Positions 1 through 64,000 are shown, counted from the first letter of the stretch. The stretch is DNA of 64,000 nucleotides from Naegleria gruberi (GCA_000004985.1 GG738919.1), one strand, 5' to 3'. Numbers and translations are program-made. The notes: generated from the sequence alone by a model not told the origin.

Positions 1-75
1 TAACGACTGAGAATGAAAAACAGCAAGTCATATGAGTACTTTAAACAGTTAGTATAAATGCAGAACTCTCAATAC

Positions 76-624
76 TTACATTATATCTCCTTCCTTCTTT
101 CCATAATCAATTTTGAGTGGGTTGGCATTGCTTTTGTGAGTTGAAGAGCTATAGACACTGAATTGACCATAATCATTAGCCCCAATTCCATACAATTCGT
201 CATTTCTAGTTGCAACAATGCTGTAAAATCCTCCACTCGATATCATTTTCACTGGTTTATCTTTGAGCTGATGTAAATAATAGACTGATCTTGTAGCAAA
301 TGAATCCAATGGTACAGTAGTAAGTCCCATATGAAAACACGTTCTATTAATTCCCATTGTGTAGAGTGAACCATCCGAGAGGAGAATGAGAAGAAAGTCT
401 GAACCAATTGATACTTGATCAATGTGTGATTCCAATGCTGAAAAGAAGACATCATAATCCTCGTTTCTGTAATTTCTACATTGGTTGGCAATATTGATTT
501 TTACAAAGTTAGGTTTCTCCCTATGAGTCAAAACTGGTGAATGATCAGGTGCAGTTTCTTGTAAATTCTCTGTCACCTTGTTAGTCAGATGTCTTCCAAG
601 AAGATATAACGTTGCTCCACTCAT
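76..624 (-). CDS. RCC1-like repeat protein, 182 aa. The ORF track 76..636 begins at TTG; the first ATG is at 624. Possibly the 3' exon(s) of a longer gene.
   Basis: RCC1-type repeat signatures GSDFLLILLSDGSLYTMG and SGGFYSIVATRNDELYGIGANDYGQ. Stop TAA at 76-78. An in-frame TAG lies just upstream of the TTG. Confidence 0.5.
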   Translation of the reverse strand: MSGATLYLLGRHLTNKVTENLQETAPDHSPVLTHREKPNFVKINIANQCRNYRNEDYDVFFSALESHIDQVSIGSDFLLILLSDGSLYTMGINRTCFHMGLTTVPLDSFATRSVYYLHQLKDKPVKMISSGGFYSIVATRNDELYGIGANDYGQFSVYSSSTHKSNANPLKIDYGKKEGDIM

Positions 625-1252
625 GATTCTCTTCAATTCTCTCTATTCTTGTTTTTTCCGGTTGTGAAAAGTGTGACAATTTTGATTATCTGAATAAATT
701 ATTATTACTAGTAATTCGCTATTAATTATAATAGTAGAAACCCAAAGATGAAGTATTGACAATCTTTTTGATTATTATTTGAATCCATTCTTCATCTTTG
801 GTTGACATTGAATTTGGTTAGTTTCCAAAAACCTCTTTGTGGAAAATTAAAAAGGCAACCCAGTGTTATGATGACAAGTAAAGATGTCTTCATCAATTAA
901 TGAAGAATTATTATTAATAATAATAATGCAATGTTATTATTCGGTTGAGAGAGGAATGTAGTGAATGAAAATTGTTTCATGATACTTTAATTTTGATTTT
1001 CCGAAGAATATCTAATATTGTTGTTGTAATTGTTAATGATGAGGAATTTAATAGCCAAAGAAGAACTATATCTTTAATATTAATAATCCAATCCAATATT
1101 CCAAATTATTCTAATGATGAAAGCTTCTTTGCTCTTTTTCTGGCTTGCAGATATTATGAGAGCATTTTTGCCATAGCAAACTTTGGTTGTAAAACGATGT
1201 AGTCAACGAATAATTAAAAAACTTGTTGAAAAAAAAATACGCAAAAGTCAAA

Positions 1253-1802
1253 ATGGTACGTACTGCAGTCACTCTCTTAAAAAATATTTACCTTCTCTTT
1301 TCTAATTAATACTTGCTTGGTATGAATTATTTACTTACTCTTGAACATATTATAGGCCACAACTAAGAAGAAGTGTAGAAAGATGAGAGGTCACGTCTCT
1401 CACGGTCACGGTCGTATCGGTAAGCACAGAAAGCACCCTGGTGGTCGTGGTATGGCTGGTGGTCAACACCATCACAGAATCTGGGTTGACAGATTCCATC
1501 CTGGTTATTTCGGTAAGATCGGTATCAGAAGATTCCACATGAATAAGAATCACTTCTTGACAAATTGTCTCAATGTTGACGAATTGTGGAAGGTTGCCGG
1601 ACAAGAAGTCTACCAACAAGCCAAGGAAGGTAAATTCGGTGGTAAGGCTGTCGTTATTGATGCTCACAAGGCTGGTTTCGACAAGATCATGGGTAGAGGT
1701 GACTTGCCAAAGATCCCAATCGTCGTCAGAGCTAGACTCTTCTCCAAGTCTGCTGAAGAAAAGATCAAGGCTATTGGTGGTGTCTGCGAACTCACTGCTT
1801 AA
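1253..1802 (+). CDS. RPL27A: 60S ribosomal protein L27a (uL15), join(1253..1255,1356..1802). The 100-nt intron 1256..1355 follows the ATG directly.
   Basis: [27 protein letters not shown] matches the L27a N-terminus. ATG|GTACGTAC donor and TATTATAG| acceptor. Exon 2 is in frame with the ORF 1383..1802. Confidence 0.85.
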
Positions 1803-1931
1803 ACTTCTTTCCAAACTATAAAAAAAATTATTTAAAATCATTATTCTTGTTGATTTTTGTTCATCTCCAAGAAATTCTAGCAAGTGTTTTACCAGTCAAT
1901 TTGGATATTGGAAGATTGAAAAAGGTTGAAT

Positions 1932-2711
1932 TTATTTTGACATGGCACTCCAATGTTTGTGAGTTTGGTTGATAATGTGCTTAGCATAGGCCTTATCTAA
2001 AACTGTGGTATTGAATCCAAAATGATTTTCAGGTTTTCCATCGGTAGTCTTGTACATTCTAAACCAATCAATGATATCATTAATCTTTCCCTTTGGAATA
2101 TCATAAATGTCCTGTAAATCTTCATCTGGTTGTTGTGTTGAGGTTTCAGATTCTGAAACAACTCTACCAATAACTTTCCAATCCATTTCACCTTCATCAA
2201 TCATTGCAAGAATTCCAAAAACTTTGATTTTATAAACTTCTCCCATTTCCAAAGCAACATCACTAATTTCCACAACATCAATTGGATCATTGTCACCTTG
2301 AACAGCAACAGTTGGTTGATAAACACCATCCTTAACTTGTCCAAAAGGAACATGAATTAATTTCTTTGGATCTTCCCAAGTTTGAGGAAGCATTCCGTAA
2401 TTGAAAGGAATTCCACCAGCATCAAGTCTATAAGTAAATTCTCTGAGTTTTCCCTTCTTTTCATCTTGAATTATTGGATTAAATTGCTCCTTTGTATTGA
2501 CTTCCATCTTTTTCAGAGTGTGCATTGGAATTTCATTAACAAAATAGTAATGATTAGCACTTGCTTGAAGTGGAATATCATGCCACGGAGAAATGAATGT
2601 ATTCTTATTGATGGATCGATACATGATTTTAAAGCCATGATTTCCGAGGGTTCCCTCCAAAACTTTAGAAATTGAAAGTTTGCCCATTTGCGAGCAAATT
2701 TGTGAAGCCAT
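1932..2711 (-). CDS. PPA1: Soluble inorganic pyrophosphatase (family I). First ATG at 2711; the ORF track starts at a TTG at 2726.
   Basis: Conserved PPase motifs: DPIDVVEISD, the EGEMDWKVIG region and the HFGF C-terminus. Stop TAA at 1932-1934. Confidence 0.9.
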   Translation of the reverse strand: MASQICSQMGKLSISKVLEGTLGNHGFKIMYRSINKNTFISPWHDIPLQASANHYYFVNEIPMHTLKKMEVNTKEQFNPIIQDEKKGKLREFTYRLDAGGIPFNYGMLPQTWEDPKKLIHVPFGQVKDGVYQPTVAVQGDNDPIDVVEISDVALEMGEVYKIKVFGILAMIDEGEMDWKVIGRVVSESETSTQQPDEDLQDIYDIPKGKINDIIDWFRMYKTTDGKPENHFGFNTTVLDKAYAKHIINQTHKHWSAMSK

Positions 2712-3016
2712 TTTTTTTTCAATCAATTTGGGAACTTTTAGAATTTTTTTATTTGAAAATTGAAATGTTATGAAATTAAATGTTTAATCATTAACATTAT
2801 TGAAATTTACAATTTTTTCATATGAAAAAACAAATAAATTAAAAAAATTGTTGTTTTTATGAAACTTAAAAATGGAAATTCTTAAATTTGGAAAAAGCGA
2901 AGGGTGTTTCTTTTTAATACTGATGATTACTGATGCCTAATTGTTTATGATATATCTCTCAACAATTGCCTTTGATTATTAGTTCTATCTCTTATCATTT
3001 CAAATCTCAAAAAGAA

Positions 3017-4290
3017 ATGCCACCTTTCAAACAATTAATCACCGAGCAGTTTCATCGACCTGCTAATCAGAACAACGACAATTGGAGTTTTTTTTCATTG
3101 TTAGAATCGAATATAAATTCATCTTCATATTCGAAATTTGATTTAATGGATACTAATGTTACACTTTCGAATTTGGATCCTATTCCTCAATCGATTGGAG
3201 CAATTACAATATCAAGTACATTTTTAGTATTATTTAATATCTTGATGATTGTTATTGCTTCGTCTTTTATTCGAACTAAAATACGAAAGGAAATGAAACG
3301 AAATCAAATTATAATGGTAGGAATGGTTTTTATTCTATCCATTGTTCAATGTATTGGAATACTTGGGAGGAATATTTATGATATCATTTCCATTATCATT
3401 AATAATCAATATAATACTTTCGTCCAAAATACCTATTCATCTGAATCTCAAGAATTCATTGACACTTTCGAATATCACAATTGCTCGATTACAACCACTC
3501 AAGCAGGCATCAAATTTTCCCATGTTGTAGCCATGCATCTAACAGGTTCAATTGAAGTTCTTTTCATTGTTGGAAATCTCATTACAATGGTTGTAATCAT
3601 GAGCTTTGTAGGACATGTCTTTCTAGAAACTGTCAAGATTGCAGGAAGTTTCGAAGAGGCAAACTCACGACTAACAAAACGACTCATGATTATCCAGAAT
3701 TCATTCACTATTTTTTTCTGCGTTTCATTTGGTTCGATTGTTGTGGCTATTGCAGTGCTTTTCTTTTTCATCAAGATTCACTTTATTGAGGATTATCAGT
3801 TTCTGCTATTTATGATTGGATATATTATTTACTTTTTGCAGATTGTCATTAATTTGGTCATTTCAATGGTAAGTTTAAAGTTTTCATTGGAGAAAAATTT
3901 ATTCGAAATATGAAGATTGTTGCTTTCAAGGTTTTGAAAACAATTAAAACAAGAGCAACTAAGACAAACAAACAACAATCACAAAGACCAATCATTAAGG
4001 TTATTACACTGCAGTTGGCTCTTGTTTTTTCTGCTCTGTCACAAATCATCGCGATCGGTTGTGCCACAGCTTTGGATGACTGGAGTTACATGACACTGTT
4101 CTATAATTTCATCAATTCTGCTGGAATTTTAACATTTGGAATTGTAACTGTTCTATTATATCAGCCAATATTTACAGAATCTGCAAGAGCAGTGAAAGAA
4201 TTGAATAATCAGAGTGAAACTTCTTCTGGAAGGAAAAAATCATTGTTTAAAAAAGCTCAAACAATTCCAACAGAAAATTCTAATGTTTGA
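3017..4290 (+). CDS. Multi-pass (about 7 TM) membrane protein, GPCR-like, join(3017..3868,3916..4290) with a 47-nt intron 3869..3915.
   Basis: The ORF 2966..3913 starts at TTG; the first ATG is at 3017. ATG|GTAAGT donor at 3869. Acceptor GAAG|ATT keeps the frame into ORF 3910..4290, and hydrophobic helices continue across the junction. Confidence 0.5.
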
Positions 4291-4373
4291 TTGAATTGAC
4301 CCCTTATTAATAAGTATATGAGTTAAATAACGTGAAAGAAGATATTTTGATTCAATAAGTTAATTTTATGTTT

Positions 4374-6104
4374 TTACTTAAGGTCAACTCCTTTATTGGA
4401 GTTTCTACCAACCTTGAACCTGTAAATAACATGGGCAATAATGAAACCGATAGAAATAATAAATAATGCAAAATTGAGAACTCCATAGAAAAGGAATGGA
4501 CCACTTGGTTTCCAATCATCGAATAAATATCCACCAACCTTTGTGGCCACTAAAATACCAGCAGCACCAAAGAGAGTAAAGATACCACTTACGCTACCTC
4601 TGACCTTACTTGGTGATTCAGCAGTGACAAGGATTTGAGAACAAATAATGACACCAATTTCACCAATACCAATCAATGCAATTGGTAAATAGACAAAACC
4701 ACCAGTGACATCAGTGAGGAAAGATAACATGGTATAACCAACACCTGAAATTGCAGAGACAATTGCCATAACAATCAATCTCGACATTTTTCTAACAAAA
4801 TCAGTCTTGAAATCATCCTCTTGTTCAGGTTGTTGTTCAACATCTTGATTCTTCTTTCTTCTAAATCTCAAGTCAGCAAAAATACCAACAAATGGAGCAG
4901 CAATGAGAGCAAAAGTTTGACAAATACCAGAAATAGTACCACCTCTAGCAGTAGCATCTGCCTTGGATGAATCATGAATGTCAATCATTTGTTGAGAGAC
5001 CCACAATGTAATAAAGGTAGTAATGAGAATAGAGTCACCTCTAGCAACGAAACCAGAAATGTAGGCAAGAATGAGAGATGGTCTCTTTGCTGGAGCAACA
5101 AATAAACCTTCCCAAATGATATTTTTGAATCTGATGAAGGATTTCTTAATGTTGAATCTTTCTTCATCATCCTCTTCTTCACAATCACTACTTTCAGCCA
5201 TTTCTCTTCTGGTTGCTTCACGTTCTTGTTTAGAGTCACAAATTGGGAAAATTCTTCCCTTGAAGAAGATCATTAAGGCACACATGGCAATAATACAGAA
5301 GAAGGCCATAATCATAAAGGCAATCATACCTGCTTGACCTGTTGAAATGGTTGGATCAGCACTTTGAATCCATAATGGAATCTTTAAACAAGCCAAAGCA
5401 GAGACAACAGCACCAAGACCAGATGCCAATCCCAACAAACCAGATGCTTTACCTCTATCCTTATTCTTGACATAGTCACCAACAATGGCAGTTAACATAC
5501 TACTTGTACTGGCAGCACCAATAGCAAAAATAATTCTGTAGATTATCAATTGCCAAATAGTTTCAGCAAATGTATAGAGGAACAATCCAATTCCCATAAA
5601 TAAGAAACCAATCATGTACACAAACTTTCTACCTCTCAAAATATCAGTCAGCACGCCCCAAATCAAGCCAAATGCCAAAATGCACAATTCATTGTAAAAC
5701 GACAAGTCACCAGCCAATTTACCTTGATCTTTTCTATTTACAGTACCTCTCAGATAAGCTTCGAAAACATAACTTGACATGGCATTAATAAATACGAACA
5801 TACTAAGCAAAATGACAACCAAAATATAGAAACAAGTAATATGAACCCACGTAATACCAGGTTTCAGTTCAATAAAACCCAAATATCTATCAGTTCGAAT
5901 ACAGCCACACAATAGTTTTGGTTTCTTTTTGGAAGGAGGACCGGTTGGAGAGGAAGGTTCGCTACCTGGTGATTGATAGGCAATATTATTCTGCACTTCT
6001 TGATTGTCATCTGTTTGATTGACAGAGGAAAGGCCAGCAAGAGGAGGAATTATAATTGCAGGTGATGAAGTTGAATCAGCAGTACTTTGATACGAATTTT
6101 CCAT
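4374..6104 (-). CDS. Major facilitator superfamily transporter, 12 predicted TM.
   Basis: MFS loop signature G-x-L-x-D-I-L-R-G-R-K, alternating hydrophobic helices. ATG verified at 6104..6102. Confidence 0.85.
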   Translation of the reverse strand: MENSYQSTADSTSSPAIIIPPLAGLSSVNQTDDNQEVQNNIAYQSPGSEPSSPTGPPSKKKPKLLCGCIRTDRYLGFIELKPGITWVHITCFYILVVILLSMFVFINAMSSYVFEAYLRGTVNRKDQGKLAGDLSFYNELCILAFGLIWGVLTDILRGRKFVYMIGFLFMGIGLFLYTFAETIWQLIIYRIIFAIGAASTSSMLTAIVGDYVKNKDRGKASGLLGLASGLGAVVSALACLKIPLWIQSADPTISTGQAGMIAFMIMAFFCIIAMCALMIFFKGRIFPICDSKQEREATRREMAESSDCEEEDDEERFNIKKSFIRFKNIIWEGLFVAPAKRPSLILAYISGFVARGDSILITTFITLWVSQQMIDIHDSSKADATARGGTISGICQTFALIAAPFVGIFADLRFRRKKNQDVEQQPEQEDDFKTDFVRKMSRLIVMAIVSAISGVGYTMLSFLTDVTGGFVYLPIALIGIGEIGVIICSQILVTAESPSKVRGSVSGIFTLFGAAGILVATKVGGYLFDDWKPSGPFLFYGVLNFALFIISIGFIIAHVIYRFKVGRNSNKGVDLK

Positions 6105-7085
6105 TTCTTCTTCTGTGTGCAGATGTTATATAAAATTGTTAGAAACAAACTAGTAACCTGAAACTCTTTAAAGTTTAAATAGTAGAGAGTTAATATAATA
6201 CGGATTGAACACAAATGTTTCCGATAATGTAGTACTCTTCAATCTATAATATGAATATATATTGATTGAACACTCCAATATTGTGTATTGTGTGTCCTTG
6301 TTCAAAGTTTATGAAAATGCCCAAAAGAGAGCCTTCTTGGAGGTGTGGTGTTCGGGTTTTTTGTTTGAAGAATTTTCTCGCCTCCAAACTTCTTCTCCAT
6401 CTCCTATCTTACGGAAAAGTGAAGAAGGGCAAATTTGCTCTGCAAACAATGTTGCTATTTGTTGAATTGGTCTCCTGAGTGTGGAGGTCAAACAACAATA
6501 ATATCTACTGTACAGTGGTGGTGGGCAAAGTTTGGCCGAGAGACTGAGGAATGTTCAATAAGCGTGGAAATGGAGCACATTGAAAAATGCTTGATATGGA
6601 CAATTGGTTGGCTCATTTAGATGAGGATGGAATGATCAGGAATGTGTAATGTGGAATTCATTGTTATTCATTGTTTGTGTGTGGAATGGTTGAGTAAATT
6701 GTTGATGTGAGTTGTTGTTGATCATGATGAATGAAAAAGATCTTGAAGAAAAGGATGAAAGCGCATTTTGTCTCGAGTAACAGTCCGGAAATGAGCGAAT
6801 CCGATCCAATCAAAGTCCAGTCAAGGAGTAACAGGACTAATTTGGTGAAAAGTACAGTAGATTGAAACTGTAAAGGAGACTTGGTTATATTAACATGTTT
6901 GTGGAAGGAATCATGATTACAATAATGTTGTAACCTTATCTACCTTAAACTTTTTCAAATGACAATAACGAATCAAACAAGATGAAGGAGTTTACCTTGT
7001 GGTAATACTTTGTTGGCACCTTAAAAGAGTTTTTAGGAATTAAATTGAACAATTCGGTACAAATAACAAGATTCCTTTTGAATTT

Positions 7086-7740
7086 TTATTCGCCCATATC
7101 CTTTCTGACACCTTCAGCTTGTTCTCTTTCTGCCAAATCAAATGGTCTTCCGTCCAGTTTCTTTAACGATGGTAATCTTCTCAATACTTCAATTCTCCAA
7201 TTTTCACCTGCATCCTTAGTATTCTTTTCCAATGGATTACCAGTCAGTAAAATTTCTTCCAAGTCAGGGAGATCTTTCAGTCTGTCAATTTCAGACCAAG
7301 AACTAATCTTGTTATTTCCACAATATAATACTTTGAGTTTCTTCAATTTTTCAACACCAGCTAACGATGTCAAGTTATTATAAGACAACCACAATTGTTC
7401 CAAAGTTGGTGCAACAGCGTCAAGATTTTCCAATCTCTTGATTTGATTTCTAGCCAGTGATAAAATTTCCAAAGATACCAATCCTTGCAAACCACCAATT
7501 CTGTCTATACAATTTGTTGAGAGAGCTAATCTTTTACAATTTTTCATTTGAGACACAGTAGTGTCCATCTTTTCAATTGGAGGAACCCATCCATATAATA
7601 ATACTTGTTCAGCTTCGGAAGCTTTTTGTCCACTCTTTTCTTCCCACGACTTTACAGCATCTCTCAAAAAGAAGACCTTTTATTCCGATTATTAAAATTC
7701 AACATTTGATCAATTTATTGTTCATTTCCAAACCTACCAT
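7086..7740 (-). CDS. DNAL1: Axonemal outer-arm dynein light chain 1 (LRR protein LC1). Probable join(7086..7676,7738..7740) with a roughly 61-nt intron right after the ATG. Coordinates +/-1.
   Basis: Strong identity to Chlamydomonas/human LC1 (ALSTNCIxxI..L..L..LSL.RN.IK...NLDAV..TLE.LW.SYN..., RLPSLKKLDG). The ORF track start is a TTG with an in-frame TAA upstream, so the real ATG must lie in an upstream exon. Candidate CAGG-ATG|GTAGGT ... AAAAG|GTC. Confidence 0.75.
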
Positions 7741-7919
7741 CCTGTTTGTATTTCCTCAGTTATTAATTATCCAAATTTACAGGCAAACCTGAATTGTATT
7801 TTTTTATTTTTAAAAACCAACTTTCCCATACAACCAAGTGATTTCCGTAGTGTACTAATTTTTGGCGCCAATCATACTATCCCTTTCCCTTTTATGAAAT
7901 ATTTTTTACTGATAATGTA

Positions 7920-8000
7920 GCAGACTTGGCCGAGTGGTTAAGGCGACAGACTTGAAATCTGTTGGGGAAACCTTCGTAGGTTCGAATCCTGCAGTCTGCG
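7920..8000 (+). tRNA. tRNA-Ser (anticodon TGA), class II with a long variable arm.
   Basis: Acceptor GCAGACT/AGTCTGC is perfect. D-loop GGCCGAGTGGTTAAGGC, anticodon loop CTTGAAA, T-arm GTAGGTTCGAATCCTGC. A T-run follows. Confidence 0.85.
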
Positions 8001-8321
8001 AATGAACTTTTTGATTTGAAACAAAAAAAAAGATACTTCTTGTTAAAAGGCAAGAAGATAGTGTTGTGTATAATTTTTGTGATGTGTGTTTTTTAAGCAT
8101 TTTGAAATGTTTTTGCTTGGAATCTCAATACGATTCTTTGAGCGCACCTAAAAAGCGCTTTTGAAACCGGACAATGAAAACTTGGACAAGAACTATTTAT
8201 CGCCATCAAAATGACATTTTCAAAAAAAATCAAAAGAAAGAGGTTCTCTACCCAGACTATTCGTTTATCAATATAATTCTTTGATTAGTTTGATTTCCCT
8301 AAACTTGCAACCGATACAAAC

Positions 8322-11300
8322 ATGTCTAGCCATCTATCAGATGGACACGATCACTATAATTCTGATTGCAATCAACCTTTGGAATCACATCAACAAAATC
8401 AACAACAATTAGATGATGATTCCAAACAAGACAATAATCTTCAAAAAACAACAATACCAACAACAACAACTACTGTTTTGGATCATCATTCATTATCAGA
8501 AAATCACATTGCACTATTAAATAATCATCATTCTCATCATCATCACATCATCCAAGAAGAATCATTGTATATAGATGGAGAGCAATTTGATGATGGTGAT
8601 GATTATGTGGTCAAGCAGGGTGATAGACAGTTGGTTGAGAGTGCACCTAGTAGTGTGGAGGAGATTCATGGTGGTGTTCAGGAGGAATCAATATCGTTGT
8701 TATCGAAAATGTATTGGAAAGTGAAGGATAAAATTGTGGACCTGATGTGCTATGTGATTAAAAAGAAACCACTTGGTGATGATTTTGAATTGGAGGAAAA
8801 GGAGCAAGAATTAAAAGAAGAAACTCAACAGGAAGTGGAACCAGTTGAAAAATCCAATTTTGCCTCAGAAGACGAAACTGAACGAAAGTTTGAAAAAATT
8901 TATATTAACAATCGAGAAGAAAATAGAAAATGCAGAAAACCCTTTCCCAAAAACTCTGTCACAACCACCAAATATTCAATACTGACCTTTATTCCAAAAA
9001 ATCTATTCGAACAATTCAGAAAGGCAATCAATGTTTATTTACTATTAACTGTTATTGCAGTTTTAATTCCAGATCTATCACCCATGTTTCCTCCAGCTGC
9101 TGTATTACCCATTACAATCATTGTCCTTGTCCAGATGGCCAAAGATGGATTCGAGGATTTTCAAAGATATCGTCAGGATCGAAAGGCAAACAATGAGAAA
9201 TGTCGAGTGATTAGAGATGGAATCTTACAGGAAATTCAAGTGAAAAATATAGAGATTGGTGATGTGGTTTCGATAAAGAAAGATGAGGTTTTCCCAGCTG
9301 ATTTGTTGTGTATACATTCGTCGAGAGAGGATGAGTTGTGTTATATTGAAACTGCAAATTTGGATGGAGAAACTAATCTAAAGAGTAGAAGACCTATTAA
9401 GGGATCTTCTAAAGTATTTCATCATGATGTTGCGGAGAATAATATTGGAGATTTTGCACAATTGAAAGGAAAGGTTCAAGTCGAGATGGCAAATAACAAT
9501 TTGGATGTGTTTGAGGGCATGCTGAAAATGCAAACTCAAGTGATGGGATATGGTGAATTAATCTCAATTAATGAACCACTCACAATGGAAAATCTATTGC
9601 TTAGAGGATGCACTCTGAGAAATACTCAACACATATTTGGAATTGCAATCTATCTCGGCAAGCACACAAAGATTTTTATGAATACGAAGGAGAATAAGGT
9701 GAAGAGAAATGAATTGTGGGTAACTCTGAATAAGATTTTGGTATTCTTGGTTTTATTTCAACAAGTGTTGTGTGCAATAGTTGCTGGACTGCAGGGAAAC
9801 TTTCATGACACATTCGAAAGCGGTGCATTCTATTTGGCTCCTCTTGATGATTCACCAGCTTCGTTTGTTTCTGTCATGTCAACTTGGGTCACTACGTTTA
9901 TATTGTTAAATTACATTGTCAATGAGACAATTATTATTGGATTTGAAGCTGTCAAGACATTCCAATCGTGGGATATTCAATCAGATGCTGAAATGAGATT
10001 TGGTGATATTAAAACTCAGGTCAGAACAGCAAATTTGAATCAAGCACTTTCATCACTTGATTTTATCTTCTCTGACAAGACTGGAACACTAACACAGAAT
10101 GAAATGAAGTATTCAGATTCATGGACAGATGGCATGTATTATTCAGAGAAAAGCAATCCTGGCTCAATGAAAGAGAAACTAGTGCAATATCATCAATTTG
10201 GTAAGATTGACATTGAAAATCAACCTCATCATCATCAACAAACATCTGTACATGGAGCAGAACATCATGCTAGCTGCATTAGAGAGTTTTTAACATGTCT
10301 CACCTTGAATAACAGTGTCATGCCAGAGAAGGATTTACAAAACCCTGAAAGAATTAATTACAATGGACCTTCCTCAGATGAAATTGCACTTTTGGAGGCT
10401 GCTACCAATAATGGATTCAAATTAATTCAGAGAACCAACGAAGGATTAGTAATTGATGAAATGGGAGAAACTAGATTTTATGAAATTATTGCAACCTTTC
10501 CATTTACATCTGATAGAAAAAGAATGACAGTTCTTGTGAAAACTCAAGAAGGAAGATATATTGCCTATGTGAAAGGTGCAGATAACGTCATGCTGAAGAG
10601 ATGTAGAGCTAGAAAGGAATATGTTCATGAATTGAAATCTGCTCTTCTCAATTTTTCAGTTCAGGGCTTGAGAACATTGGTAATTGGTAGGAGGGAGCTC
10701 TCAATGAGTGAATTTGAAACTTGGTTCGATGGTTATAATAAGGCCTCCATGTCAAGTAAGAATAGAGGAAAGATGATTGCTCAGAGTGCAAGTGATCTGG
10801 AAATTGATTTGGAGCTGGTTGGTTGTACAGCCATTGAAGATAAATTACAAGATGATGTGGCCAAGTCAATTGATTATCTTTCCAGAGCTGGTTTGAAGAT
10901 TTGGGTCTTGACAGGTGATAAGACAGAGACAGCAATTAATATTGCCTACTCAACCAATGTATTGGTGAAAGACAAGACCATTGAAATCAGAATCAGAGAT
11001 GCCAACACACATCAACAAGCCAAAAAGAAACTGAAGGAAGCACTAGAATTCTTACAAAACAATTCGAATAAGGGATTTGAATTTGGTCTCATTATCGACT
11101 CCAAATCTCTAGAGTTTATTCTCGACAAGTATGAGAAACGTTTCATTGAACTAGCTCGATATGTCCACTGTGCTGTCTGCTGTCGTTTAAAACCACTCCA
11201 AAAGTCCAGCATTGTAAAACTAATTGAAAGTAAGCTTCACAAGAAGGCCCTCTCCATTGGTGATGGTGTCAATGATGTGGCAATGATCCAAGCAGCATCC

Positions 11301-12185
11301 ATCGGTGTTGGAATTCAAGGAAAGGAAGGATCTCAAGCTTCTCGTTCCTCTGACTTTTCAATTCCTCGTTTTAAAAACCTGGTAAGATTATTGGCCGTTC
11401 ATGGAAGAAATTGCAGTGTGAGAAATGCCGACTTTTTACATTTGAGTTTCTACAAGAATTTTATATTGCTCCTTCCTCAATTTTTCAATATTTTCTATTG
11501 TGGATATTCTGGAACTTTAATATTCGATTCTTGGGAATTAATTGTCTATATTGGAATTTACTTCTTTTTTCAACCGATTGCATTTGGATCGTGTGAAAAG
11601 GATTTACCTGAGGAGGTGATTTTAGAGCATCCAGAACTCTATGATTCACTCAAAAAATCTGGAAATTTATTCAATCTCAGAACATTAATCATGTGGGGAA
11701 TTGCTGCCATCTATCATGCACTTGTCATTTTCTTTGGAATTATTCTGAGTGTGGATGGAGATTTTATGGAGAATGGACCTACTGACCTATATCATTTTGG
11801 TAAAATTATCATGACATGTATGGTTTGTGTGGTCACTTTGATATACATTTTGGAGATTAAAACATTGACAGTTCCAGTTTTAATCTTAATGCCACTTGGT
11901 TTTTTATTTTACTTTGCATTCAATGCTTGTTATTCTCCAATTGCAGATGAATTGGGAGATCCTGAGAGTTTATACATTTATTATGAAACTTTTGTGAGTG
12001 TACAAGCTACCTTGACTACGATTCTAGTAGTTGTAGTTGCAATTTTACCGAATATCATTTGGAAAGCTGCCAAGATTACCTTTTTCCCATCAGAGTCTCA
12101 ACGACTTTTATTGGAATATCTTGAAAAGAAGGAACACCAAACTCAAGAGGAAGCTAATAAGGGAAAGCAACCAAACTCAAAGTAG
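8322..12185 (+). CDS. P4-type phospholipid-translocating ATPase (flippase), 1287 aa, single exon.
   Basis: P-type motifs DKTGTLT, TGDKTETAINI, GDGVNDVAMIQAASIGVGI and a 10-TM topology. ATG at 8322. Confidence 0.9.
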   Translation: MSSHLSDGHDHYNSDCNQPLESHQQNQQQLDDDSKQDNNLQKTTIPTTTTTVLDHHSLSENHIALLNNHHSHHHHIIQEESLYIDGEQFDDGDDYVVKQGDRQLVESAPSSVEEIHGGVQEESISLLSKMYWKVKDKIVDLMCYVIKKKPLGDDFELEEKEQELKEETQQEVEPVEKSNFASEDETERKFEKIYINNREENRKCRKPFPKNSVTTTKYSILTFIPKNLFEQFRKAINVYLLLTVIAVLIPDLSPMFPPAAVLPITIIVLVQMAKDGFEDFQRYRQDRKANNEKCRVIRDGILQEIQVKNIEIGDVVSIKKDEVFPADLLCIHSSREDELCYIETANLDGETNLKSRRPIKGSSKVFHHDVAENNIGDFAQLKGKVQVEMANNNLDVFEGMLKMQTQVMGYGELISINEPLTMENLLLRGCTLRNTQHIFGIAIYLGKHTKIFMNTKENKVKRNELWVTLNKILVFLVLFQQVLCAIVAGLQGNFHDTFESGAFYLAPLDDSPASFVSVMSTWVTTFILLNYIVNETIIIGFEAVKTFQSWDIQSDAEMRFGDIKTQVRTANLNQALSSLDFIFSDKTGTLTQNEMKYSDSWTDGMYYSEKSNPGSMKEKLVQYHQFGKIDIENQPHHHQQTSVHGAEHHASCIREFLTCLTLNNSVMPEKDLQNPERINYNGPSSDEIALLEAATNNGFKLIQRTNEGLVIDEMGETRFYEIIATFPFTSDRKRMTVLVKTQEGRYIAYVKGADNVMLKRCRARKEYVHELKSALLNFSVQGLRTLVIGRRELSMSEFETWFDGYNKASMSSKNRGKMIAQSASDLEIDLELVGCTAIEDKLQDDVAKSIDYLSRAGLKIWVLTGDKTETAINIAYSTNVLVKDKTIEIRIRDANTHQQAKKKLKEALEFLQNNSNKGFEFGLIIDSKSLEFILDKYEKRFIELARYVHCAVCCRLKPLQKSSIVKLIESKLHKKALSIGDGVNDVAMIQAASIGVGIQGKEGSQASRSSDFSIPRFKNLVRLLAVHGRNCSVRNADFLHLSFYKNFILLLPQFFNIFYCGYSGTLIFDSWELIVYIGIYFFFQPIAFGSCEKDLPEEVILEHPELYDSLKKSGNLFNLRTLIMWGIAAIYHALVIFFGIILSVDGDFMENGPTDLYHFGKIIMTCMVCVVTLIYILEIKTLTVPVLILMPLGFLFYFAFNACYSPIADELGDPESLYIYYETFVSVQATLTTILVVVVAILPNIIWKAAKITFFPSESQRLLLEYLEKKEHQTQEEANKGKQPNSK

Positions 12186-12279
12186 TACTGAGGAATATTT
12201 TGAATGAATGATATTAAGGACAATTAAAGTTTTGGTTTACGATTTTCAAAGAGAAAGAAATTTCCAATGTCGACTGTTG

Positions 12280-12432
12280 GGTCGTTGGTCTAGAGGAATG
12301 CAATTTTAGAAAAGGTAAAATGATTCTCCCATGCCGGGAATTGAACCCGGACCTCCTGGGTGAAAGCCAGGTATCCTAGCCATTGGACTACACGGGAATC
12401 TTATTCATAATGAAAATATTCCCTTAATGAAT
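12280..12432 (-). repeat. tRNA-Glu repeat unit including conserved flanks (about 35 nt upstream, about 25 nt downstream), copy 1.
   Basis: Upstream flank ..GGAATATTTTCATTATGAATAAGAT and downstream flank GAGAATCATTTTACCTTTTCTAA are shared with the other two copies. Confidence 0.7.
12326..12397 (-). tRNA. tRNA-Glu (anticodon TTC), copy 1 of 3.
   Basis: Reverse complement is TCCCGTGTAGTCCAATGGCTAGGATACCTGGCTTTCACCCAGGAGGTCCGGGTTCAATTCCCGGCATGGGAG, identical to the copies at 15889 and 32740. Confidence 0.9.
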
Positions 12433-12543
12433 TTTAAATAACATGATCCTGTATCTTATTTCCTTTAGCATCAAAAGCTGTTTCTAATTGAAATTCAACT
12501 TACAACATCGAGTACACTATTATTTTGGTGTAATGGTAGTATT

Positions 12544-15500
12544 TTATTTGAGTTTTGAATAAATTTTTTCCAAATACTGTGTTATTTCTCTGAAGGAAGG
12601 CCTCTTACTTGGAATGGAATTCCAACATTGCTTCATCAATTCCACATAATCACTACACACGTTACAAACAGTTTCATGATCTAGAGAATTTTTCTTCTCA
12701 AATGGTTCAATAAACTCTCTCAACCACACCTCCAATTCTTCATTGTTATTCCAGGGAATTTTAGGACGTTCACCCCTCACCACCATCACTGGAACGGATA
12801 ATGCAAGTGAATCTTGATGTGGTGATTGAGAAAATTTGTGAATTTTAGGAGAATTGGAAAAAAATGGTTTCTCCTCAAAGAATAGTTCATACATAATGAT
12901 ACTGTAACTGTACACATCGAGTGCATTTCCAATTTCTTGTCCACTTCCAATTAATTCTGGAGCCATATATAGAATGGTACCTAAATTCATTGTCATTGAG
13001 AAACTTCCACTATTTGAGGTCAACTTGGACAAACCAAAATCACAAATTTTAGGTTTCAAATTGGCGTCCAGCAAAACATTTCCACATTTAAGATCTCTGT
13101 GAATTAAAGATAATGGCTTCAATGAGTGTAAATAGTCCATTCCTTTGGATACTCCCGATAAAATTTCAATCTTTTCCTTTAAATTCAACTTTTTTCGTCC
13201 TGATTTAGAGTTGGCAATTGCAGTTTCCAAACTCCCATTTTCCAAATATTCCACAACCATATATCTTGTATTTGAGCTGATAGATATTCCAAATAATCGA
13301 ACAATAGCTGGATGTCTAAGACTATTCAATAAACTTGCTTCATGCTCAAATTCATCCTCAAGTAATTCATCATCTGTTTTCAAGCTCTTCACAGCAACAT
13401 TAATACCATTCCATTGAGCTAAGTATACACTACCATGACTTCCTTCACCAATTCTCTTGCTTATTTCAATATCTTCAATTGGAATTAACAAATTATTGGA
13501 AGATTTCGTCTGAATATTTGTCAAGAGCGGGGTTGAAATCTCTCCAAATACAAACTTCTTGTCAATAATCTTTTTAGCAATTTGGGATTCACGTTTATCC
13601 TTTTTGTGGAGTCTAAATAATCTTTTTCCAATCTGAGTAGTCAAAAAAGCTCCAAATCCCAATAAGATTAACAGCAATATCACTCCAAATATTGTTGAAA
13701 CAGCAATGGCTGAATAATTCTTGAATTTACAAACTCTACTTGTTGGTAAACCTTCATATCCAAAATCGAATGGGCACTTCTCCACATTAATTCCAATTTC
13801 AAAGTTGTAGAGAAATTCTGATAACGAAACTTGAATATTAAAATTGCTTTCTCCTTCACACCATTCAAATGATAAATTCATAATGGTATTGTTGGCTTCC
13901 TTCTCGTGCATGATAATAATCGAAGATTTTGAATTAATGGAAGAAACAACAGGTAATGCTTGGAGTGATGTAAGAGTATTGTTGAACTCATCAATTATTT
14001 GAATAATTTCTAATGTTATTTGCTGACCTGGATAGAGAGATAGTTTTGGAATTGTATTGCTGGTGGAAGAATAAATGCTTTTAGAATTTGACGTTTTCCA
14101 CAACACTTGTTGGATGTGACTAGAACCACACTGTCCAGATAATGCACCATCAGATGAAACTACACAACTTTTCAAAAATCGATTATCCTGTGGAAAATAT
14201 ATGAAATTCCCTGAATAAGTAGCATCGTTTCCAATATTACTTGTTTGAAAAACTCTAACTTCCCCATAACAAGCACCTCCCTTAACAGCCAAGTTGTACT
14301 CAAAATTAGATCCTGAAAAGTAGAAAAAGCTGTTTGAGGAATAAATGGCACCACCATTTCCACAATCCTTAACACTCAAACATCCTTCAAAGTTTCCAAT
14401 AGCTTGATTGGAAATGAATTTTGAAAATCTATCTGTAATAAAAGACCTTTCAGAATAAATAGCACCTCCATTAGATGCCTTATTATTGATAAATAGACAA
14501 TTAGCAGTTGTAAGTTTTGCTTCATTCAAATAGAGCGCACCTCCTTGATTAGACCAATTGTCTCTAAACGTGCATTCAATGATCCTAATACGTTCACTAT
14601 CAAGTTTCTGTTTTCCATTATTATTAATTGACAGGGCATTTCTATTTCTTTCAAATATACAGCTTTCAATTGATAAATCGTTGACTTGTTGGAATGAGAG
14701 AGGTTCAACATTATCTGAAAAGTTCATAGATTCAAATTTGGCTTGAATATTTCCAATAACTTGAATACTTGAATTATTAGAAAGTGAAATTGCACTCACT
14801 AATATAGATTCGCTTCCAATCCACACATTATTAGTTTGTTCCATTTTACATTCTTTCATAATTATAGCCCTCACAGACATGATAAATAGTGTGGAACCTT
14901 CGAATTGATTTGAAGTAAAAATTATTTGCTCTGATGAGGTGATGGCTATAACGCTTTGTTTGAAAATGCTATCATTCATTCCAAAATCAATAATATTATC
15001 ATTATACACTTTAGATTTTCCTTGAATATTCGAATTTACAATTAATCCATTCTCAATTCTAATCTTTGCTGTTGAAAGTGAGCAATTCAATAATGTTGAA
15101 TTGTGAATAAGCGCTGGATATAAATAACTCCAAAGTGAACATTTATACATTGTCGATTTTTGAATAATTAGTAAATCTGCATAATAGTTAAGCTCTACAT
15201 TTTCCAAAATACAGGAATCGATCATCCAAAGTGGAATTTTAGACGAACTTGCACTATCAATTTTCAAATTAGATAATTTCACATTTGATAATATAAATTG
15301 ATCACATTGTTTCGATAGATAACTAATACTTTCAAGAACATCCCACTCACTTTGTGTAATATAATAGTAGTCCTTTCGGTTCCCAATAATTAATGAATTA
15401 GTTCCATTCTGAATATCTTCCAATAAATAGGACGAAATTGTTAAATTAATTAATTTTCTATTATTATTAATAAATGTTGGCTTTGTCAAATTACTCATCA

Positions 15501-15771
15501 AATAAATTTTAATATTCAATTCATCATCGGAAGAAGTTAAATTATTTGAAAGATAATTTCGAATTTGTTGTAATGAAGAACATGGACTGGAGGGAGATAG
15601 ACAAGGAAGATTCGACTCATTGTTATTTGTATTTTCATTATAGAAGAAGGTTAATTGGAGAGAAAGAGTGAAGGGAAGAATGGATAATAGAAAAAGAAAG
15701 GCAAGATTTGGATTCATTTTTTTAATATTGAAAAAGATGAAGATCCGATAACAATACAGCCCCATCGACAT
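12544..15771 (-). CDS. Receptor-like serine/threonine (TKL-like) protein kinase with a signal peptide, a right-handed beta-helix (pectin-lyase-like) ectodomain and one TM. The real start may be the second ATG at 15717.
   Basis: C-terminal kinase motifs HRDLKCGNVLLD, DFGLSK and GTILYMAPE. The N-terminus MNPNLAFLFLLSILPFTLS is a signal peptide. TM segment AVSTIFGVILLLILLGFGAFL. Repetitive beta-helix-like NxS/GGAIY segments. Confidence 0.8.
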   Translation of the reverse strand: MSMGLYCYRIFIFFNIKKMNPNLAFLFLLSILPFTLSLQLTFFYNENTNNNESNLPCLSPSSPCSSLQQIRNYLSNNLTSSDDELNIKIYLMSNLTKPTFINNNRKLINLTISSYLLEDIQNGTNSLIIGNRKDYYYITQSEWDVLESISYLSKQCDQFILSNVKLSNLKIDSASSSKIPLWMIDSCILENVELNYYADLLIIQKSTMYKCSLWSYLYPALIHNSTLLNCSLSTAKIRIENGLIVNSNIQGKSKVYNDNIIDFGMNDSIFKQSVIAITSSEQIIFTSNQFEGSTLFIMSVRAIIMKECKMEQTNNVWIGSESILVSAISLSNNSSIQVIGNIQAKFESMNFSDNVEPLSFQQVNDLSIESCIFERNRNALSINNNGKQKLDSERIRIIECTFRDNWSNQGGALYLNEAKLTTANCLFINNKASNGGAIYSERSFITDRFSKFISNQAIGNFEGCLSVKDCGNGGAIYSSNSFFYFSGSNFEYNLAVKGGACYGEVRVFQTSNIGNDATYSGNFIYFPQDNRFLKSCVVSSDGALSGQCGSSHIQQVLWKTSNSKSIYSSTSNTIPKLSLYPGQQITLEIIQIIDEFNNTLTSLQALPVVSSINSKSSIIIMHEKEANNTIMNLSFEWCEGESNFNIQVSLSEFLYNFEIGINVEKCPFDFGYEGLPTSRVCKFKNYSAIAVSTIFGVILLLILLGFGAFLTTQIGKRLFRLHKKDKRESQIAKKIIDKKFVFGEISTPLLTNIQTKSSNNLLIPIEDIEISKRIGEGSHGSVYLAQWNGINVAVKSLKTDDELLEDEFEHEASLLNSLRHPAIVRLFGISISSNTRYMVVEYLENGSLETAIANSKSGRKKLNLKEKIEILSGVSKGMDYLHSLKPLSLIHRDLKCGNVLLDANLKPKICDFGLSKLTSNSGSFSMTMNLGTILYMAPELIGSGQEIGNALDVYSYSIIMYELFFEEKPFFSNSPKIHKFSQSPHQDSLALSVPVMVVRGERPKIPWNNNEELEVWLREFIEPFEKKNSLDHETVCNVCSDYVELMKQCWNSIPSKRPSFREITQYLEKIYSKLK

Positions 15772-15854
15772 AAGGTAATCAATTTTCCTTGAATATGGTG
15801 AGTGAATTTAAATTCTAGGGTCAATATTCTTGGCTTTGTCATAATGTATGTTGA

Positions 15855-15985
15855 TTCATGGAAGGAATATTTTCATAATGAACAAGATTCCCGTGTAGTC
15901 CAATGGCTAGGATACCTGGCTTTCACCCAGGAGGTCCGGGTTCAATTCCCGGCATGGGAGAATCATTTTTACCTTTTCCAACTAA
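15855..15985 (+). repeat. tRNA-Glu repeat unit with conserved flanks, copy 2. Inverted relative to copy 1, so the pair brackets the kinase gene.
   Basis: GGAATATTTTCATAATGAACAAGAT upstream, GAGAATCATTTTTACCTTTTCCAA downstream. Confidence 0.7.
15889..15960 (+). tRNA. tRNA-Glu (TTC), copy 2.
   Basis: Identical 72-nt tRNA. Acceptor TCCCGTG/CATGGGA with a G-T wobble, anticodon loop CTTTCAC. Downstream flank has a TTTTT run. Confidence 0.9.
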
Positions 15986-16157
15986 TAATTCTTTCTTTTC
16001 ATAAACTAACTTTAATTGTCCTTATAATATCATTATTGCTTTTTTGATTCAAAAAGATTTTAAAAATTAGTTCTAGGAGAGAACTCTTTGTTCCTGCATA
16101 CACTCGAACTCTAAAAATTACTACTTTTTCATTGCAATAATAAATTCAAAAAGAAAA

Positions 16158-17417
16158 ATGCTTCCAAAATCCAAGTACAGTCCCAACAATTTTCGAAAAT
16201 ATCAAACCACACCCAAGAAACGTAAAACTTCATCCGATTCCAATCTGGCAAATGAAATTGTCGATTTAACTCTCGATGAAAATCATATCATTTCCATTGA
16301 TGATGATGAGGAGGAGCAAATTCATCACTCCGAGAGAGTAAAATGTATTTTAATTGATCATCATCATAACGAGTTTAATGATGAAGAAGAATTTGAACTG
16401 ATGAGTTTATTGATTGGTAAATTGAGAGGAAAGTTTATTCGGTCAGTTTCTCTGGAATTTGATTCGTGCTATCAGTTGAGTGTTAAAGCAATGAAGAAAC
16501 CATTTGATGTAAAGATTTCGTATAATCACAAATTGGTTGTTGTCTCTGATTATAATGCAAATTCATTGTTTCTTTTTGATTTGATAACAAAGAGATATTT
16601 GACGAAACTATATATTAAGAATCCACATTATATTGCCATAGAATCAAATGTGGATTATCGTGAAGGAACTGAAAATGATGCAATTATTGTAACAAGTGCT
16701 AGTAACCATGTTTACAAAATTGACATTAAATTGAGTGTGAAAAATGGAAAGAGTTCAGAAATTTGGAAAGTTGGTGGAACGAAACATTTCAATTCCCCAT
16801 GTGGAGTAGTTGTCTATCATAACAAGGCAATGGATAGAAGAGAATCCCATGAAAATTCATATTTCAGATTAAATCAACAAGAAAGAGATGAAAATCTTGT
16901 AATGGTTTGTGATTTTAATAATAATAGAATTCAAGTGTTGGGTTCAAAGTATGGAAATTTGATTTCTTCAATTACATTGATTCCTGGAATTGGATTACAA
17001 ACTCCGTGGATGATTGATGTGAATTCGTATGGAGATTTGGTTCTTTCTGAATTTTCGAATAGAGTTCAATTGATTAGATATGTTTCGAATGTGTACGATT
17101 ATATGGATATTGCAGAAAGGGAAGAGATGGATTCAGACGGATGGGTTTCTCTTCATCAATTCTCATCTGAATCAAATTCAAGAAATGTCAAGACCAAATG
17201 TTGTGGAATTGTAGTTGACAAGACCACTCAGAATGTAATAATATGTGATAGAGATTCGAATATCATTAGAATATTCAATGTGAATGGAATATTTATCAAG
17301 GAAGTGAGAGGAGTCATTAATAATCCGAGAGGAATCTGCATTGATGAAAGAAGTGGAGAATTACTCATTGTGGATTCGGAAAGAAAATGTGTTAAGGTAT
17401 TTGGACATGTTAATTGA
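16158..17417 (+). CDS. NHL-repeat (beta-propeller) protein with an acidic N-terminal region. TGA stop.
   Basis: NHL-like repeats (NNNRIQVLG, NIIRIFNVNGIFIKEV, RGICIDERSGELLIVDSERKCVKVF). ATG at 16158. Confidence 0.6.
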   Translation: MLPKSKYSPNNFRKYQTTPKKRKTSSDSNLANEIVDLTLDENHIISIDDDEEEQIHHSERVKCILIDHHHNEFNDEEEFELMSLLIGKLRGKFIRSVSLEFDSCYQLSVKAMKKPFDVKISYNHKLVVVSDYNANSLFLFDLITKRYLTKLYIKNPHYIAIESNVDYREGTENDAIIVTSASNHVYKIDIKLSVKNGKSSEIWKVGGTKHFNSPCGVVVYHNKAMDRRESHENSYFRLNQQERDENLVMVCDFNNNRIQVLGSKYGNLISSITLIPGIGLQTPWMIDVNSYGDLVLSEFSNRVQLIRYVSNVYDYMDIAEREEMDSDGWVSLHQFSSESNSRNVKTKCCGIVVDKTTQNVIICDRDSNIIRIFNVNGIFIKEVRGVINNPRGICIDERSGELLIVDSERKCVKVFGHVN

Positions 17418-17711
17418 TTAAATTTGTGTAATTTTAATTTCAAATATTAAACCATTCAAAATTAAAAACTATCGGAATCTAATTGCAAATAGTAAGGAAA
17501 GGAATTATCTTATCGGAATCTGAAGATTCAAATTCAAGTCAACCAAGGAAAGGAATTATCATTAAAGAAGGAAATGATCATAAAAGAAAAATAGACAATT
17601 CTCTCAACATTCCTTATGAGGAGATTGAAGTGATTGAGTATTAATTCCATCAAGGATTGACCTTATTATTCTCTAATATATTTTAGAAACAAAACACTCA
17701 ACAAGAACAAG

Positions 17712-18176
17712 ATGAAACGTTTGCTTACTAGCGTCTTAATAATTGCCTGCCTTTCGGTACTGATGATGGACATGACACTATGCTTCTTCCAACAACCATT
17801 CAATAACATGTTCAACAATAATTTCCAATTTCCTGGAGCTGCAACAACTGGTTTTCCAAATATGTGGATGAATAACAATTATGCATGGAACAATCCAGCG
17901 GCAACTTATGGAGCAGCAGGTTGGAACAATTACAATCCAGCAACAACCTACGGAACAGGTTTTGGCTACAATACTGGATTTAATGGTGCAGCAGCTTTCC
18001 CATACGGAAGCAATAACAACTTTATCAAGAGTGGAGCCATTCCATCGTCAGGTTATGGTGGTCATCAAGTCATCACAACACCAACAAGAGAAGGTTATGA
18101 TGTAGAGTATCAATTCCCAGGAGGAAGAGCTAAAAAGTACTATTCTTCTCAAAGCTTTGTGCAACAAGTACTTTAA
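17712..18176 (+). CDS. Small secreted N/G/Y-rich low-complexity protein.
   Basis: Signal peptide MKRLLTSVLIIACLSVLMM, then NxxxN/GYG-rich sequence. ATG at 17712. Confidence 0.45.
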   Translation: MKRLLTSVLIIACLSVLMMDMTLCFFQQPFNNMFNNNFQFPGAATTGFPNMWMNNNYAWNNPAATYGAAGWNNYNPATTYGTGFGYNTGFNGAAAFPYGSNNNFIKSGAIPSSGYGGHQVITTPTREGYDVEYQFPGGRAKKYYSSQSFVQQVL

Positions 18177-18212
18177 TAAAAGTTTTTTATTTTAGTAAGA
18201 ACGAATATTGGC

Positions 18213-18485
18213 TTACTTAGTCTTGGTGAAACCAATGAGAGCAGCGTTTTCTCTGAAGCATTGTCTGCAAATGTTAAGACCGTACTTTCTGATCATACCC
18301 TTTCTGTTACCGCAAACCTTGCATCTTCTAGCACCCTTTGAGTTATTCTTTGGGTGAGTGAACCAGATATTTTCGTAGCCCACTAGATATTGATGGTAAA
18401 GAACAAGTTGTTATGTTGGTTGAATCATGATGGTGAATTGTTTTGTCAGAGGTAAATTACCAAGTTGTTTAAAATGATACGTACT
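18213..18485 (-). CDS. RPS29: 40S ribosomal protein S29, join(18213..18382,18485). A 102-nt intron 18383..18484 splits the start codon as A|TG.
   Basis: Exon 2 encodes (M)[55 protein letters not shown], matching S29. Exon 2 begins TG GGC with no ATG. Upstream is AAACA|GTACGTAT...ATATCTAG|TG, giving A+TG. Confidence 0.8.
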
Positions 18486-19090
18486 GTTTATGTGGAGTAG
18501 TTAAGAATTTTTTTTTCAACAAAATTTTAGAGAGTTAACCAAGATGCCAATATTTTACAACGAAAGTTTTAAGCAGAGAATCACCAGCTGATGAAAAAAA
18601 TTGTCTTATTGTTGTAGAGCAATCATGAGCCTTATCATCATCAAAAGGATCATTAACTTCTCTCCAATGATGAAGATATTCGTTGGGAGATTTATTATGA
18701 AAGCATATTATTAATAATTCTAATTTTCGGAGAATATCATCATTATTTTGAATGGTTATTCTCAAGAATTAGAAATATCTTCATAATGAAGAACGAACAA
18801 TAATTCCTACTAATTATTATTTAACCTAATTGTGTAGTTTTACATTGACTAAGAACCCTCTACTATTTTACTTCTCTTGTTGACGCGTTAATATAATTTT
18901 GTTGGAACAAAGGCTTTGAATATTATAAACTCATCAATTCTATATAGGAACCAACCTTCAGGAACCGTTATCTTATAGTAAAAACATCCAACTACGGATT
19001 AGAGCTAAACACTAATGTCCAATTGTCGAGATATAATGATAACCATTGATAGCACGTCGTCTCACTCAAATAAATTACGCAAATAACATC

Positions 19091-21295
19091 ATGAACCTAT
19101 TTGCCATTCAGCAAGCTATCATCATAACAAGCCTCATCCTATTATTTAATCATGCTTCAGGAAGTAATGTCTGGCATCATTTAGATGAACAATTTCCAAC
19201 CAATGAATTTCATTTAAGAAGAACAAGACAAAACAATGATAGGAGTATTAGCTCATCCGTTTATTTATCAACTATTAAAAACACGTATCAGAAACAAGAT
19301 GCTTCCTTCCTGTCCTCTATCAAATTACTGTATGGAACTGGCCATTTGCTATTCTTCACCCTAAAGGAGAAGAACATTACAAGAGCTATTGATCTGAATG
19401 ATAGGAAAATAGCTGTAATTTCTCATGAGAATTTTGAAATGTATGATGCTGCTCTACAGTATTACTCACAGAGGAATAATGTAACAATTAGTCCTCAATT
19501 GGTTCATCAATTGGATTATCTTTCTAATGATTGTGTATGGGGAGATCCCATGAATTATTATGATGTTCTAGTAACAGATTTAGAGAGGTTACAATTTATC
19601 ATCCTCTACACCTCAACAAGCTTTACAAAAAAAGAAATAGGTCGATGGAGTGATTACCAAATGATTAGAGAGCTAACTGTACCAACTCTAGTCAAATATA
19701 TTGATAGAGGCATTAGTGACTTTTCTATCACTCTAAAAATGGATTATTTCATTAACAACATGTTAACAAACACAAAGAAAAGTGATTATTTTGATAGTAA
19801 TGTCTATCAGCTACAGTACCTGTATGGAAATGGAGGATTTCTTTCTAAGAATGATCAAGATTTTTTAAATTTCTACTTTCAAACTGGTCCTTTAAGATAC
19901 TATCAAAAGAATGAAACTTTTCAATTCAGTGCGAAATTTAATGGAACTTTGATTCCCCTCAATAATGTTTTCTGTTTTCTTCCAGAAGCGTCTTTTCATT
20001 CTGTTTGTGGTGATATTTCCTATTATAATTACCTTTTAGGTACCGAGGCAATTAATTATGTTGTGATTGTTGTTGGAGCTTTATATTATTTGAGCTTACT
20101 TACAGTTTGTAAAACCAATACTATCAAGAGAAGATTATTGACGCCTTACTTGATTCCAGTTCTTGTCATGTTCAATGCAGGTTTCTACTCTAGATATACT
20201 GACCGTGTATGCCATTCAATGAGAATGGTATTCTTACTAGCAAGCATAGCATTGTTAGTGGGTGTGTATGGCGTTACACTAATGAGATTCTACTATTTAA
20301 GAAATTTGTATTGCATATTGAAAAACATTCCTGAGAGATTTATCAAGTTGAATCGATTTTTATCATCAACTGGATTTGGAATTGTATCTTCACTTGTTTG
20401 TGGATGTGTCTTTGCAACAATTTCTATTATTTATGTTACTACTTACCATTTTACAAGAGAACAACTATTTTCGTATGGATCAGAGGTTGTTTTTACAAGC
20501 ACATTTATGGTCTTGTCATGTGCTTCTTGCCTCTGTGGAATAATAGTTTTTGGTATAGATATTATTGTAAATTGGAGAAAGATCAAAGCAAAAGGCATAA
20601 TACACTTTCTAACATTCGAGGATCCTTATCATGTTCGATTGGATATATTGACTTATGTTTGTGTTATTTTATGCATTTTGGCAATACTCTTTTTTAATGC
20701 TTTCTATAGAACTACGGAGTCATACATGATTCAGACACTTTTTAGATCAATAACCTTTATGTCAGTTTATTTCCTGTGTGGCTGGACAGCAATTATTATG
20801 GAGTGGATTAATTTCTTTAGAAGAAGGAAGAGAGGCCGCTCAACCAATAATTCCAGTGTTTCTCCAGATAAGAGGAGTGAATCAGGCGATGAATCTATCG
20901 AAGAGCTTGTAAAGATTGATGCCTTCTTTGAAATGTTTAAATCATTTAGTGAAAAGGAGTTTTCACTCGAGAATTCCCTACTCTTTGAAAGATTTAAACA
21001 ATTGGAAAGCTCTTCTATTGGTGGAGAAGCCATCCCACCTAGAGAGATTGAAGATCTTTATGATTCATTCTTTAGGCCCTACGCTATTTATGAAGTTAAC
21101 TTTTCATATAAAACAAGGAGGGATATTGAAGCCATTTTTCAGTCCAAGAAGGGCATTTCAATCAATGATTTGAAAGCCATTATTGAATTTGATCTATTGA
21201 TGAATATGAAAGATACATTTGAAAGATTGAGAATGACTGGCGAGTTTAAAAGATGGCATATTTCCAAATCAATTCAATCCATGCAAAGCATTTAA
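19091..21295 (+). CDS. 7TM receptor fused to a C-terminal RGS domain, with a signal peptide. The ORF track starts at a TTG at 19046; the first ATG is at 19091.
   Basis: N-terminal signal MNLFAIQQAIIITSLILLFNHASG. About 7 hydrophobic helices in the middle. C-terminus has RGS signatures FSEKEFSLENSLLFERFKQ ... YEVNFSYKTRRDIE. Confidence 0.75.
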   Translation: MNLFAIQQAIIITSLILLFNHASGSNVWHHLDEQFPTNEFHLRRTRQNNDRSISSSVYLSTIKNTYQKQDASFLSSIKLLYGTGHLLFFTLKEKNITRAIDLNDRKIAVISHENFEMYDAALQYYSQRNNVTISPQLVHQLDYLSNDCVWGDPMNYYDVLVTDLERLQFIILYTSTSFTKKEIGRWSDYQMIRELTVPTLVKYIDRGISDFSITLKMDYFINNMLTNTKKSDYFDSNVYQLQYLYGNGGFLSKNDQDFLNFYFQTGPLRYYQKNETFQFSAKFNGTLIPLNNVFCFLPEASFHSVCGDISYYNYLLGTEAINYVVIVVGALYYLSLLTVCKTNTIKRRLLTPYLIPVLVMFNAGFYSRYTDRVCHSMRMVFLLASIALLVGVYGVTLMRFYYLRNLYCILKNIPERFIKLNRFLSSTGFGIVSSLVCGCVFATISIIYVTTYHFTREQLFSYGSEVVFTSTFMVLSCASCLCGIIVFGIDIIVNWRKIKAKGIIHFLTFEDPYHVRLDILTYVCVILCILAILFFNAFYRTTESYMIQTLFRSITFMSVYFLCGWTAIIMEWINFFRRRKRGRSTNNSSVSPDKRSESGDESIEELVKIDAFFEMFKSFSEKEFSLENSLLFERFKQLESSSIGGEAIPPREIEDLYDSFFRPYAIYEVNFSYKTRRDIEAIFQSKKGISINDLKAIIEFDLLMNMKDTFERLRMTGEFKRWHISKSIQSMQSI

Positions 21296-21327
21296 TAATT
21301 TAACATTTCTTTGTAATTTACACTATT

Positions 21328-22218
21328 TTACAATTTCTTTTTTCTGAAAATTGAAATAAATATGATAATGACACACTTGAACAAACCAATCAACATGAAA
21401 CCATGTGAAATTGCAAAGTACAACATTCTAATCATTTTCATTGACATGTCACCAGTTCCATCATTCTTTCCTCCATAACTTGAAGTGCCTCCCCAAGTAT
21501 ACAGCTCAAATTCATGAATATTAGCTTTTGGATTTCTCTTAATAAAAGACAAGAATGATCCTGCCTTATAACAAAAAGCAGCCAATGCAAGAACAGCTCC
21601 AATTTCATAAATAATAAATCCAACATGAAACATTCCACTGCTCACCTTCTCACCAGTCATGACATAACTCAAAAAGAGCAAGACAACAAGTGTGAGAGGA
21701 ACAAAAACACCCAATGAGAAGAAATGGCCATGAATTAATGATCCCTGTTGATAGGCATAATCTCCAACCTTACTAAATGGAACACTATTCTTTGTCAATT
21801 CTCTAAAAACAAATCCCGATGAAATGGCACACAAAATCATGATACCAATAAACACAATCATATGTTTTCCAATCCTTAAATAATAAGCAGGTATTTGAGT
21901 GTGTAATTGTACCATATCCTTCTTATTGGAATCCGAACAAGATTGATTCTTAAAAGAAGAACAAGAACGTTGATTACTACTAGTAGTTGCTCCTTCCTTT
22001 AACAGCGAATTTTCTTCATCAGATTCCTCATCCAACAATATACTACTACTCTGCTCTGTTGCAGAAGTGTTATTAATACGATTATTCTTTTCTTCTCTTA
22101 TCATCATTAATTCTTCTCCTTCATCATGATCATCTTCAATAGGATTATTATTTGGGAAGGATTTCAAATTTTTAGAGAGTGGATCATCGAGAGTAACGGG
22201 AGAACATTGTTTCGACAT
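21328..22218 (-). CDS. Four-TM membrane protein of unknown function with an acidic, Ser-rich N-terminus.
   Basis: ATG at 22218. Four hydrophobic helices in the C-terminal half. Its stop is 32 bp from the converging 7TM-RGS gene's stop. Confidence 0.5.
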   Translation of the reverse strand: MSKQCSPVTLDDPLSKNLKSFPNNNPIEDDHDEGEELMMIREEKNNRINNTSATEQSSSILLDEESDEENSLLKEGATTSSNQRSCSSFKNQSCSDSNKKDMVQLHTQIPAYYLRIGKHMIVFIGIMILCAISSGFVFRELTKNSVPFSKVGDYAYQQGSLIHGHFFSLGVFVPLTLVVLLFLSYVMTGEKVSSGMFHVGFIIYEIGAVLALAAFCYKAGSFLSFIKRNPKANIHEFELYTWGGTSSYGGKNDGTGDMSMKMIRMLYFAISHGFMLIGLFKCVIIIFISIFRKKKL

Positions 22219-22484
22219 TTTTTTTTGTGGATCTTCTACTGAAAACGGAGTTTTTTTTATGGATTTCGCAGACTATTGTACAAATAAGGTAAAATTTAAA
22301 GTCAATATCATTTTGTTGTGAACAGTTGAGGGTTTACAAAAAACTAAAAAGTTGTAAACTTTTCAGTTGAAGGTAATGAGGTGGATTACGGTTCTTGACT
22401 TTTGTGCTACATGACTGTTTAAGAACCTGAAAGTGCCTTTAAAACCTGTCATTAATCCATTTACAAACAAAATGTCAGTTTTTG

Positions 22485-22874
22485 ATGGCACTGACATTTA
22501 TTATTATATGTCTGTTACTGTTCAATTATAATCCAACCGCTGCCCAGTCAAATGCCAACTTTACTGGAACATCACAGTTTATTCAAACCATTGATTCTGC
22601 CATGAACGAGTTAGCTCAAGACACAAGCTTCTCTTCCTATGTCAGTAACAATCATCCATTCAGTGTTCCAACATGTTTAGGTAAAGTCAACTATCCATCT
22701 AATCCATTCCCATCCACAATGACAGAAATTATCTATTGTACTCATATTCTTCCAGTAGATGAGGATATTTGGTCTCGTCTCTATAAGAAAGTAGGCGATG
22801 GATTGACAGCAAAGATCAATGCAAAGTATAAATTGAATTTAAAGGCTAAATACATTGGAATTTATACTTCCTAA
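22485..22874 (+). CDS. Small secreted protein, hypothetical. First ATG at 22485; the ORF track starts at a TTG at 22482.
   Basis: Signal peptide MALTFIIICLLLFNYNPTAAQ. Confidence 0.4.
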   Translation: MALTFIIICLLLFNYNPTAAQSNANFTGTSQFIQTIDSAMNELAQDTSFSSYVSNNHPFSVPTCLGKVNYPSNPFPSTMTEIIYCTHILPVDEDIWSRLYKKVGDGLTAKINAKYKLNLKAKYIGIYTS

Positions 22875-23285
22875 CAATCTTATCTTTCAATTTTGGATCA
22901 AAATAAATGGTTTTAACCAACTCCTCAATGAAATTATTTGAAATATTCACATCAACAAACGAACACTGTTGGATCATTTGAATACACTCCACAGAATGGA
23001 GATTAATGGTAAATGTTTTCAATTTTGGATACAAGTCGTGTATGGAATAAAGTATTTTCAACGAGTTCCTTAATAAATCTTCTGAAATCGAGAAATCTTT
23101 AACTTCTTGTAACGACACAACTAACCCACGTAATCAAGGTAGGAGAAAATTTCATGAAGAATTTCTTCAAGGTAGATTTGCAAGCATTTAATATGGCATA
23201 TTAATTTTGGCGGTAAAGTTTTTCATTGATTAAGGGAGACAAATTTGTGGAAATTAAAGAAGAATTTATTGAATAGAATGCATAT

Positions 23286-25667
23286 TTATTGTAATATTAA
23301 TATAAAATAAATAACAATCATGCCAATTGTCATTGCCATATTTGTAAATCCATTGTAAATACTCAATGCTGATCCAAGAACCATTGAATTGACTCCTCTC
23401 TTTGAGCTAAAAGTTGAAGGTTGAGGTAAAACTCTATCTCCACATCTCTCACCTCCAAATCCACTCTTACATGAACAAGTATTGATGGAAGTGCAATTTC
23501 CATTTCCGGAACATGCTAATGGATCATTGTAAAGAGTTCCAAAACAGAGTGGAAGACAAAAAGTGTTGGTTTCATCGGTGAGAGAGTTGGCTGGACAAGC
23601 TTGTTTGGAAATCTTGAGAATACGATTGGAGAAACCACCTGAAACTAACAAATCTCCTTTTGGAGTAAATGAAAGACCTGTAGCACTCATAAAAATGGTT
23701 GTTGCATCAGAATATGATTCAGGAATGCTACTGTTTTTGCTTCCAAAGATTGTTACCAGAATTCCCTTTGAAGTAATCTTTCGAATATTGTTTCCATCTG
23801 AGAAGAAAACTTCTCCCTCTTTTGAAACAGCAACCGATGAAGGATATCCAATTCCAGTACTTGTAGCAATTCCAAAATCTTCACCAACAGTGCTGTCTCC
23901 ATTACCTGCCACTGTTGTAATATTACCATTCTTAGAGAGCTTTCTAATGAGATAATTATCATAATCAGCAATATACAAATCACCATTTGGAGCCAGTGCG
24001 ATATCTTGTGGACCACTGAACTTTGTCTTTGTTGCCAATCCATCACCATTGAACCCACCATCTTCCAACACTCCAGCAATGATACTCATCACTCCATTTG
24101 TAGAAATCTTTCGAATAACATGACTCGATCTATCAGCCACCAACAACTCACCACTCTCTGTCAAAATTACAGCTTGAGGAGAACCCAAACCACTCACAAC
24201 TGTATCAACAGTTCCATTCGATGCAAAAATCCTTCTAATTGCTCCATTAAACAAATCTGCAATGAAAATATCACCATTTTTGGAACATGCAATTCTGGTT
24301 GGTTCGTTGAACTTGGCCAACTTGGCATCTGATCCATCACCACTATAGCCATGGTCACCTGTGCCGGCGTATTGTGAGATAATACCATTTGGGGAGATTT
24401 TTCTGATTTTGTGATAGGCACTTTCGGCTATGAAAGTTTCGTCTAGAATGTTTGTGCAGGCATGTTTAGGATAGTAGACAAAGGCTTGTTGGCTGTTGTA
24501 GCCATCTCCTGTAAACTTTTTAACATCTCCAGTAAAGTCTGGTTTGAGGGTGAGAGTGATACTATTTCCTTTAGTGTCAACCTTTCGAATATACAAGTTT
24601 CCATTATCTGCAATAAACATTTCGCCCAAGCTTGATAGAGCAACACTGGTTGGAGCAGAAAGAAGGGCTGAAGTTGCAGGAACGTTTTCATCTTCTCTGC
24701 TATAACCACTACTATTTGGGACTCCAGCAACTGTTGAAATAATTCCACTTTTCGAAACCTTTCGAATAAGGGAATTCAAAGTATCAGCAATATAGACCTC
24801 ACCAGTGGATTCATAAAAGAAAACACCATAAGGTGTGTTCAGTAGAGCTTGCTTTGCTTGAGAACCATCTCCTCCATAACCATTTATGGTTCCATTTCCA
24901 GCAAAAGTGGAAATTATTCCATTTGCATCAATCTTTCGAATAACGTGATTCTTTGAATCGGCAATATACAATTCACCAGTTGAACTAATTGACAAACCAA
25001 TTGGACTATTCAATTGTGCTGTTTTGGCATTTCCGCCATCACCAGAAAATCCTTCTTCACCATTTCCAGCTATTGTTGAAATATTACCATTTAGAGAAAT
25101 CTTTCTAATCACATGATTTGATTTATCAGCAATATAAACTTCACCATTCGATGCTACTGCAACACCAGTTGGAGTATTCAATCTTGCACGAGTTGCCAAA
25201 CCATTGTCTCCACTGTAACCCAAGTCACCCTTCATTCCTGCCACAATTGTTTGAATTCCCTTCGAATTTAATCTAACAATGACACCTCCTACTGGATCAC
25301 TAATGAGCAAATCATTGGAATTTGGATAGAGAGCAACACCTCCTGGTTGAAACTCCAAATCCTTCGTTAAAGTTGTAATTCCACTCACAGTATCCAACAT
25401 TCTAATCTTGGTCATGCTATCCTCAGTCATGTAGAGAATATTACTCGAGGCAGAGATGGCAAACATGTTGGGACGAGAGAATACGAAAGAGGATGGTATA
25501 TTACTTCCCTCCTTCTCACCAGCAACCACAACTGAAACATTGTACTTGATAGCTGTCAGTTGTGCATTCACTACTGCACAAAGGAGAAACAAGAGAATCG
25601 CAATATGACAGCAGACTTTGTGAATCTGATTGGTTTGCATGTTTTTTTTTGAAATGTGTCTTTCCAT
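23286..25667 (-). CDS. NHL-repeat / EGF-like / single-TM surface protein, 793 aa.
   Basis: Many NHL repeats (YIADxxNHVIRKI). C-terminal EGF-like CSGNGNCTSINTCSCKSGFGGERC, then TM MAMTIGMIVIYFILIL. Signal peptide after the second Met. Confidence 0.8.
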   Translation of the reverse strand: MERHISKKNMQTNQIHKVCCHIAILLFLLCAVVNAQLTAIKYNVSVVVAGEKEGSNIPSSFVFSRPNMFAISASSNILYMTEDSMTKIRMLDTVSGITTLTKDLEFQPGGVALYPNSNDLLISDPVGGVIVRLNSKGIQTIVAGMKGDLGYSGDNGLATRARLNTPTGVAVASNGEVYIADKSNHVIRKISLNGNISTIAGNGEEGFSGDGGNAKTAQLNSPIGLSISSTGELYIADSKNHVIRKIDANGIISTFAGNGTINGYGGDGSQAKQALLNTPYGVFFYESTGEVYIADTLNSLIRKVSKSGIISTVAGVPNSSGYSREDENVPATSALLSAPTSVALSSLGEMFIADNGNLYIRKVDTKGNSITLTLKPDFTGDVKKFTGDGYNSQQAFVYYPKHACTNILDETFIAESAYHKIRKISPNGIISQYAGTGDHGYSGDGSDAKLAKFNEPTRIACSKNGDIFIADLFNGAIRRIFASNGTVDTVVSGLGSPQAVILTESGELLVADRSSHVIRKISTNGVMSIIAGVLEDGGFNGDGLATKTKFSGPQDIALAPNGDLYIADYDNYLIRKLSKNGNITTVAGNGDSTVGEDFGIATSTGIGYPSSVAVSKEGEVFFSDGNNIRKITSKGILVTIFGSKNSSIPESYSDATTIFMSATGLSFTPKGDLLVSGGFSNRILKISKQACPANSLTDETNTFCLPLCFGTLYNDPLACSGNGNCTSINTCSCKSGFGGERCGDRVLPQPSTFSSKRGVNSMVLGSALSIYNGFTNMAMTIGMIVIYFILILQ

Positions 25668-25925
25668 TTTCTCTACCGGATTAGTATATCCGATGAAATG
25701 GAAAGCTTACTGTATGGTGGTAGTGTCACATTGAACGAATGCTTTTTTCCAAATAAGTATATGGACAAACCACAGTAGAATGTTTGAATCGTTCAATATT
25801 CACGCACTGGAAGTAAAGTCTTCATCTATCAGTAATGGATTCTAGTTTAAAATTTGAATGTTGATGAATGGTCTAGTTGACTATGTTGTGTTTTCATTTT
25901 ACAAGATTTAGACAAATATTAAAAA

Positions 25926-28391
25926 ATGAACAAATCTTGTGTAACAGTTGTGCTTTTTTACTGCATCTGTTTATTGGGTTTCTTATTGCATGTTAAAGCA
26001 GAGCAATACGAAACCTCTGAAAATCCAAATTTTTCTATTCGTTACAATCTCACACTTGTTACTGGAAATGGTGATAAGAGAGGAACAGGCGTTCCTTACA
26101 GTATTGTAATGACAAGACCTGTGGGATTGGCATATTCTCAAAAGAGGAACACTATTTATCTTTCTGAAGGTAATTTGATGAGAAAACTTGACTTGACAAC
26201 TGGCATGACTTATATATTTGCAAATGTTGAAAATCCTGGTTTGCTTGCTTTCTCTCCTAATGAAACAACTCTCTACGTATGCTTCCCACTCTCAAATAAG
26301 GTTCAAAGAATGGACTTTCTTCCAAATGGAACCGAAATCTTTTCAGATTTTGCTGGAAATGGAAATTCTGGAAATACAGGTGAAGGTGGCTTGGCTATTA
26401 ATGCTCAATTGAATCAACCAAGTGGTGTAGCAGTTGATTCAAATGGTGATGTTTACATTTCAGATTCTGGAAATGGTTTAATCAGAAAGGTTTCCATCTC
26501 TTCAGGAATAATTACAAAATTTGCTGGAACAAGTCAAGGATTTGCAGGAGATGGTGGTTTGGCAAAGAATGCCAAGTTGAGTAATCCAAGAGGATTGAAT
26601 TTTGGTCCAAATGGTGATTTGTACATTGCAGATTCTGATAATAATGTGGTGAGAAGAATTAATTCGAGTGGAATTATTACAACCATTGCAGGTGATACCA
26701 CATCAGGTTATTCTGGAGATGGAGGTGATGCTAAATTGGCAAAGATGAAAAATCCAATCAATGTTATTGTCTCAAAAACTAATGAAATATTCATTAGTGA
26801 TGCAGATAATAATGTTATTAGAAAGGTTTCCAATGGAAATATTTCAACAATTGCTGGTAATGAATTGGTGGGTTCTGGATTCAGTGGAGATGGAGGAGAT
26901 TCTAAAAACGCATTGATTTCCATGGTACAAGGATTTGTATGGATCAATGATGAGTTGGTATTTGGAGATTTGGTAAATTCTATTAGAAAGATCAGTAAGA
27001 GTGGAATCATTTCATCCCTCACACAAAAACTTCCATTCACTGGTGATGGTGTTAATGTAGATTTGAGTTTTATACTCTATCCTAAAGGTATTTGTGTGAA
27101 TGAGAATACAGGTGATATTATTTTTTCAGAAGCTTATGGAGATACTATTCGAAAGATTGCCAAGAATAGAATAATTACAAAAATAGCAGGTATTGGAAGT
27201 GCCAATAATTCTGCTGGAGTTGAAAATGGGCAAGCGCTCTCTGTTTCTCTTCATATGCCAAGTCTTATTCAATGTCAACCAAATGGTGATGTTTATGTTG
27301 CTGATTATTTCTCCAATCTCATTCGTTTAGTTTCGACCAATGGCAGTATAACGAATGTTGCTGGAACTGGTGTTGGGGGATACAGTGGAGATGGTGGTAA
27401 TGCTAAATTAGCCAAATTGAATGCACCTAATTCAGTCAAAGTTTCTTCCAGTGATGAAATTGTTATTGCAGACACTTCCAATAATGTTATTCGAAAGGTT
27501 TTCAAAAATGGAACAATTATTACAATTGCTGGTACTATTGGAAGTCAGGGATACAGTGGAGACAATGGTCTAGCAATTAGTTCAGTTCTTTCCAGCCCAT
27601 CAGATGTTGCTATTGCACCAAATGGTGAGGTATTCATTGCCGATTGGGGAAACCATGTTATTCGAAAGATTGATACTAAAGGTATCATTACAACAATTGT
27701 AGGCAATGGCACAGAAGGTAATGGTGGTGAGGGATTTAATAGACCTCTAACTGCTCAATTGAAATTTCCAAAATCAATCTCACTTTCGAAAGATGGAGAA
27801 TTGTTCATTTCAGATTACAATGGAATTAAGAAATTAACAGTGAAAGGAACAATTGCTCATATTGCTGGAGTTGGAGATGATAGATATGTTCCTCTAACTC
27901 AAAATTACCTCTCAGATGCCACAACTGCCTCAGTTTTCACAGATCAAATTCACATCATGTCAAATGGTGATTTGATTATTGGCATTGGAAATGGTTATGA
28001 CAATGGCAAGATCTACAAGCTATCCAAACTCACTTGCACCCAACCAAACTATTCTCCAGACAGCACCAACACTTTCTGTCTCCCTTCATGTTTTGGTTTG
28101 ATTGCTGACAGCAACAATATCTGCTCAGGAAATGGTTCATGCATTTCGACCAATACCTGCCAATGCAAGCCAGGATATACTGGAGCCCAATGTCAATCTC
28201 GTATTGAACCAACCATTTCCAAACAACCAGCCTACCCTCTCACAAGTAGCTCCTCAATTCTTCCTCAAAAATCGAAAGGAGTGATTGGAGGAAATTCCAA
28301 TCCACGTGGAGTTGCTTCGAGTGTTTGCGTTGGAATGAAAATTTCTGGAATTTTGTTGATTTTATGGGTCGTTCTGATGTTTTGCTTTTAA
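25926..28391 (+). CDS. NHL-repeat / EGF-like / single-TM surface protein, 821 aa. Paralog of 23286..25667, divergently transcribed.
   Basis: Signal peptide MNKSCVTVVLFYCICLLGFLLHVKA. Repeated DxxGxxYIxDxxNNxIRKV NHL motifs. EGF-like CSGNGSCISTNTCQCKPGYTGAQC. C-terminal TM GILLILWVVLMFCF. Confidence 0.8.
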   Translation: MNKSCVTVVLFYCICLLGFLLHVKAEQYETSENPNFSIRYNLTLVTGNGDKRGTGVPYSIVMTRPVGLAYSQKRNTIYLSEGNLMRKLDLTTGMTYIFANVENPGLLAFSPNETTLYVCFPLSNKVQRMDFLPNGTEIFSDFAGNGNSGNTGEGGLAINAQLNQPSGVAVDSNGDVYISDSGNGLIRKVSISSGIITKFAGTSQGFAGDGGLAKNAKLSNPRGLNFGPNGDLYIADSDNNVVRRINSSGIITTIAGDTTSGYSGDGGDAKLAKMKNPINVIVSKTNEIFISDADNNVIRKVSNGNISTIAGNELVGSGFSGDGGDSKNALISMVQGFVWINDELVFGDLVNSIRKISKSGIISSLTQKLPFTGDGVNVDLSFILYPKGICVNENTGDIIFSEAYGDTIRKIAKNRIITKIAGIGSANNSAGVENGQALSVSLHMPSLIQCQPNGDVYVADYFSNLIRLVSTNGSITNVAGTGVGGYSGDGGNAKLAKLNAPNSVKVSSSDEIVIADTSNNVIRKVFKNGTIITIAGTIGSQGYSGDNGLAISSVLSSPSDVAIAPNGEVFIADWGNHVIRKIDTKGIITTIVGNGTEGNGGEGFNRPLTAQLKFPKSISLSKDGELFISDYNGIKKLTVKGTIAHIAGVGDDRYVPLTQNYLSDATTASVFTDQIHIMSNGDLIIGIGNGYDNGKIYKLSKLTCTQPNYSPDSTNTFCLPSCFGLIADSNNICSGNGSCISTNTCQCKPGYTGAQCQSRIEPTISKQPAYPLTSSSSILPQKSKGVIGGNSNPRGVASSVCVGMKISGILLILWVVLMFCF

Positions 28392-29094
28392 TTGTGTTGA
28401 ATTTGCATGATAATAAAGAATTGTTGTAAGAATCTTGTTGTGGTTTACAATAGGTAGGAGTGACAGAGCTGTAATGATGAGGAGTTTAATTTGTCTTTAT
28501 AAGGCAATGTGGGACATATACAAACTTACAATATTTTGGTTATGAAATTGACACAATCAAGGAAATTTGTGTTCCAATTCATTACCTTTCTGTCTTTTCA
28601 CCTCAATAGAAAAATATCAAAATCAAATCTATTCGAAAGCTTATATTTTGTATAAACTTAACAACTTTCGTGTTGAGGTTCTTTCAGTGACTATGTTAAA
28701 AATCCGCAAAATATCCATTTCATCTGAGCTCCAACATATCTCTGTAATAAATTCTTCATTTTTATAGTTTTCACTTGGAAGAGGAATTGAAATTGGAATA
28801 ATTGCGCTTTCGAATGGTCTTTCGCAATAATTCATGTAAAATATTGGGTATTGAGCCTCTTAAACAAACTAAACACTGCAAGATATGATTCTACAGATCC
28901 AAACAATGTTTAAACATCTTTCGGCTAGAGTTTCGGGCAATGTTTTTATGTTCAATGTTGGAAACTCTCGAGTTCGACCTTCAGTTCGAAAGGTGAAAAA
29001 ACAACGCTTGTCAGTCCACTTCTAAATACCAACTTTAAAAAAAAGAAACTTCTTAACTACGCACAACCTATCTAGTTTCGTTTAGTGTTTAGTT

Positions 29095-30393
29095 ATGGTT
29101 GCCATCATTAATACGCCAACAATAGACGAAACGAAGAATAATTTCAATAATTCTTCATCAGTAGCAGCTGCCTCAGCTATTACAACATATTTCAACAATA
29201 ATAATATTGGAAACGTTTCGAATAACATGTTAGTGCCCAACAAAACAACAAAACATTGAATTAGTAACGGCTTCACAAGATGATAGTATTAATAACAATT
29301 CTTTACAAACAATAACACCGCTCTATCAACAACATGGAAATTCTTCGATAGGTGTGGAAAGTAACGTTTCGTCTACTTTAGTTCAACCAATTCAACAAGA
29401 AAGCGAGAGTATCCAACAAATGATTTCGAATTTTAAATTGCGCCCATTAAGAGTTTACCAACAAGAACAAGAAAGAATGGAAAATCGTCAAGTTTCGTCA
29501 CATGCTCCTCAAAATTCCTCATCGTCGAGCTCTAGATTACAATTAGTTTCGCCTTCCCCTAATAATAGCCTTCTAATGTTCCTTCACTTACAAATTCTCC
29601 GCAAGTTAATAGTATTTCAACTGTTATCATTCCATCTAATAATCATCAAACTCTAGTTTCGAATAATTCCTCAACAAATCAAGCTAATGAAAATCCAATT
29701 CAAGTAGTTTATAGTGAAACAAATCAGCAACAATTTGATGATTCACAAGGATTGTTGGGTTCTTTTGATATTTCCTCAGATTCTACTAGTGGAAAGAATG
29801 GTCAATCGAATATCAAGTCATTTGTCAAAGCTGCCTTATTAATTTTCCACATTATTTGTCAAATTGTAATGAGTGGCATGATTGGTATTTCATTCATTCT
29901 ATACGATTGGAAAACCATGATCATTTTCACTCCCAAAATTGTCATTGGATTTCTAATAATTTTGGCAGTTTACAAAAAGAAGAATGGTTTCTTACATTTT
30001 CTATTAGGAAGCATCCTTTTAGATTTGATTTACACCACCATTTTGGTTGGTCTGAGGTTTTATGTAACAGCCAGACCTGGACAAGTTACTTTTCTGACAC
30101 AGGAATCGAATAATGCATTTACTGAACTTTCTAAGAATCCAATAGAGTTAGCACCAAATCATGTGCTTGTCCACACTCCAGAATGGACACACTCAAGTGT
30201 TGAATGGATTAAGGCAGCTACCCCAATTCCAGAATCACCAAATGAGCACACTGATATGCAAGGAACAAGTGCTGCAACTGAAGCTCAAAGGAAAAAGCTT
30301 CCTGGCTTGTGGTTTCAATTCGGAATTCAAATTATGGGCGGATTTATTGTTCTCCTGACAATAATATGGACACTCATAGTTGGTCAACAGTAA
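29095..30393 (+). pseudogene. N/S/Q-rich low-complexity protein with a C-terminal 4-TM domain. The reading frame is interrupted by two compensating 1-nt frameshifts (near 29235-29256 and 29560-29575). A pseudogene, or sequence errors in homopolymer runs.
   Basis: Three protein-like segments: frame 1 from ATG 29095 to TGA 29257, frame 2 from 29234 to 29656, frame 1 from 29569 to 30393. The rare GTT-TCG (Val-Ser) codon pair recurs in frame in all three segments. The ORF 29752..30393 has no ATG before residue 40. Confidence 0.45.
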
Positions 30394-30486
30394 ATAACCA
30401 TTCAATATTATTAAACATTTATTACAAAAACTTATTATTATTGAATACATTCAAATATGTAAAAAATTATCTCCACAACTTAAAGA

Positions 30487-31610
30487 ATGGCCGTTCGTTT
30501 GCTGTTGAGTGATTTTACTGATCGTGATCATCATTATGATTTCACTCTGGAAAATATGCTCACCCGAAAACTCATGTTCCGATTTGATCTCAAGTTAATT
30601 CCGAAGAGTTTCATCTGTCCATTTTCTACAAAGCGATCATCATCAATTAATGATTTTAATCTCAATGTAATTATTTAATTATATTTAACTATAATTTAAA
30701 AATTTAATATTTAATATAAATATTTATAATAATATATTAATTAAATGGTATTCAACTTAAGAATACGGAATTAAAATTTAAAAAACCAGTCGATGTAAAA
30801 TTCTCTCCTCAATTTCAATGTCTCATCATTTCCGATGAGAATGGACTCTATTTTCTCAATCATAAGAATGCAAGTTTGATGAAATTTGTGGCGGGAAAAG
30901 ATTTTGGAAGTTTGTGTGTTGATTATTGTGCTTCTGATTGTGGAAAATCAAAGGATTATTTGATTGTTACGACACAGTTCATTACTACTCAGATTAGAAA
31001 GTATGATTTGGAGAAGATATTGTTTCATTTCAATGATCAATTGTGGAGGAGTGGTTTCGAATGGAGCAATTCTCAATTGTGTAGAATGAGTGGAATTGCC
31101 TTTTCGAGGAGGAATGCAAAGAGTGGATCTTTGTTTGTTTCAGATTGGACTTATTGTTACATGTTAAATGCAGGAAATGGAAAAGTAGTGACAAGATTTC
31201 ATATATTCGATAGCTCTCTACAATACGAAATGAGAAGACCCATTCATGGCATTGAGTTTTACAAAGGTAATTTATGGCTTGTGGAGACTACTAATGATAT
31301 TTGCCATATTCATCAATTTAAATGGGAAAATAGCAAGTGGAATAATTTCAAAATTCATCAATTTAAATGCAAAGGTGCCACCTGTCGTGATATCAAGGTC
31401 ATTAATGAAAAATACTTGGCAATCAGTGATTCTAAAGGTAGAATTCTCCTCTTTGATTTGGTTGATTTCAAATTCCTTAGAAAGAGTCAAATTACTAGTC
31501 AAGACAAAATTACAATGGATGTAGGTCTGCAAGGAATTTGTTTCAATCCACTTTTAAATGAAATGTATGCATGTGACTTTGAAACTGATAAAGTTCACAT
31601 TATTTTGTGA
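30487..31610 (+). CDS. NHL-like beta-propeller repeat protein, join(30487..30666,30762..31610) with a 95-nt AT-rich intron.
   Basis: The ORF 30876..31610 is open upstream to 30741 without an ATG and remains protein-like (KPVDVKFSPQFQCLIISDENGLYFLN). ORF 30487..30678 ends ..NLN|GTAATT. Acceptor CTTAAG|AAT restores the frame. Confidence 0.55.
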
Positions 31611-31756
31611 TCATTATTCAACAAGTACATTCTCATTGTAAAGCTGTTGTCATTTGACTTTTGATGGACAATTATTATCTCTTTAAGAGTTGTTTAATAC
31701 TACTACTTTATTTTTAGTGATTCGCAGTCAATTCGGTCGCTCAAGTTGTTAAAAAA

Positions 31757-32626
31757 ATGTTAAAACGACACCAAGCAAAGATAATCATTGCCATCACAGC
31801 TTTTGGAATTTTCAGCATTCTTTTTTGCTGTTTCCTGTTCATATCACATTCGAATGGATATTCATTCTTTCGGAAATTCTATCCTATCGATCGCACACGA
31901 ATGATTGTCGTTTCCAAATATACGGAAGATGTTTCATGGCTCGATACCTACCTTCCACACATTCCACATGCAGTCTACGATCGATTAAATCCACAGGCGC
32001 CATACATTGTCCATTCGAATAGAGGACACGAAGGATCCACCTATCTGAAATACATCATTGACCATTATGAAACTCTACCTGAAAATATTGTCTTTGTCCA
32101 TGGCCATAGGATTGCATGGCACTGTCGAGATATGGTCACAATTTTGGAAAATTTACATTGGGGAAAGTTTGATTATGTTTCGTTGAATCCAGCTTATTTT
32201 CAGGTTCTCAATTCGACCAGTAGTGATTATTTGGCTGTGTCCAAGTATTGGCCACGTCTTTTTGAGGACACACTCGGTCAAATGCCTCCTCTCATTAAGG
32301 ATTGGTGTTGTGCCTCATTTCATGTGAAAGGAAAACGAATTAGGAGACATCCAAAGAGTTTCTATCTGAGATTATATGAATGGTTACAATCTGGAGAGGA
32401 GGAAAATTATTGGTCGAGTAGAATTATGGAACATGTTTGGGTTTTGATGTTTGCCTCGAAAACACCTGAACCTGATGTGAATTTGTGTGACATTGCCAAT
32501 TGTAGAAATATTGTGGGACATAGGGCATTTTCATTCAAGACAGTGAATGGTGAATTGAGGGAATTAAATCAATTGGAACAGAAATTGTTGTATTTACAGA
32601 GGAATCCACATATTAAAGATATTTAG
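31757..32626 (+). CDS. Type II membrane protein (N-terminal signal anchor), possible glycosyltransferase-like / DUF-type domain.
   Basis: ATG at 31757. Single N-terminal TM IIIAITAFGIFSILFCCFLFI followed by a globular domain with conserved W/H/C residues. Confidence 0.55.
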   Translation: MLKRHQAKIIIAITAFGIFSILFCCFLFISHSNGYSFFRKFYPIDRTRMIVVSKYTEDVSWLDTYLPHIPHAVYDRLNPQAPYIVHSNRGHEGSTYLKYIIDHYETLPENIVFVHGHRIAWHCRDMVTILENLHWGKFDYVSLNPAYFQVLNSTSSDYLAVSKYWPRLFEDTLGQMPPLIKDWCCASFHVKGKRIRRHPKSFYLRLYEWLQSGEEENYWSSRIMEHVWVLMFASKTPEPDVNLCDIANCRNIVGHRAFSFKTVNGELRELNQLEQKLLYLQRNPHIKDI

Positions 32627-32705
32627 ATCAATAACTTTTCAAGTTAGTGGAACCAAACTGAAGAACCGATGTGCAAGAGTTTACGCAGAGAAGCCCCTTC
32701 TTAGT

Positions 32706-32836
32706 TTTATGAAAGGAATATTTTCATGATGAATAAGATTCCCGTGTAGTCCAATGGCTAGGATACCTGGCTTTCACCCAGGAGGTCCGGGTTCAATTCC
32801 CGGCATGGGAGAATCATTTTACCTTTTCTAAAAATA
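32706..32836 (+). repeat. tRNA-Glu repeat unit with conserved flanks, copy 3.
   Basis: Same flank conservation as copies 1 and 2. Confidence 0.7.
32740..32811 (+). tRNA. tRNA-Glu (TTC), copy 3.
   Basis: Identical 72-nt sequence with the same conserved flanks (GGAATATTTTCATGATGAATAAGAT / GAGAATCATTTTACCTTTTCTAA). Confidence 0.9.
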
Positions 32837-33213
32837 ACAATTAAAGAAATAAGTATTTTCCTTCCACCCAATTCTTTATCTGGAGTTGAAGAATACAATT
32901 ATTTAAGGCTTCATTCTTAAATGTTTCATGCATTTATTAATTTGCAATTTTACACACTCTATCAAGAAATAATTAGAATAAAGCCATGGCTTGGTACAGT
33001 TTCTCAAATGCTTGCTACATAATGTTTAGATATTGCAGGCTCAGTCGCTGCACCACCTTAATAGTGAAGCAACAGTAATCCAATTTTTATGAGAATGAAA
33101 GGTTCTTAATAAAATTATTAGAAGTAAAATCGAAAACCCAAAAACGGAAGGAAGATCATACCCTTAACTTTATTGTTGTGTGAGCCTCGTGCCTTAATAT
33201 AAGTAGATGTAAC

Positions 33214-33287
33214 GCCGTCATAGCTCAGTTGGATAGAGCACAGGACTTCTAATCCTGGGGTCGTGGGTTCGAGCCCCATTGTCGGTA
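33214..33287 (+). tRNA. tRNA-Arg (anticodon TCT).
   Basis: GCCGTCATAGCTCAGTTGGATAGAGCACAGGACTTCTAATCCTGGGGTCGTGGGTTCGAGCCCCATTGTCGGTA. Anticodon loop CTTCTAA, T-arm GTGGGTTCGAGCCCCAT. One T-T mismatch and one G-T in the acceptor stem. A T-run terminator follows. Confidence 0.7.
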
Positions 33288-33486
33288 TCATATTTTTTCT
33301 TAAACACACATGGAGACATGATGTTTAAGAAAATATTGATTGACAATTTTAGCATTTATTAATACCATAAATTACATAAAAGGAAAGTCAATTAAATATA
33401 TTGGAACAAATGAATCGAACAATCTTTTGATTTGTGACTGAACGTCCCGACTATTCATCCTTTCAAAAGCTTACTCATCAAAAAAA

Positions 33487-35329
33487 ATGCACACCACAGC
33501 TGTTTTCGTTCTCTTTCTAATCCTCTCGGTAATTGTTTCGTTTAACACGCAAGGAGTTTCTTCACTCGTTACTCCAAAGCAATCCTATTTCTTGTGGCCA
33601 AACACTACCACAGGTGATGCAACAGTCTTTTTCAAGGTAAGATGATTTTTTCATTCGCTCACAAATATTATTGGAAATATTTAGGATGGCAGTTCGAAAC
33701 CAATTGTCACTTTATGGGTAGGTTACGCTGCCTATGATGATATTGCAGGAGTAAAAACAAGTATTGCCAACATTATCTCTTCAGGTTCCATTCCATACAT
33801 GTAAGTATTTAATTCAATACACTTTACAAGTTTATTAACTATTTAACACAGCCAATCTTACAGTTTTGGTGATAATGGACTTCGTGGGAATTACAATCTC
33901 TCCGTTGAATTTGATAAACAAGTTGCCATTGCCCTTGGATCAAATTTTGCCTTTGTCAACTTGGAAACTGAATGGGATGTCGAAGAAGTTTTGACACTTT
34001 TCCAAACAGCTGAAGGAACTCAATGTTTGAAAGATAGAGTCAACATGTTCAGAACCTATGCTCCTAATACTATCGTTGTGAGCTCTCCTGGATTATGGAA
34101 GTCAACCAGTAGTTATACTTTCTTTTCTTCAATTGATGCTACGTTGAATGCTCGTGCCATTTTGACACATATTGTCAATATTGGAAACACAACATGTTCT
34201 TTGAAATATGATGGTAGTTATTGGACAAGTGGAGCAAATTCATTGAGTGATGCTCTTGTTTTATTGGACGATACCATTACTTCTGATTTGCAAAAGATGA
34301 ATGATGCTTGGGGAACAGTTTCACCAATGGAATGGATTATTGCTGACTCTGGAGTGACTTCATGTGGTTGGGGAGAAAGTGGACAAGCAACAATTTTGAA
34401 TATTCTTGTGAAGGTAAGTTTACAATTTTTTTCACATTGTAATCAAAATTGATTTTCAAAAAAATTTCAATGAACAGAATCTTGATTGTTTATATAAAGG
34501 AGGTTTCAGAGGATTCATCCTACGTAACTCTGGTCCATCCCTCTCTGAACGTGCCATGGGTATCAATAACGAAGGCATGTTCACTTACACAACTTCACCT
34601 TCCTCAGTTACTGTCTTGAACACTGGATTGACAAGAGCAAGGCAATTATTTGTCAATAATCAAACACCTAATTGTGTCCAAGCTGATACTGTCTATACTG
34701 TTACCATTAATTCAAATTCTAATGCTTATTGGGCTCAGATTAGTGTCCTTCCATATTCAACCATTCAAAATGTTACCTTTACATGTTCTGGAATTAGTTC
34801 ATTGTTGGCTACCTCCGCATGGTCTAGTTCTGTCTTTGTAAAGAGTTTGTCTCCAGGGTGTCCATTGGATTCTTCCATAACTGTTACTATAAACGGAAAT
34901 GCCAAAGTGTCAATGAATTTTACAGTGGGAACAAGCGCCACTTCTGCATCATCCTCATCAAATGGAGGAAGTAGTTCTGGAAATAACACAAATACCAATA
35001 ATGGAACTGTCATTAATCCAAGCAATGGAAATAACACCAACACCAATAATGGAACTAGCTCAAATAATGGAACAGTCATTACTCCTACCACTTCCACTGT
35101 AAAACCTACCACCTCAACAGTCGTACCAAAGACTTCATCAACCAATAGTGGAAGTTCCTCATCCAACTCAACCACAAATCCAACAAGCTCAGGAAATTCC
35201 AATAGAAATGGAACTGTAATAAGCTCTGCCAATTCATTCAAGAGTTCCACTAGTGCTCTATTCACTCTCTGTCTACTCTCTTTCCTATTCTTGTTAGACT
35301 TTTCAAAGTTGATATGTGTTAACAATTAA
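33487..35329 (+). CDS. Secreted, probably GPI-anchored Ser/Thr/Asn-rich surface glycoprotein, join(33487..33636,33685..33800,33852..34413,34478..35329). Three introns of 48, 51 and 64 nt.
   Basis: Signal peptide MHTTAVFVLFLILSVIVSF. Donors GTAAGA/GTAAGT/GTAAGT and acceptors TTTAG/CACAG/AACAG keep ORFs 33961..34452 and 34556..35329 in frame. S/T/N-rich stalk (NGTVINPSNGNNTNTNNGTSS...) and a hydrophobic C-terminus typical of a GPI signal. Confidence 0.6.
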
Positions 35330-35539
35330 CAACTTTACAAAGTTAGTAAAGTTAATTGACTGAATTTTTATCAACCTCTTTTTTATTCATGAAAATGGAA
35401 ATTTCTGAGCAATTTCGAAAACAAAACAGAAATGACCTTTTATCTATAAACTTGTTGAATGCAAATTAATGAATTTATGAATCAAATAATTAAATAATTT
35501 CAACAATTTGAATAAAAATTTAAAAATTCAAAAAAAAAA

Positions 35540-36556
35540 ATGTCCAATAAACTCTTATCCAATCTTCCACCACTTCCATCACTCCGAGAAATTCTCAAAA
35601 TGTATGGCCTTCAAGCCAGTAAACAACTCTCACAAAACTTTTTATTAAATCTTCATGTAACGGATAAAATTGTGCGAGTATGTGGTGATATTTCTAATAA
35701 GACTGTGATTGAAATTGGACCTGGACCAGGTTGTTTAACCCGATCGATTCTTCAGGCTAATCCTAAACGATTAATTGTTGTTGAGAAGGATGAACGATTT
35801 ATGCCTGCTCTTCAAAATCTTCAACAAAGTGTGGATGATGGTAAAATGCATATTGTTCAAGGAGATATATTAAAAGTGGATCAATTTAAATTAGTGGATC
35901 ACTTTTTGGAGAAGGATGAAAAGGTTTTAAAGAATTCGGATGAATTGGCCAATGTAGTATTTATTGGTAATTTACCTTTCGGAATTGCAACACCATTATT
36001 GATTAATTGGTTGAAGGATTGTGCTAATGGAACTGGTGCTTTTGCATTTGGAAAGAAAATTCCGATGGTTTTAATGTTTCAAAAGGAGGTTGGATTGAGA
36101 ATGAGTGCAAAAAATTCTACAAAGGAATTTGGTAGACTTTCAGTTTCTTCACAGAGTGTGTGTGATGTTGAACACATGTTTGTAGTGAATGCCAAGAGTT
36201 TCGTACCTGCTCCTAAAGTGGATGCAAGTGTAATGAGATTGATACCAAAGACAACACCACTCATTGATAATTCACTCGTTCAATTTGAGGATTTGGAACA
36301 ATTTTGTAGAATTATTTTCAATGGTAAACGTAAACAATTGAATACTAATTTGAGTTCATACTTTTCTCCCAAGCAATGTGCTTATATTGCTGCAGGTGCA
36401 GTTGAGGGTGGTTCAAAGAATATGGATAGTGTCAATGCTGTTCTTTCACAACGTTCTCAAGACTTGACAGTTGAGGAAATTACTTCAATGGCCAGAAGAT
36501 TTGTCAGACTGCGTGAAAGTGATCCAGCTATTAAGGATTTATTAAAGAGAGCTTAA
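35540..36556 (+). CDS. TFB1M: Mitochondrial rRNA adenine dimethyltransferase / mitochondrial transcription factor B1 (KsgA/Dim1 family).
   Basis: LPPLPSLREILKMYGLQASKQLSQNFLLNLHVTDKIVRVCGDISNKTVIEIGPGPGCLTRSIL aligns closely with human TFB1M (LPPLPTIREIIKL..AKQLSQNFLLDLRLTDKIV, GPGPGGITRSIL). Confidence 0.85.
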   Translation: MSNKLLSNLPPLPSLREILKMYGLQASKQLSQNFLLNLHVTDKIVRVCGDISNKTVIEIGPGPGCLTRSILQANPKRLIVVEKDERFMPALQNLQQSVDDGKMHIVQGDILKVDQFKLVDHFLEKDEKVLKNSDELANVVFIGNLPFGIATPLLINWLKDCANGTGAFAFGKKIPMVLMFQKEVGLRMSAKNSTKEFGRLSVSSQSVCDVEHMFVVNAKSFVPAPKVDASVMRLIPKTTPLIDNSLVQFEDLEQFCRIIFNGKRKQLNTNLSSYFSPKQCAYIAAGAVEGGSKNMDSVNAVLSQRSQDLTVEEITSMARRFVRLRESDPAIKDLLKRA

Positions 36557-36701
36557 ATTGTTTCCTTCTAAATATTGTTTCAATGAGTGCAAAAAGTTAT
36601 GAAAAAGGAAAGATTCATGATAATCTCTAGCCTTAAAATTATTGAAATATTTCACAAATTAAAAATAAATATTTATAATAGTATTATTAATATAAATTAA
36701 T

Positions 36702-37709
36702 TTATTCCTCGTCTAATCCAACTTCTGGAGTATCTTCCATGCTCAAATATTGTCTATCCAATTGATATAACCTCACATAACCGTCTTCTCCTCCAGAGGC
36801 ATATGATTTACCATCTGGTGAAAATGCCAAAAAGTGGATTGGACCAAAGTGACCTCTAACAGTTCCTATTTCTTCTTCAAAAACTTGATGGAAAAAGTGA
36901 GTATCGAAATATGTTTGCTTCTTAACAGTAGTTGTAACATCTTGAGCAGCTGTACCACCACCCAAAATTACGTGGCGTTTGATTGGTGAAATGGCAGCAG
37001 TGTTGACTGGATCAGAGTGTTTATAGACCTTAAGGAGTTCCAGTGTTTGACTTTCAAAGAGTTTAGCAGTTTTATCGGTAGAAGCAGACATGAAAAGCAT
37101 TCTATCCTTTGAGAATGACAATCTAACAACAGTATGAGTGTGTTCTCTAGTTGATCCTAATTGCTTACCACTCTCGGCATCGAATGTTCTAATAGTACCA
37201 TCATCAAATCCACAAATAATGGTCTTGTTCAAAGGTCCCCAAGCAGCAGATGTAATTTTATCCTTTTGTTCAATTTTTCTTGATGGAATTAATTTTCCAC
37301 TTCTAGATTCCGTTCCTTCTTCTGGGAGTTTAAAGATTTGAATGGATGGAGTTTGTTTGAATGAAGAGTCGGTAACGGCAAGGAATTGTTTATCACCTTC
37401 ACTGAATTGAACAACCTTTGTTGGTGTAGCAAAATCTACAGATAATAATTGAGCACCAGTTTGAACATCCCACAAGGTAACCTTCATATCAGCGGAAGCA
37501 CACAACAATCTAGTACAAGCAGCATTAACATCAATACAATTGACAGCACCGCTATGTTTAAAGGTACCAAGCAATTGTCCATTGTGAGTATACCACACTG
37601 AAACACTTTGGTCTTTTGATGATGCGAACAACAAATCGCCTTCTCTGCTATATTTTAACCAAGAAATTGGTTTCAAGTGAACGTGGAGATTCAAAGGTTT
37701 GATGGTCAT
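36702..37709 (-). CDS. EIF3I: Eukaryotic translation initiation factor 3 subunit I (WD40).
   Basis: YSREGDLLFASSKDQSVSVWY, LWDVQTG, TSAAWGPL, DKTAKLFESQTLELLK, VRGHFGPIHFLAFSPDGKSYASGGEDGYVRLY. Collinear with human EIF3I. Confidence 0.9.
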   Translation of the reverse strand: MTIKPLNLHVHLKPISWLKYSREGDLLFASSKDQSVSVWYTHNGQLLGTFKHSGAVNCIDVNAACTRLLCASADMKVTLWDVQTGAQLLSVDFATPTKVVQFSEGDKQFLAVTDSSFKQTPSIQIFKLPEEGTESRSGKLIPSRKIEQKDKITSAAWGPLNKTIICGFDDGTIRTFDAESGKQLGSTREHTHTVVRLSFSKDRMLFMSASTDKTAKLFESQTLELLKVYKHSDPVNTAAISPIKRHVILGGGTAAQDVTTTVKKQTYFDTHFFHQVFEEEIGTVRGHFGPIHFLAFSPDGKSYASGGEDGYVRLYQLDRQYLSMEDTPEVGLDEE

Positions 37710-38258
37710 TTTTTATCTTCTTCAAATTTTTAATAATAAATTAATAATTTTGAATAAATTTTATTGAATCATTTCTTCTAAAGCCTTTCTAGCTTGCTTT
37801 CTGGGAATATTCATCAACTCTGAAAAGAACAAATTGTAGGGTTGGATGTGATAAGAATAGAGTGTAAGCTTGTTTCTATATTTTGCTTTAAATCAATAAT
37901 GAAATTGAATTATTATTTGTTTTTGGATTGTATTGATGAATAAAGCGATCAAAGAAGGCAAACCTACCAGTAGCAAGACGTCATTTAGATTATCGGTACT
38001 ACCTTCCGTAATTCATCACAGCAGCTGGATTGTCATCACGAATAAACTATTATAAGAACATCTTCATAAGCTGGCTGTTGAAACCCATGATGATGTCATT
38101 GCGATTTTACCCTTAAATTTTGTTAGTTGCAAATTTTTCAATTTTTAAATTATTTAAAAAAAACAACAACACATCATCCACAAACTTTACTTGTTGGTAG
38201 TATTATCGGAGTTGTGATTTATTAAACCTGAACAGAAAAAAACTTGTACAAATAGAAG

Positions 38259-40295
38259 ATGATTGATAATTTTACAATTCTTACAAAAGGAGGATTGGTA
38301 CTTTATAGTTTTACTGGATTTGCATTGAATGGAAATCCTATCAATGAATTAATTCGATCAGTATTGTTGGAAGATCGTCTCTCCGATAAGACATTTAACT
38401 ATCAAAATGAATATTTGCTGACATGGCTTCAAGAAAATGAATTTGATCTTATTTTCGTAGTTGTTCATCAAATTGCAATTCAAATTACATTTATTGATAC
38501 TCTCTTGGAAAATATTAAAAACAAATTCACTTCAACATTTAAGAAAGTACTTCAAGATGCTAAAGGAAAAGGAAAGGGTATGTCAGTCCTCAGTGAACAC
38601 GAATTTTCCTTTGATAAGGAATTTACAAAGATTTTGAACAATCTTGAAGAAAGATCGCGAGAAGAAAAACAATTGCAAAAGGAAGGTTTGCTCATCAGAC
38701 AATATAGAAAGAAGGACGACGAAAAGAAGGATGAATCGACAAATAATGAAGAGGAAAAGAAAAAGACAACCTTTATTGAAAAGCAAATTCAAAAAGGTGA
38801 AGAAATGCTCCAAACAAGTTCACCAAAACAAATGTCCAAATATGAAAAGAAGAAGGATAAGAAAGCAGCCACACCAACCACCACCCAAATCGAAGAAAGT
38901 GATTCGGAAGAGGAGGATGATGAAGCTCAAACACCAAAATCAGCCACAGAAATGAATGAAAATGTTAAGGCCAATATTGAACAAATGAAGAAACGTTTCG
39001 GAAAATTCAAGGGAGTCAACATGGCAAAGAAGGGTTCCAAGAAGAATGTTACAGAACCATCCACTCCTGAAGATGAAAATTCCATCCCAACAGTTCAAAT
39101 GAAGGAAAAGCCAAAGAAGGTTGCCACCAACTGGGATCAATTTGATACCACCTACACTAAGAAGAAGGCCGAAAATATTGACTTTTCAAAGAAGACAAAA
39201 ACTGGTGATGAAAATGGCTCACCAGAAGATGATCTTCAACGTCACAAGGAAAAGTACATGCCAAATCCAAATCAAATGACTGATATTGATGCCGATATTT
39301 ATGATTCAAGCAGTGAAGAAGAAGAGGAAATTGATGAAAAACCAAAGAAGGGTAACATTTTCTCTACCTTCTTCTCCAATTTGACTAATGGTAGAACTCT
39401 TACAAAGGAAGATCTTGATCCTGTCATGGAAGATTTCAAACAATCACTCATGAAGAAGAACGTTGCTCAAGAAATTGCAGTTAGCATTTGTGATTCAGTC
39501 TCTGAAAATTTGGTTGGTAAAAAGTTGGGTACCTTCTCCTCCATTAAGAGTGAAGTCACTAAGGCTATGGAAGAAGCCCTCACAAGAATCTTGACTCCAA
39601 GCAGAACTATTAACATTCTCAAGGAAGCCTCAACTGTCAGAGAACAAGGCAGACCATATGTTATTGTCATGTGTGGTGTCAATGGTGTTGGTAAGAGTAC
39701 CACCTTGTCAAAGATTTGCTATTGGTTACTTCAAAAGGAATTCTCTTGTTTGATTGCTGCTTGTGATACTTTTAGATCTGGTGCTGTTGAACAACTTCAA
39801 GTCCATGCTAGATGTTTGAATGTACCAGTATTCCAAAAGGGTTATGGTAAGAATGCTGCCTCTCTTGCTAAGGAAGCTATCAACCATGCAAAGAAGAATG
39901 GTTTTGATATTGTACTTGTAGATACAGCTGGTAGAATGCAAGATAACGAACCATTGATGAAATCTCTCATTGAATTGATTCAAGTCAATACTCCAGATCT
40001 TGTCTTGTTCGTTGGTGAAGCTCTCGTTGGTAATGACGGTATTGACCAATTGCAAAAGTTCAACTCTTCACTCAAGGTTTTGGCTAGCTCTGAAAATGCT
40101 GCCACCAAGCAAACTAAGGATTTAATTGATGGTATCGTCTTGACCAAGTTTGATACTATTGATGAGAAGGTGGGAGCTGCAGTTTCAATGGTTCACAAAA
40201 CTGGTCACCCAATTGTATTTGTTGGTGTTGGTCAAACTTATACCGATTTGAGAACACTCAAGGTTGAATCAGTAGTGAAATCCCTCCTTAAATAA
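38259..40295 (+). CDS. SRPRA: Signal recognition particle receptor subunit alpha (SRX domain, charged linker, NG GTPase domain).
   Basis: VIVMCGVNGVGKSTTLSKI, DTFRSGAVEQL, DTAGRMQDN, LTKFDTIDEKVGAAVSMVHKTGHPIVFVGVGQ. Confidence 0.9.
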   Translation: MIDNFTILTKGGLVLYSFTGFALNGNPINELIRSVLLEDRLSDKTFNYQNEYLLTWLQENEFDLIFVVVHQIAIQITFIDTLLENIKNKFTSTFKKVLQDAKGKGKGMSVLSEHEFSFDKEFTKILNNLEERSREEKQLQKEGLLIRQYRKKDDEKKDESTNNEEEKKKTTFIEKQIQKGEEMLQTSSPKQMSKYEKKKDKKAATPTTTQIEESDSEEEDDEAQTPKSATEMNENVKANIEQMKKRFGKFKGVNMAKKGSKKNVTEPSTPEDENSIPTVQMKEKPKKVATNWDQFDTTYTKKKAENIDFSKKTKTGDENGSPEDDLQRHKEKYMPNPNQMTDIDADIYDSSSEEEEEIDEKPKKGNIFSTFFSNLTNGRTLTKEDLDPVMEDFKQSLMKKNVAQEIAVSICDSVSENLVGKKLGTFSSIKSEVTKAMEEALTRILTPSRTINILKEASTVREQGRPYVIVMCGVNGVGKSTTLSKICYWLLQKEFSCLIAACDTFRSGAVEQLQVHARCLNVPVFQKGYGKNAASLAKEAINHAKKNGFDIVLVDTAGRMQDNEPLMKSLIELIQVNTPDLVLFVGEALVGNDGIDQLQKFNSSLKVLASSENAATKQTKDLIDGIVLTKFDTIDEKVGAAVSMVHKTGHPIVFVGVGQTYTDLRTLKVESVVKSLLK

Positions 40296-40506
40296 TGTAA
40301 ATAAAATTAGTGATGGATTGAGTTGTGCATGATTAATTGAATGAGAAACTTTCTGAAATTTTATTAATTCCAAAGAAAATGCAAGTTTACAATTTCAGAA
40401 CCTTCATGATGAACTCTCCTATTTTTATCATTTTGTTCAACTCCAAGTTGGAAAAAATATCATAACATAAAGACTCAATATCACGTCACAACCCCAATAT
40501 TTCAAG

Positions 40507-42444
40507 ATGGACATTACCGTGAAAGAATCAAAGTCTACCTGGAGCCATACCTTCCCACAATTAGACACCTCGCTGACTGTTCTCAAATTTCGTGAATTAA
40601 TTGTAGAGAATCACAACCAAGCACTTCCTTCCGATGTGTGGCTTTTATCAGAAGTAACCATCATTAACGGAGGTAAATTTCTCAAGAATGATGATGAAAC
40701 TCTTGCCGATGCTAAAGTAAAAGCAAGCGTGTTAGTCTATTTGAAAAAACAACCTGCTTCATCATCAGCAGCTAGTTCTACTTCCACAACAGCAACAACC
40801 ATCACATCAAACTCTACCTCTTCAAATACTGTAAATAATAATAGCACAACCAATAGTACTGTTGGTAATAATTCACCTCCTCCTGTACAACAACAACAAT
40901 CAATTGTCGATAAACAATTGGAACAAGCACGTCGTCTTGAAAAGATCAAGTTGGCTGCTTTGGAAATGGCTAAACGATCCAATGGTGGAGATAGTCGATA
41001 TGAACAATACCACTTTGTTTTGGAAGATCAGAATGGAAATAAGATTAGATTACCAGAATCTGAAAGAGAAGCTCTCGTGGTAGGAATGATTTTGCAACAA
41101 AAGAGTGAAGAATTTATCAAGAAGAAGCAATACAGAGAAGCATTCGATTGTTTGCAAGTAGCAGATGAAGCATTCAAAAAGTTACCAATTGAATTACTTT
41201 CCATGATTGATAATTATGCAACCTTATTGATTGATATTGTTTGGGTAATGTACAAATTAAAGGATCCAACAATGCTATTTGATGCTATTCAAAGATTGCA
41301 ATTGGCTGAAAAGATTCTCAAGGCCTCACATGGTGAAAATTTGGAAAGATTAATGACAATTCAAGGTGGCAAATTTGCACAATTCCCTCTCTATTGTAAA
41401 CTATCATTATTGAAGGGAATTATTTGTTTGGAGGTTGATGATAAGAGTTCAGCAAAAGTTTATCTCGAAAAGGCCAATCAAGATTACAAAAAATTAGTTC
41501 TCGATCCAACCCTTATTGAACAAGTTGTTGGTATGGGATTTACCTATAAGGAGGCTAGAAAGGCTTTGAAAGAATGTCAAGGAAATGTGGAAAATGCACT
41601 CACTGCAATTATTGAAAAGAGAGAACTTGCCAAGAGAAGAGAAATGGAAGAATTCGAAAGAAAACAAGATAGAAAAAAGCAACTTGCATTTGGAAACACT
41701 AAGAATGGAAAGCTTGTTGATATGAAACTCTTAAAGGCTTTGCATTCTGTATTCTCTCAATTGGATGAAGAGACTATTGCTGAGGCAATCAAGATGGCTG
41801 ACAATGATGAACTTGTTTCAACCCAACTATTGTGTGATCCACAAACTTTGGAAGAGTTAGCCTATAAGGTTGAGGAAAATATTCATCACAGATATGTAGA
41901 TTATGAACAAGTTTATAACTTGTGCATGCTGGGTTTTGAAATGCAAAGTGTTGTCTTTGCTCTCAAGAAAGCACAAGGTATGGGAAATAGAGGTAAAATT
42001 GAAGAAATTGCTGTCGACATGATTATTAATGGTAAGGCAAAACCAAAGATTCAATCCAAAGATTTGGATGATATTGCTGCTTACATTATCAAAAAGTCAA
42101 CTTCTGGAACTCTCCTCTCACAACCAGCCACTACTGGTGAAAGTGCAAGCAGTGAAGTACCAAACAGCCAAGACTCGATGCTCGATGAAGGAGAGGATGA
42201 TCAACAATTTCCACCTGAAGGTGCTAGCTCTATAAATGCTCAAGAGGACGACGAATATAGCGAGGAAGATGATGAGGATGAACAAGAACCAAACACACCA
42301 CTCGATGATGTCTTTAAGAAGAAACAAGAAATGGAAGATATCATTGATGAAGAAATTGTTGAATCATTCTACAATTCTCAACAAGACGATGACTATGCAG
42401 ATGAAATGGAAGCATTGAATTTGTATCTTTCAAAGTTAAATTAA
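40507..42444 (+). CDS. NUB1-like protein: N-terminal ubiquitin-like region, central helical region, two or three UBA domains and an acidic tail.
   Basis: UBA-like segments IEQVVGMGFTYKEARKALKECQGNVENALTAII and YNLCMLGFEMQSVVFALKKAQGMGNRGKIEEIAVDMII. ATG at 40507. Confidence 0.55.
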   Translation: MDITVKESKSTWSHTFPQLDTSLTVLKFRELIVENHNQALPSDVWLLSEVTIINGGKFLKNDDETLADAKVKASVLVYLKKQPASSSAASSTSTTATTITSNSTSSNTVNNNSTTNSTVGNNSPPPVQQQQSIVDKQLEQARRLEKIKLAALEMAKRSNGGDSRYEQYHFVLEDQNGNKIRLPESEREALVVGMILQQKSEEFIKKKQYREAFDCLQVADEAFKKLPIELLSMIDNYATLLIDIVWVMYKLKDPTMLFDAIQRLQLAEKILKASHGENLERLMTIQGGKFAQFPLYCKLSLLKGIICLEVDDKSSAKVYLEKANQDYKKLVLDPTLIEQVVGMGFTYKEARKALKECQGNVENALTAIIEKRELAKRREMEEFERKQDRKKQLAFGNTKNGKLVDMKLLKALHSVFSQLDEETIAEAIKMADNDELVSTQLLCDPQTLEELAYKVEENIHHRYVDYEQVYNLCMLGFEMQSVVFALKKAQGMGNRGKIEEIAVDMIINGKAKPKIQSKDLDDIAAYIIKKSTSGTLLSQPATTGESASSEVPNSQDSMLDEGEDDQQFPPEGASSINAQEDDEYSEEDDEDEQEPNTPLDDVFKKKQEMEDIIDEEIVESFYNSQQDDDYADEMEALNLYLSKLN

Positions 42445-42501
42445 ATAATTCTTTAAAAGTAAATCAAAATATTAATGGAAAAATAATTTGGAAAAATAGA
42501 T

Positions 42502-43944
42502 TTATTTAATTAGAACATCTGATAAAGTTGAATTATTAATTATTAATTTTAACTTTTTAAACATTTCTTTGAGTTGTTTGGTTTCGTTTTCATCTTTTTT
42601 AAAAGCAATTAAAAAGTAGCCACCTGCATAAATAGAATTAACCAGATTAAATAAATTATCATCACAATGTAATGGTTGTGGAATTTTCTTATTGTCTCCA
42701 ACAATTTTCCATTTAGATCCACATATCATAACTTGATTACTTCTAGTTAAAAAGCTTGTAAAATAAAATCCACATGAAATATCTTTAAATTTCAAGTTAT
42801 TGGATTCAACCAATTTAAATACTGGCGATGCTTGATTGGTATTTATACCTAATTCACCATTTTCATTATATCCTGCACCATATACATTTCCTAACTCTGT
42901 TAATACCATTGTATGATGTATGCCTAGTGATACTTTAATTGCCTTTTCAGGAAAATCAACTTTGGTAAATACCATTAAATTAGAATCTGATCTACCCAAT
43001 TTACCATTGTCATTTCTTCCTGCAGTCCATACTTGTCCTTCCATATCTATTATCACTGAATGAGAATATGAAAAATCTGCATCCATTACCTTGTTAAATA
43101 TTAATTCAAATTTGTATAATAATTCATTTGGTTTACCTCTATTTAAATATTATTAATCAAACAATTATAGAAATAATAAACACATACAATTCACCACTTG
43201 AATTATTACCTGCAGCATATAAATTTCTATCTTTGGTAATAATAGCACAAGTATTAAATCTAGAAATTAATCTTTCAATTTGATTTAAAGGAATATGATC
43301 TGTATTTGCTTTCACAAATGTATTTGTAGATGATGCATTACCAACACCCAATTGTCCATGATTATTAAATCCAGATCCAAGGAGAGCTAATTCTCTATTA
43401 TTATAAATATTATCAATATTACTGTCAATACTATTATCATCAGTATCATATTCAACGAGAATCATACTATGATTCCATCCACATTGTGCTTGTAATATTT
43501 TAATGTTCTTTCTTTTAATATGTTCTATTATTGGATCAGTAATATCACGTAATTCACAACTACTACCACTATTAGTTGGTACTCCTTGTTCTCCTATTAT
43601 AATATTGGATTATTATGAATATTAAATAGTTTGTGATGATTACAAAGTTTACAAAATATTAACAATATATGAATTGATAATAACATACCAGTGCCATTAT
43701 AACCTGCAGAGAATAATCGATTTTGCAAAGTTACTTTATCTTGTAATAATAAAAACAAAAAATCACCACCACAACTAATACTAATAACTTTATACTTTGA
43801 ATACTTGCTTGGATCGATGATCAAATGTGTTGAATTGGATTCCTTTAAAATTTGATAACTGGTGCTCTCACCAACTCCGAATATGATTGGATCATCGTTT
43901 GCGTAAGAAGATTCCTTTGATGATGAAGAAGTTGATCGCTTCAT
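42502..43944 (-). CDS. RCC1-repeat protein, join(42502..43138,43188..43593,43689..43944). Introns of 49 and 95 nt.
   Basis: Three minus-strand ORFs joined by ACTG|GTATGT...TATAATAG|GA and GAATT|GTATGTG...AAATAG|A. Phases are consistent. RCC1 signatures GRNDNGKLG, GYNENGELG, GFNNHGQLGVG. Confidence 0.65.
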
Positions 43945-44154
43945 TTTTTTGGTTTTGATTACAATAAAATTGTTGTGCTATTTTTAAAATACATAAAGTT
44001 CATCTGTGTGGAATAATGAGCTTGTTTGAGGTCAATTACATGAAAGATGCTTAAAAAAATGATAAGATAAATGTGTAATGTTTGAAAAAAGCAAATGGCA
44101 CCGTGTTCGGAATTGTTTTATATAATTTTGCATCATAAGATAATAATATTAATA

Positions 44155-44415
44155 ATGGAATTAATTGGAATAATTAGAACAAGTAGCAAGGCTGTTAAAG
44201 CTGTATGAGCTCCAAAACTTGGAGGTGCTTTCACTCTTGTTAATACTAAAGGAGAAGTTGTTACAGATTCTGAATTTAGAGGAAAATTCATGGTCATGTA
44301 TTTTGGATTTTCTAATTGTCCTGATGTTTGTCTAACTTGAAATGAAAAAGATGAGCTCTTCAAAGAATTGAAAAGGAAAATCCAGAGTTGGCAGCCAAGA
44401 TTGTTGCAATTTTAA
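44155..44415 (+). pseudogene. SCO1: SCO1/SenC-like (cytochrome oxidase copper chaperone, thioredoxin fold) fragment with two in-frame TGA codons and a truncated C-terminus. Probable pseudogene.
   Basis: APKLGGAFTLVNTKGEVVTDSEFRGKFMVMYFGFSNCPDVC matches the SCO1 core (GGPFxLxxxxGxxxTDxxxxGKxxxxYFGFxxCPDxC). TGA at 44206-08 and 44338-40, in frame. Only weak DYLV remnants downstream. Confidence 0.5.
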
Positions 44416-44464
44416 GTAATGAATATAATATCTAGCTTTTCTAGTGGGAGAATTCTTGCTGTGA

Positions 44465-45749
44465 CTATCTGGTAACGTTTTTTGTGACATTGAACCACTG
44501 CTCAAAGAATTGTTGTACAATTCGATTTTGGAAAGAGAGTCTGTAGGGGTCATCCTTATACAACCCTTTCCTTATTATGTTCGATTTGTAAATTACTTCT
44601 GATAATTCTGTTTGAAAATCGAGTGGAAGCATAAGATGTTCAAAAGGTGTTTCAATTAATTTCTTAGCCCATTCCAATACAATCGACCTAATTGTTGAAT
44701 CTAAATTATCTATTTTTTTCAATATCAGATCATTGATTGAACCTTGCAATTGTTCAATATCAACAGAACCATCACTCTTCACAGTTTCTAATACATAACC
44801 TAAATAAACAGGCTTCATTCCAGTTACTAGAAGTATCCTGTCAATTTCATAAGTATCTGTAATATTTAGAGCTTGAAGATATTTGACACCAAAATCGCGA
44901 GAAGGTTCGAATAACTCTACAGACCTAAGCCTATCACCAGCTGATTGCAACTCTTTGGCATAACCGTCAGAAGATATGACCAACAAACCAATTCCAGTTG
45001 GGAAATTCTCTTACCATGCTAATGAACCTATTGGCTATTGGCGCGTTTCGATTAGCATTGTCAATTATGAATAAAGGACAATGCATAGATCTGAGGTTTT
45101 TAGAATGTAAGTCAATATATTTCTTGACAGTAAATTCAATATCCGACCAAGATGTTTCCTTCTCAAGCATATTCATTTGAGCTGCTATTTCTGCAATGGT
45201 TGTGGTTTCACTCAAGCTGATCAACATATAGGGATGAGGATTTAGTAATCTTATAGAATCCTCTAACATGGTGGTTTTTCCAATTCCACTCTCACCATGA
45301 AAGCCTTTCATATGTAGTTTACAATTATGCATCAACGTTAGGGTTTTTGAAAATATGTTAGAGTACTCATCATTTGGAATTAGGTTTGGATGTTCTGCAA
45401 TCTCACTCGAATACAATGTAGAATTCAGGGATACGATCCTATCTTGAATTGGATGAACCAATTCAATCTTTGTTACGCCTCCTGAATACAAGTAGCTGTA
45501 CAAACAGGCTGTGATAGCGCAGAATATGGCAACAGCATTAAGGATATTACTACAAGAAAAATCACAACAAGCAAGGTAGCTGGTTTTCCTTGCCTCCTTT
45601 TTTTTCTCTTCGTCCTTTTCAATACGGTAGTTGGAAGAAGACCCTTTGATGATAACGGAAGAATCAACGGATGTTGTTTGTTGGTCCTCAACATCCCTGC
45701 TGTTGTAAGGGAATACAGTGCTTTTAGATTGCAAGCTGTGTGTGGCCAT
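44465..45749 (-). CDS. Membrane-anchored P-loop NTPase of unknown function, join(44465..44950,45015..45749) with a 64-nt intron.
   Basis: Walker A GESGIGKTT. N-terminal TM ILNAVAIFCAITACLYSYLY. ..ISM|GTAAGA donor at 45014 and AAAGAG| acceptor link ORF 44967..45749 to ORF 44465..44986 in frame. Confidence 0.55.
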
Positions 45750-45965
45750 TTTTTTTTTGATGTAAAATCAGCCCTGTAAACAAACGGCGGTAGAGACAAC
45801 TTTCACAACCGAATAAATATTATTAATTTTGGAATTTATTAAATGGTTCTCTCTGGACGGTGACTCCTTAATATTTGAGTGGCATTCACATTCTCCCTTA
45901 ATTTTGCACTCTCCATGACCAGTGCAATTAATACTGCTATCGCAAAAAGTTGGCGTTATTTCCAA

Positions 45966-46202
45966 TTAGTCCTCAAAACCACTCGAACAAGAACAGTTAT
46001 TCAATGATATGCATGCTCCTCTCCCCGAACAAGCACTCGTATCATTTGCTCTCATTCCCTCACATATTATAATTTCCTCACCTAGCTTATTCAATTTACA
46101 TTCAATCCAAGAAGAATTTAATAAAACAAGCAGCACAGCCATCAAAGTTAAAATTATCGTAAATTTCATGGTATTGTAACATTGTTTGGTGATGCTGGGC
46201 AT
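45966..46202 (-). CDS. Small secreted EGF-like Cys-rich protein. An in-frame TAA at 45966-68 is followed by a further in-frame EGF-like ORF down to 45768.
   Basis: Signal peptide MKFTIILTLMAVLLVLL. CSGRGACISLNNCSCSSGF. After the TAA: CDSSINCTGHGECKIKGECECH in the same frame. Confidence 0.45.
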   Translation of the reverse strand: MPSITKQCYNTMKFTIILTLMAVLLVLLNSSWIECKLNKLGEEIIICEGMRANDTSACSGRGACISLNNCSCSSGFED

Positions 46203-46667
46203 CGCCACTAATTGGTGCTCAGAAAAATTCTATCCAAAATTTGTCTATTTGTGACCATCCTTATCTACACCACTTGAGTTTCATTCTCATTTGTTCGGCA
46301 TTGAGTGGTAAGAAGCATTTGGTCTTTTTTCATAAGTCTCCTGAATTCTGGAAGTGTAACTGTTTCACAATTAGAAAGAAATTTAATTGCACCTAAGCAA
46401 GAAATTACGACCACAAGGTTCTTGTGCTACTGATCTAGACCAGCTACGGATCAACTTTTGAAGAAATTTATTTTGAGGGTCAAAATCAGCTTTAAAATCA
46501 TTTAAGACTCCAAATGATTTTGATTATTCATTAACTCGAATTGCCACTTGTGTTTCTGTTCAGGAACATTTTAATATTGGCTTTCAATACGACAATAATA
46601 TAATACTTTTTTCTGATAAAAGTACCGTAGTTGGTTCACCAAAGTTCAAACAAAAAACTCAAAAAAA

Positions 46668-47897
46668 ATGTTCTCACATTCAAACGATGTTGTCGATCGG
46701 CTAAATCCTGAAGAGCAATTAGCCTTGGTCACCTACCTCATCAATACAAAATTCAATTATGAGCAAAAGAAACACCTCCGACAATTATTGAATGCCTACA
46801 CTCTCTTGGCTGAATCAGATGTTATCTATGAGGTGTTTTCCTTCATTGATTTTAAAGAATTGATCAATTTGAGATTGTGTAGCCGAAAATTCAATCAATT
46901 CATCATGAGTGATGATTATTGGAGTCGAGTGTTTAATAGATATTTTAGCAATCAAGTGGCTCCTCAATCAGGAGGAATATTTAACAGATTTATTGAAGGT
47001 TAGTATTCGTAATATTTCACAACATGAAAGATTACATAAATATTTAAAGAATTGAAGAAATCACTCAGATTCAGGTTGGAACCTCTTCATGGACAGTACA
47101 TGTGGAACAAAACTTGGACCTTCCCAGATGATAATCCTTTGAAAATTGTCACATTCCAAGCAAAAGCTCAAAATGATATTCACATTAGTTTGGCAACTTC
47201 TCCACTCGTTACTAGTCCAATGTATGAGATTGTGATTGGTGGTTGGGGAAATGGTCAAAGTGTTATTAGAAGAGAAGCTCAGGGAGGAGCTTGGGCAAGT
47301 ATTGGACATCATCCCTGTAATCCTGATCAATTTTTGGATTATTGGGTCTGTCTCAACTCTGATTCTGGATGCATTTCTTGTGGAGCTGGTAAAACAGTTG
47401 GAGAACAACAATTTATGATTTTATCAGATAGTAATGTCTTGAATGTCAAGTGTGTTGGATTTACCACTTGGGATAAGCCTATTGAATACAGAAATGTGAA
47501 AACTAACTCAATTACACCATCAAGTTATGAATTTTACCTGCAATTTGGAAGTCTATTATGGCTACCAATGGTAGTCAATTCTGATGTCTTGGTTTTCAAC
47601 GTGAAACAGGGACGACACAATCTCACAATTCAATTCTCATCATTGTACAGTACCACTGAGATTTCATTTCCTACAAAATCAAAACAGAAGAAAGGAAATT
47701 GGATCAGATATTATCTTGTCTGTAGTGGAAATAGAGTTGCGAGTTATGTTGGAGAAGATGATGATAAATCAATTCCAAAACTTTATGAAACTAAACAAAT
47801 TCCAAACAATTGTTCTCAATTTGGGTTCAATTGTGATGTGGTCAATTTTAATAGAATATCATTGGAAGATTTCGGAAAACAACTCAATAAAAAGTAA
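46668..47897 (+). CDS. F-box protein, join(46668..46998,47050..47897) with a 51-nt intron.
   Basis: F-box VIYEVFSFIDFKELINLRLCSRKFNQFIMSDDYWSRVF. ..GAAG|GTTAGT donor and TTTAAAG| acceptor keep the frame into ORF 47052..47897 (whose M is a TTG). Confidence 0.6.
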
Positions 47898-48275
47898 GAT
47901 TCGCAGGTTGACCATATTATTACTGTAGTCATTGTATAAAAAACATAGTTCAAAGATAACAATAGCATCATTTACAATAGGAACTGTCACGCTATTAAGT
48001 TCTTTACCAACCAAACTTCCACATCCACGTATTGAGTGTTTCTATCTCTCCTATCGAACAACCATTCAAATAACAATTATTCTCACCATAAAAGTCAATC
48101 ACGATGAAATCATTAAATAACATAGCAAAAAAATAGCACAACTTGTCCCTTCATTTTCCCTCCAAAAATAATAAGCGCTCCGAGTAGTATTTTGAGCGTT
48201 TTTGGATCGTTATTGATCATCATAAGATCTTTGAAAAAACAATTAAACAAGGAAGATCAGAGTGTGTGAGAGAAA

Positions 48276-49280
48276 ATGGGTATGTTCCACAGTACGAGTG
48301 GAAAGTGGGGTTATAATCTGCACCAGAAGAAAACTTCCTATGAGTTGAGCAAGGAAGTGGCCATTCAATTGTTGAAGGAAGAACAACGTCTTCGGAGATT
48401 GTCCTCTACTCAACAGTCATACACGGAAGCTGATACGAATTTTAGAATGCTCGAGAATATTACCTATGATTTGCAAGAGAAGGCTTTGCAGAATGTATTG
48501 GGCATTGATCATTCGGATCCAATGTGGCATGAAGCATTGATTGCCTTTAGAAATTTGAGAGCAATTTATCAAAATGATCCTGATGTGAATCAATTAACAG
48601 ATTATTTCAAGTATGACATGTCTAGAGATTTCTTTGTTCAAAAGGTTAATTTGGAAACTATCAAGATTGTAGACTTGCTTGGTTATTATGATTTTGAGAA
48701 GGAGATTAATAATTTTGATCAAATGCCTAGCTCTGAAGAATTAGTTGCAAATAATACGAAAACATTGGCTCAATTTTTAACAGAAAGAAATACCAATAAC
48801 TTACCAGTTGCAATTATTGGAAGCTCATACTCCTGACCACCGTTTAGACAACACCAGCAATATCTCTTTGAAAGTATCTTCCAAGAATTCAAAGAGAAGG
48901 TGTTTGTCATTACCATTTATATTAAGGAAGCCCACGCTTGTGACCAATGGAAATTAGGAAACAGAATTAATATCAAACAACATCAAACAAGTGAAGATAG
49001 AGTAGATGCCACTAGATTAATGATGAAGGAAATGAATTTCAGAATTCCAACCATTGTCGATTCTATTGAGAATGGTTATGAGGAAGCTTTTGCAGTTTGG
49101 CCTGAAAAGTTTGTCATTATGAACAATAATGGAATAGTCGAGTATCAATCCAAACCAGAAACATATGGACATTCTCCAACAAAATTCCGTGAATTGATTG
49201 AACTTTATTTGAGTCGTACTAATCCTCCTTCTGATAAGGCTAGTACAACTACTCCTTCTGATCTTGGTCAAGTTTTGTAA
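48276..49280 (+). CDS. Iodothyronine-deiodinase-like selenoprotein (thioredoxin fold), 334 aa. The in-frame TGA at 48834-48836 is a selenocysteine codon.
   Basis: ORFs 48276..48836 and 48900..49280 share one frame and are separated only by the TGA. ..PVAIIGSSYS-U-PPF.. then ..VFVITIYIKEAHACDQW.. matches the deiodinase active site (NFGSCT-U-PPF ... YIEEAHxxDGW). Confidence 0.7.
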
Positions 49281-49288
49281 CTTGCATG

Positions 49289-49364
49289 CTTGTTAGAGTG
49301 TGTGACATTGACTCAAACAAATCACACGAATGTGAATCCAAGTCAATTGAAATTCTCTTACAAC
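49289..49364 (+). promoter_or_regulatory. Candidate type-II SECIS element in the 3'UTR of the deiodinase-like gene.
   Basis: Helix I CTTGTTAGAG / CTCTTACAA. Quartet (G)UGAC opposite UGAA. Helix II ATTGACT / AGTCAAT. Unpaired AAA at 49315-17. Helix III TCACA-cgaa-TGTGA. Non-canonical G instead of A before the UGA. Confidence 0.4.
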
Positions 49365-49481
49365 ATCCATTTACTAACCTTGTGTCAAGAAATAAATGTA
49401 CATTTGATAATATTTATTTAACATTGAGGATTATTTACATTATGTATTTTGTTTATACTACTAGAATAAAGATTTCAATCT

Positions 49482-49727
49482 TTAATTTTGAGATTTGGAA
49501 TCCTTATCTGGTTTTCTATATTGTTGTTCGAAAGATTTAATCTTATTCCACACTTGCTCAGTTGACCATTTATTTCCTTCTTCCTTTTCTTCACTTGATT
49601 TATTCAATTCCTCTTCTTTATGATTTGTTGAACAAGATGAGGGTTTCACATCTTCTACAAATTTCTCAACATCATACTTGTGGTAAATGTACATTCCAGA
49701 TGCAACTCCTGCCATAAAACTGAACAT
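49482..49727 (-). CDS. Small (81 aa) protein with an N-terminal hydrophobic segment, hypothetical.
   Basis: ATG at 49727. MFSFMAGVASGMYIYHKY then a charged tail. The ORF track starts at an upstream TTG. Confidence 0.35.
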   Translation of the reverse strand: MFSFMAGVASGMYIYHKYDVEKFVEDVKPSSCSTNHKEEELNKSSEEKEEGNKWSTEQVWNKIKSFEQQYRKPDKDSKSQN

Positions 49728-50512
49728 TTTCAATATGATGTTTTGTTGTTGTTATTAAATTTAACTTGTATTTGTTTTTTTTTGTTGAGATTATTGGAAT
49801 ATTCAAGTTTACTCTATTTATAGTCAACTTTGTAAAATTGATTGAATAAAAAGAAATATTGTCAAGTTGATGATTCAAATCAAAATGGTTGTTGTTTGTT
49901 TGTCTGTTCACTAGTACATGTAGTTGATTGAATAATTTTAGGAACATGTGTTTTGATTAAATGTTTTTTTGATTATAGCATTTAACCATTTTCAAATAAT
50001 ATATATTGTTGGATTTTTGCAACTTTGAAGAAAGATTGCAAATATTTAACCAATGAGAAACAGTACATGAGCAGGACACTTGACAATTATCATGAATTTA
50101 AGTTATGTTTAAATGATTGTAAAATTTCAGAATTATTCATTCAATTAGGGTTTAATATGTTTGTTTTAGAATTGTGCATGATGTGAACTCATGTCTCCCA
50201 ATAAACACCTCTGAAAGTTTATTCTAGTAAGTAAACATGAATTTGGAAGCAACAAAATGGTTTCGTATACTTTTTATTCCGCCACTTTTTTGTCATTTCA
50301 ATGATAATGAAAGTAAACTGCACATTGACAAAGATTTGGTACATTAATGTATGGTAATTTCGAGTTTCCATAAATGTATTTTTCAAAACCGAAAGTTGAT
50401 TGGAGAGATAATATTGAAACCTAACAAAATACAAAACTAGCAATTTTTAAGAACGCAGTCATCGTATTGAGATACGTAGTAGGACTAAAAAGATTAGAAA
50501 AAACATCTCAAC

Positions 50513-51070
50513 ATGTATTCGAATGCAAACTACTGTCGTGTCACTATCAGACAAGATGTACCTGCTTCATCTTACAATGACAATTGGCAACCATGTATAC
50601 CAGATCCAGTTATTGTTCCACAACAAAGAAATCAACAATACTTGGTTTCTACAAGTGCTGCTAATGGACTTTCGAATAATGATGAGTTTCTTTCAATGTT
50701 TGCAACACTTCAACTTGATTCACAAGAGAAATTAATTAGATTGTATACCTTGATCTTTCAATTACAACAACAAGCAAACATTGCTACTAGTCCTGCTTAT
50801 CAACAAGATAAAGTTTCTACAGACGAAACCATTCCTCCAGTTTCTTCCATTTCACAAAACCCCCAAACAAATGAAAGCAGCACCAGCACCTTCTCCTCAT
50901 GCTTTACAACATCCACCTCTCCAATCATCCAACATTCCAATCAAGTTTCCTCCAAAATCACCAAGCCATCCAAAATGAAAAACCAAAACCCTCAAAAACT
51001 CTCAAAACCACAAAAATCTCAAAAACCAGAAAAATACACAGAATTGTGTTCTTCATTTCGATCTATTTAA
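50513..51070 (+). CDS. Hypothetical S/T/Q-rich low-complexity protein.
   Basis: ATG at 50513. An overlapping downstream ORF in another frame (50899..51186) carries an AT-hook KRKRGRPRKG. Confidence 0.35.
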   Translation: MYSNANYCRVTIRQDVPASSYNDNWQPCIPDPVIVPQQRNQQYLVSTSAANGLSNNDEFLSMFATLQLDSQEKLIRLYTLIFQLQQQANIATSPAYQQDKVSTDETIPPVSSISQNPQTNESSTSTFSSCFTTSTSPIIQHSNQVSSKITKPSKMKNQNPQKLSKPQKSQKPEKYTELCSSFRSI

Positions 51071-51238
51071 AGTTCGAGATGAAAACGATTGAATCCTATC
51101 AGAGAGAATTGGACTTGAAGAATAGTCAACCAAAGAGAAAAAGGGGAAGACCAAGAAAGGGATTTTATCAAGATGAAAGGGAGTGATGTTTTCCTGAAAG
51201 TTTAGGGCAATAAAAAAAAATTTATTCGAAACTTATTC

Positions 51239-51478
51239 TTAATCTTTCTTCTTCATATAGGAATTATTAAACAAGGTCAAATGACTCTGATAAATACGAA
51301 ATCCAAGTTTATCTACAAACTTGTTCAAAACCTTCTTGTAATCATCGTGGGATTTAATGCAAAAATGGAAAGAATTAGTTACAAGTGAGAGAAAGTAGAA
51401 ACAATTCAAATCAGTTGTGTGATCCAAAGTGGAGAGTCTTTCCAATACTTGTTTCAACATTTCGTCCAAGAATTTCAT
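51239..51478 (-). CDS. 79-aa ORF directly abutting the upstream gene in the -1 frame. Either a separate small gene or a frameshifted C-terminal extension.
   Basis: MKFLDEMLKQVLERLSTLDHTTDLNCFYFLSLV.. is protein-like. There is no GT in the junction, so an intron is excluded. Confidence 0.3.
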   Translation of the reverse strand: MKFLDEMLKQVLERLSTLDHTTDLNCFYFLSLVTNSFHFCIKSHDDYKKVLNKFVDKLGFRIYQSHLTLFNNSYMKKKD

Positions 51479-53289
51479 ATCTTCTTTTGGGTAAATTCCA
51501 TCTCGATTTGAATTTGTAAAATTCGTTCAGTTGTAATGGAAGATTCCAAATCTAGACTGTTTCGAATAATGAGCAATACAATCTTACTAACCACTGAATA
51601 GATTTGAGTATTGAACCCATAAGTTAAACTGGAAATTGTCTTGAAAAAGAAAAATGGAAAGTAATGACTGGCAGTTTCGTTCCAATTAGTTGAGAAGGAA
51701 GAAACTTTTTCCTCAAATTTGAAATCTTGCAAAAAGCTCACAACCAATTCATTCTCCATTTCTGAATCGATTAATGAAAATAAAAAGGAAATTTGTTCAA
51801 TTTCAATTTGATAATAATTTTCAGGTTGACCAAACAATTTTTCTCCTCCACGACCACTTCCAGATTCCAATCTTTCAAAATTATCATTCGGCTCCACATA
51901 GACACTATTAAATTCAATCTTCTTATCACAATTCCAAAAGTGATTTTCATATTGATTGTCAGCTCTTACAGAGCTAGAGCAGAGTAAATGATGGAGAGCG
52001 AATTGACAAGCAAACATGAGAAATTGTTTGTCTTTTTGGAGGTTGACTGGTTGAGATTTCAACTTTTTAAAACCGAGATTGAATAAAATTTCACAATATT
52101 TTCTCCACTTGTTGAGTTTGATGTCGATTTGGATTTCTTCTGGAAGAGTTGACTTGGATTTTGATTCGTCTGGCTTATTTTCTTGTTGGAATTTTGAGTT
52201 GGATTGATAATTGTAAGATAATTCAGCAATGTTTTCAAATGGAACAGTCTTATTGTCATGAGTTACAATAGTTGTTGGATTAGTTTCACTTTCAGAAATA
52301 TTGGAAACTATTGAACTGCCACAAGTACAACTACTCGAACAACTAATGCAACTTCCTGACCTTCCAGAAATAGTTTCACTATTGGCTAACCCACCACTAT
52401 TTACAGAACTTTCGTCTGAAATCTCATAATTGTTAGTTCTAAATCTAACAATACTTTGCAACATTTCAAAGCACTGTTGTGCATCATATTCATCTTCCAT
52501 TAGAAACAACTCAACTAAAATGGCCTCAATCTTATCAACGGCTACACCCAATTCATCCAACTTTCCAATATCACATGGTAAGAATCTCAAGAATTCCCTC
52601 TTAAATCCATTCTTAAATTCAATGAATTCTCGATCATGGAGAGATCTCACAATTTCTTCTTTCTCTTCTTCTTTTTTCTCTTCAATCTTGCCACCATTTG
52701 CTTCATAATCTTTAATTTCTCGATTCAATTTCATGCCTAATTGCCTCTCCTCTTCACATCTCTTTGCATCTTTTCCATGTTCTTCAATTTCTTTTCTTCT
52801 CTTTTTTAAGTTTTCTTCAAAACTCAGTGTTAGTGGTATGTTTGTGGTTGTGGATTTTGATTTTGAGACAAACATTGAAACATCTAAATTAAATAAATCT
52901 TCATCATCATCTTCTGTTGGGATTGGATTCAGAGTGGAAGAGGTAGGAATAGGAATCATTGGAATGAGTGCGCCATTTGATTGTAGTGCAAATGTTGATA
53001 AAGATGGATCAGAATTGGAGCTGTCAATTTGTTCATTTGCTTGTTCTTCATCTGTTGTGTTAAGAGGTACAGAAGAAATTGGAGCAGATGAAGATATAGA
53101 AGGGACATCAGCAGATGAGGATTGTTCTGTTGATGATGAACAAGATTGGTAAATTAATTGATCAATCTTTGCATCATGTTCGGAGGTGGAAATTTCCTTG
53201 ATTTTCTTGACTGAATTTTCCTCTTCACTTGCCAAAGTGCTTTCCTTTCTCTTCTTGCCAGTATCTTCGATCGAATGAATAACAGTCAT
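51475..53289 (-). CDS. Hypothetical 604-aa protein with a charged coiled-coil segment and a Ser/Cys-rich region.
   Basis: ATG at 53289, long ORF with no recognisable domain. Followed immediately by ORF 51239..51478, whose start codon overlaps the stop (ATATGA). Confidence 0.5.
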   Translation of the reverse strand: MTVIHSIEDTGKKRKESTLASEEENSVKKIKEISTSEHDAKIDQLIYQSCSSSTEQSSSADVPSISSSAPISSVPLNTTDEEQANEQIDSSNSDPSLSTFALQSNGALIPMIPIPTSSTLNPIPTEDDDEDLFNLDVSMFVSKSKSTTTNIPLTLSFEENLKKRRKEIEEHGKDAKRCEEERQLGMKLNREIKDYEANGGKIEEKKEEEKEEIVRSLHDREFIEFKNGFKREFLRFLPCDIGKLDELGVAVDKIEAILVELFLMEDEYDAQQCFEMLQSIVRFRTNNYEISDESSVNSGGLANSETISGRSGSCISCSSSCTCGSSIVSNISESETNPTTIVTHDNKTVPFENIAELSYNYQSNSKFQQENKPDESKSKSTLPEEIQIDIKLNKWRKYCEILFNLGFKKLKSQPVNLQKDKQFLMFACQFALHHLLCSSSVRADNQYENHFWNCDKKIEFNSVYVEPNDNFERLESGSGRGGEKLFGQPENYYQIEIEQISFLFSLIDSEMENELVVSFLQDFKFEEKVSSFSTNWNETASHYFPFFFFKTISSLTYGFNTQIYSVVSKIVLLIIRNSLDLESSITTERILQIQIEMEFTQKKI

Positions 53290-53689
53290 TCTTGAGTATT
53301 GTTTTTTTTTGCTTGTAAATTGTGCTAAATTTAATAGAGATTTTTACCGAGAAAACAAAAAGAACAAAAATATTTGTTAGGTGACGAGTTGAAAGACAAG
53401 CTTTTTAGTATGTGATTTGTTTTCACTGTTGAACATTGAAAATTGAAAGATCCTTATTCTCTTTGGACCATAGAAATTTTTGTAAATTTGATACAATGAA
53501 GCAAATCAAATGTTTCAAGTCAAAAATATTGAAAAAAATGGGCACGAATCTGAGATTATTATCTCAGTGAATACAATTATTGAATAGTTGAAATTTGAGA
53601 ATTTTATACCCGTGTGAGTTTACTTTGAGTGATATAAAAATAAAATTGTGAACTAGAGCACGAAGAAAAAATAAAGTGCTTCCTTGATT

Positions 53690-54415
53690 CTATAGCTTTG
53701 TGATTGTAAACCGTCCATTCAATTCTCCAACATTAATATCTGTTCCATTTGAGCGTACAGAGTACTTCTTTTCCTTCCCAATACGTTCAATTTGGTCATT
53801 TACTGGTTGTATTTGTTTTATCTTACCAAAAACTCCAGCCACTACACTAACAGCAGACGTCAAACCACTTGTAATAGCAACAGAAGCTCCAGTAGCAGCA
53901 GTGACAGAAGTAGTTGTTACCACAGCTGTTCCCAATCCAATTCCTTTGGTAACAGCAACACCACTACCAATTCCAAGTCCTGTTGAGGCAGCAAGTCCTG
54001 TACCAATACCAACACCACTACCAACACCAGAAGAGCCAGCAATTATTCCAGTACCACTCACAGTTGACCCAACCACAACACCACTTCCAACAGTAATACC
54101 ACTTCCTGCACCAACTCCAAGAAGAGGCAATGCAAGACTTCCAAGCACAGCTAATCCAGCAATTACAACTGCAGTTCCACCCACACTGCCCAATACTGTT
54201 GCAACAATTGGGAGGGCAATTTCACTGGTTCTTAGTGTTTTAGTTTCATCCAAGCATTCTTCTACAGAAACAGTAAAGAAAACATTGCCAATGCCATCAA
54301 AATGAAAGGATTGTCCTGTTTGAATGATGGCTTCATACAAGGGTCCAACGTGGGACAATCGAACACGAATTACTTTTTCAGTTTGGTTGTTGACTCTGAT
54401 ACCTGAGTGGGACAT
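53690..54415 (-). CDS. Glycine/alanine/serine/threonine/valine-rich low-complexity protein with a short globular N-terminal domain.
   Basis: ATG at 54415. Long G-x-G/VAxT repeats. Confidence 0.45.
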   Translation of the reverse strand: MSHSGIRVNNQTEKVIRVRLSHVGPLYEAIIQTGQSFHFDGIGNVFFTVSVEECLDETKTLRTSEIALPIVATVLGSVGGTAVVIAGLAVLGSLALPLLGVGAGSGITVGSGVVVGSTVSGTGIIAGSSGVGSGVGIGTGLAASTGLGIGSGVAVTKGIGLGTAVVTTTSVTAATGASVAITSGLTSAVSVVAGVFGKIKQIQPVNDQIERIGKEKKYSVRSNGTDINVGELNGRFTITKL

Positions 54416-54557
54416 TTTTTTTCAGAAGAAACTGAAATTTCAAAGAAGGGGATTTTCTGTTAGTAGTAATTTGGTTTATCCTTCAATCTAGATCAAGAAT
54501 TCCTTTCTCGAATTTAAAGTCGTTACACTTGTGATAAACAAGTTCTATGAACAAGAA

Positions 54558-54628
54558 GCGTCGATGGTATAGTGGTAGAATACGGCGTTGCCATCGCCGT
54601 GACCCGGGTTCAATTCCCGGTCGACGCA
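54558..54628 (+). tRNA. tRNA-Gly (anticodon GCC).
   Basis: GCGTCGATGGTATAGTGGTAGAATACGGCGTTGCCATCGCCGTGACCCGGGTTCAATTCCCGGTCGACGCA. Perfect acceptor stem GCGTCGA/TCGACGC, anticodon loop TTGCCAT. Confidence 0.9.
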
Positions 54629-54889
54629 TTCAGGAATTACCTTTTTACATTCATATTGCTCATGTTCACAATTTTATTTTTATACCGCTAAAAGTAAACT
54701 CACACATCTACAAAATTCTCAAATTTCAAGCATCCAATACTTGTATTCACTGAGATAATAGTCTCAGTTTCATGACCAAATTTTTTTCCAAAATTTTTTC
54801 CTCACTGAACTTGAACTTCTCCTCCTTTTTGAATGCTTTTGTGTTGCATCGATTTGTTATGAACTTTTCATTTTAAACATCAAAAAAAA

Positions 54890-55777
54890 ATGACAAATAT
54901 CGAATCACACCAAGACCCTTTTCCACAAGATGACATTTTACTGCCATTTACAAACGAATCCAACAAGGAAAACTCCCCAACACCATCACTTGGTCAATTG
55001 GAAGACTTTCCTTTCGAATTATTAATTTCCATTGCAACCCATTTGAACGGAAAGGACATTTATTCATTGTCAAAAGTCAATTCAGTGTTTTTAAAATTAT
55101 TGTTCAATCAGACAAGTTCTAGAATTGCAAAAGTGTTGCTTCCATACAAGATAGAAGGAAGAAATCAAAAATTAAATTCATTTTCCATTCTAAGACAAAG
55201 ATCAACAGCTTTCGAATATAGAAAAGATGAGCTAGATCAGCAACTCTTCAACATGGTCCAAGAAAGAATTTGGAAACCACTTGTTTGTTATTATTTTCCA
55301 AGATTTAACATTGGACTTGATGTCAAAAATTGGATGCACTTATTAAGGAGAAGAATTGCTCATTTGCAAGTCAACTCGCCACATTATTTACCTCTGACTA
55401 AACATGAACCTATTAAGAGACCTCTAAAAGAGGGAGAAACTAAACCTCCAGTCAAATTTAATCCGTATATGGATCCTTTCGAATGGGCAACAAAAATGGA
55501 AGAACGAAACCCATACGAAATTGATGGAATTGAAAATTGTGAGTGGGTCTATAAGTGTCCAATGGATTATGATTCCATGATTGAAGATGATCCAGAGAAG
55601 AGGTTTTGTACTAATTGTGGAAAACATGTTTATAAGGTTTATTCTCAGGACGATGTGGAATCTCATTCGAAATTGGGACATTGTATTGTAATGATGAAAT
55701 TGGAAATGCCTCCTATTCCACCAGTTCTTGGAATGCCTGTTTTCCTGCCTCCTACTCCTCCACCACCAGCTCAGTAA
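54890..55777 (+). CDS. F-box protein with a C-terminal Cys/His-rich (zinc-binding-like) region and a Pro-rich tail.
   Basis: F-box FPFELLISIATHLNGKDIYSLSKVNSVFLKLLF. CPMDY...CTNCGKHVY...HC. ATG at 54890. Confidence 0.5.
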   Translation: MTNIESHQDPFPQDDILLPFTNESNKENSPTPSLGQLEDFPFELLISIATHLNGKDIYSLSKVNSVFLKLLFNQTSSRIAKVLLPYKIEGRNQKLNSFSILRQRSTAFEYRKDELDQQLFNMVQERIWKPLVCYYFPRFNIGLDVKNWMHLLRRRIAHLQVNSPHYLPLTKHEPIKRPLKEGETKPPVKFNPYMDPFEWATKMEERNPYEIDGIENCEWVYKCPMDYDSMIEDDPEKRFCTNCGKHVYKVYSQDDVESHSKLGHCIVMMKLEMPPIPPVLGMPVFLPPTPPPPAQ

Positions 55778-55867
55778 TTAGTTTATCATTCTAATAAATT
55801 TCAGATACATATTTATTCTATTTCGAATCCATTCGAATCATACAAATTTTTATGGAGAATTATAAAG

Positions 55868-56946
55868 TTATGGCTTTAAGCAACAGGTTGGAATTTGGAA
55901 AGTAACTTGTTTGACTTCAACTTGACCAATTGAGCTTTCCTTAAATTCACCATAATGAAATTCTCTCTTATTTGGAAATTGGACGAAATGATTCGAAAGC
56001 CAAGCACTTTCCTCTATGGCAGAAGCAACATTTCCACTAACACTTGTTGGCTTTCCACTCTCAAACTCCAACTTGTTATCAAACTTGTAACAAGTTGGAT
56101 AACCTTCAATACTACCTTTATAGGTAATGACATTTCCGTAATCCTCTTCGGTCAACTCTGAATTCTTGAGTTTGAATAAACGATAGGTAATACTAAAGAA
56201 TTTTGCATTTCCAACAATTAATTTTGCATATCTGGATTGGAAGCAACAATTTCAACACGGTTGACTTCTCTAATAACATCAAAACCAATCTTTCTGCAAG
56301 TATTCAAGAAATCATTGACATAGTAAACAGTTCCAATACATGAACCAAGTATGGAAAGTTTCTCACGAGCTGCTGGATGAATCTTCCTGTCAGAATAAAT
56401 GTCAGAAAAGACAAATTCACCGCCAAACTTTAAAACTTTGTAAACTTGACGAAGGACTTGTTCTTTCTTAGGGGACAAGTTGATGACACAATTGGAAGTG
56501 ATCAAATCGATGGATTCACTGGTAACACCTGGAATTTGATCCAATTCTTCAATTAGACCTTCATGGAATTCAATCTTGGCAATATTCATATTTGCATTCT
56601 TGATTGACTCGATGAATTTTGGAGTAAACTCTCTAGCTTGCTCCACTTGACTCTTGGTCATGTCCACGCCAATAACCTTTCCTTGCTCACCAACAATGAT
56701 CGATGCAAGAAAAACATCCCTTCCAATGCCACTTCCCAAATCAAGAACTGTCAATCCCTTAATACCAAGTGGGACAGCTGAACCACAACCATAAAACTTT
56801 TCATGAACCTCAGCTGGAATCAATCCAAGATACTTTTGAATTAACAAGTGAGGTTTTGAAGCTAGGAAACAACTATTGGAAATCAAAGCTTCATTACTTT
56901 GCTTGTTGGAGTAGTGTTCTTTAATAGAGTCATAGATGGATTCCAT
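55868..56946 (-). CDS. AS3MT: Arsenite (As-III) S-adenosylmethionine methyltransferase. The reading frame is broken by a 1-nt shift in an A4 run near 56222-56225; the C-terminal third continues in ORF 55868..56155.
   Basis: YGCGSAVPLGIKGLTVLDLGSGIGRDVFLASIIVGEQGKVIGVDMTKSQVEQAR (SAM-binding). SNCVINL..KVLKFGGEFVFSDIY. The downstream frame gives GNAKFFSITYRLFK, matching human AS3MT GDCRFVSATFRLFK. Confidence 0.7.
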
Positions 56947-57368
56947 ATTATTATTTTGAAAATTGAGAGAATTGAGATAATTTCACAGAAAGCAATTAAG
57001 ATTTTGTTTTTTGAATTGGTTTTTAGATGAATTGCTGATGAATACAGTAGAATTTATACCAATTTAAATGCACAGAGATGAATAGATGAATGAAATTGCG
57101 TGCGTTCTAAAGCATAGGTCTTCCTGGATGCGTGCGGATTTTGATCGAATAGTTCAATCCAAAGTTTAATTTTGTAAGTAGGGCACTTTATGCGCACGCA
57201 AAACTGAACTGTATTTGATACACGTCTTGTTGAAGATTTGTTTTTCATTAAGATGATACACAACAGTGGATATTATTATTGCATGGTTCAAATTAATTGA
57301 GAATTAAGTTAAATTTGTGAATTGTTTAATAATAGTTTAATAATATAAATGTACAAATTTGAGAGAGC

Positions 57369-58261
57369 TTATTTCCTCTTCTTCTTGTGAATGGCTTCTA
57401 CGAGGGCCATGAAAGCATCACTATTTAAATGTTGTTAAATATTATATTTGAAGAAAATACTTACTTGACATTTTGTCCTGATTTGGCACTAACCTCAAAA
57501 ACTATTTCACCACAACATATTAGATCTATTTCCATAATTATTATAAAACTAAATACATACCTCTATCCACTACACATGAAGTATTTTTACAGAATGCATT
57601 GGCTTCTTCAGTTTTAACCATTCTTTCATCAGCCAAGTCAGCCTTATTACCAACAAGCAATACTGTAATATCATCTTGAGGTGAAGTATTCTTTTCAATA
57701 TTAGTAATCCACTTTTGAACATTTTGGAATGATTCAGAATCTGTCATGTCATAAACAACCAACACTCCAGCACATCCACGATAATAAGTAGCTTGAATAG
57801 TATTATACCTTTCCTGAAAGAAATGTGTCAGAGAAATTCTTTCAAAAACTTACTTGACCTGCTGTATCCCAAATTTGTAACTTTATCATTTGATTGTCAA
57901 TTGTAACATCCTTCTTTTTAAAATCAACACCAATAGTTGCAATATAATTTTCCTGGAATGATCCATCAACCCACTTGATTGCCAAAGAAGTTTTTCCGAC
58001 GCCAGCATCACCTATTGTTGTTATTATTTTCCAATATTTAATTCATTAATCCAATATTATTGTCATTCCAATAATATTATTATTATTATTATTACACAGT
58101 TGATGATGATGATCAGCAACATCAACACACTTACCTAACAGAAGAATTTTGTAGGTAACTTTTTGCTCCACCACTTCACCATGTCCATGAACATTCAACT
58201 TGTTATTTCGGGATGAACCTGATGATGATGATGAATTTGATTTTGAATTATTACAACCCAT
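57369..58261 (-). CDS. Rab-family small GTPase with an N-terminal MGC acylation motif and no C-terminal Cys (ARA6-like), join(57369..57420,57465..57501,57561..57813,57854..58011,58135..58261). Four introns of 123, 40, 59 and 44 nt.
   Basis: Spliced product: MGCNNSKS...YKILLLGDAGVGKTSL...TIGVDF...IWDTAGQERY...YYRG...LLVGNKADL...FEVSAK...DAFMALVEAIHKKKRK*. All donors are GTAAGT/GTATGT and acceptors AATAG/TTCAG. Confidence 0.7.
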
Positions 58262-58787
58262 TTTCTCCTCTTTTATATTAATTCCAAATCCGCAATCTCG
58301 CTCTATTTAATAATAATAATTTAATAAATCAAACTCTAATGATCAAAGACGGTTTGTTCCTTTGTTCTCCTTTATTTTTTCCAACAACTCTGAAGAGGTT
58401 AAAGTTTGTTGCTTTTTTTGTTGTTGTTCCTTCTTCTCATCCATCATCAATCACAAAACAAGCGTAATTTGATGATGAGGAAGGGAAAAAGCAAATGGAA
58501 ATCGAAAATCAAGAAAGATATTATTGATTTGATTGTTAGTAAGATTGCTGTGCCGTGTTGATGTTGGTGATCGAAGTATTTTTCTATTTGAGTTGAGAAT
58601 GTAAATGCTCTTACGGAGAAAAAAACCTTAATTGGTTGGATCACTCAGACTAAAGAGTGAAATAATGAATTGTTTGGATCAATTTCAAAACTTACGAATT
58701 AATTTGCTTCAATTCTTCATCATCAAAAAAAGCTGAAAATGAATTAAAATTTTAAAAATTAATTTTTTCATCTCAAAATTTAAAAAA

Positions 58788-59546
58788 ATGGCACCAAAGA
58801 AAAAACCAATTAACAAGAAACCAGAAAGACCAGACAGAAACAAGCAAACAAAGCTTGAAGTCCTTGCTGAAGATCTTGAAAAACTTGATTTGGAAAACAA
58901 ATTGAGAGAAGAGGAAGAAGATTCTGATGAAGAAGAAGAAATTGTTGTTAGCCGAGTTGAAGCCAAAAAAGTTGATTACTGTGCCGAATGTTCATTCCCA
59001 ATTGAATATTGCGAATTTTCTGATAAATGGCCATTGTGCGAAAAGTGGCTTGAAACTAGATTCCCAGAAAAATTAAAAGAATTAATTGAATTGAGAGAAG
59101 GTGATAAAAACAAGAATAAGAAAATTGATAAAAAAGTCGCCAGAGAAGTCAAGGAAATTGTGGAAGGTACCGAAGAAAAGAGAGTTGCAACCAAATCAAA
59201 TAGAGAATTACTTATTCGTATCGATAAAAGAAGCAAGAGAAAACGTTTGACACTCATTACAGGAATTGAAGCTTTTATGGAGGATGCATTCAGAGGTGAT
59301 GAAAAGTTTTTCAAGGATGTTGTCAAAATTTTCGGAAAGAAATTTGCTTGTGGATGTAGTATTGTGAAAAAACCAGAACTTTCTATTGAAATTCAAGGTA
59401 ATGTTCCTGGCAAAGTTGCCAAGTACTTTACTAAAGAATTGGGTGTTGACATTAATCAAATCTATGTCCTCGAAGATAAGAAAAAGACGAAAGCCTCTGA
59501 TTATGTTTTCGACAGTGATGAAGAGGAAGATGATTCAGATGAATAA
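58788..59546 (+). CDS. DENR: Density-regulated protein (DENR): zinc-binding N-terminal region and a C-terminal SUI1 domain.
   Basis: VDYCAECSFPIEYCEFSDKWPLCEKWL and the SUI1 domain LTLITGIEAFMEDAFRGDEKFFKDVVKIFGKKFACGCSIVKK...IQGNV. ATG at 58788. Confidence 0.85.
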   Translation: MAPKKKPINKKPERPDRNKQTKLEVLAEDLEKLDLENKLREEEEDSDEEEEIVVSRVEAKKVDYCAECSFPIEYCEFSDKWPLCEKWLETRFPEKLKELIELREGDKNKNKKIDKKVAREVKEIVEGTEEKRVATKSNRELLIRIDKRSKRKRLTLITGIEAFMEDAFRGDEKFFKDVVKIFGKKFACGCSIVKKPELSIEIQGNVPGKVAKYFTKELGVDINQIYVLEDKKKTKASDYVFDSDEEEDDSDE

Positions 59547-59710
59547 ACATTTCTATTATCTCAACAACTGTTTCAATTATTATCAAAAATCAATTTAAAA
59601 TACTGATTCAGTACTTCACACAAATTCTTCAGATTCACTATTGAAATAATCAAATCAGGAAAAAAGAAATAAATGATTTGAAAAACTAATAAATTAAATT
59701 TACAAAGAAC

Positions 59711-61004
59711 TTATTGTTGCTTGCATTCTTGTTGGCCAGCAGCAGGTTGTTCACCACCTTCTCCTTGTGGTTGAGTAAGACCAGCTTGGATTTGAGTGAG
59801 CATGTCAGCAACTTCTGGGACAGTTGAGAAATCACCTTCCTTTGGCAAAGCAACGTTCAAGAAGTAATCAACAGCGTTTGGAATAATTCTTTCCTTGAGA
59901 ATGTCTCCGATTTCAGCATCAGCTTCCAACAATTCTTGCAAGATCATGTTTTCTTCATTTTCTTCCTTTTGAATTTCTTCATCGAGATTCTTGAAGAAGT
60001 TGAAGAAAGAGTCCTTTGGTTCCTTAACTTGAATAGTTCTGGTTCTGTTTCCAGACTTGTGCTTTTGCTTCTTGGTGGTAACCTTGACAGTCAAATCCTT
60101 ACCTTCAGCCCAGGTAATTTCAGTACCTTCAGAAGTGGCAATATCTTCACTATCGGCTTCTTCGTAATAGTATGACTTGACGAGTTGAGTGTTGGTGAAG
60201 AATGGATTTTCATTGAATTGGAAGATAATTCTGAAACCTGGATTATGCTTGTAATCAATTTCTTCTTCTTCTTCTTCTTCCTTCTTTTCAGCAGATTCTT
60301 CCTTTGGCTTGGCTGGGAATTCTTCCATGACAACATTCTTCAAGAACTTCAAAGCTTCCAAATCATCTTCTTGGATCAATTCAGCCTTGATTTCAGAGTG
60401 GAGCAAAACCTTGTACCAGAAATCTGGAACACCCTTCAAATCTTCAGTCTTTTCAGTGGTAACTTCGGACAAAGCAACAGTAGACAATTCTTCAGAGGTA
60501 GCTTCAACTTCACCAGTAACAATTTCGTTTCTTCTAATAATAACTGGAGCATAGAGAGCAGCATACTTTTCTCTGAGCTTCAAGTATTCTTCTTCGAATT
60601 GCTTTTCCAAATCAGAGTACTTTTGTTGGAGGTTCTTCAAAACACCAATAACCTTTTGAGTCTTGGCTGGATATTCAGCAAGTTGCTTCTTTTCAATCTT
60701 TTCGAGTTCTTCTGGGGTAGCCTTTCTCATGAGCATTGGGTGCTATTATTATTGTTAGATTAATTGTTGTTGTCAATAGTTATAAAGTACATCAGCAGAG
60801 AGGGAATGTTCAATAATATCAAGTTGTTTCCACATCATCGTCGGTTAAAATTATTATTATTAATAAATTTCATAGATTAACTTCCTCAACATTCTAACCA
60901 GCAAAACTACTTACACCATACATTTCTTCTTCGATATCTTCTTCTTCATCGAAGTCTTCTTCTTCAGCAGGAGCAAAGTTAAAGTTGAACTTTTGTGGAG
61001 GCAT
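59711..61004 (-). CDS. NAP1: Nucleosome assembly protein 1, join(59711..60742,60915..61004) with a 172-nt intron. C-terminal CKQQ CaaX box.
   Basis: Exon 1 MPPQKFNFNFAPAEEEDFDEEEDIEEEMYG|GTAAGT. Acceptor AATAATAG|CAC is in frame with ORF 59711..60736. NAP signatures VIGVLKNLQ..LE..F..EY..LREKY, DFWYKVL, PGFRIIFQFNENPFFTN. Ends ...ECKQQ. Confidence 0.8.
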
Positions 61005-61841
61005 GGTTAGTTATTGGTGATTTTGTTATTTTTTTTAAGACCGGATTTTTGAATCTCAAACTTGGCTTGCACCTTCATGGTTTAAAATTGCAAGCTGCTT
61101 AGGTGTGTGAAGTTGTTTGCATTGGCTTTGAAGAAAAAAACAAGGATTGATGTTGGTTGAAGATGGTGTTTGTTGGAATGATGGTTGGATTGGCAGGGTA
61201 TGGATTGGGTGGTTAACGGTTAAGATACTAGTATTCGAAAGAACAATTGTGAAGAGAAACAACAGTTCAACAAAAAAGATGATTTGCTATTATTGGATCA
61301 AGCTTATTGGAAAGATTGAATTGTTTCGAAAGATCTTGATTCAATTTGATTCAGTGCACTATTTTTACCGTAATGGCTTGAATTGGATGCATTCTGGATT
61401 GTGTTCAGTTAAGTGTTGGATTTGACAATAGATTACAATATCCATCACAATTTTAACACTACTTTAGAACAATATGAAAATCTCCAAACGAATAAAATTA
61501 AAGATCATTTTCATATCAAATATTTGAGTTCTTTTCTCAAGAAGTAGGATCAATAATTAGTTAGTAAATTATTCCATGGATCATGACAACCAAACTCTTG
61601 AAATCTTTCAGAAGGAAGAAATTTCAATGTGTTCAATGATTGTTAGGACTTATTTGCACAAATTCCATTCTTCTTTTCATCATGTTAAATTATTATTAAA
61701 TTTAAATAATATTCGTTTAATATTTTACACATATTTACATAAAATCATCATTACTCTCTAGCATTCCAGATTCAGATATTCTCTATCTGGAATTGAATAA
61801 ACTCAATTATATGAAAATTTCAAATTCTTTTTCCAATATTA

Positions 61842-62345
61842 TTATTGAAAGGAAGGAACAGGAGCTTGAACTGGTCTCGTTTGTTTTCTCTTCTTGGCAC
61901 CTATTAATACACAACTCGTTGAATTATTGGATTGTTTCAAATGTGATTTTTTGAAATTTTCATCTTGTTGGTGCACAATCGAGACAATTGAACGTTTCCT
62001 TGAGGAATTAATTTCCTTTCCGAAAAGAATTGAATTTTCAGAAAAACAATTATCCAAATCATTAACATGCCCATTCAGTTTCATCATTCCCATTTCCTTC
62101 TTAATGTGTTGGGGTGTAATGAATGGAATTGAATTTCTCATATCCTCATCATTATATTTCTGATCTGCTGCTACTGCTAAATTAGCTCGAGTGGATTTCT
62201 TTGAAGAGGATGAGGATGAGGCTGAGGAGGTGGATTGTTTCAATTTTGGTGAATTATTTTCTTCACTCGATGAAGGAGTTGGCGAGGAAGAAGGTGAATC
62301 TGGTTTATTCCTTTTCGTGGAAGCTCTTCTCTTTCTCGAAGTCAT
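61842..62345 (-). CDS. Hypothetical basic/Ser-rich (nuclear-type) protein, 167 aa. The ORF track extends to 62576, but that upstream part overlaps the AMZ gene's 3' end.
   Basis: Internal ATG at 62345 with an A-rich context. MTSRKRRASTKRNKPDSPSSSPTPSSS... Confidence 0.35.
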   Translation of the reverse strand: MTSRKRRASTKRNKPDSPSSSPTPSSSEENNSPKLKQSTSSASSSSSSKKSTRANLAVAADQKYNDEDMRNSIPFITPQHIKKEMGMMKLNGHVNDLDNCFSENSILFGKEINSSRKRSIVSIVHQQDENFKKSHLKQSNNSTSCVLIGAKKRKQTRPVQAPVPSFQ

Positions 62346-62523
62346 TTTTTTTTGTGTTTTTGTAATGAAATTATTTAATATTTCGAAGTGTGGTGATTGG
62401 ATGGAAAATTGTCCTACCAGTTTTTTTGTGTTTTGCATGATGGGATGATGAATTAATTGTGAATTAATTGGATGTATGAGTACATATTGTGAATTGAAAT
62501 TGTTTTGGAATATTGTGTGTGAA

Positions 62524-63901
62524 TTATTTTCGTTTTTTATTGGGTGAAGAAATAATGTCTTCGTTGAGAATGTCATCAGTGTGGTCGCTTTCCTCGTCCT
62601 CTACTTGGTCCTCCTCATCATCGAGATTGATAATTTCACTCTCGTCATTGTGAGATCTCTTTGTGATATATTGAATCATGTCTTGGGTCCAGCTAGCTGC
62701 TTCCTTCATGTGATAGGACTCGTAGAAGTTTAAAAGTGCTCTATATCTTTGTGCAATGTCGAATCCTATCAAGTATTGGAATTTTCTCAAATCTACAGGA
62801 CACAAATGAATAGATTGTCTAAAATCTTCTTCCAAATGACCAGATCCGTTCATGATACAATCAAAAACTGTGAAATAAAAGTAAAATTGAATTTAAATAT
62901 TAATTCAAATAATTTCCACAATATTATAGTCAATAGTTTTGTAGTGGTAATGGCATGAAATAAAAACGCAAAAGAAAATCAATTATTAAAATTATTAATT
63001 AAATCAACATGTAACAATTCAACTTACAGACACAATGCCCAACTTGAACCATATGAGCAATTTCATGAACTACAATCTTACAACATCTCTCCAAAATAAC
63101 AAGATCATTCTCTGTGAGAGTATCCTCATTGATAATTCCATCCTCTTCCCAAGAGACTGTAATTTTCTTATTTCTCTTCTTTGGAGCTGATTTTCTAAAT
63201 AATGGATCATATCTACACATTGAAAATACTCCAATAGAGTCACCTCCCTGAGCTAGGCCACAAGTGAAACTATCCTTTGCTCCAATATACAAATCATCCA
63301 TTGTCACACCACAAACACATGATACCTCATCCTGTAAATGTTTTCTGAGCTTATTCAATGGTACAATGACATCAGCTGCTCTGAATTGAATTTCATCCTC
63401 TCCAGCTTTATCTTCATCATATTCGTGACATCTTCTCGATTTGATTCTATAAATGATATCCTCAGATTCCACAAAATGACCATGTTTATCCTTCTTTATA
63501 TGTACACTATCCAATATCGTTACATTAATTCCATAATAAAAAGCCTCAACAAATCTCTTCAAATGTGTCAAATACTTTCTCCTATCATTCGAATCTCCAT
63601 CCTTCTCAATCCACAACAGGCCAATATTCTTCTTCAAATGAAAATTCTTTCCAGCAATTTTCTTCCTCAGCCCATTCCACTCATCAAACGTATCGCGATC
63701 CTCCACATATTGTGCCAACCAATCATCAATACTTGTAGGATCCGGAACTGGACAATAAAAATTAGTTTCATCATCGGAAGGCCTTTTCATTTCAAAGTGA
63801 TAGTGTCTCTCATTGTGACAATCGCCAATTGCTTCACGAATCTCCTCTGGAGTGGCGTGTTTGAAACCTTGTGCGAATTTGATCTTCTTTTGTCGTGGCA
63901 T
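62524..63901 (-). CDS. AMZ: Archaemetzincin-type zinc metallopeptidase, join(62524..62867,63028..63901) with a 160-nt intron inside the catalytic motif.
   Basis: HEIAHMVQVGHCV|GTAAGT ... TTTCACAG|FFDCIMNGSGHLEE..HLCPVDLRKFQ reconstructs the archaemetzincin signature HExxHxxGxxHCxxxxCxMxGS..LC..CLRK. ATG at 63901. Confidence 0.8.
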
Positions 63902-64000
63902 TTTTTTTTATTGATTTTGCCGCCAAATTTTCAAGCTTGGTTAATAAAGAATAGAATTTGATTCGAAAAATTTGGTAATATTCAACAATTTTCATTGACT

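What the first reader, a model, noticed from the sequence alone, without database searches (positions are those of the whole stretch)
57369..58261. Intron-rich Rab GTPase with an N-terminal MGC acylation signal and no C-terminal prenylation cysteines (ARA6-like)
The five-exon model includes 37-nt and 52-nt exons. It yields a complete Rab with G1-G5 motifs, an N-terminus MGCNNSKS (myristoylation consensus MGxxxS plus Cys3 for palmitoylation) and a C-terminus ..HKKKRK with no CC/CXC. That membrane-anchoring mode is known from plant ARA6/RabF1 and is rare elsewhere. It is also the most intron-dense gene in an otherwise intron-poor region.
Basis: partly seen in the sequence, partly recalled or inferred. 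Interest (0 to 1): 0.55.

Follow-up and report, generated by a model that had tools for sequence, protein, structure and literature searches.

The report
Naegleria Rab GTPase anchored by N-terminal lipids
This is a real, already annotated Naegleria gruberi Rab GTPase gene (RabX4) that has swapped the usual C-terminal prenyl anchor for an N-terminal myristoyl/palmitoyl signal, apparently independently of the plant protein ARA6; no experiment has tested the lipidation.

Summary
On the minus strand, 58261-57369, a five-exon gene (127/158/253/37/52 nt, four GT-AG introns) encodes a 208-aa protein. It is 100% identical to N. gruberi XP_002670122.1, catalogued as "RabX4, divergent lineage-specific Rab" by Herman et al. 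2021, who left the model uncorrected.

- **Rab features:** G1-G5 and the RabF motifs are intact.
- **Termini:** It starts MGCNNSK (myristoylation pattern plus Cys3) and ends HKKKRK with no cysteine.
- **Conservation:** Both termini are conserved in all six clade members: N. fowleri, Willaertia, Acrasis and two metagenomic proteins, one of them intronless.
- **Exon support:** The 37-nt exon is conserved in N. fowleri, and Willaertia encodes that junction without an intron.
- **No hidden tail:** I found no credible prenylation exon in the 422 nt before the next gene.
- **Structure:** AlphaFold gives a disordered N-terminal ~30 residues and a G domain whose last helix runs to the C-terminus, so there is no hypervariable tail.

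It is ARA6-like in anchoring mode only. G-domain identity is 48-51% to Rab1/35/8 against 38-39% to RABF1, and it never grouped with Rab5/RABF1 in 500 bootstraps. The arrangement is not very rare: Amoebozoa have a separate MGC-type Rab1-like group. Lipidation, localisation and function remain inferred.

The parts
57369..58261 (-). Complete coding region (ATG to TAA) of N. gruberi RabX4 / XP_002670122.1: five exons, 208 aa
   Evidence: model; 100% identity and coverage to the annotated protein; curated table lists it without correction
58135..58261 (-). Exon 1 (127 nt): Met1 to the first base of the Gly43 codon. It holds the acylation motif and the linker.
   Evidence: In-frame stop 16 codons upstream and no upstream ATG.
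58241..58261 (-). Codons for MGCNNSK: predicted N-myristoylation at Gly2 (58256-58258) and S-palmitoylation at Cys3 (58253-58255)
   Evidence: The pattern MG-{EDRKHPFYW}-x2-[STAGCN]-{P} is met in all six clade members, with Cys at position 3-5. Lipidation itself is not tested.
58160..58252 (-). Ser/Asn-rich linker, residues 4-34, predicted disordered. It tethers the G domain to the lipidated N-terminus.
   Evidence: AlphaFold2 pLDDT is below 50 for residues 1-3, 6-8 and 10-30, and the first strand starts at residue 35. Canonical Rab1/35/8 lack this extension.
58012..58134 (-). Intron 1 (123 nt, GTAAGT..TAG), phase 1 in Gly43
   Evidence: The N. fowleri intron lies 9 nt further 3'.
57854..58011 (-). 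Exon 2 (158 nt): P-loop GDAGVGKT, switch I, RabF1 IGVDF, RabF2 KLQIW, DTAGQ
57814..57853 (-). Intron 2 (40 nt, GTAAGT..CAG), phase 0 after Gln95
57561..57813 (-). Exon 3 (253 nt): switch II (ERYNTIQ), YYRGC, VVYDMT, NKAD
57502..57560 (-). Intron 3 (59 nt, GTATGT..TAG), phase 1. It contains an alternative in-frame acceptor 24 nt upstream of the one used; that exon would start at 57525.
   Evidence: The position and phase are conserved in N. fowleri. Willaertia has no intron here and encodes the junction contiguously, which supports the downstream acceptor.
57465..57501 (-). Exon 4 (37-nt micro-exon): VFEVSAKSGQNV, containing the G5 SAK motif
   Evidence: N. fowleri has an exon of exactly 37 nt at the same place.
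57421..57464 (-). Intron 4 (44 nt, GTAAGT..TAG), phase 2
   Evidence: The position and phase are conserved in N. fowleri and Willaertia magna.
57369..57420 (-). Exon 5 (52 nt): the end of helix alpha5 (DAFMALVEAIH), the polybasic KKKRK (57372-57386) and the TAA stop (57369-57371). There is no cysteine.
   Evidence: The AlphaFold2 helix 191-207 runs to the C-terminus. Cys-less, basic ends occur in N. fowleri, Willaertia and metagenome protein P0029.
58788..59546 (+). Neighbouring DENR/SUI1 gene, divergent from RabX4. With NAP (59711-60736, minus strand) it forms a microsynteny block shared with N. fowleri.
   Evidence: Pfam; N. fowleri locus L001 gene table
56218..56946 (-). Next gene downstream (methyltransferase). 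It limits the 3' space for RabX4 to 422 nt.

Best explanation
The locus encodes a GTPase-competent Rab of a Heterolobosea-specific lineage, RabX4. Its membrane tether has moved from the C-terminus to the N-terminus.

Proposed mechanism:
1. After removal of Met1, N-myristoyltransferase acylates Gly2.
2. A DHHC palmitoyltransferase then S-acylates Cys3, which makes membrane binding stable.
3. A disordered, Ser/Asn-rich linker of about 30 residues plays the spacer role that the C-terminal hypervariable region plays in ordinary Rabs.
4. The G domain ends with helix alpha5. In Naegleria and Willaertia this helix finishes in a KKKRK-type basic patch that could add electrostatic affinity for acidic lipids.

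With neither prenyl groups nor a hypervariable tail, the protein cannot be a REP/RabGGTase substrate and GDI cannot extract it. Its membrane residence would then be set by the palmitoylation cycle, while GEFs and GAPs still control its GTP state. The most likely site of action is the plasma membrane or the endocytic/recycling interface.

The arrangement appears to have arisen independently of plant ARA6 and Plasmodium Rab5b, from a Rab1/8/35-like ancestor.

Shown here: the gene model, the motifs, their conservation, the fold prediction and the phylogenetic exclusion from the Rab5 clade. Inferred: the lipidation itself, GDI independence, localisation and pathway.
For: - **Model and identity:**
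- **Motifs:** G1-G5 intact, catalytic Gln95 present, RabF1 and RabF2 exact.
- **Start codon:** in-frame upstream stops and no upstream ATG at all five loci examined.
- **Conserved termini:** the MG+Cys N-terminus and the Cys-less C-terminus occur in all six clade members. One of them has an intronless uninterrupted ORF (L004).
- **Exclusive anchors:** 47 proteins with the N-terminal signal only, 154 with C-terminal Cys only, none with both, among 231 hits.
- **Splice support:** the last two introns are conserved in N. fowleri, the last one also in Willaertia, and Willaertia encodes the exon 3/4 junction contiguously.
- **Orthology:** NAP-DENR-Rab microsynteny with N. fowleri.
- **Structure:** AlphaFold2 gives residues 1-30 disordered and helix 191-207 running to the end.
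- **Phylogeny:** the clade has 99.8% bootstrap, groups with Rab5/RABF1 in 0/500 replicates, and has 48-51% identity to Rab1/35/8 against 38-39% to RABF1.
- **Curation:** expert curation kept the model and called it a divergent lineage-specific Rab.
- **Functional precedent:** in ARA6, G2A makes the protein cytosolic and C3S mislocalises it. PfRab5B needs Gly2 for myristoylation (PMC3912013; PMC3871812).
Against: - There is no experimental or transcript-level evidence for this gene. No RNA-derived contig encoding the exact protein is on record (one search lists one genomic contig only).
- Myristoylation and palmitoylation were judged from a simple consensus pattern. No dedicated predictor was available.
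- The polybasic end is absent in Acrasis and in metagenome protein P0006, so it is not a clade-wide feature.
- The tree is neighbour-joining on 162 columns with limited sampling. The sister group is unresolved (Rab35, 30% support).
- Localisation and pathway are extrapolated from analogues.
Confidence: 0.75

Rival explanations
1. Annotation artefact: the true transcript carries a further 3' exon, or a different last exon, that encodes a CC/CXC/CaaX prenylation tail. On this reading the Cys-less end is a truncated model.
For: Only gene prediction supports the 3' end in N. gruberi. Micro-exons (37 and 52 nt) are error-prone. A chance 'HCCVSS*' reading frame lies about 110 nt downstream of the stop.
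Against: - Five independently predicted relatives end at the same place without Cys. One is an intronless uninterrupted ORF.
- I enumerated every GT donor in exon 5, and skipping of exon 5, against every AG acceptor in the 422 nt before the next gene. This gave 18 combinations. None yields CC, CXC, CCXX or CaaX, and all delete part of helix alpha5.
- The HCCVSS frame has no upstream acceptor without stops.
- The intron before the last exon is conserved in three genera.
- The manual re-annotation left the model unchanged.
Confidence: 0.03
2. True ARA6/RABF1 orthologue: the gene descends from the same ancient N-acylated Rab5 paralogue as plant ARA6 and alveolate Rab5b.
For: It has the same MGCxxS start, an N-terminal extension of similar length and a truncated C-terminus. 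It also has 'GQERY' in switch II, as Rab5 and ARA6 do.
Against: - Rab5A+RABF1 form a 100% clade that excludes it, and the grouping of this clade with Rab5/RABF1 appears in 0/500 bootstraps (0/500 again with N. gruberi Rab22 added).
- G-domain identity is 38-39% to RABF1 and 41% to Rab5A, against 48-51% to Rab1/35/8.
- Switch I is TIGVDF (Rab1-type), not TxGA(A/S)F.
- No Rab5/RABF protein is among the top 120 hits of either search.
Confidence: 0.02
3. The N-terminal motif is not used. The protein would then be a soluble or otherwise recruited Rab-like GTPase, for instance bound to membranes only through partners or the basic C-terminus, as in the Cys-less RABL proteins.
For: There is no lipidation evidence. 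Consensus-pattern matches are known to give false positives. Cys-less Rab-like proteins that are not lipidated do exist (my own knowledge of RABL2/IFT27-type proteins).
Against: Gly2 is invariant, and a Cys is kept at position 3-5 even though its exact place shifts. This is the signature of selection on the modification rather than on the sequence. The N-terminal signal and C-terminal Cys are perfectly exclusive across 231 relatives. The same motif is functionally required in ARA6 and PfRab5B.
Confidence: 0.07
4. Shared ancient paralogue: the heterolobosean clade and the amoebozoan MGC-type Rab1-like proteins descend from one N-acylated Rab (vertical descent or lateral transfer). The heterolobosean branch would simply be fast-evolving. 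This rival concerns the origin only. The mechanism is the same as in the best explanation.
For: The architecture is identical: MGC start, a linker of about 30-40 residues and a C-terminus cut right after alpha5. The linkers share a short hydrophobic-x-Val motif (KLNVHG, GVNVST, SLNVSG, ALKVNA, ISVNK). In the profile search, amoebozoan-type proteins are the best single-domain hits outside the clade.
Against: On G-domain columns the two groups join in only 0.2% of bootstraps. Identity to the MGC group (46-50%) is no higher than to ordinary Rab1/35. The extra profile score may come from the MGC start itself.
Confidence: 0.13

Closest known systems
ARA6 / RABF1 (land plants, charophytes) and related alveolate Rab5b (Plasmodium, Perkinsus)
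   Same: These are Rab GTPases starting MGCxxS, myristoylated at Gly2 and palmitoylated at Cys3. They have a long N-terminal extension and no C-terminal Cys or hypervariable tail. Membrane binding depends on Gly2 (PMC3912013, PMC3871812; alignment).
   Different: They are Rab5-derived (TxGA(A/S)F switch I, activated by VPS9-type GEFs). The Naegleria protein groups outside Rab5 (0/500 bootstraps) and has only 38-39% identity to them. ARA6 ends in a Pro-rich stub (..RLPRPxxSS), not a Lys/Arg patch.
Rab35 / Rab1 / Rab8 (canonical prenylated Rabs)
   Same: They have the most similar G domains: 48-51% identity, PDB scores of 164.8 bits for Rab1B, 162.4 for Rab35 and 150.9 for Rab8A. RabF1 IGVDF and RabF2 KLQIW are exact. 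From my own knowledge, Rab35 also has a C-terminal polybasic stretch used for plasma-membrane targeting.
   Different: They have a short N-terminus and a C-terminal hypervariable region of about 30 residues ending in CC, CXC or CaaX. They depend on REP, GGTase-II and GDI. Specific orthology to any one of them is not supported (30% bootstrap with Rab35). N. gruberi has its own canonical Rab1 and Rab8.
Amoebozoan MGC-type Rab1-like proteins (Nolandella, Arcella, Difflugia, Dermamoeba, Trichosphaerium transcriptomes, plus many metagenome contigs); I found no published name for them
   Same: Same architecture: MGC(G/N)xSK start, a linker of about 35 residues, and an end right after alpha5 without Cys.
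   Different: Their G domains look much closer to canonical Rab1/35 by eye in alignment A2, and their ends are acidic (..KEKLEE). They do not group with the heterolobosean clade (0.2% bootstrap).
SH4-type dual acylation signals of Src-family kinases and G-alpha-i subunits
   Same: The N-terminal MGC...S/K motif, read by N-myristoyltransferase and then by a palmitoyltransferase, usually gives plasma-membrane targeting (my own knowledge).
   Different: These are unrelated proteins. Only the targeting peptide logic is shared.
N. gruberi RabX5 (XP_002681187.1) and RabX6 (XP_002679007.1)
   Same: They are Cys-less Rabs of the same genome with acylatable N-termini (MGNCNHHG..., MCCGGESD...), also called divergent and lineage-specific.
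   Different: There is no supported relationship to RabX4 (at most 9% bootstrap; 44% and 39% identity). Their N-terminal extensions are much longer.

Membership tests
Rab family (Ras superfamily) | Ras-type G domain with intact G1-G5 nucleotide-binding motifs | tested here: met
   Pfam PF00071 matches residues 38-203 at E=4.8e-58. The motifs GDAGVGKT, T68, DTAGQ, NKAD and SAK were read directly.
Rab family (Ras superfamily) | Rab-specific RabF1-F5 motifs (Pereira-Leal and Seabra 2000: IGVDF, KLQIW, RFRSIT, YYRGA, LVYDIT) | tested here: met
   IGVDF and KLQIW are exact. YYRGC matches 4/5, VVYDMT 4/6 and RYNTIQ 3/6. All the best PDB and database hits are Rabs. Herman et al. 2021 curated it as a Rab.
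Rab family (Ras superfamily) | C-terminal Cys motif (CC, CXC, CCXX, CaaX) for geranylgeranylation, preceded by a hypervariable region | tested here: not met
   The protein ends ...EAIHKKKRK* with no Cys in the last 30 residues. The alpha5 helix runs to the end. No hidden exon was found. The same exception is accepted for ARA6 and PfRab5B, so it does not exclude the protein from the Rab family.
ARA6 / RABF1 group | N-terminal MGCxxS dual-acylation motif together with absence of C-terminal Cys | tested here: met
   MGCNNS... start and a Cys-less end, conserved in six clade members
ARA6 / RABF1 group | Phylogenetic position within or next to Rab5 (RABF), with Rab5-type switch I TxGA(A/S)F | tested here: not met
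   0/500 bootstraps with Rab5A+RABF1, which themselves form a 100% clade. Identity is 38-39%. Switch I is TIGVDF.
ARA6 / RABF1 group | Demonstrated myristoylation and palmitoylation, endosome/plasma-membrane localisation, activation by a VPS9-domain GEF | not testable with these tools
   This needs wet-lab work. Only precedents were read.
Rab1 / Rab35 / Rab8 subfamilies | Specific orthology (supported sister relationship) to one canonical subfamily | tested here: inconclusive
   These are its nearest relatives by score and identity. The neighbour-joining sister is Rab35 with only 30% support. The curated label is 'divergent lineage-specific'.
N-myristoyltransferase substrates | Met-Gly start with G-{EDRKHPFYW}-x2-[STAGCN]-{P} (PROSITE PS00008 logic), and a true translation start at that Met | tested here: met
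   The pattern is met in 6/6 clade members. At all five loci an in-frame stop lies upstream and there is no upstream ATG. Ser6/Lys7, favoured by NMT (my own knowledge), are present in N. gruberi.
N-myristoyltransferase substrates | Actual covalent myristate on Gly2 and palmitate on Cys3 | not testable with these tools
   No proteomic data or dedicated predictor was available.
Amoebozoan MGC-type Rab1-like group | Common descent with that group (shared clade on G-domain columns) | tested here: not met
   The joint clade appears in 0.2% of 500 bootstraps. The shared architecture and a linker motif keep the question open.

The most novel reading that the evidence does not exclude
N-terminal acylation in place of prenylation may be a recurrent or ancient alternative design for Rab1-like GTPases in amoeboid protists. 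The heterolobosean RabX4 clade and the amoebozoan MGC-Rab1-like group would then represent one widespread, unnamed Rab paralogue with a GDI-independent, palmitoylation-driven membrane cycle. The support is their shared architecture and the hydrophobic-x-Val linker motif. In Naegleria this design would have been elaborated further (RabX5, RabX6).
Probability: 0.13. Interest if true: 0.6.

Novelty: new member of a known kind. Interest (0 to 1): 0.4.

Why it matters
Rab GTPases are textbook examples of proteins whose membrane cycle depends on C-terminal geranylgeranylation, REP and GDI. ARA6 and Plasmodium Rab5b were treated as the exceptions, and both come from Rab5.

A conserved heterolobosean Rab from a different part of the Rab tree with the same anchor swap changes that picture. 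So do an amoebozoan group and two further Naegleria paralogues. Together they suggest that moving the tether to the N-terminus is a repeatable evolutionary solution, not a plant oddity.

This gives independent natural experiments for two questions. What does a Rab gain by escaping GDI control? How far does the anchor, rather than the G domain, decide where a Rab works?

The practical value is modest. The gene is already annotated, the function is unknown, and Naegleria genetics is still limited.

Tried and rejected
1. **Alternative acceptor.** An in-frame acceptor lies 24 nt upstream of exon 4 and would insert DLICCGEI. I rejected it because Willaertia encodes the junction without an intron and N. 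fowleri and Acrasis have the same protein length there.
2. **Hidden 3' prenylation exon.** I tested 18 donor/acceptor combinations. None gave a Rab-type Cys motif.
3. **Downstream 'HCCVSS*' frame (about 57250-57270).** It has no usable acceptor and there are stops in between.
4. **Exhaustive HMMER search of 1.84 billion representatives with the clade profile.** Tandem or fused Rab predictions dominated the top hits. The clade members themselves are hidden inside 50%-identity clusters, so the search added nothing.
5. **Transcript evidence.** The exact protein is on record only on the genomic contig, so I could not check splice junctions with RNA.
6. **A RabX4+RabX5+RabX6 clade.** It is not supported (at most 9% bootstrap).
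7. **Literature.** Elias et al. 2012 (PMC3383260), the key Rab phylogeny, is not held. Searches for a description of N-acylated Rab1-like proteins in Naegleria, Acrasis or Amoebozoa found none. Zahonova et al. 2018 list only the Rab5-related case.
8. **Tree method.** No maximum-likelihood tree program was available. I used neighbour-joining with Kimura-corrected distances and 500 bootstraps.

I checked them against PDB chains. For ARA6 I checked against the database, where it was 95% identical to the representative of the Brassicaceae RABF1 cluster. Only database RABF1 sequences went into the trees.

Full report
**What is in the sequence**

The window is Naegleria gruberi DNA with about 34% G+C. 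The feature lies on the minus strand. From the ATG at 58261 to the TAA ending at 57369, five exons of 127, 158, 253, 37 and 52 nt are joined through four GT..AG introns of 123, 40, 59 and 44 nt. The 627-nt CDS gives a 208-aa protein, MGCNNSKS...EAIHKKKRK*.

The protein is 100% identical over its full length to XP_002670122.1/EFC37378.1, 'rab family small GTPase [Naegleria gruberi]'. In the manually curated Ras-superfamily table of Herman et al. 2021 (PMC8296547, Table S8) this accession has no corrected model. [quoted passage not shown] The gene is therefore real and already catalogued.

**It is a functional-looking Rab**

Pfam Ras (PF00071) covers residues 38-203 at E=4.8e-58. GDAGVGKT, T68, DTAGQ with the catalytic Gln95, NKAD and SAK are all present. 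RabF1 (IGVDF) and RabF2 (KLQIW) are exact and RabF3-5 are recognisable. The best solved structures are Rab1B (164.8 bits), Rab35 (162.4), Rab10 (158.3) and Rab8A (150.9). Rab5B follows at 150.0 and Rab5A at 142.6.

**The termini**

- The start MGCNNSK fits the N-myristoylation pattern anchored at Gly2, and Cys3 is available for palmitoylation. The ATG is the first after an in-frame stop 16 codons upstream.
- The protein has no cysteine after residue 175.
- AlphaFold2 (mean pLDDT 79, 30-sequence alignment) gives pLDDT below 50 for residues 1-30 and the first strand at residue 35. The last helix spans 191-207, so it runs to the C-terminus. There is no hypervariable tail.
- In an alignment with canonical Rab1/35/8, the N-acylated proteins carry 30-40 extra residues at the N-terminus. 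They lack the roughly 30-residue tail that carries the Cys motif in the canonical proteins.

**Conservation and chance**

A profile of the clade retrieves only six members among 5.8 billion proteins, at 373-314 bits. After a few tandem or fused Rab predictions, the single-domain hits score 232 bits or less. The six are:
- N. gruberi
- N. fowleri (85% identity)
- Willaertia magna (78% over the full alignment; 83% over the aligned 84% of the query)
- Acrasis kona (56%)
- two metagenome proteins

All six start MG, have a Cys at position 3, 4 or 5, match the myristoylation pattern and have no Cys in the last 30 residues. The Cys moves while Gly2 stays fixed. That is what selection on the modification, rather than on the sequence, would produce.

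Among the 231 nearest database proteins, the N-terminal signal and a C-terminal Cys never occur together: 47 have only the first, 154 only the second.

At all five loci examined the ATG follows an in-frame stop with no upstream ATG. One metagenomic member is an intronless, uninterrupted ORF running from MGNNCGG to FSTN* (L004).

**The gene model and the refutation test**

- The last two N. gruberi introns (codon 180 phase 1 and codon 192 phase 2) are at identical positions and phases in N. fowleri, which also has an exon of exactly 37 nt.
- Willaertia shares the last intron. It has none at the exon 3/4 junction, so it encodes ...CLIDKCFEVSAK... contiguously. This settles the choice between the two in-frame acceptors of intron 3.
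- The NAP-DENR-Rab gene order is shared with N. fowleri.
- Downstream, the next gene (a methyltransferase) starts 422 nt after the stop.
- I combined every GT in exon 5, and skipping of exon 5, with every AG in that space. This gave 18 products. None ends in CC, CXC, CCXX or CaaX, and all would destroy helix alpha5.

The hidden-exon rival is therefore very unlikely. RNA evidence for this gene was not available to me.

**Relationship to ARA6**

I recalled the ARA6 sequence from memory and confirmed it against the database, where it was 95% identical to the representative of the Brassicaceae RABF1 cluster. Only database RABF1 sequences were used afterwards. Human Rab5A, Rab7A and Rab11A were checked against PDB chains.

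On 162 G-domain columns the N. gruberi protein is 48-51% identical to Rab1, Rab35 and Rab8. It is 41% identical to Rab5A and 38-39% to RABF1.

In a neighbour-joining tree with 500 bootstraps:
- the heterolobosean clade has 99.8% support;
- Rab5A+RABF1 has 100% support;
- the two join in 0 replicates;
- the nominal sister is Rab35, at only 30%.

Adding N. gruberi Rab22, Rab18, Rab11, RabX1, RabX5 and RabX6 from the curated table does not change this. Switch I is TIGVDF, not the TxGA(A/S)F of Rab5 and ARA6.

The protein works like ARA6 in how it would attach to membranes, but it is not a member of the ARA6/Rab5 family. The resemblance appears to be convergent.

**How it most likely works**

The motifs, their conservation, the fold prediction and the exclusion from Rab5 are shown here. 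The steps below are inferred from established knowledge of NMT and DHHC enzymes, and from ARA6 and PfRab5B. In those proteins G2A abolishes membrane binding and C3S changes targeting (PMC3912013, PMC3871812).

1. Gly2 is myristoylated and Cys3 is palmitoylated.
2. The disordered linker acts as the spacer.
3. The G domain cycles normally.
4. With no prenyl groups and no tail, REP/GGTase-II and GDI cannot act on the protein, so palmitate turnover governs its membrane residence.

The KKKRK end in Naegleria, Willaertia and P0029 could add affinity for acidic lipids and points to the plasma membrane or endocytic interface. It is missing in Acrasis and P0006, so it is not a core feature. My confidence in the overall mechanism is about 0.75. 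My confidence in the localisation guess is much lower.

A second group of MGC-type, Cys-less Rab1-like proteins is common in environmental assemblies. It also occurs in transcriptomes of Nolandella, Arcella, Difflugia, Dermamoeba and Trichosphaerium, all Amoebozoa.

This group does not cluster with the heterolobosean clade on G-domain columns (0.2%). It does share the architecture and a short hydrophobic-x-Val motif in the linker, so common ancestry is not excluded.

N. gruberi also has RabX5 (MGNCNHHG...) and RabX6 (MCCGGESD...), both Cys-less and not demonstrably related to RabX4.

**Novelty**

The gene is known. The anchor type is known from ARA6 and Rab5b. In the literature I could search, the only N-acylated Rab listed is the Rab5-related one (Zahonova et al. 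2018). The Naegleria supplement does not comment on the termini of RabX4-6.

I rate this as a new member of a known kind: a convergent instance in a Rab1/8/35-like lineage. Interest is moderate (0.4).

Noticed in passing
Not in the window; N. gruberi XP_002681187.1 (RabX5) and XP_002679007.1 (RabX6), from PMC8296547 Table S8: Two more N. gruberi Rabs lack C-terminal cysteines and start with acylatable residues: MGNCNHHG... ending ...LVDRLR, and MCCGGESD... ending ...EKNEER. The neighbour-joining tree gives no support for a clade with RabX4 (at most 9%). Naegleria may therefore have swapped Rab anchors several times.
   Followed up: partly
Database proteins P0012, P0019, P0023, P0044, P0049, P0068, P0143, P0150, P0155 and others: There is a large group of Rab1-like proteins with an MGC(G/N)xSK start, a linker of about 35 residues and a Cys-less acidic end (..KEKLEE). 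It occurs in the Amoebozoa Nolandella, Arcella, Difflugia, Dermamoeba and Trichosphaerium, and in many short environmental contigs. I found no published name for it.
   Followed up: partly
Alignment A2, columns about 20-35; window about 58190-58200 (KLNV): The otherwise unconserved N-terminal linkers of the heterolobosean and amoebozoan N-acylated Rabs share a short hydrophobic-x-Val motif about 15-25 residues from the N-terminus (KLNVHG, GVNVST, SLNVSG, ALKVNA, ISVNK). AlphaFold2 gives it low confidence. Its meaning is unknown.
   Followed up: no
Window 58134/58012 and 57853/57814, compared with L001 3139-3311 and 3450-3561: Introns 1 and 2 of N. gruberi and N. fowleri lie 9 and 10 nt apart in the coding sequence (Gly43 against Gly47, both phase 1; after Gln95 against within Thr of WDT). 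N. fowleri has one extra intron. This is either intron sliding or independent loss and gain. Acrasis introns are all at other positions.
   Followed up: partly
Window 57502-57525 (minus strand): A second in-frame AG acceptor lies 24 nt upstream of exon 4. It would insert DLICCGEI into the loop before the G5 motif. Comparative evidence favours the downstream site, but minor alternative splicing cannot be excluded.
   Followed up: yes
Window about 57250-57270 (minus strand): A short frame reading ...HCCVSS* (a CCXXX-like string) sits about 110 nt downstream of the stop codon. It has no upstream acceptor free of stops and looks like chance.
   Followed up: yes
Window 58788-59546 (+) and 59711-60736 (-); L001 180-2440: The DENR/SUI1 and NAP genes flank RabX4 in the same relative order and orientation in N. 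gruberi and N. fowleri. The downstream neighbour differs: a methyltransferase at 56218-56946 in N. gruberi, and an RCC1-BTB protein in N. fowleri.
   Followed up: yes
Database protein P0163 (XP_049851497.1, annotated Schistocerca gregaria, 206-kb contig): A protein annotated as a desert-locust gene falls inside the amoebozoan MGC-type Rab group. The contig may come from an amoebozoan associate or contaminant of the locust sample rather than from the insect. This is speculation and I did not check it.
   Followed up: no
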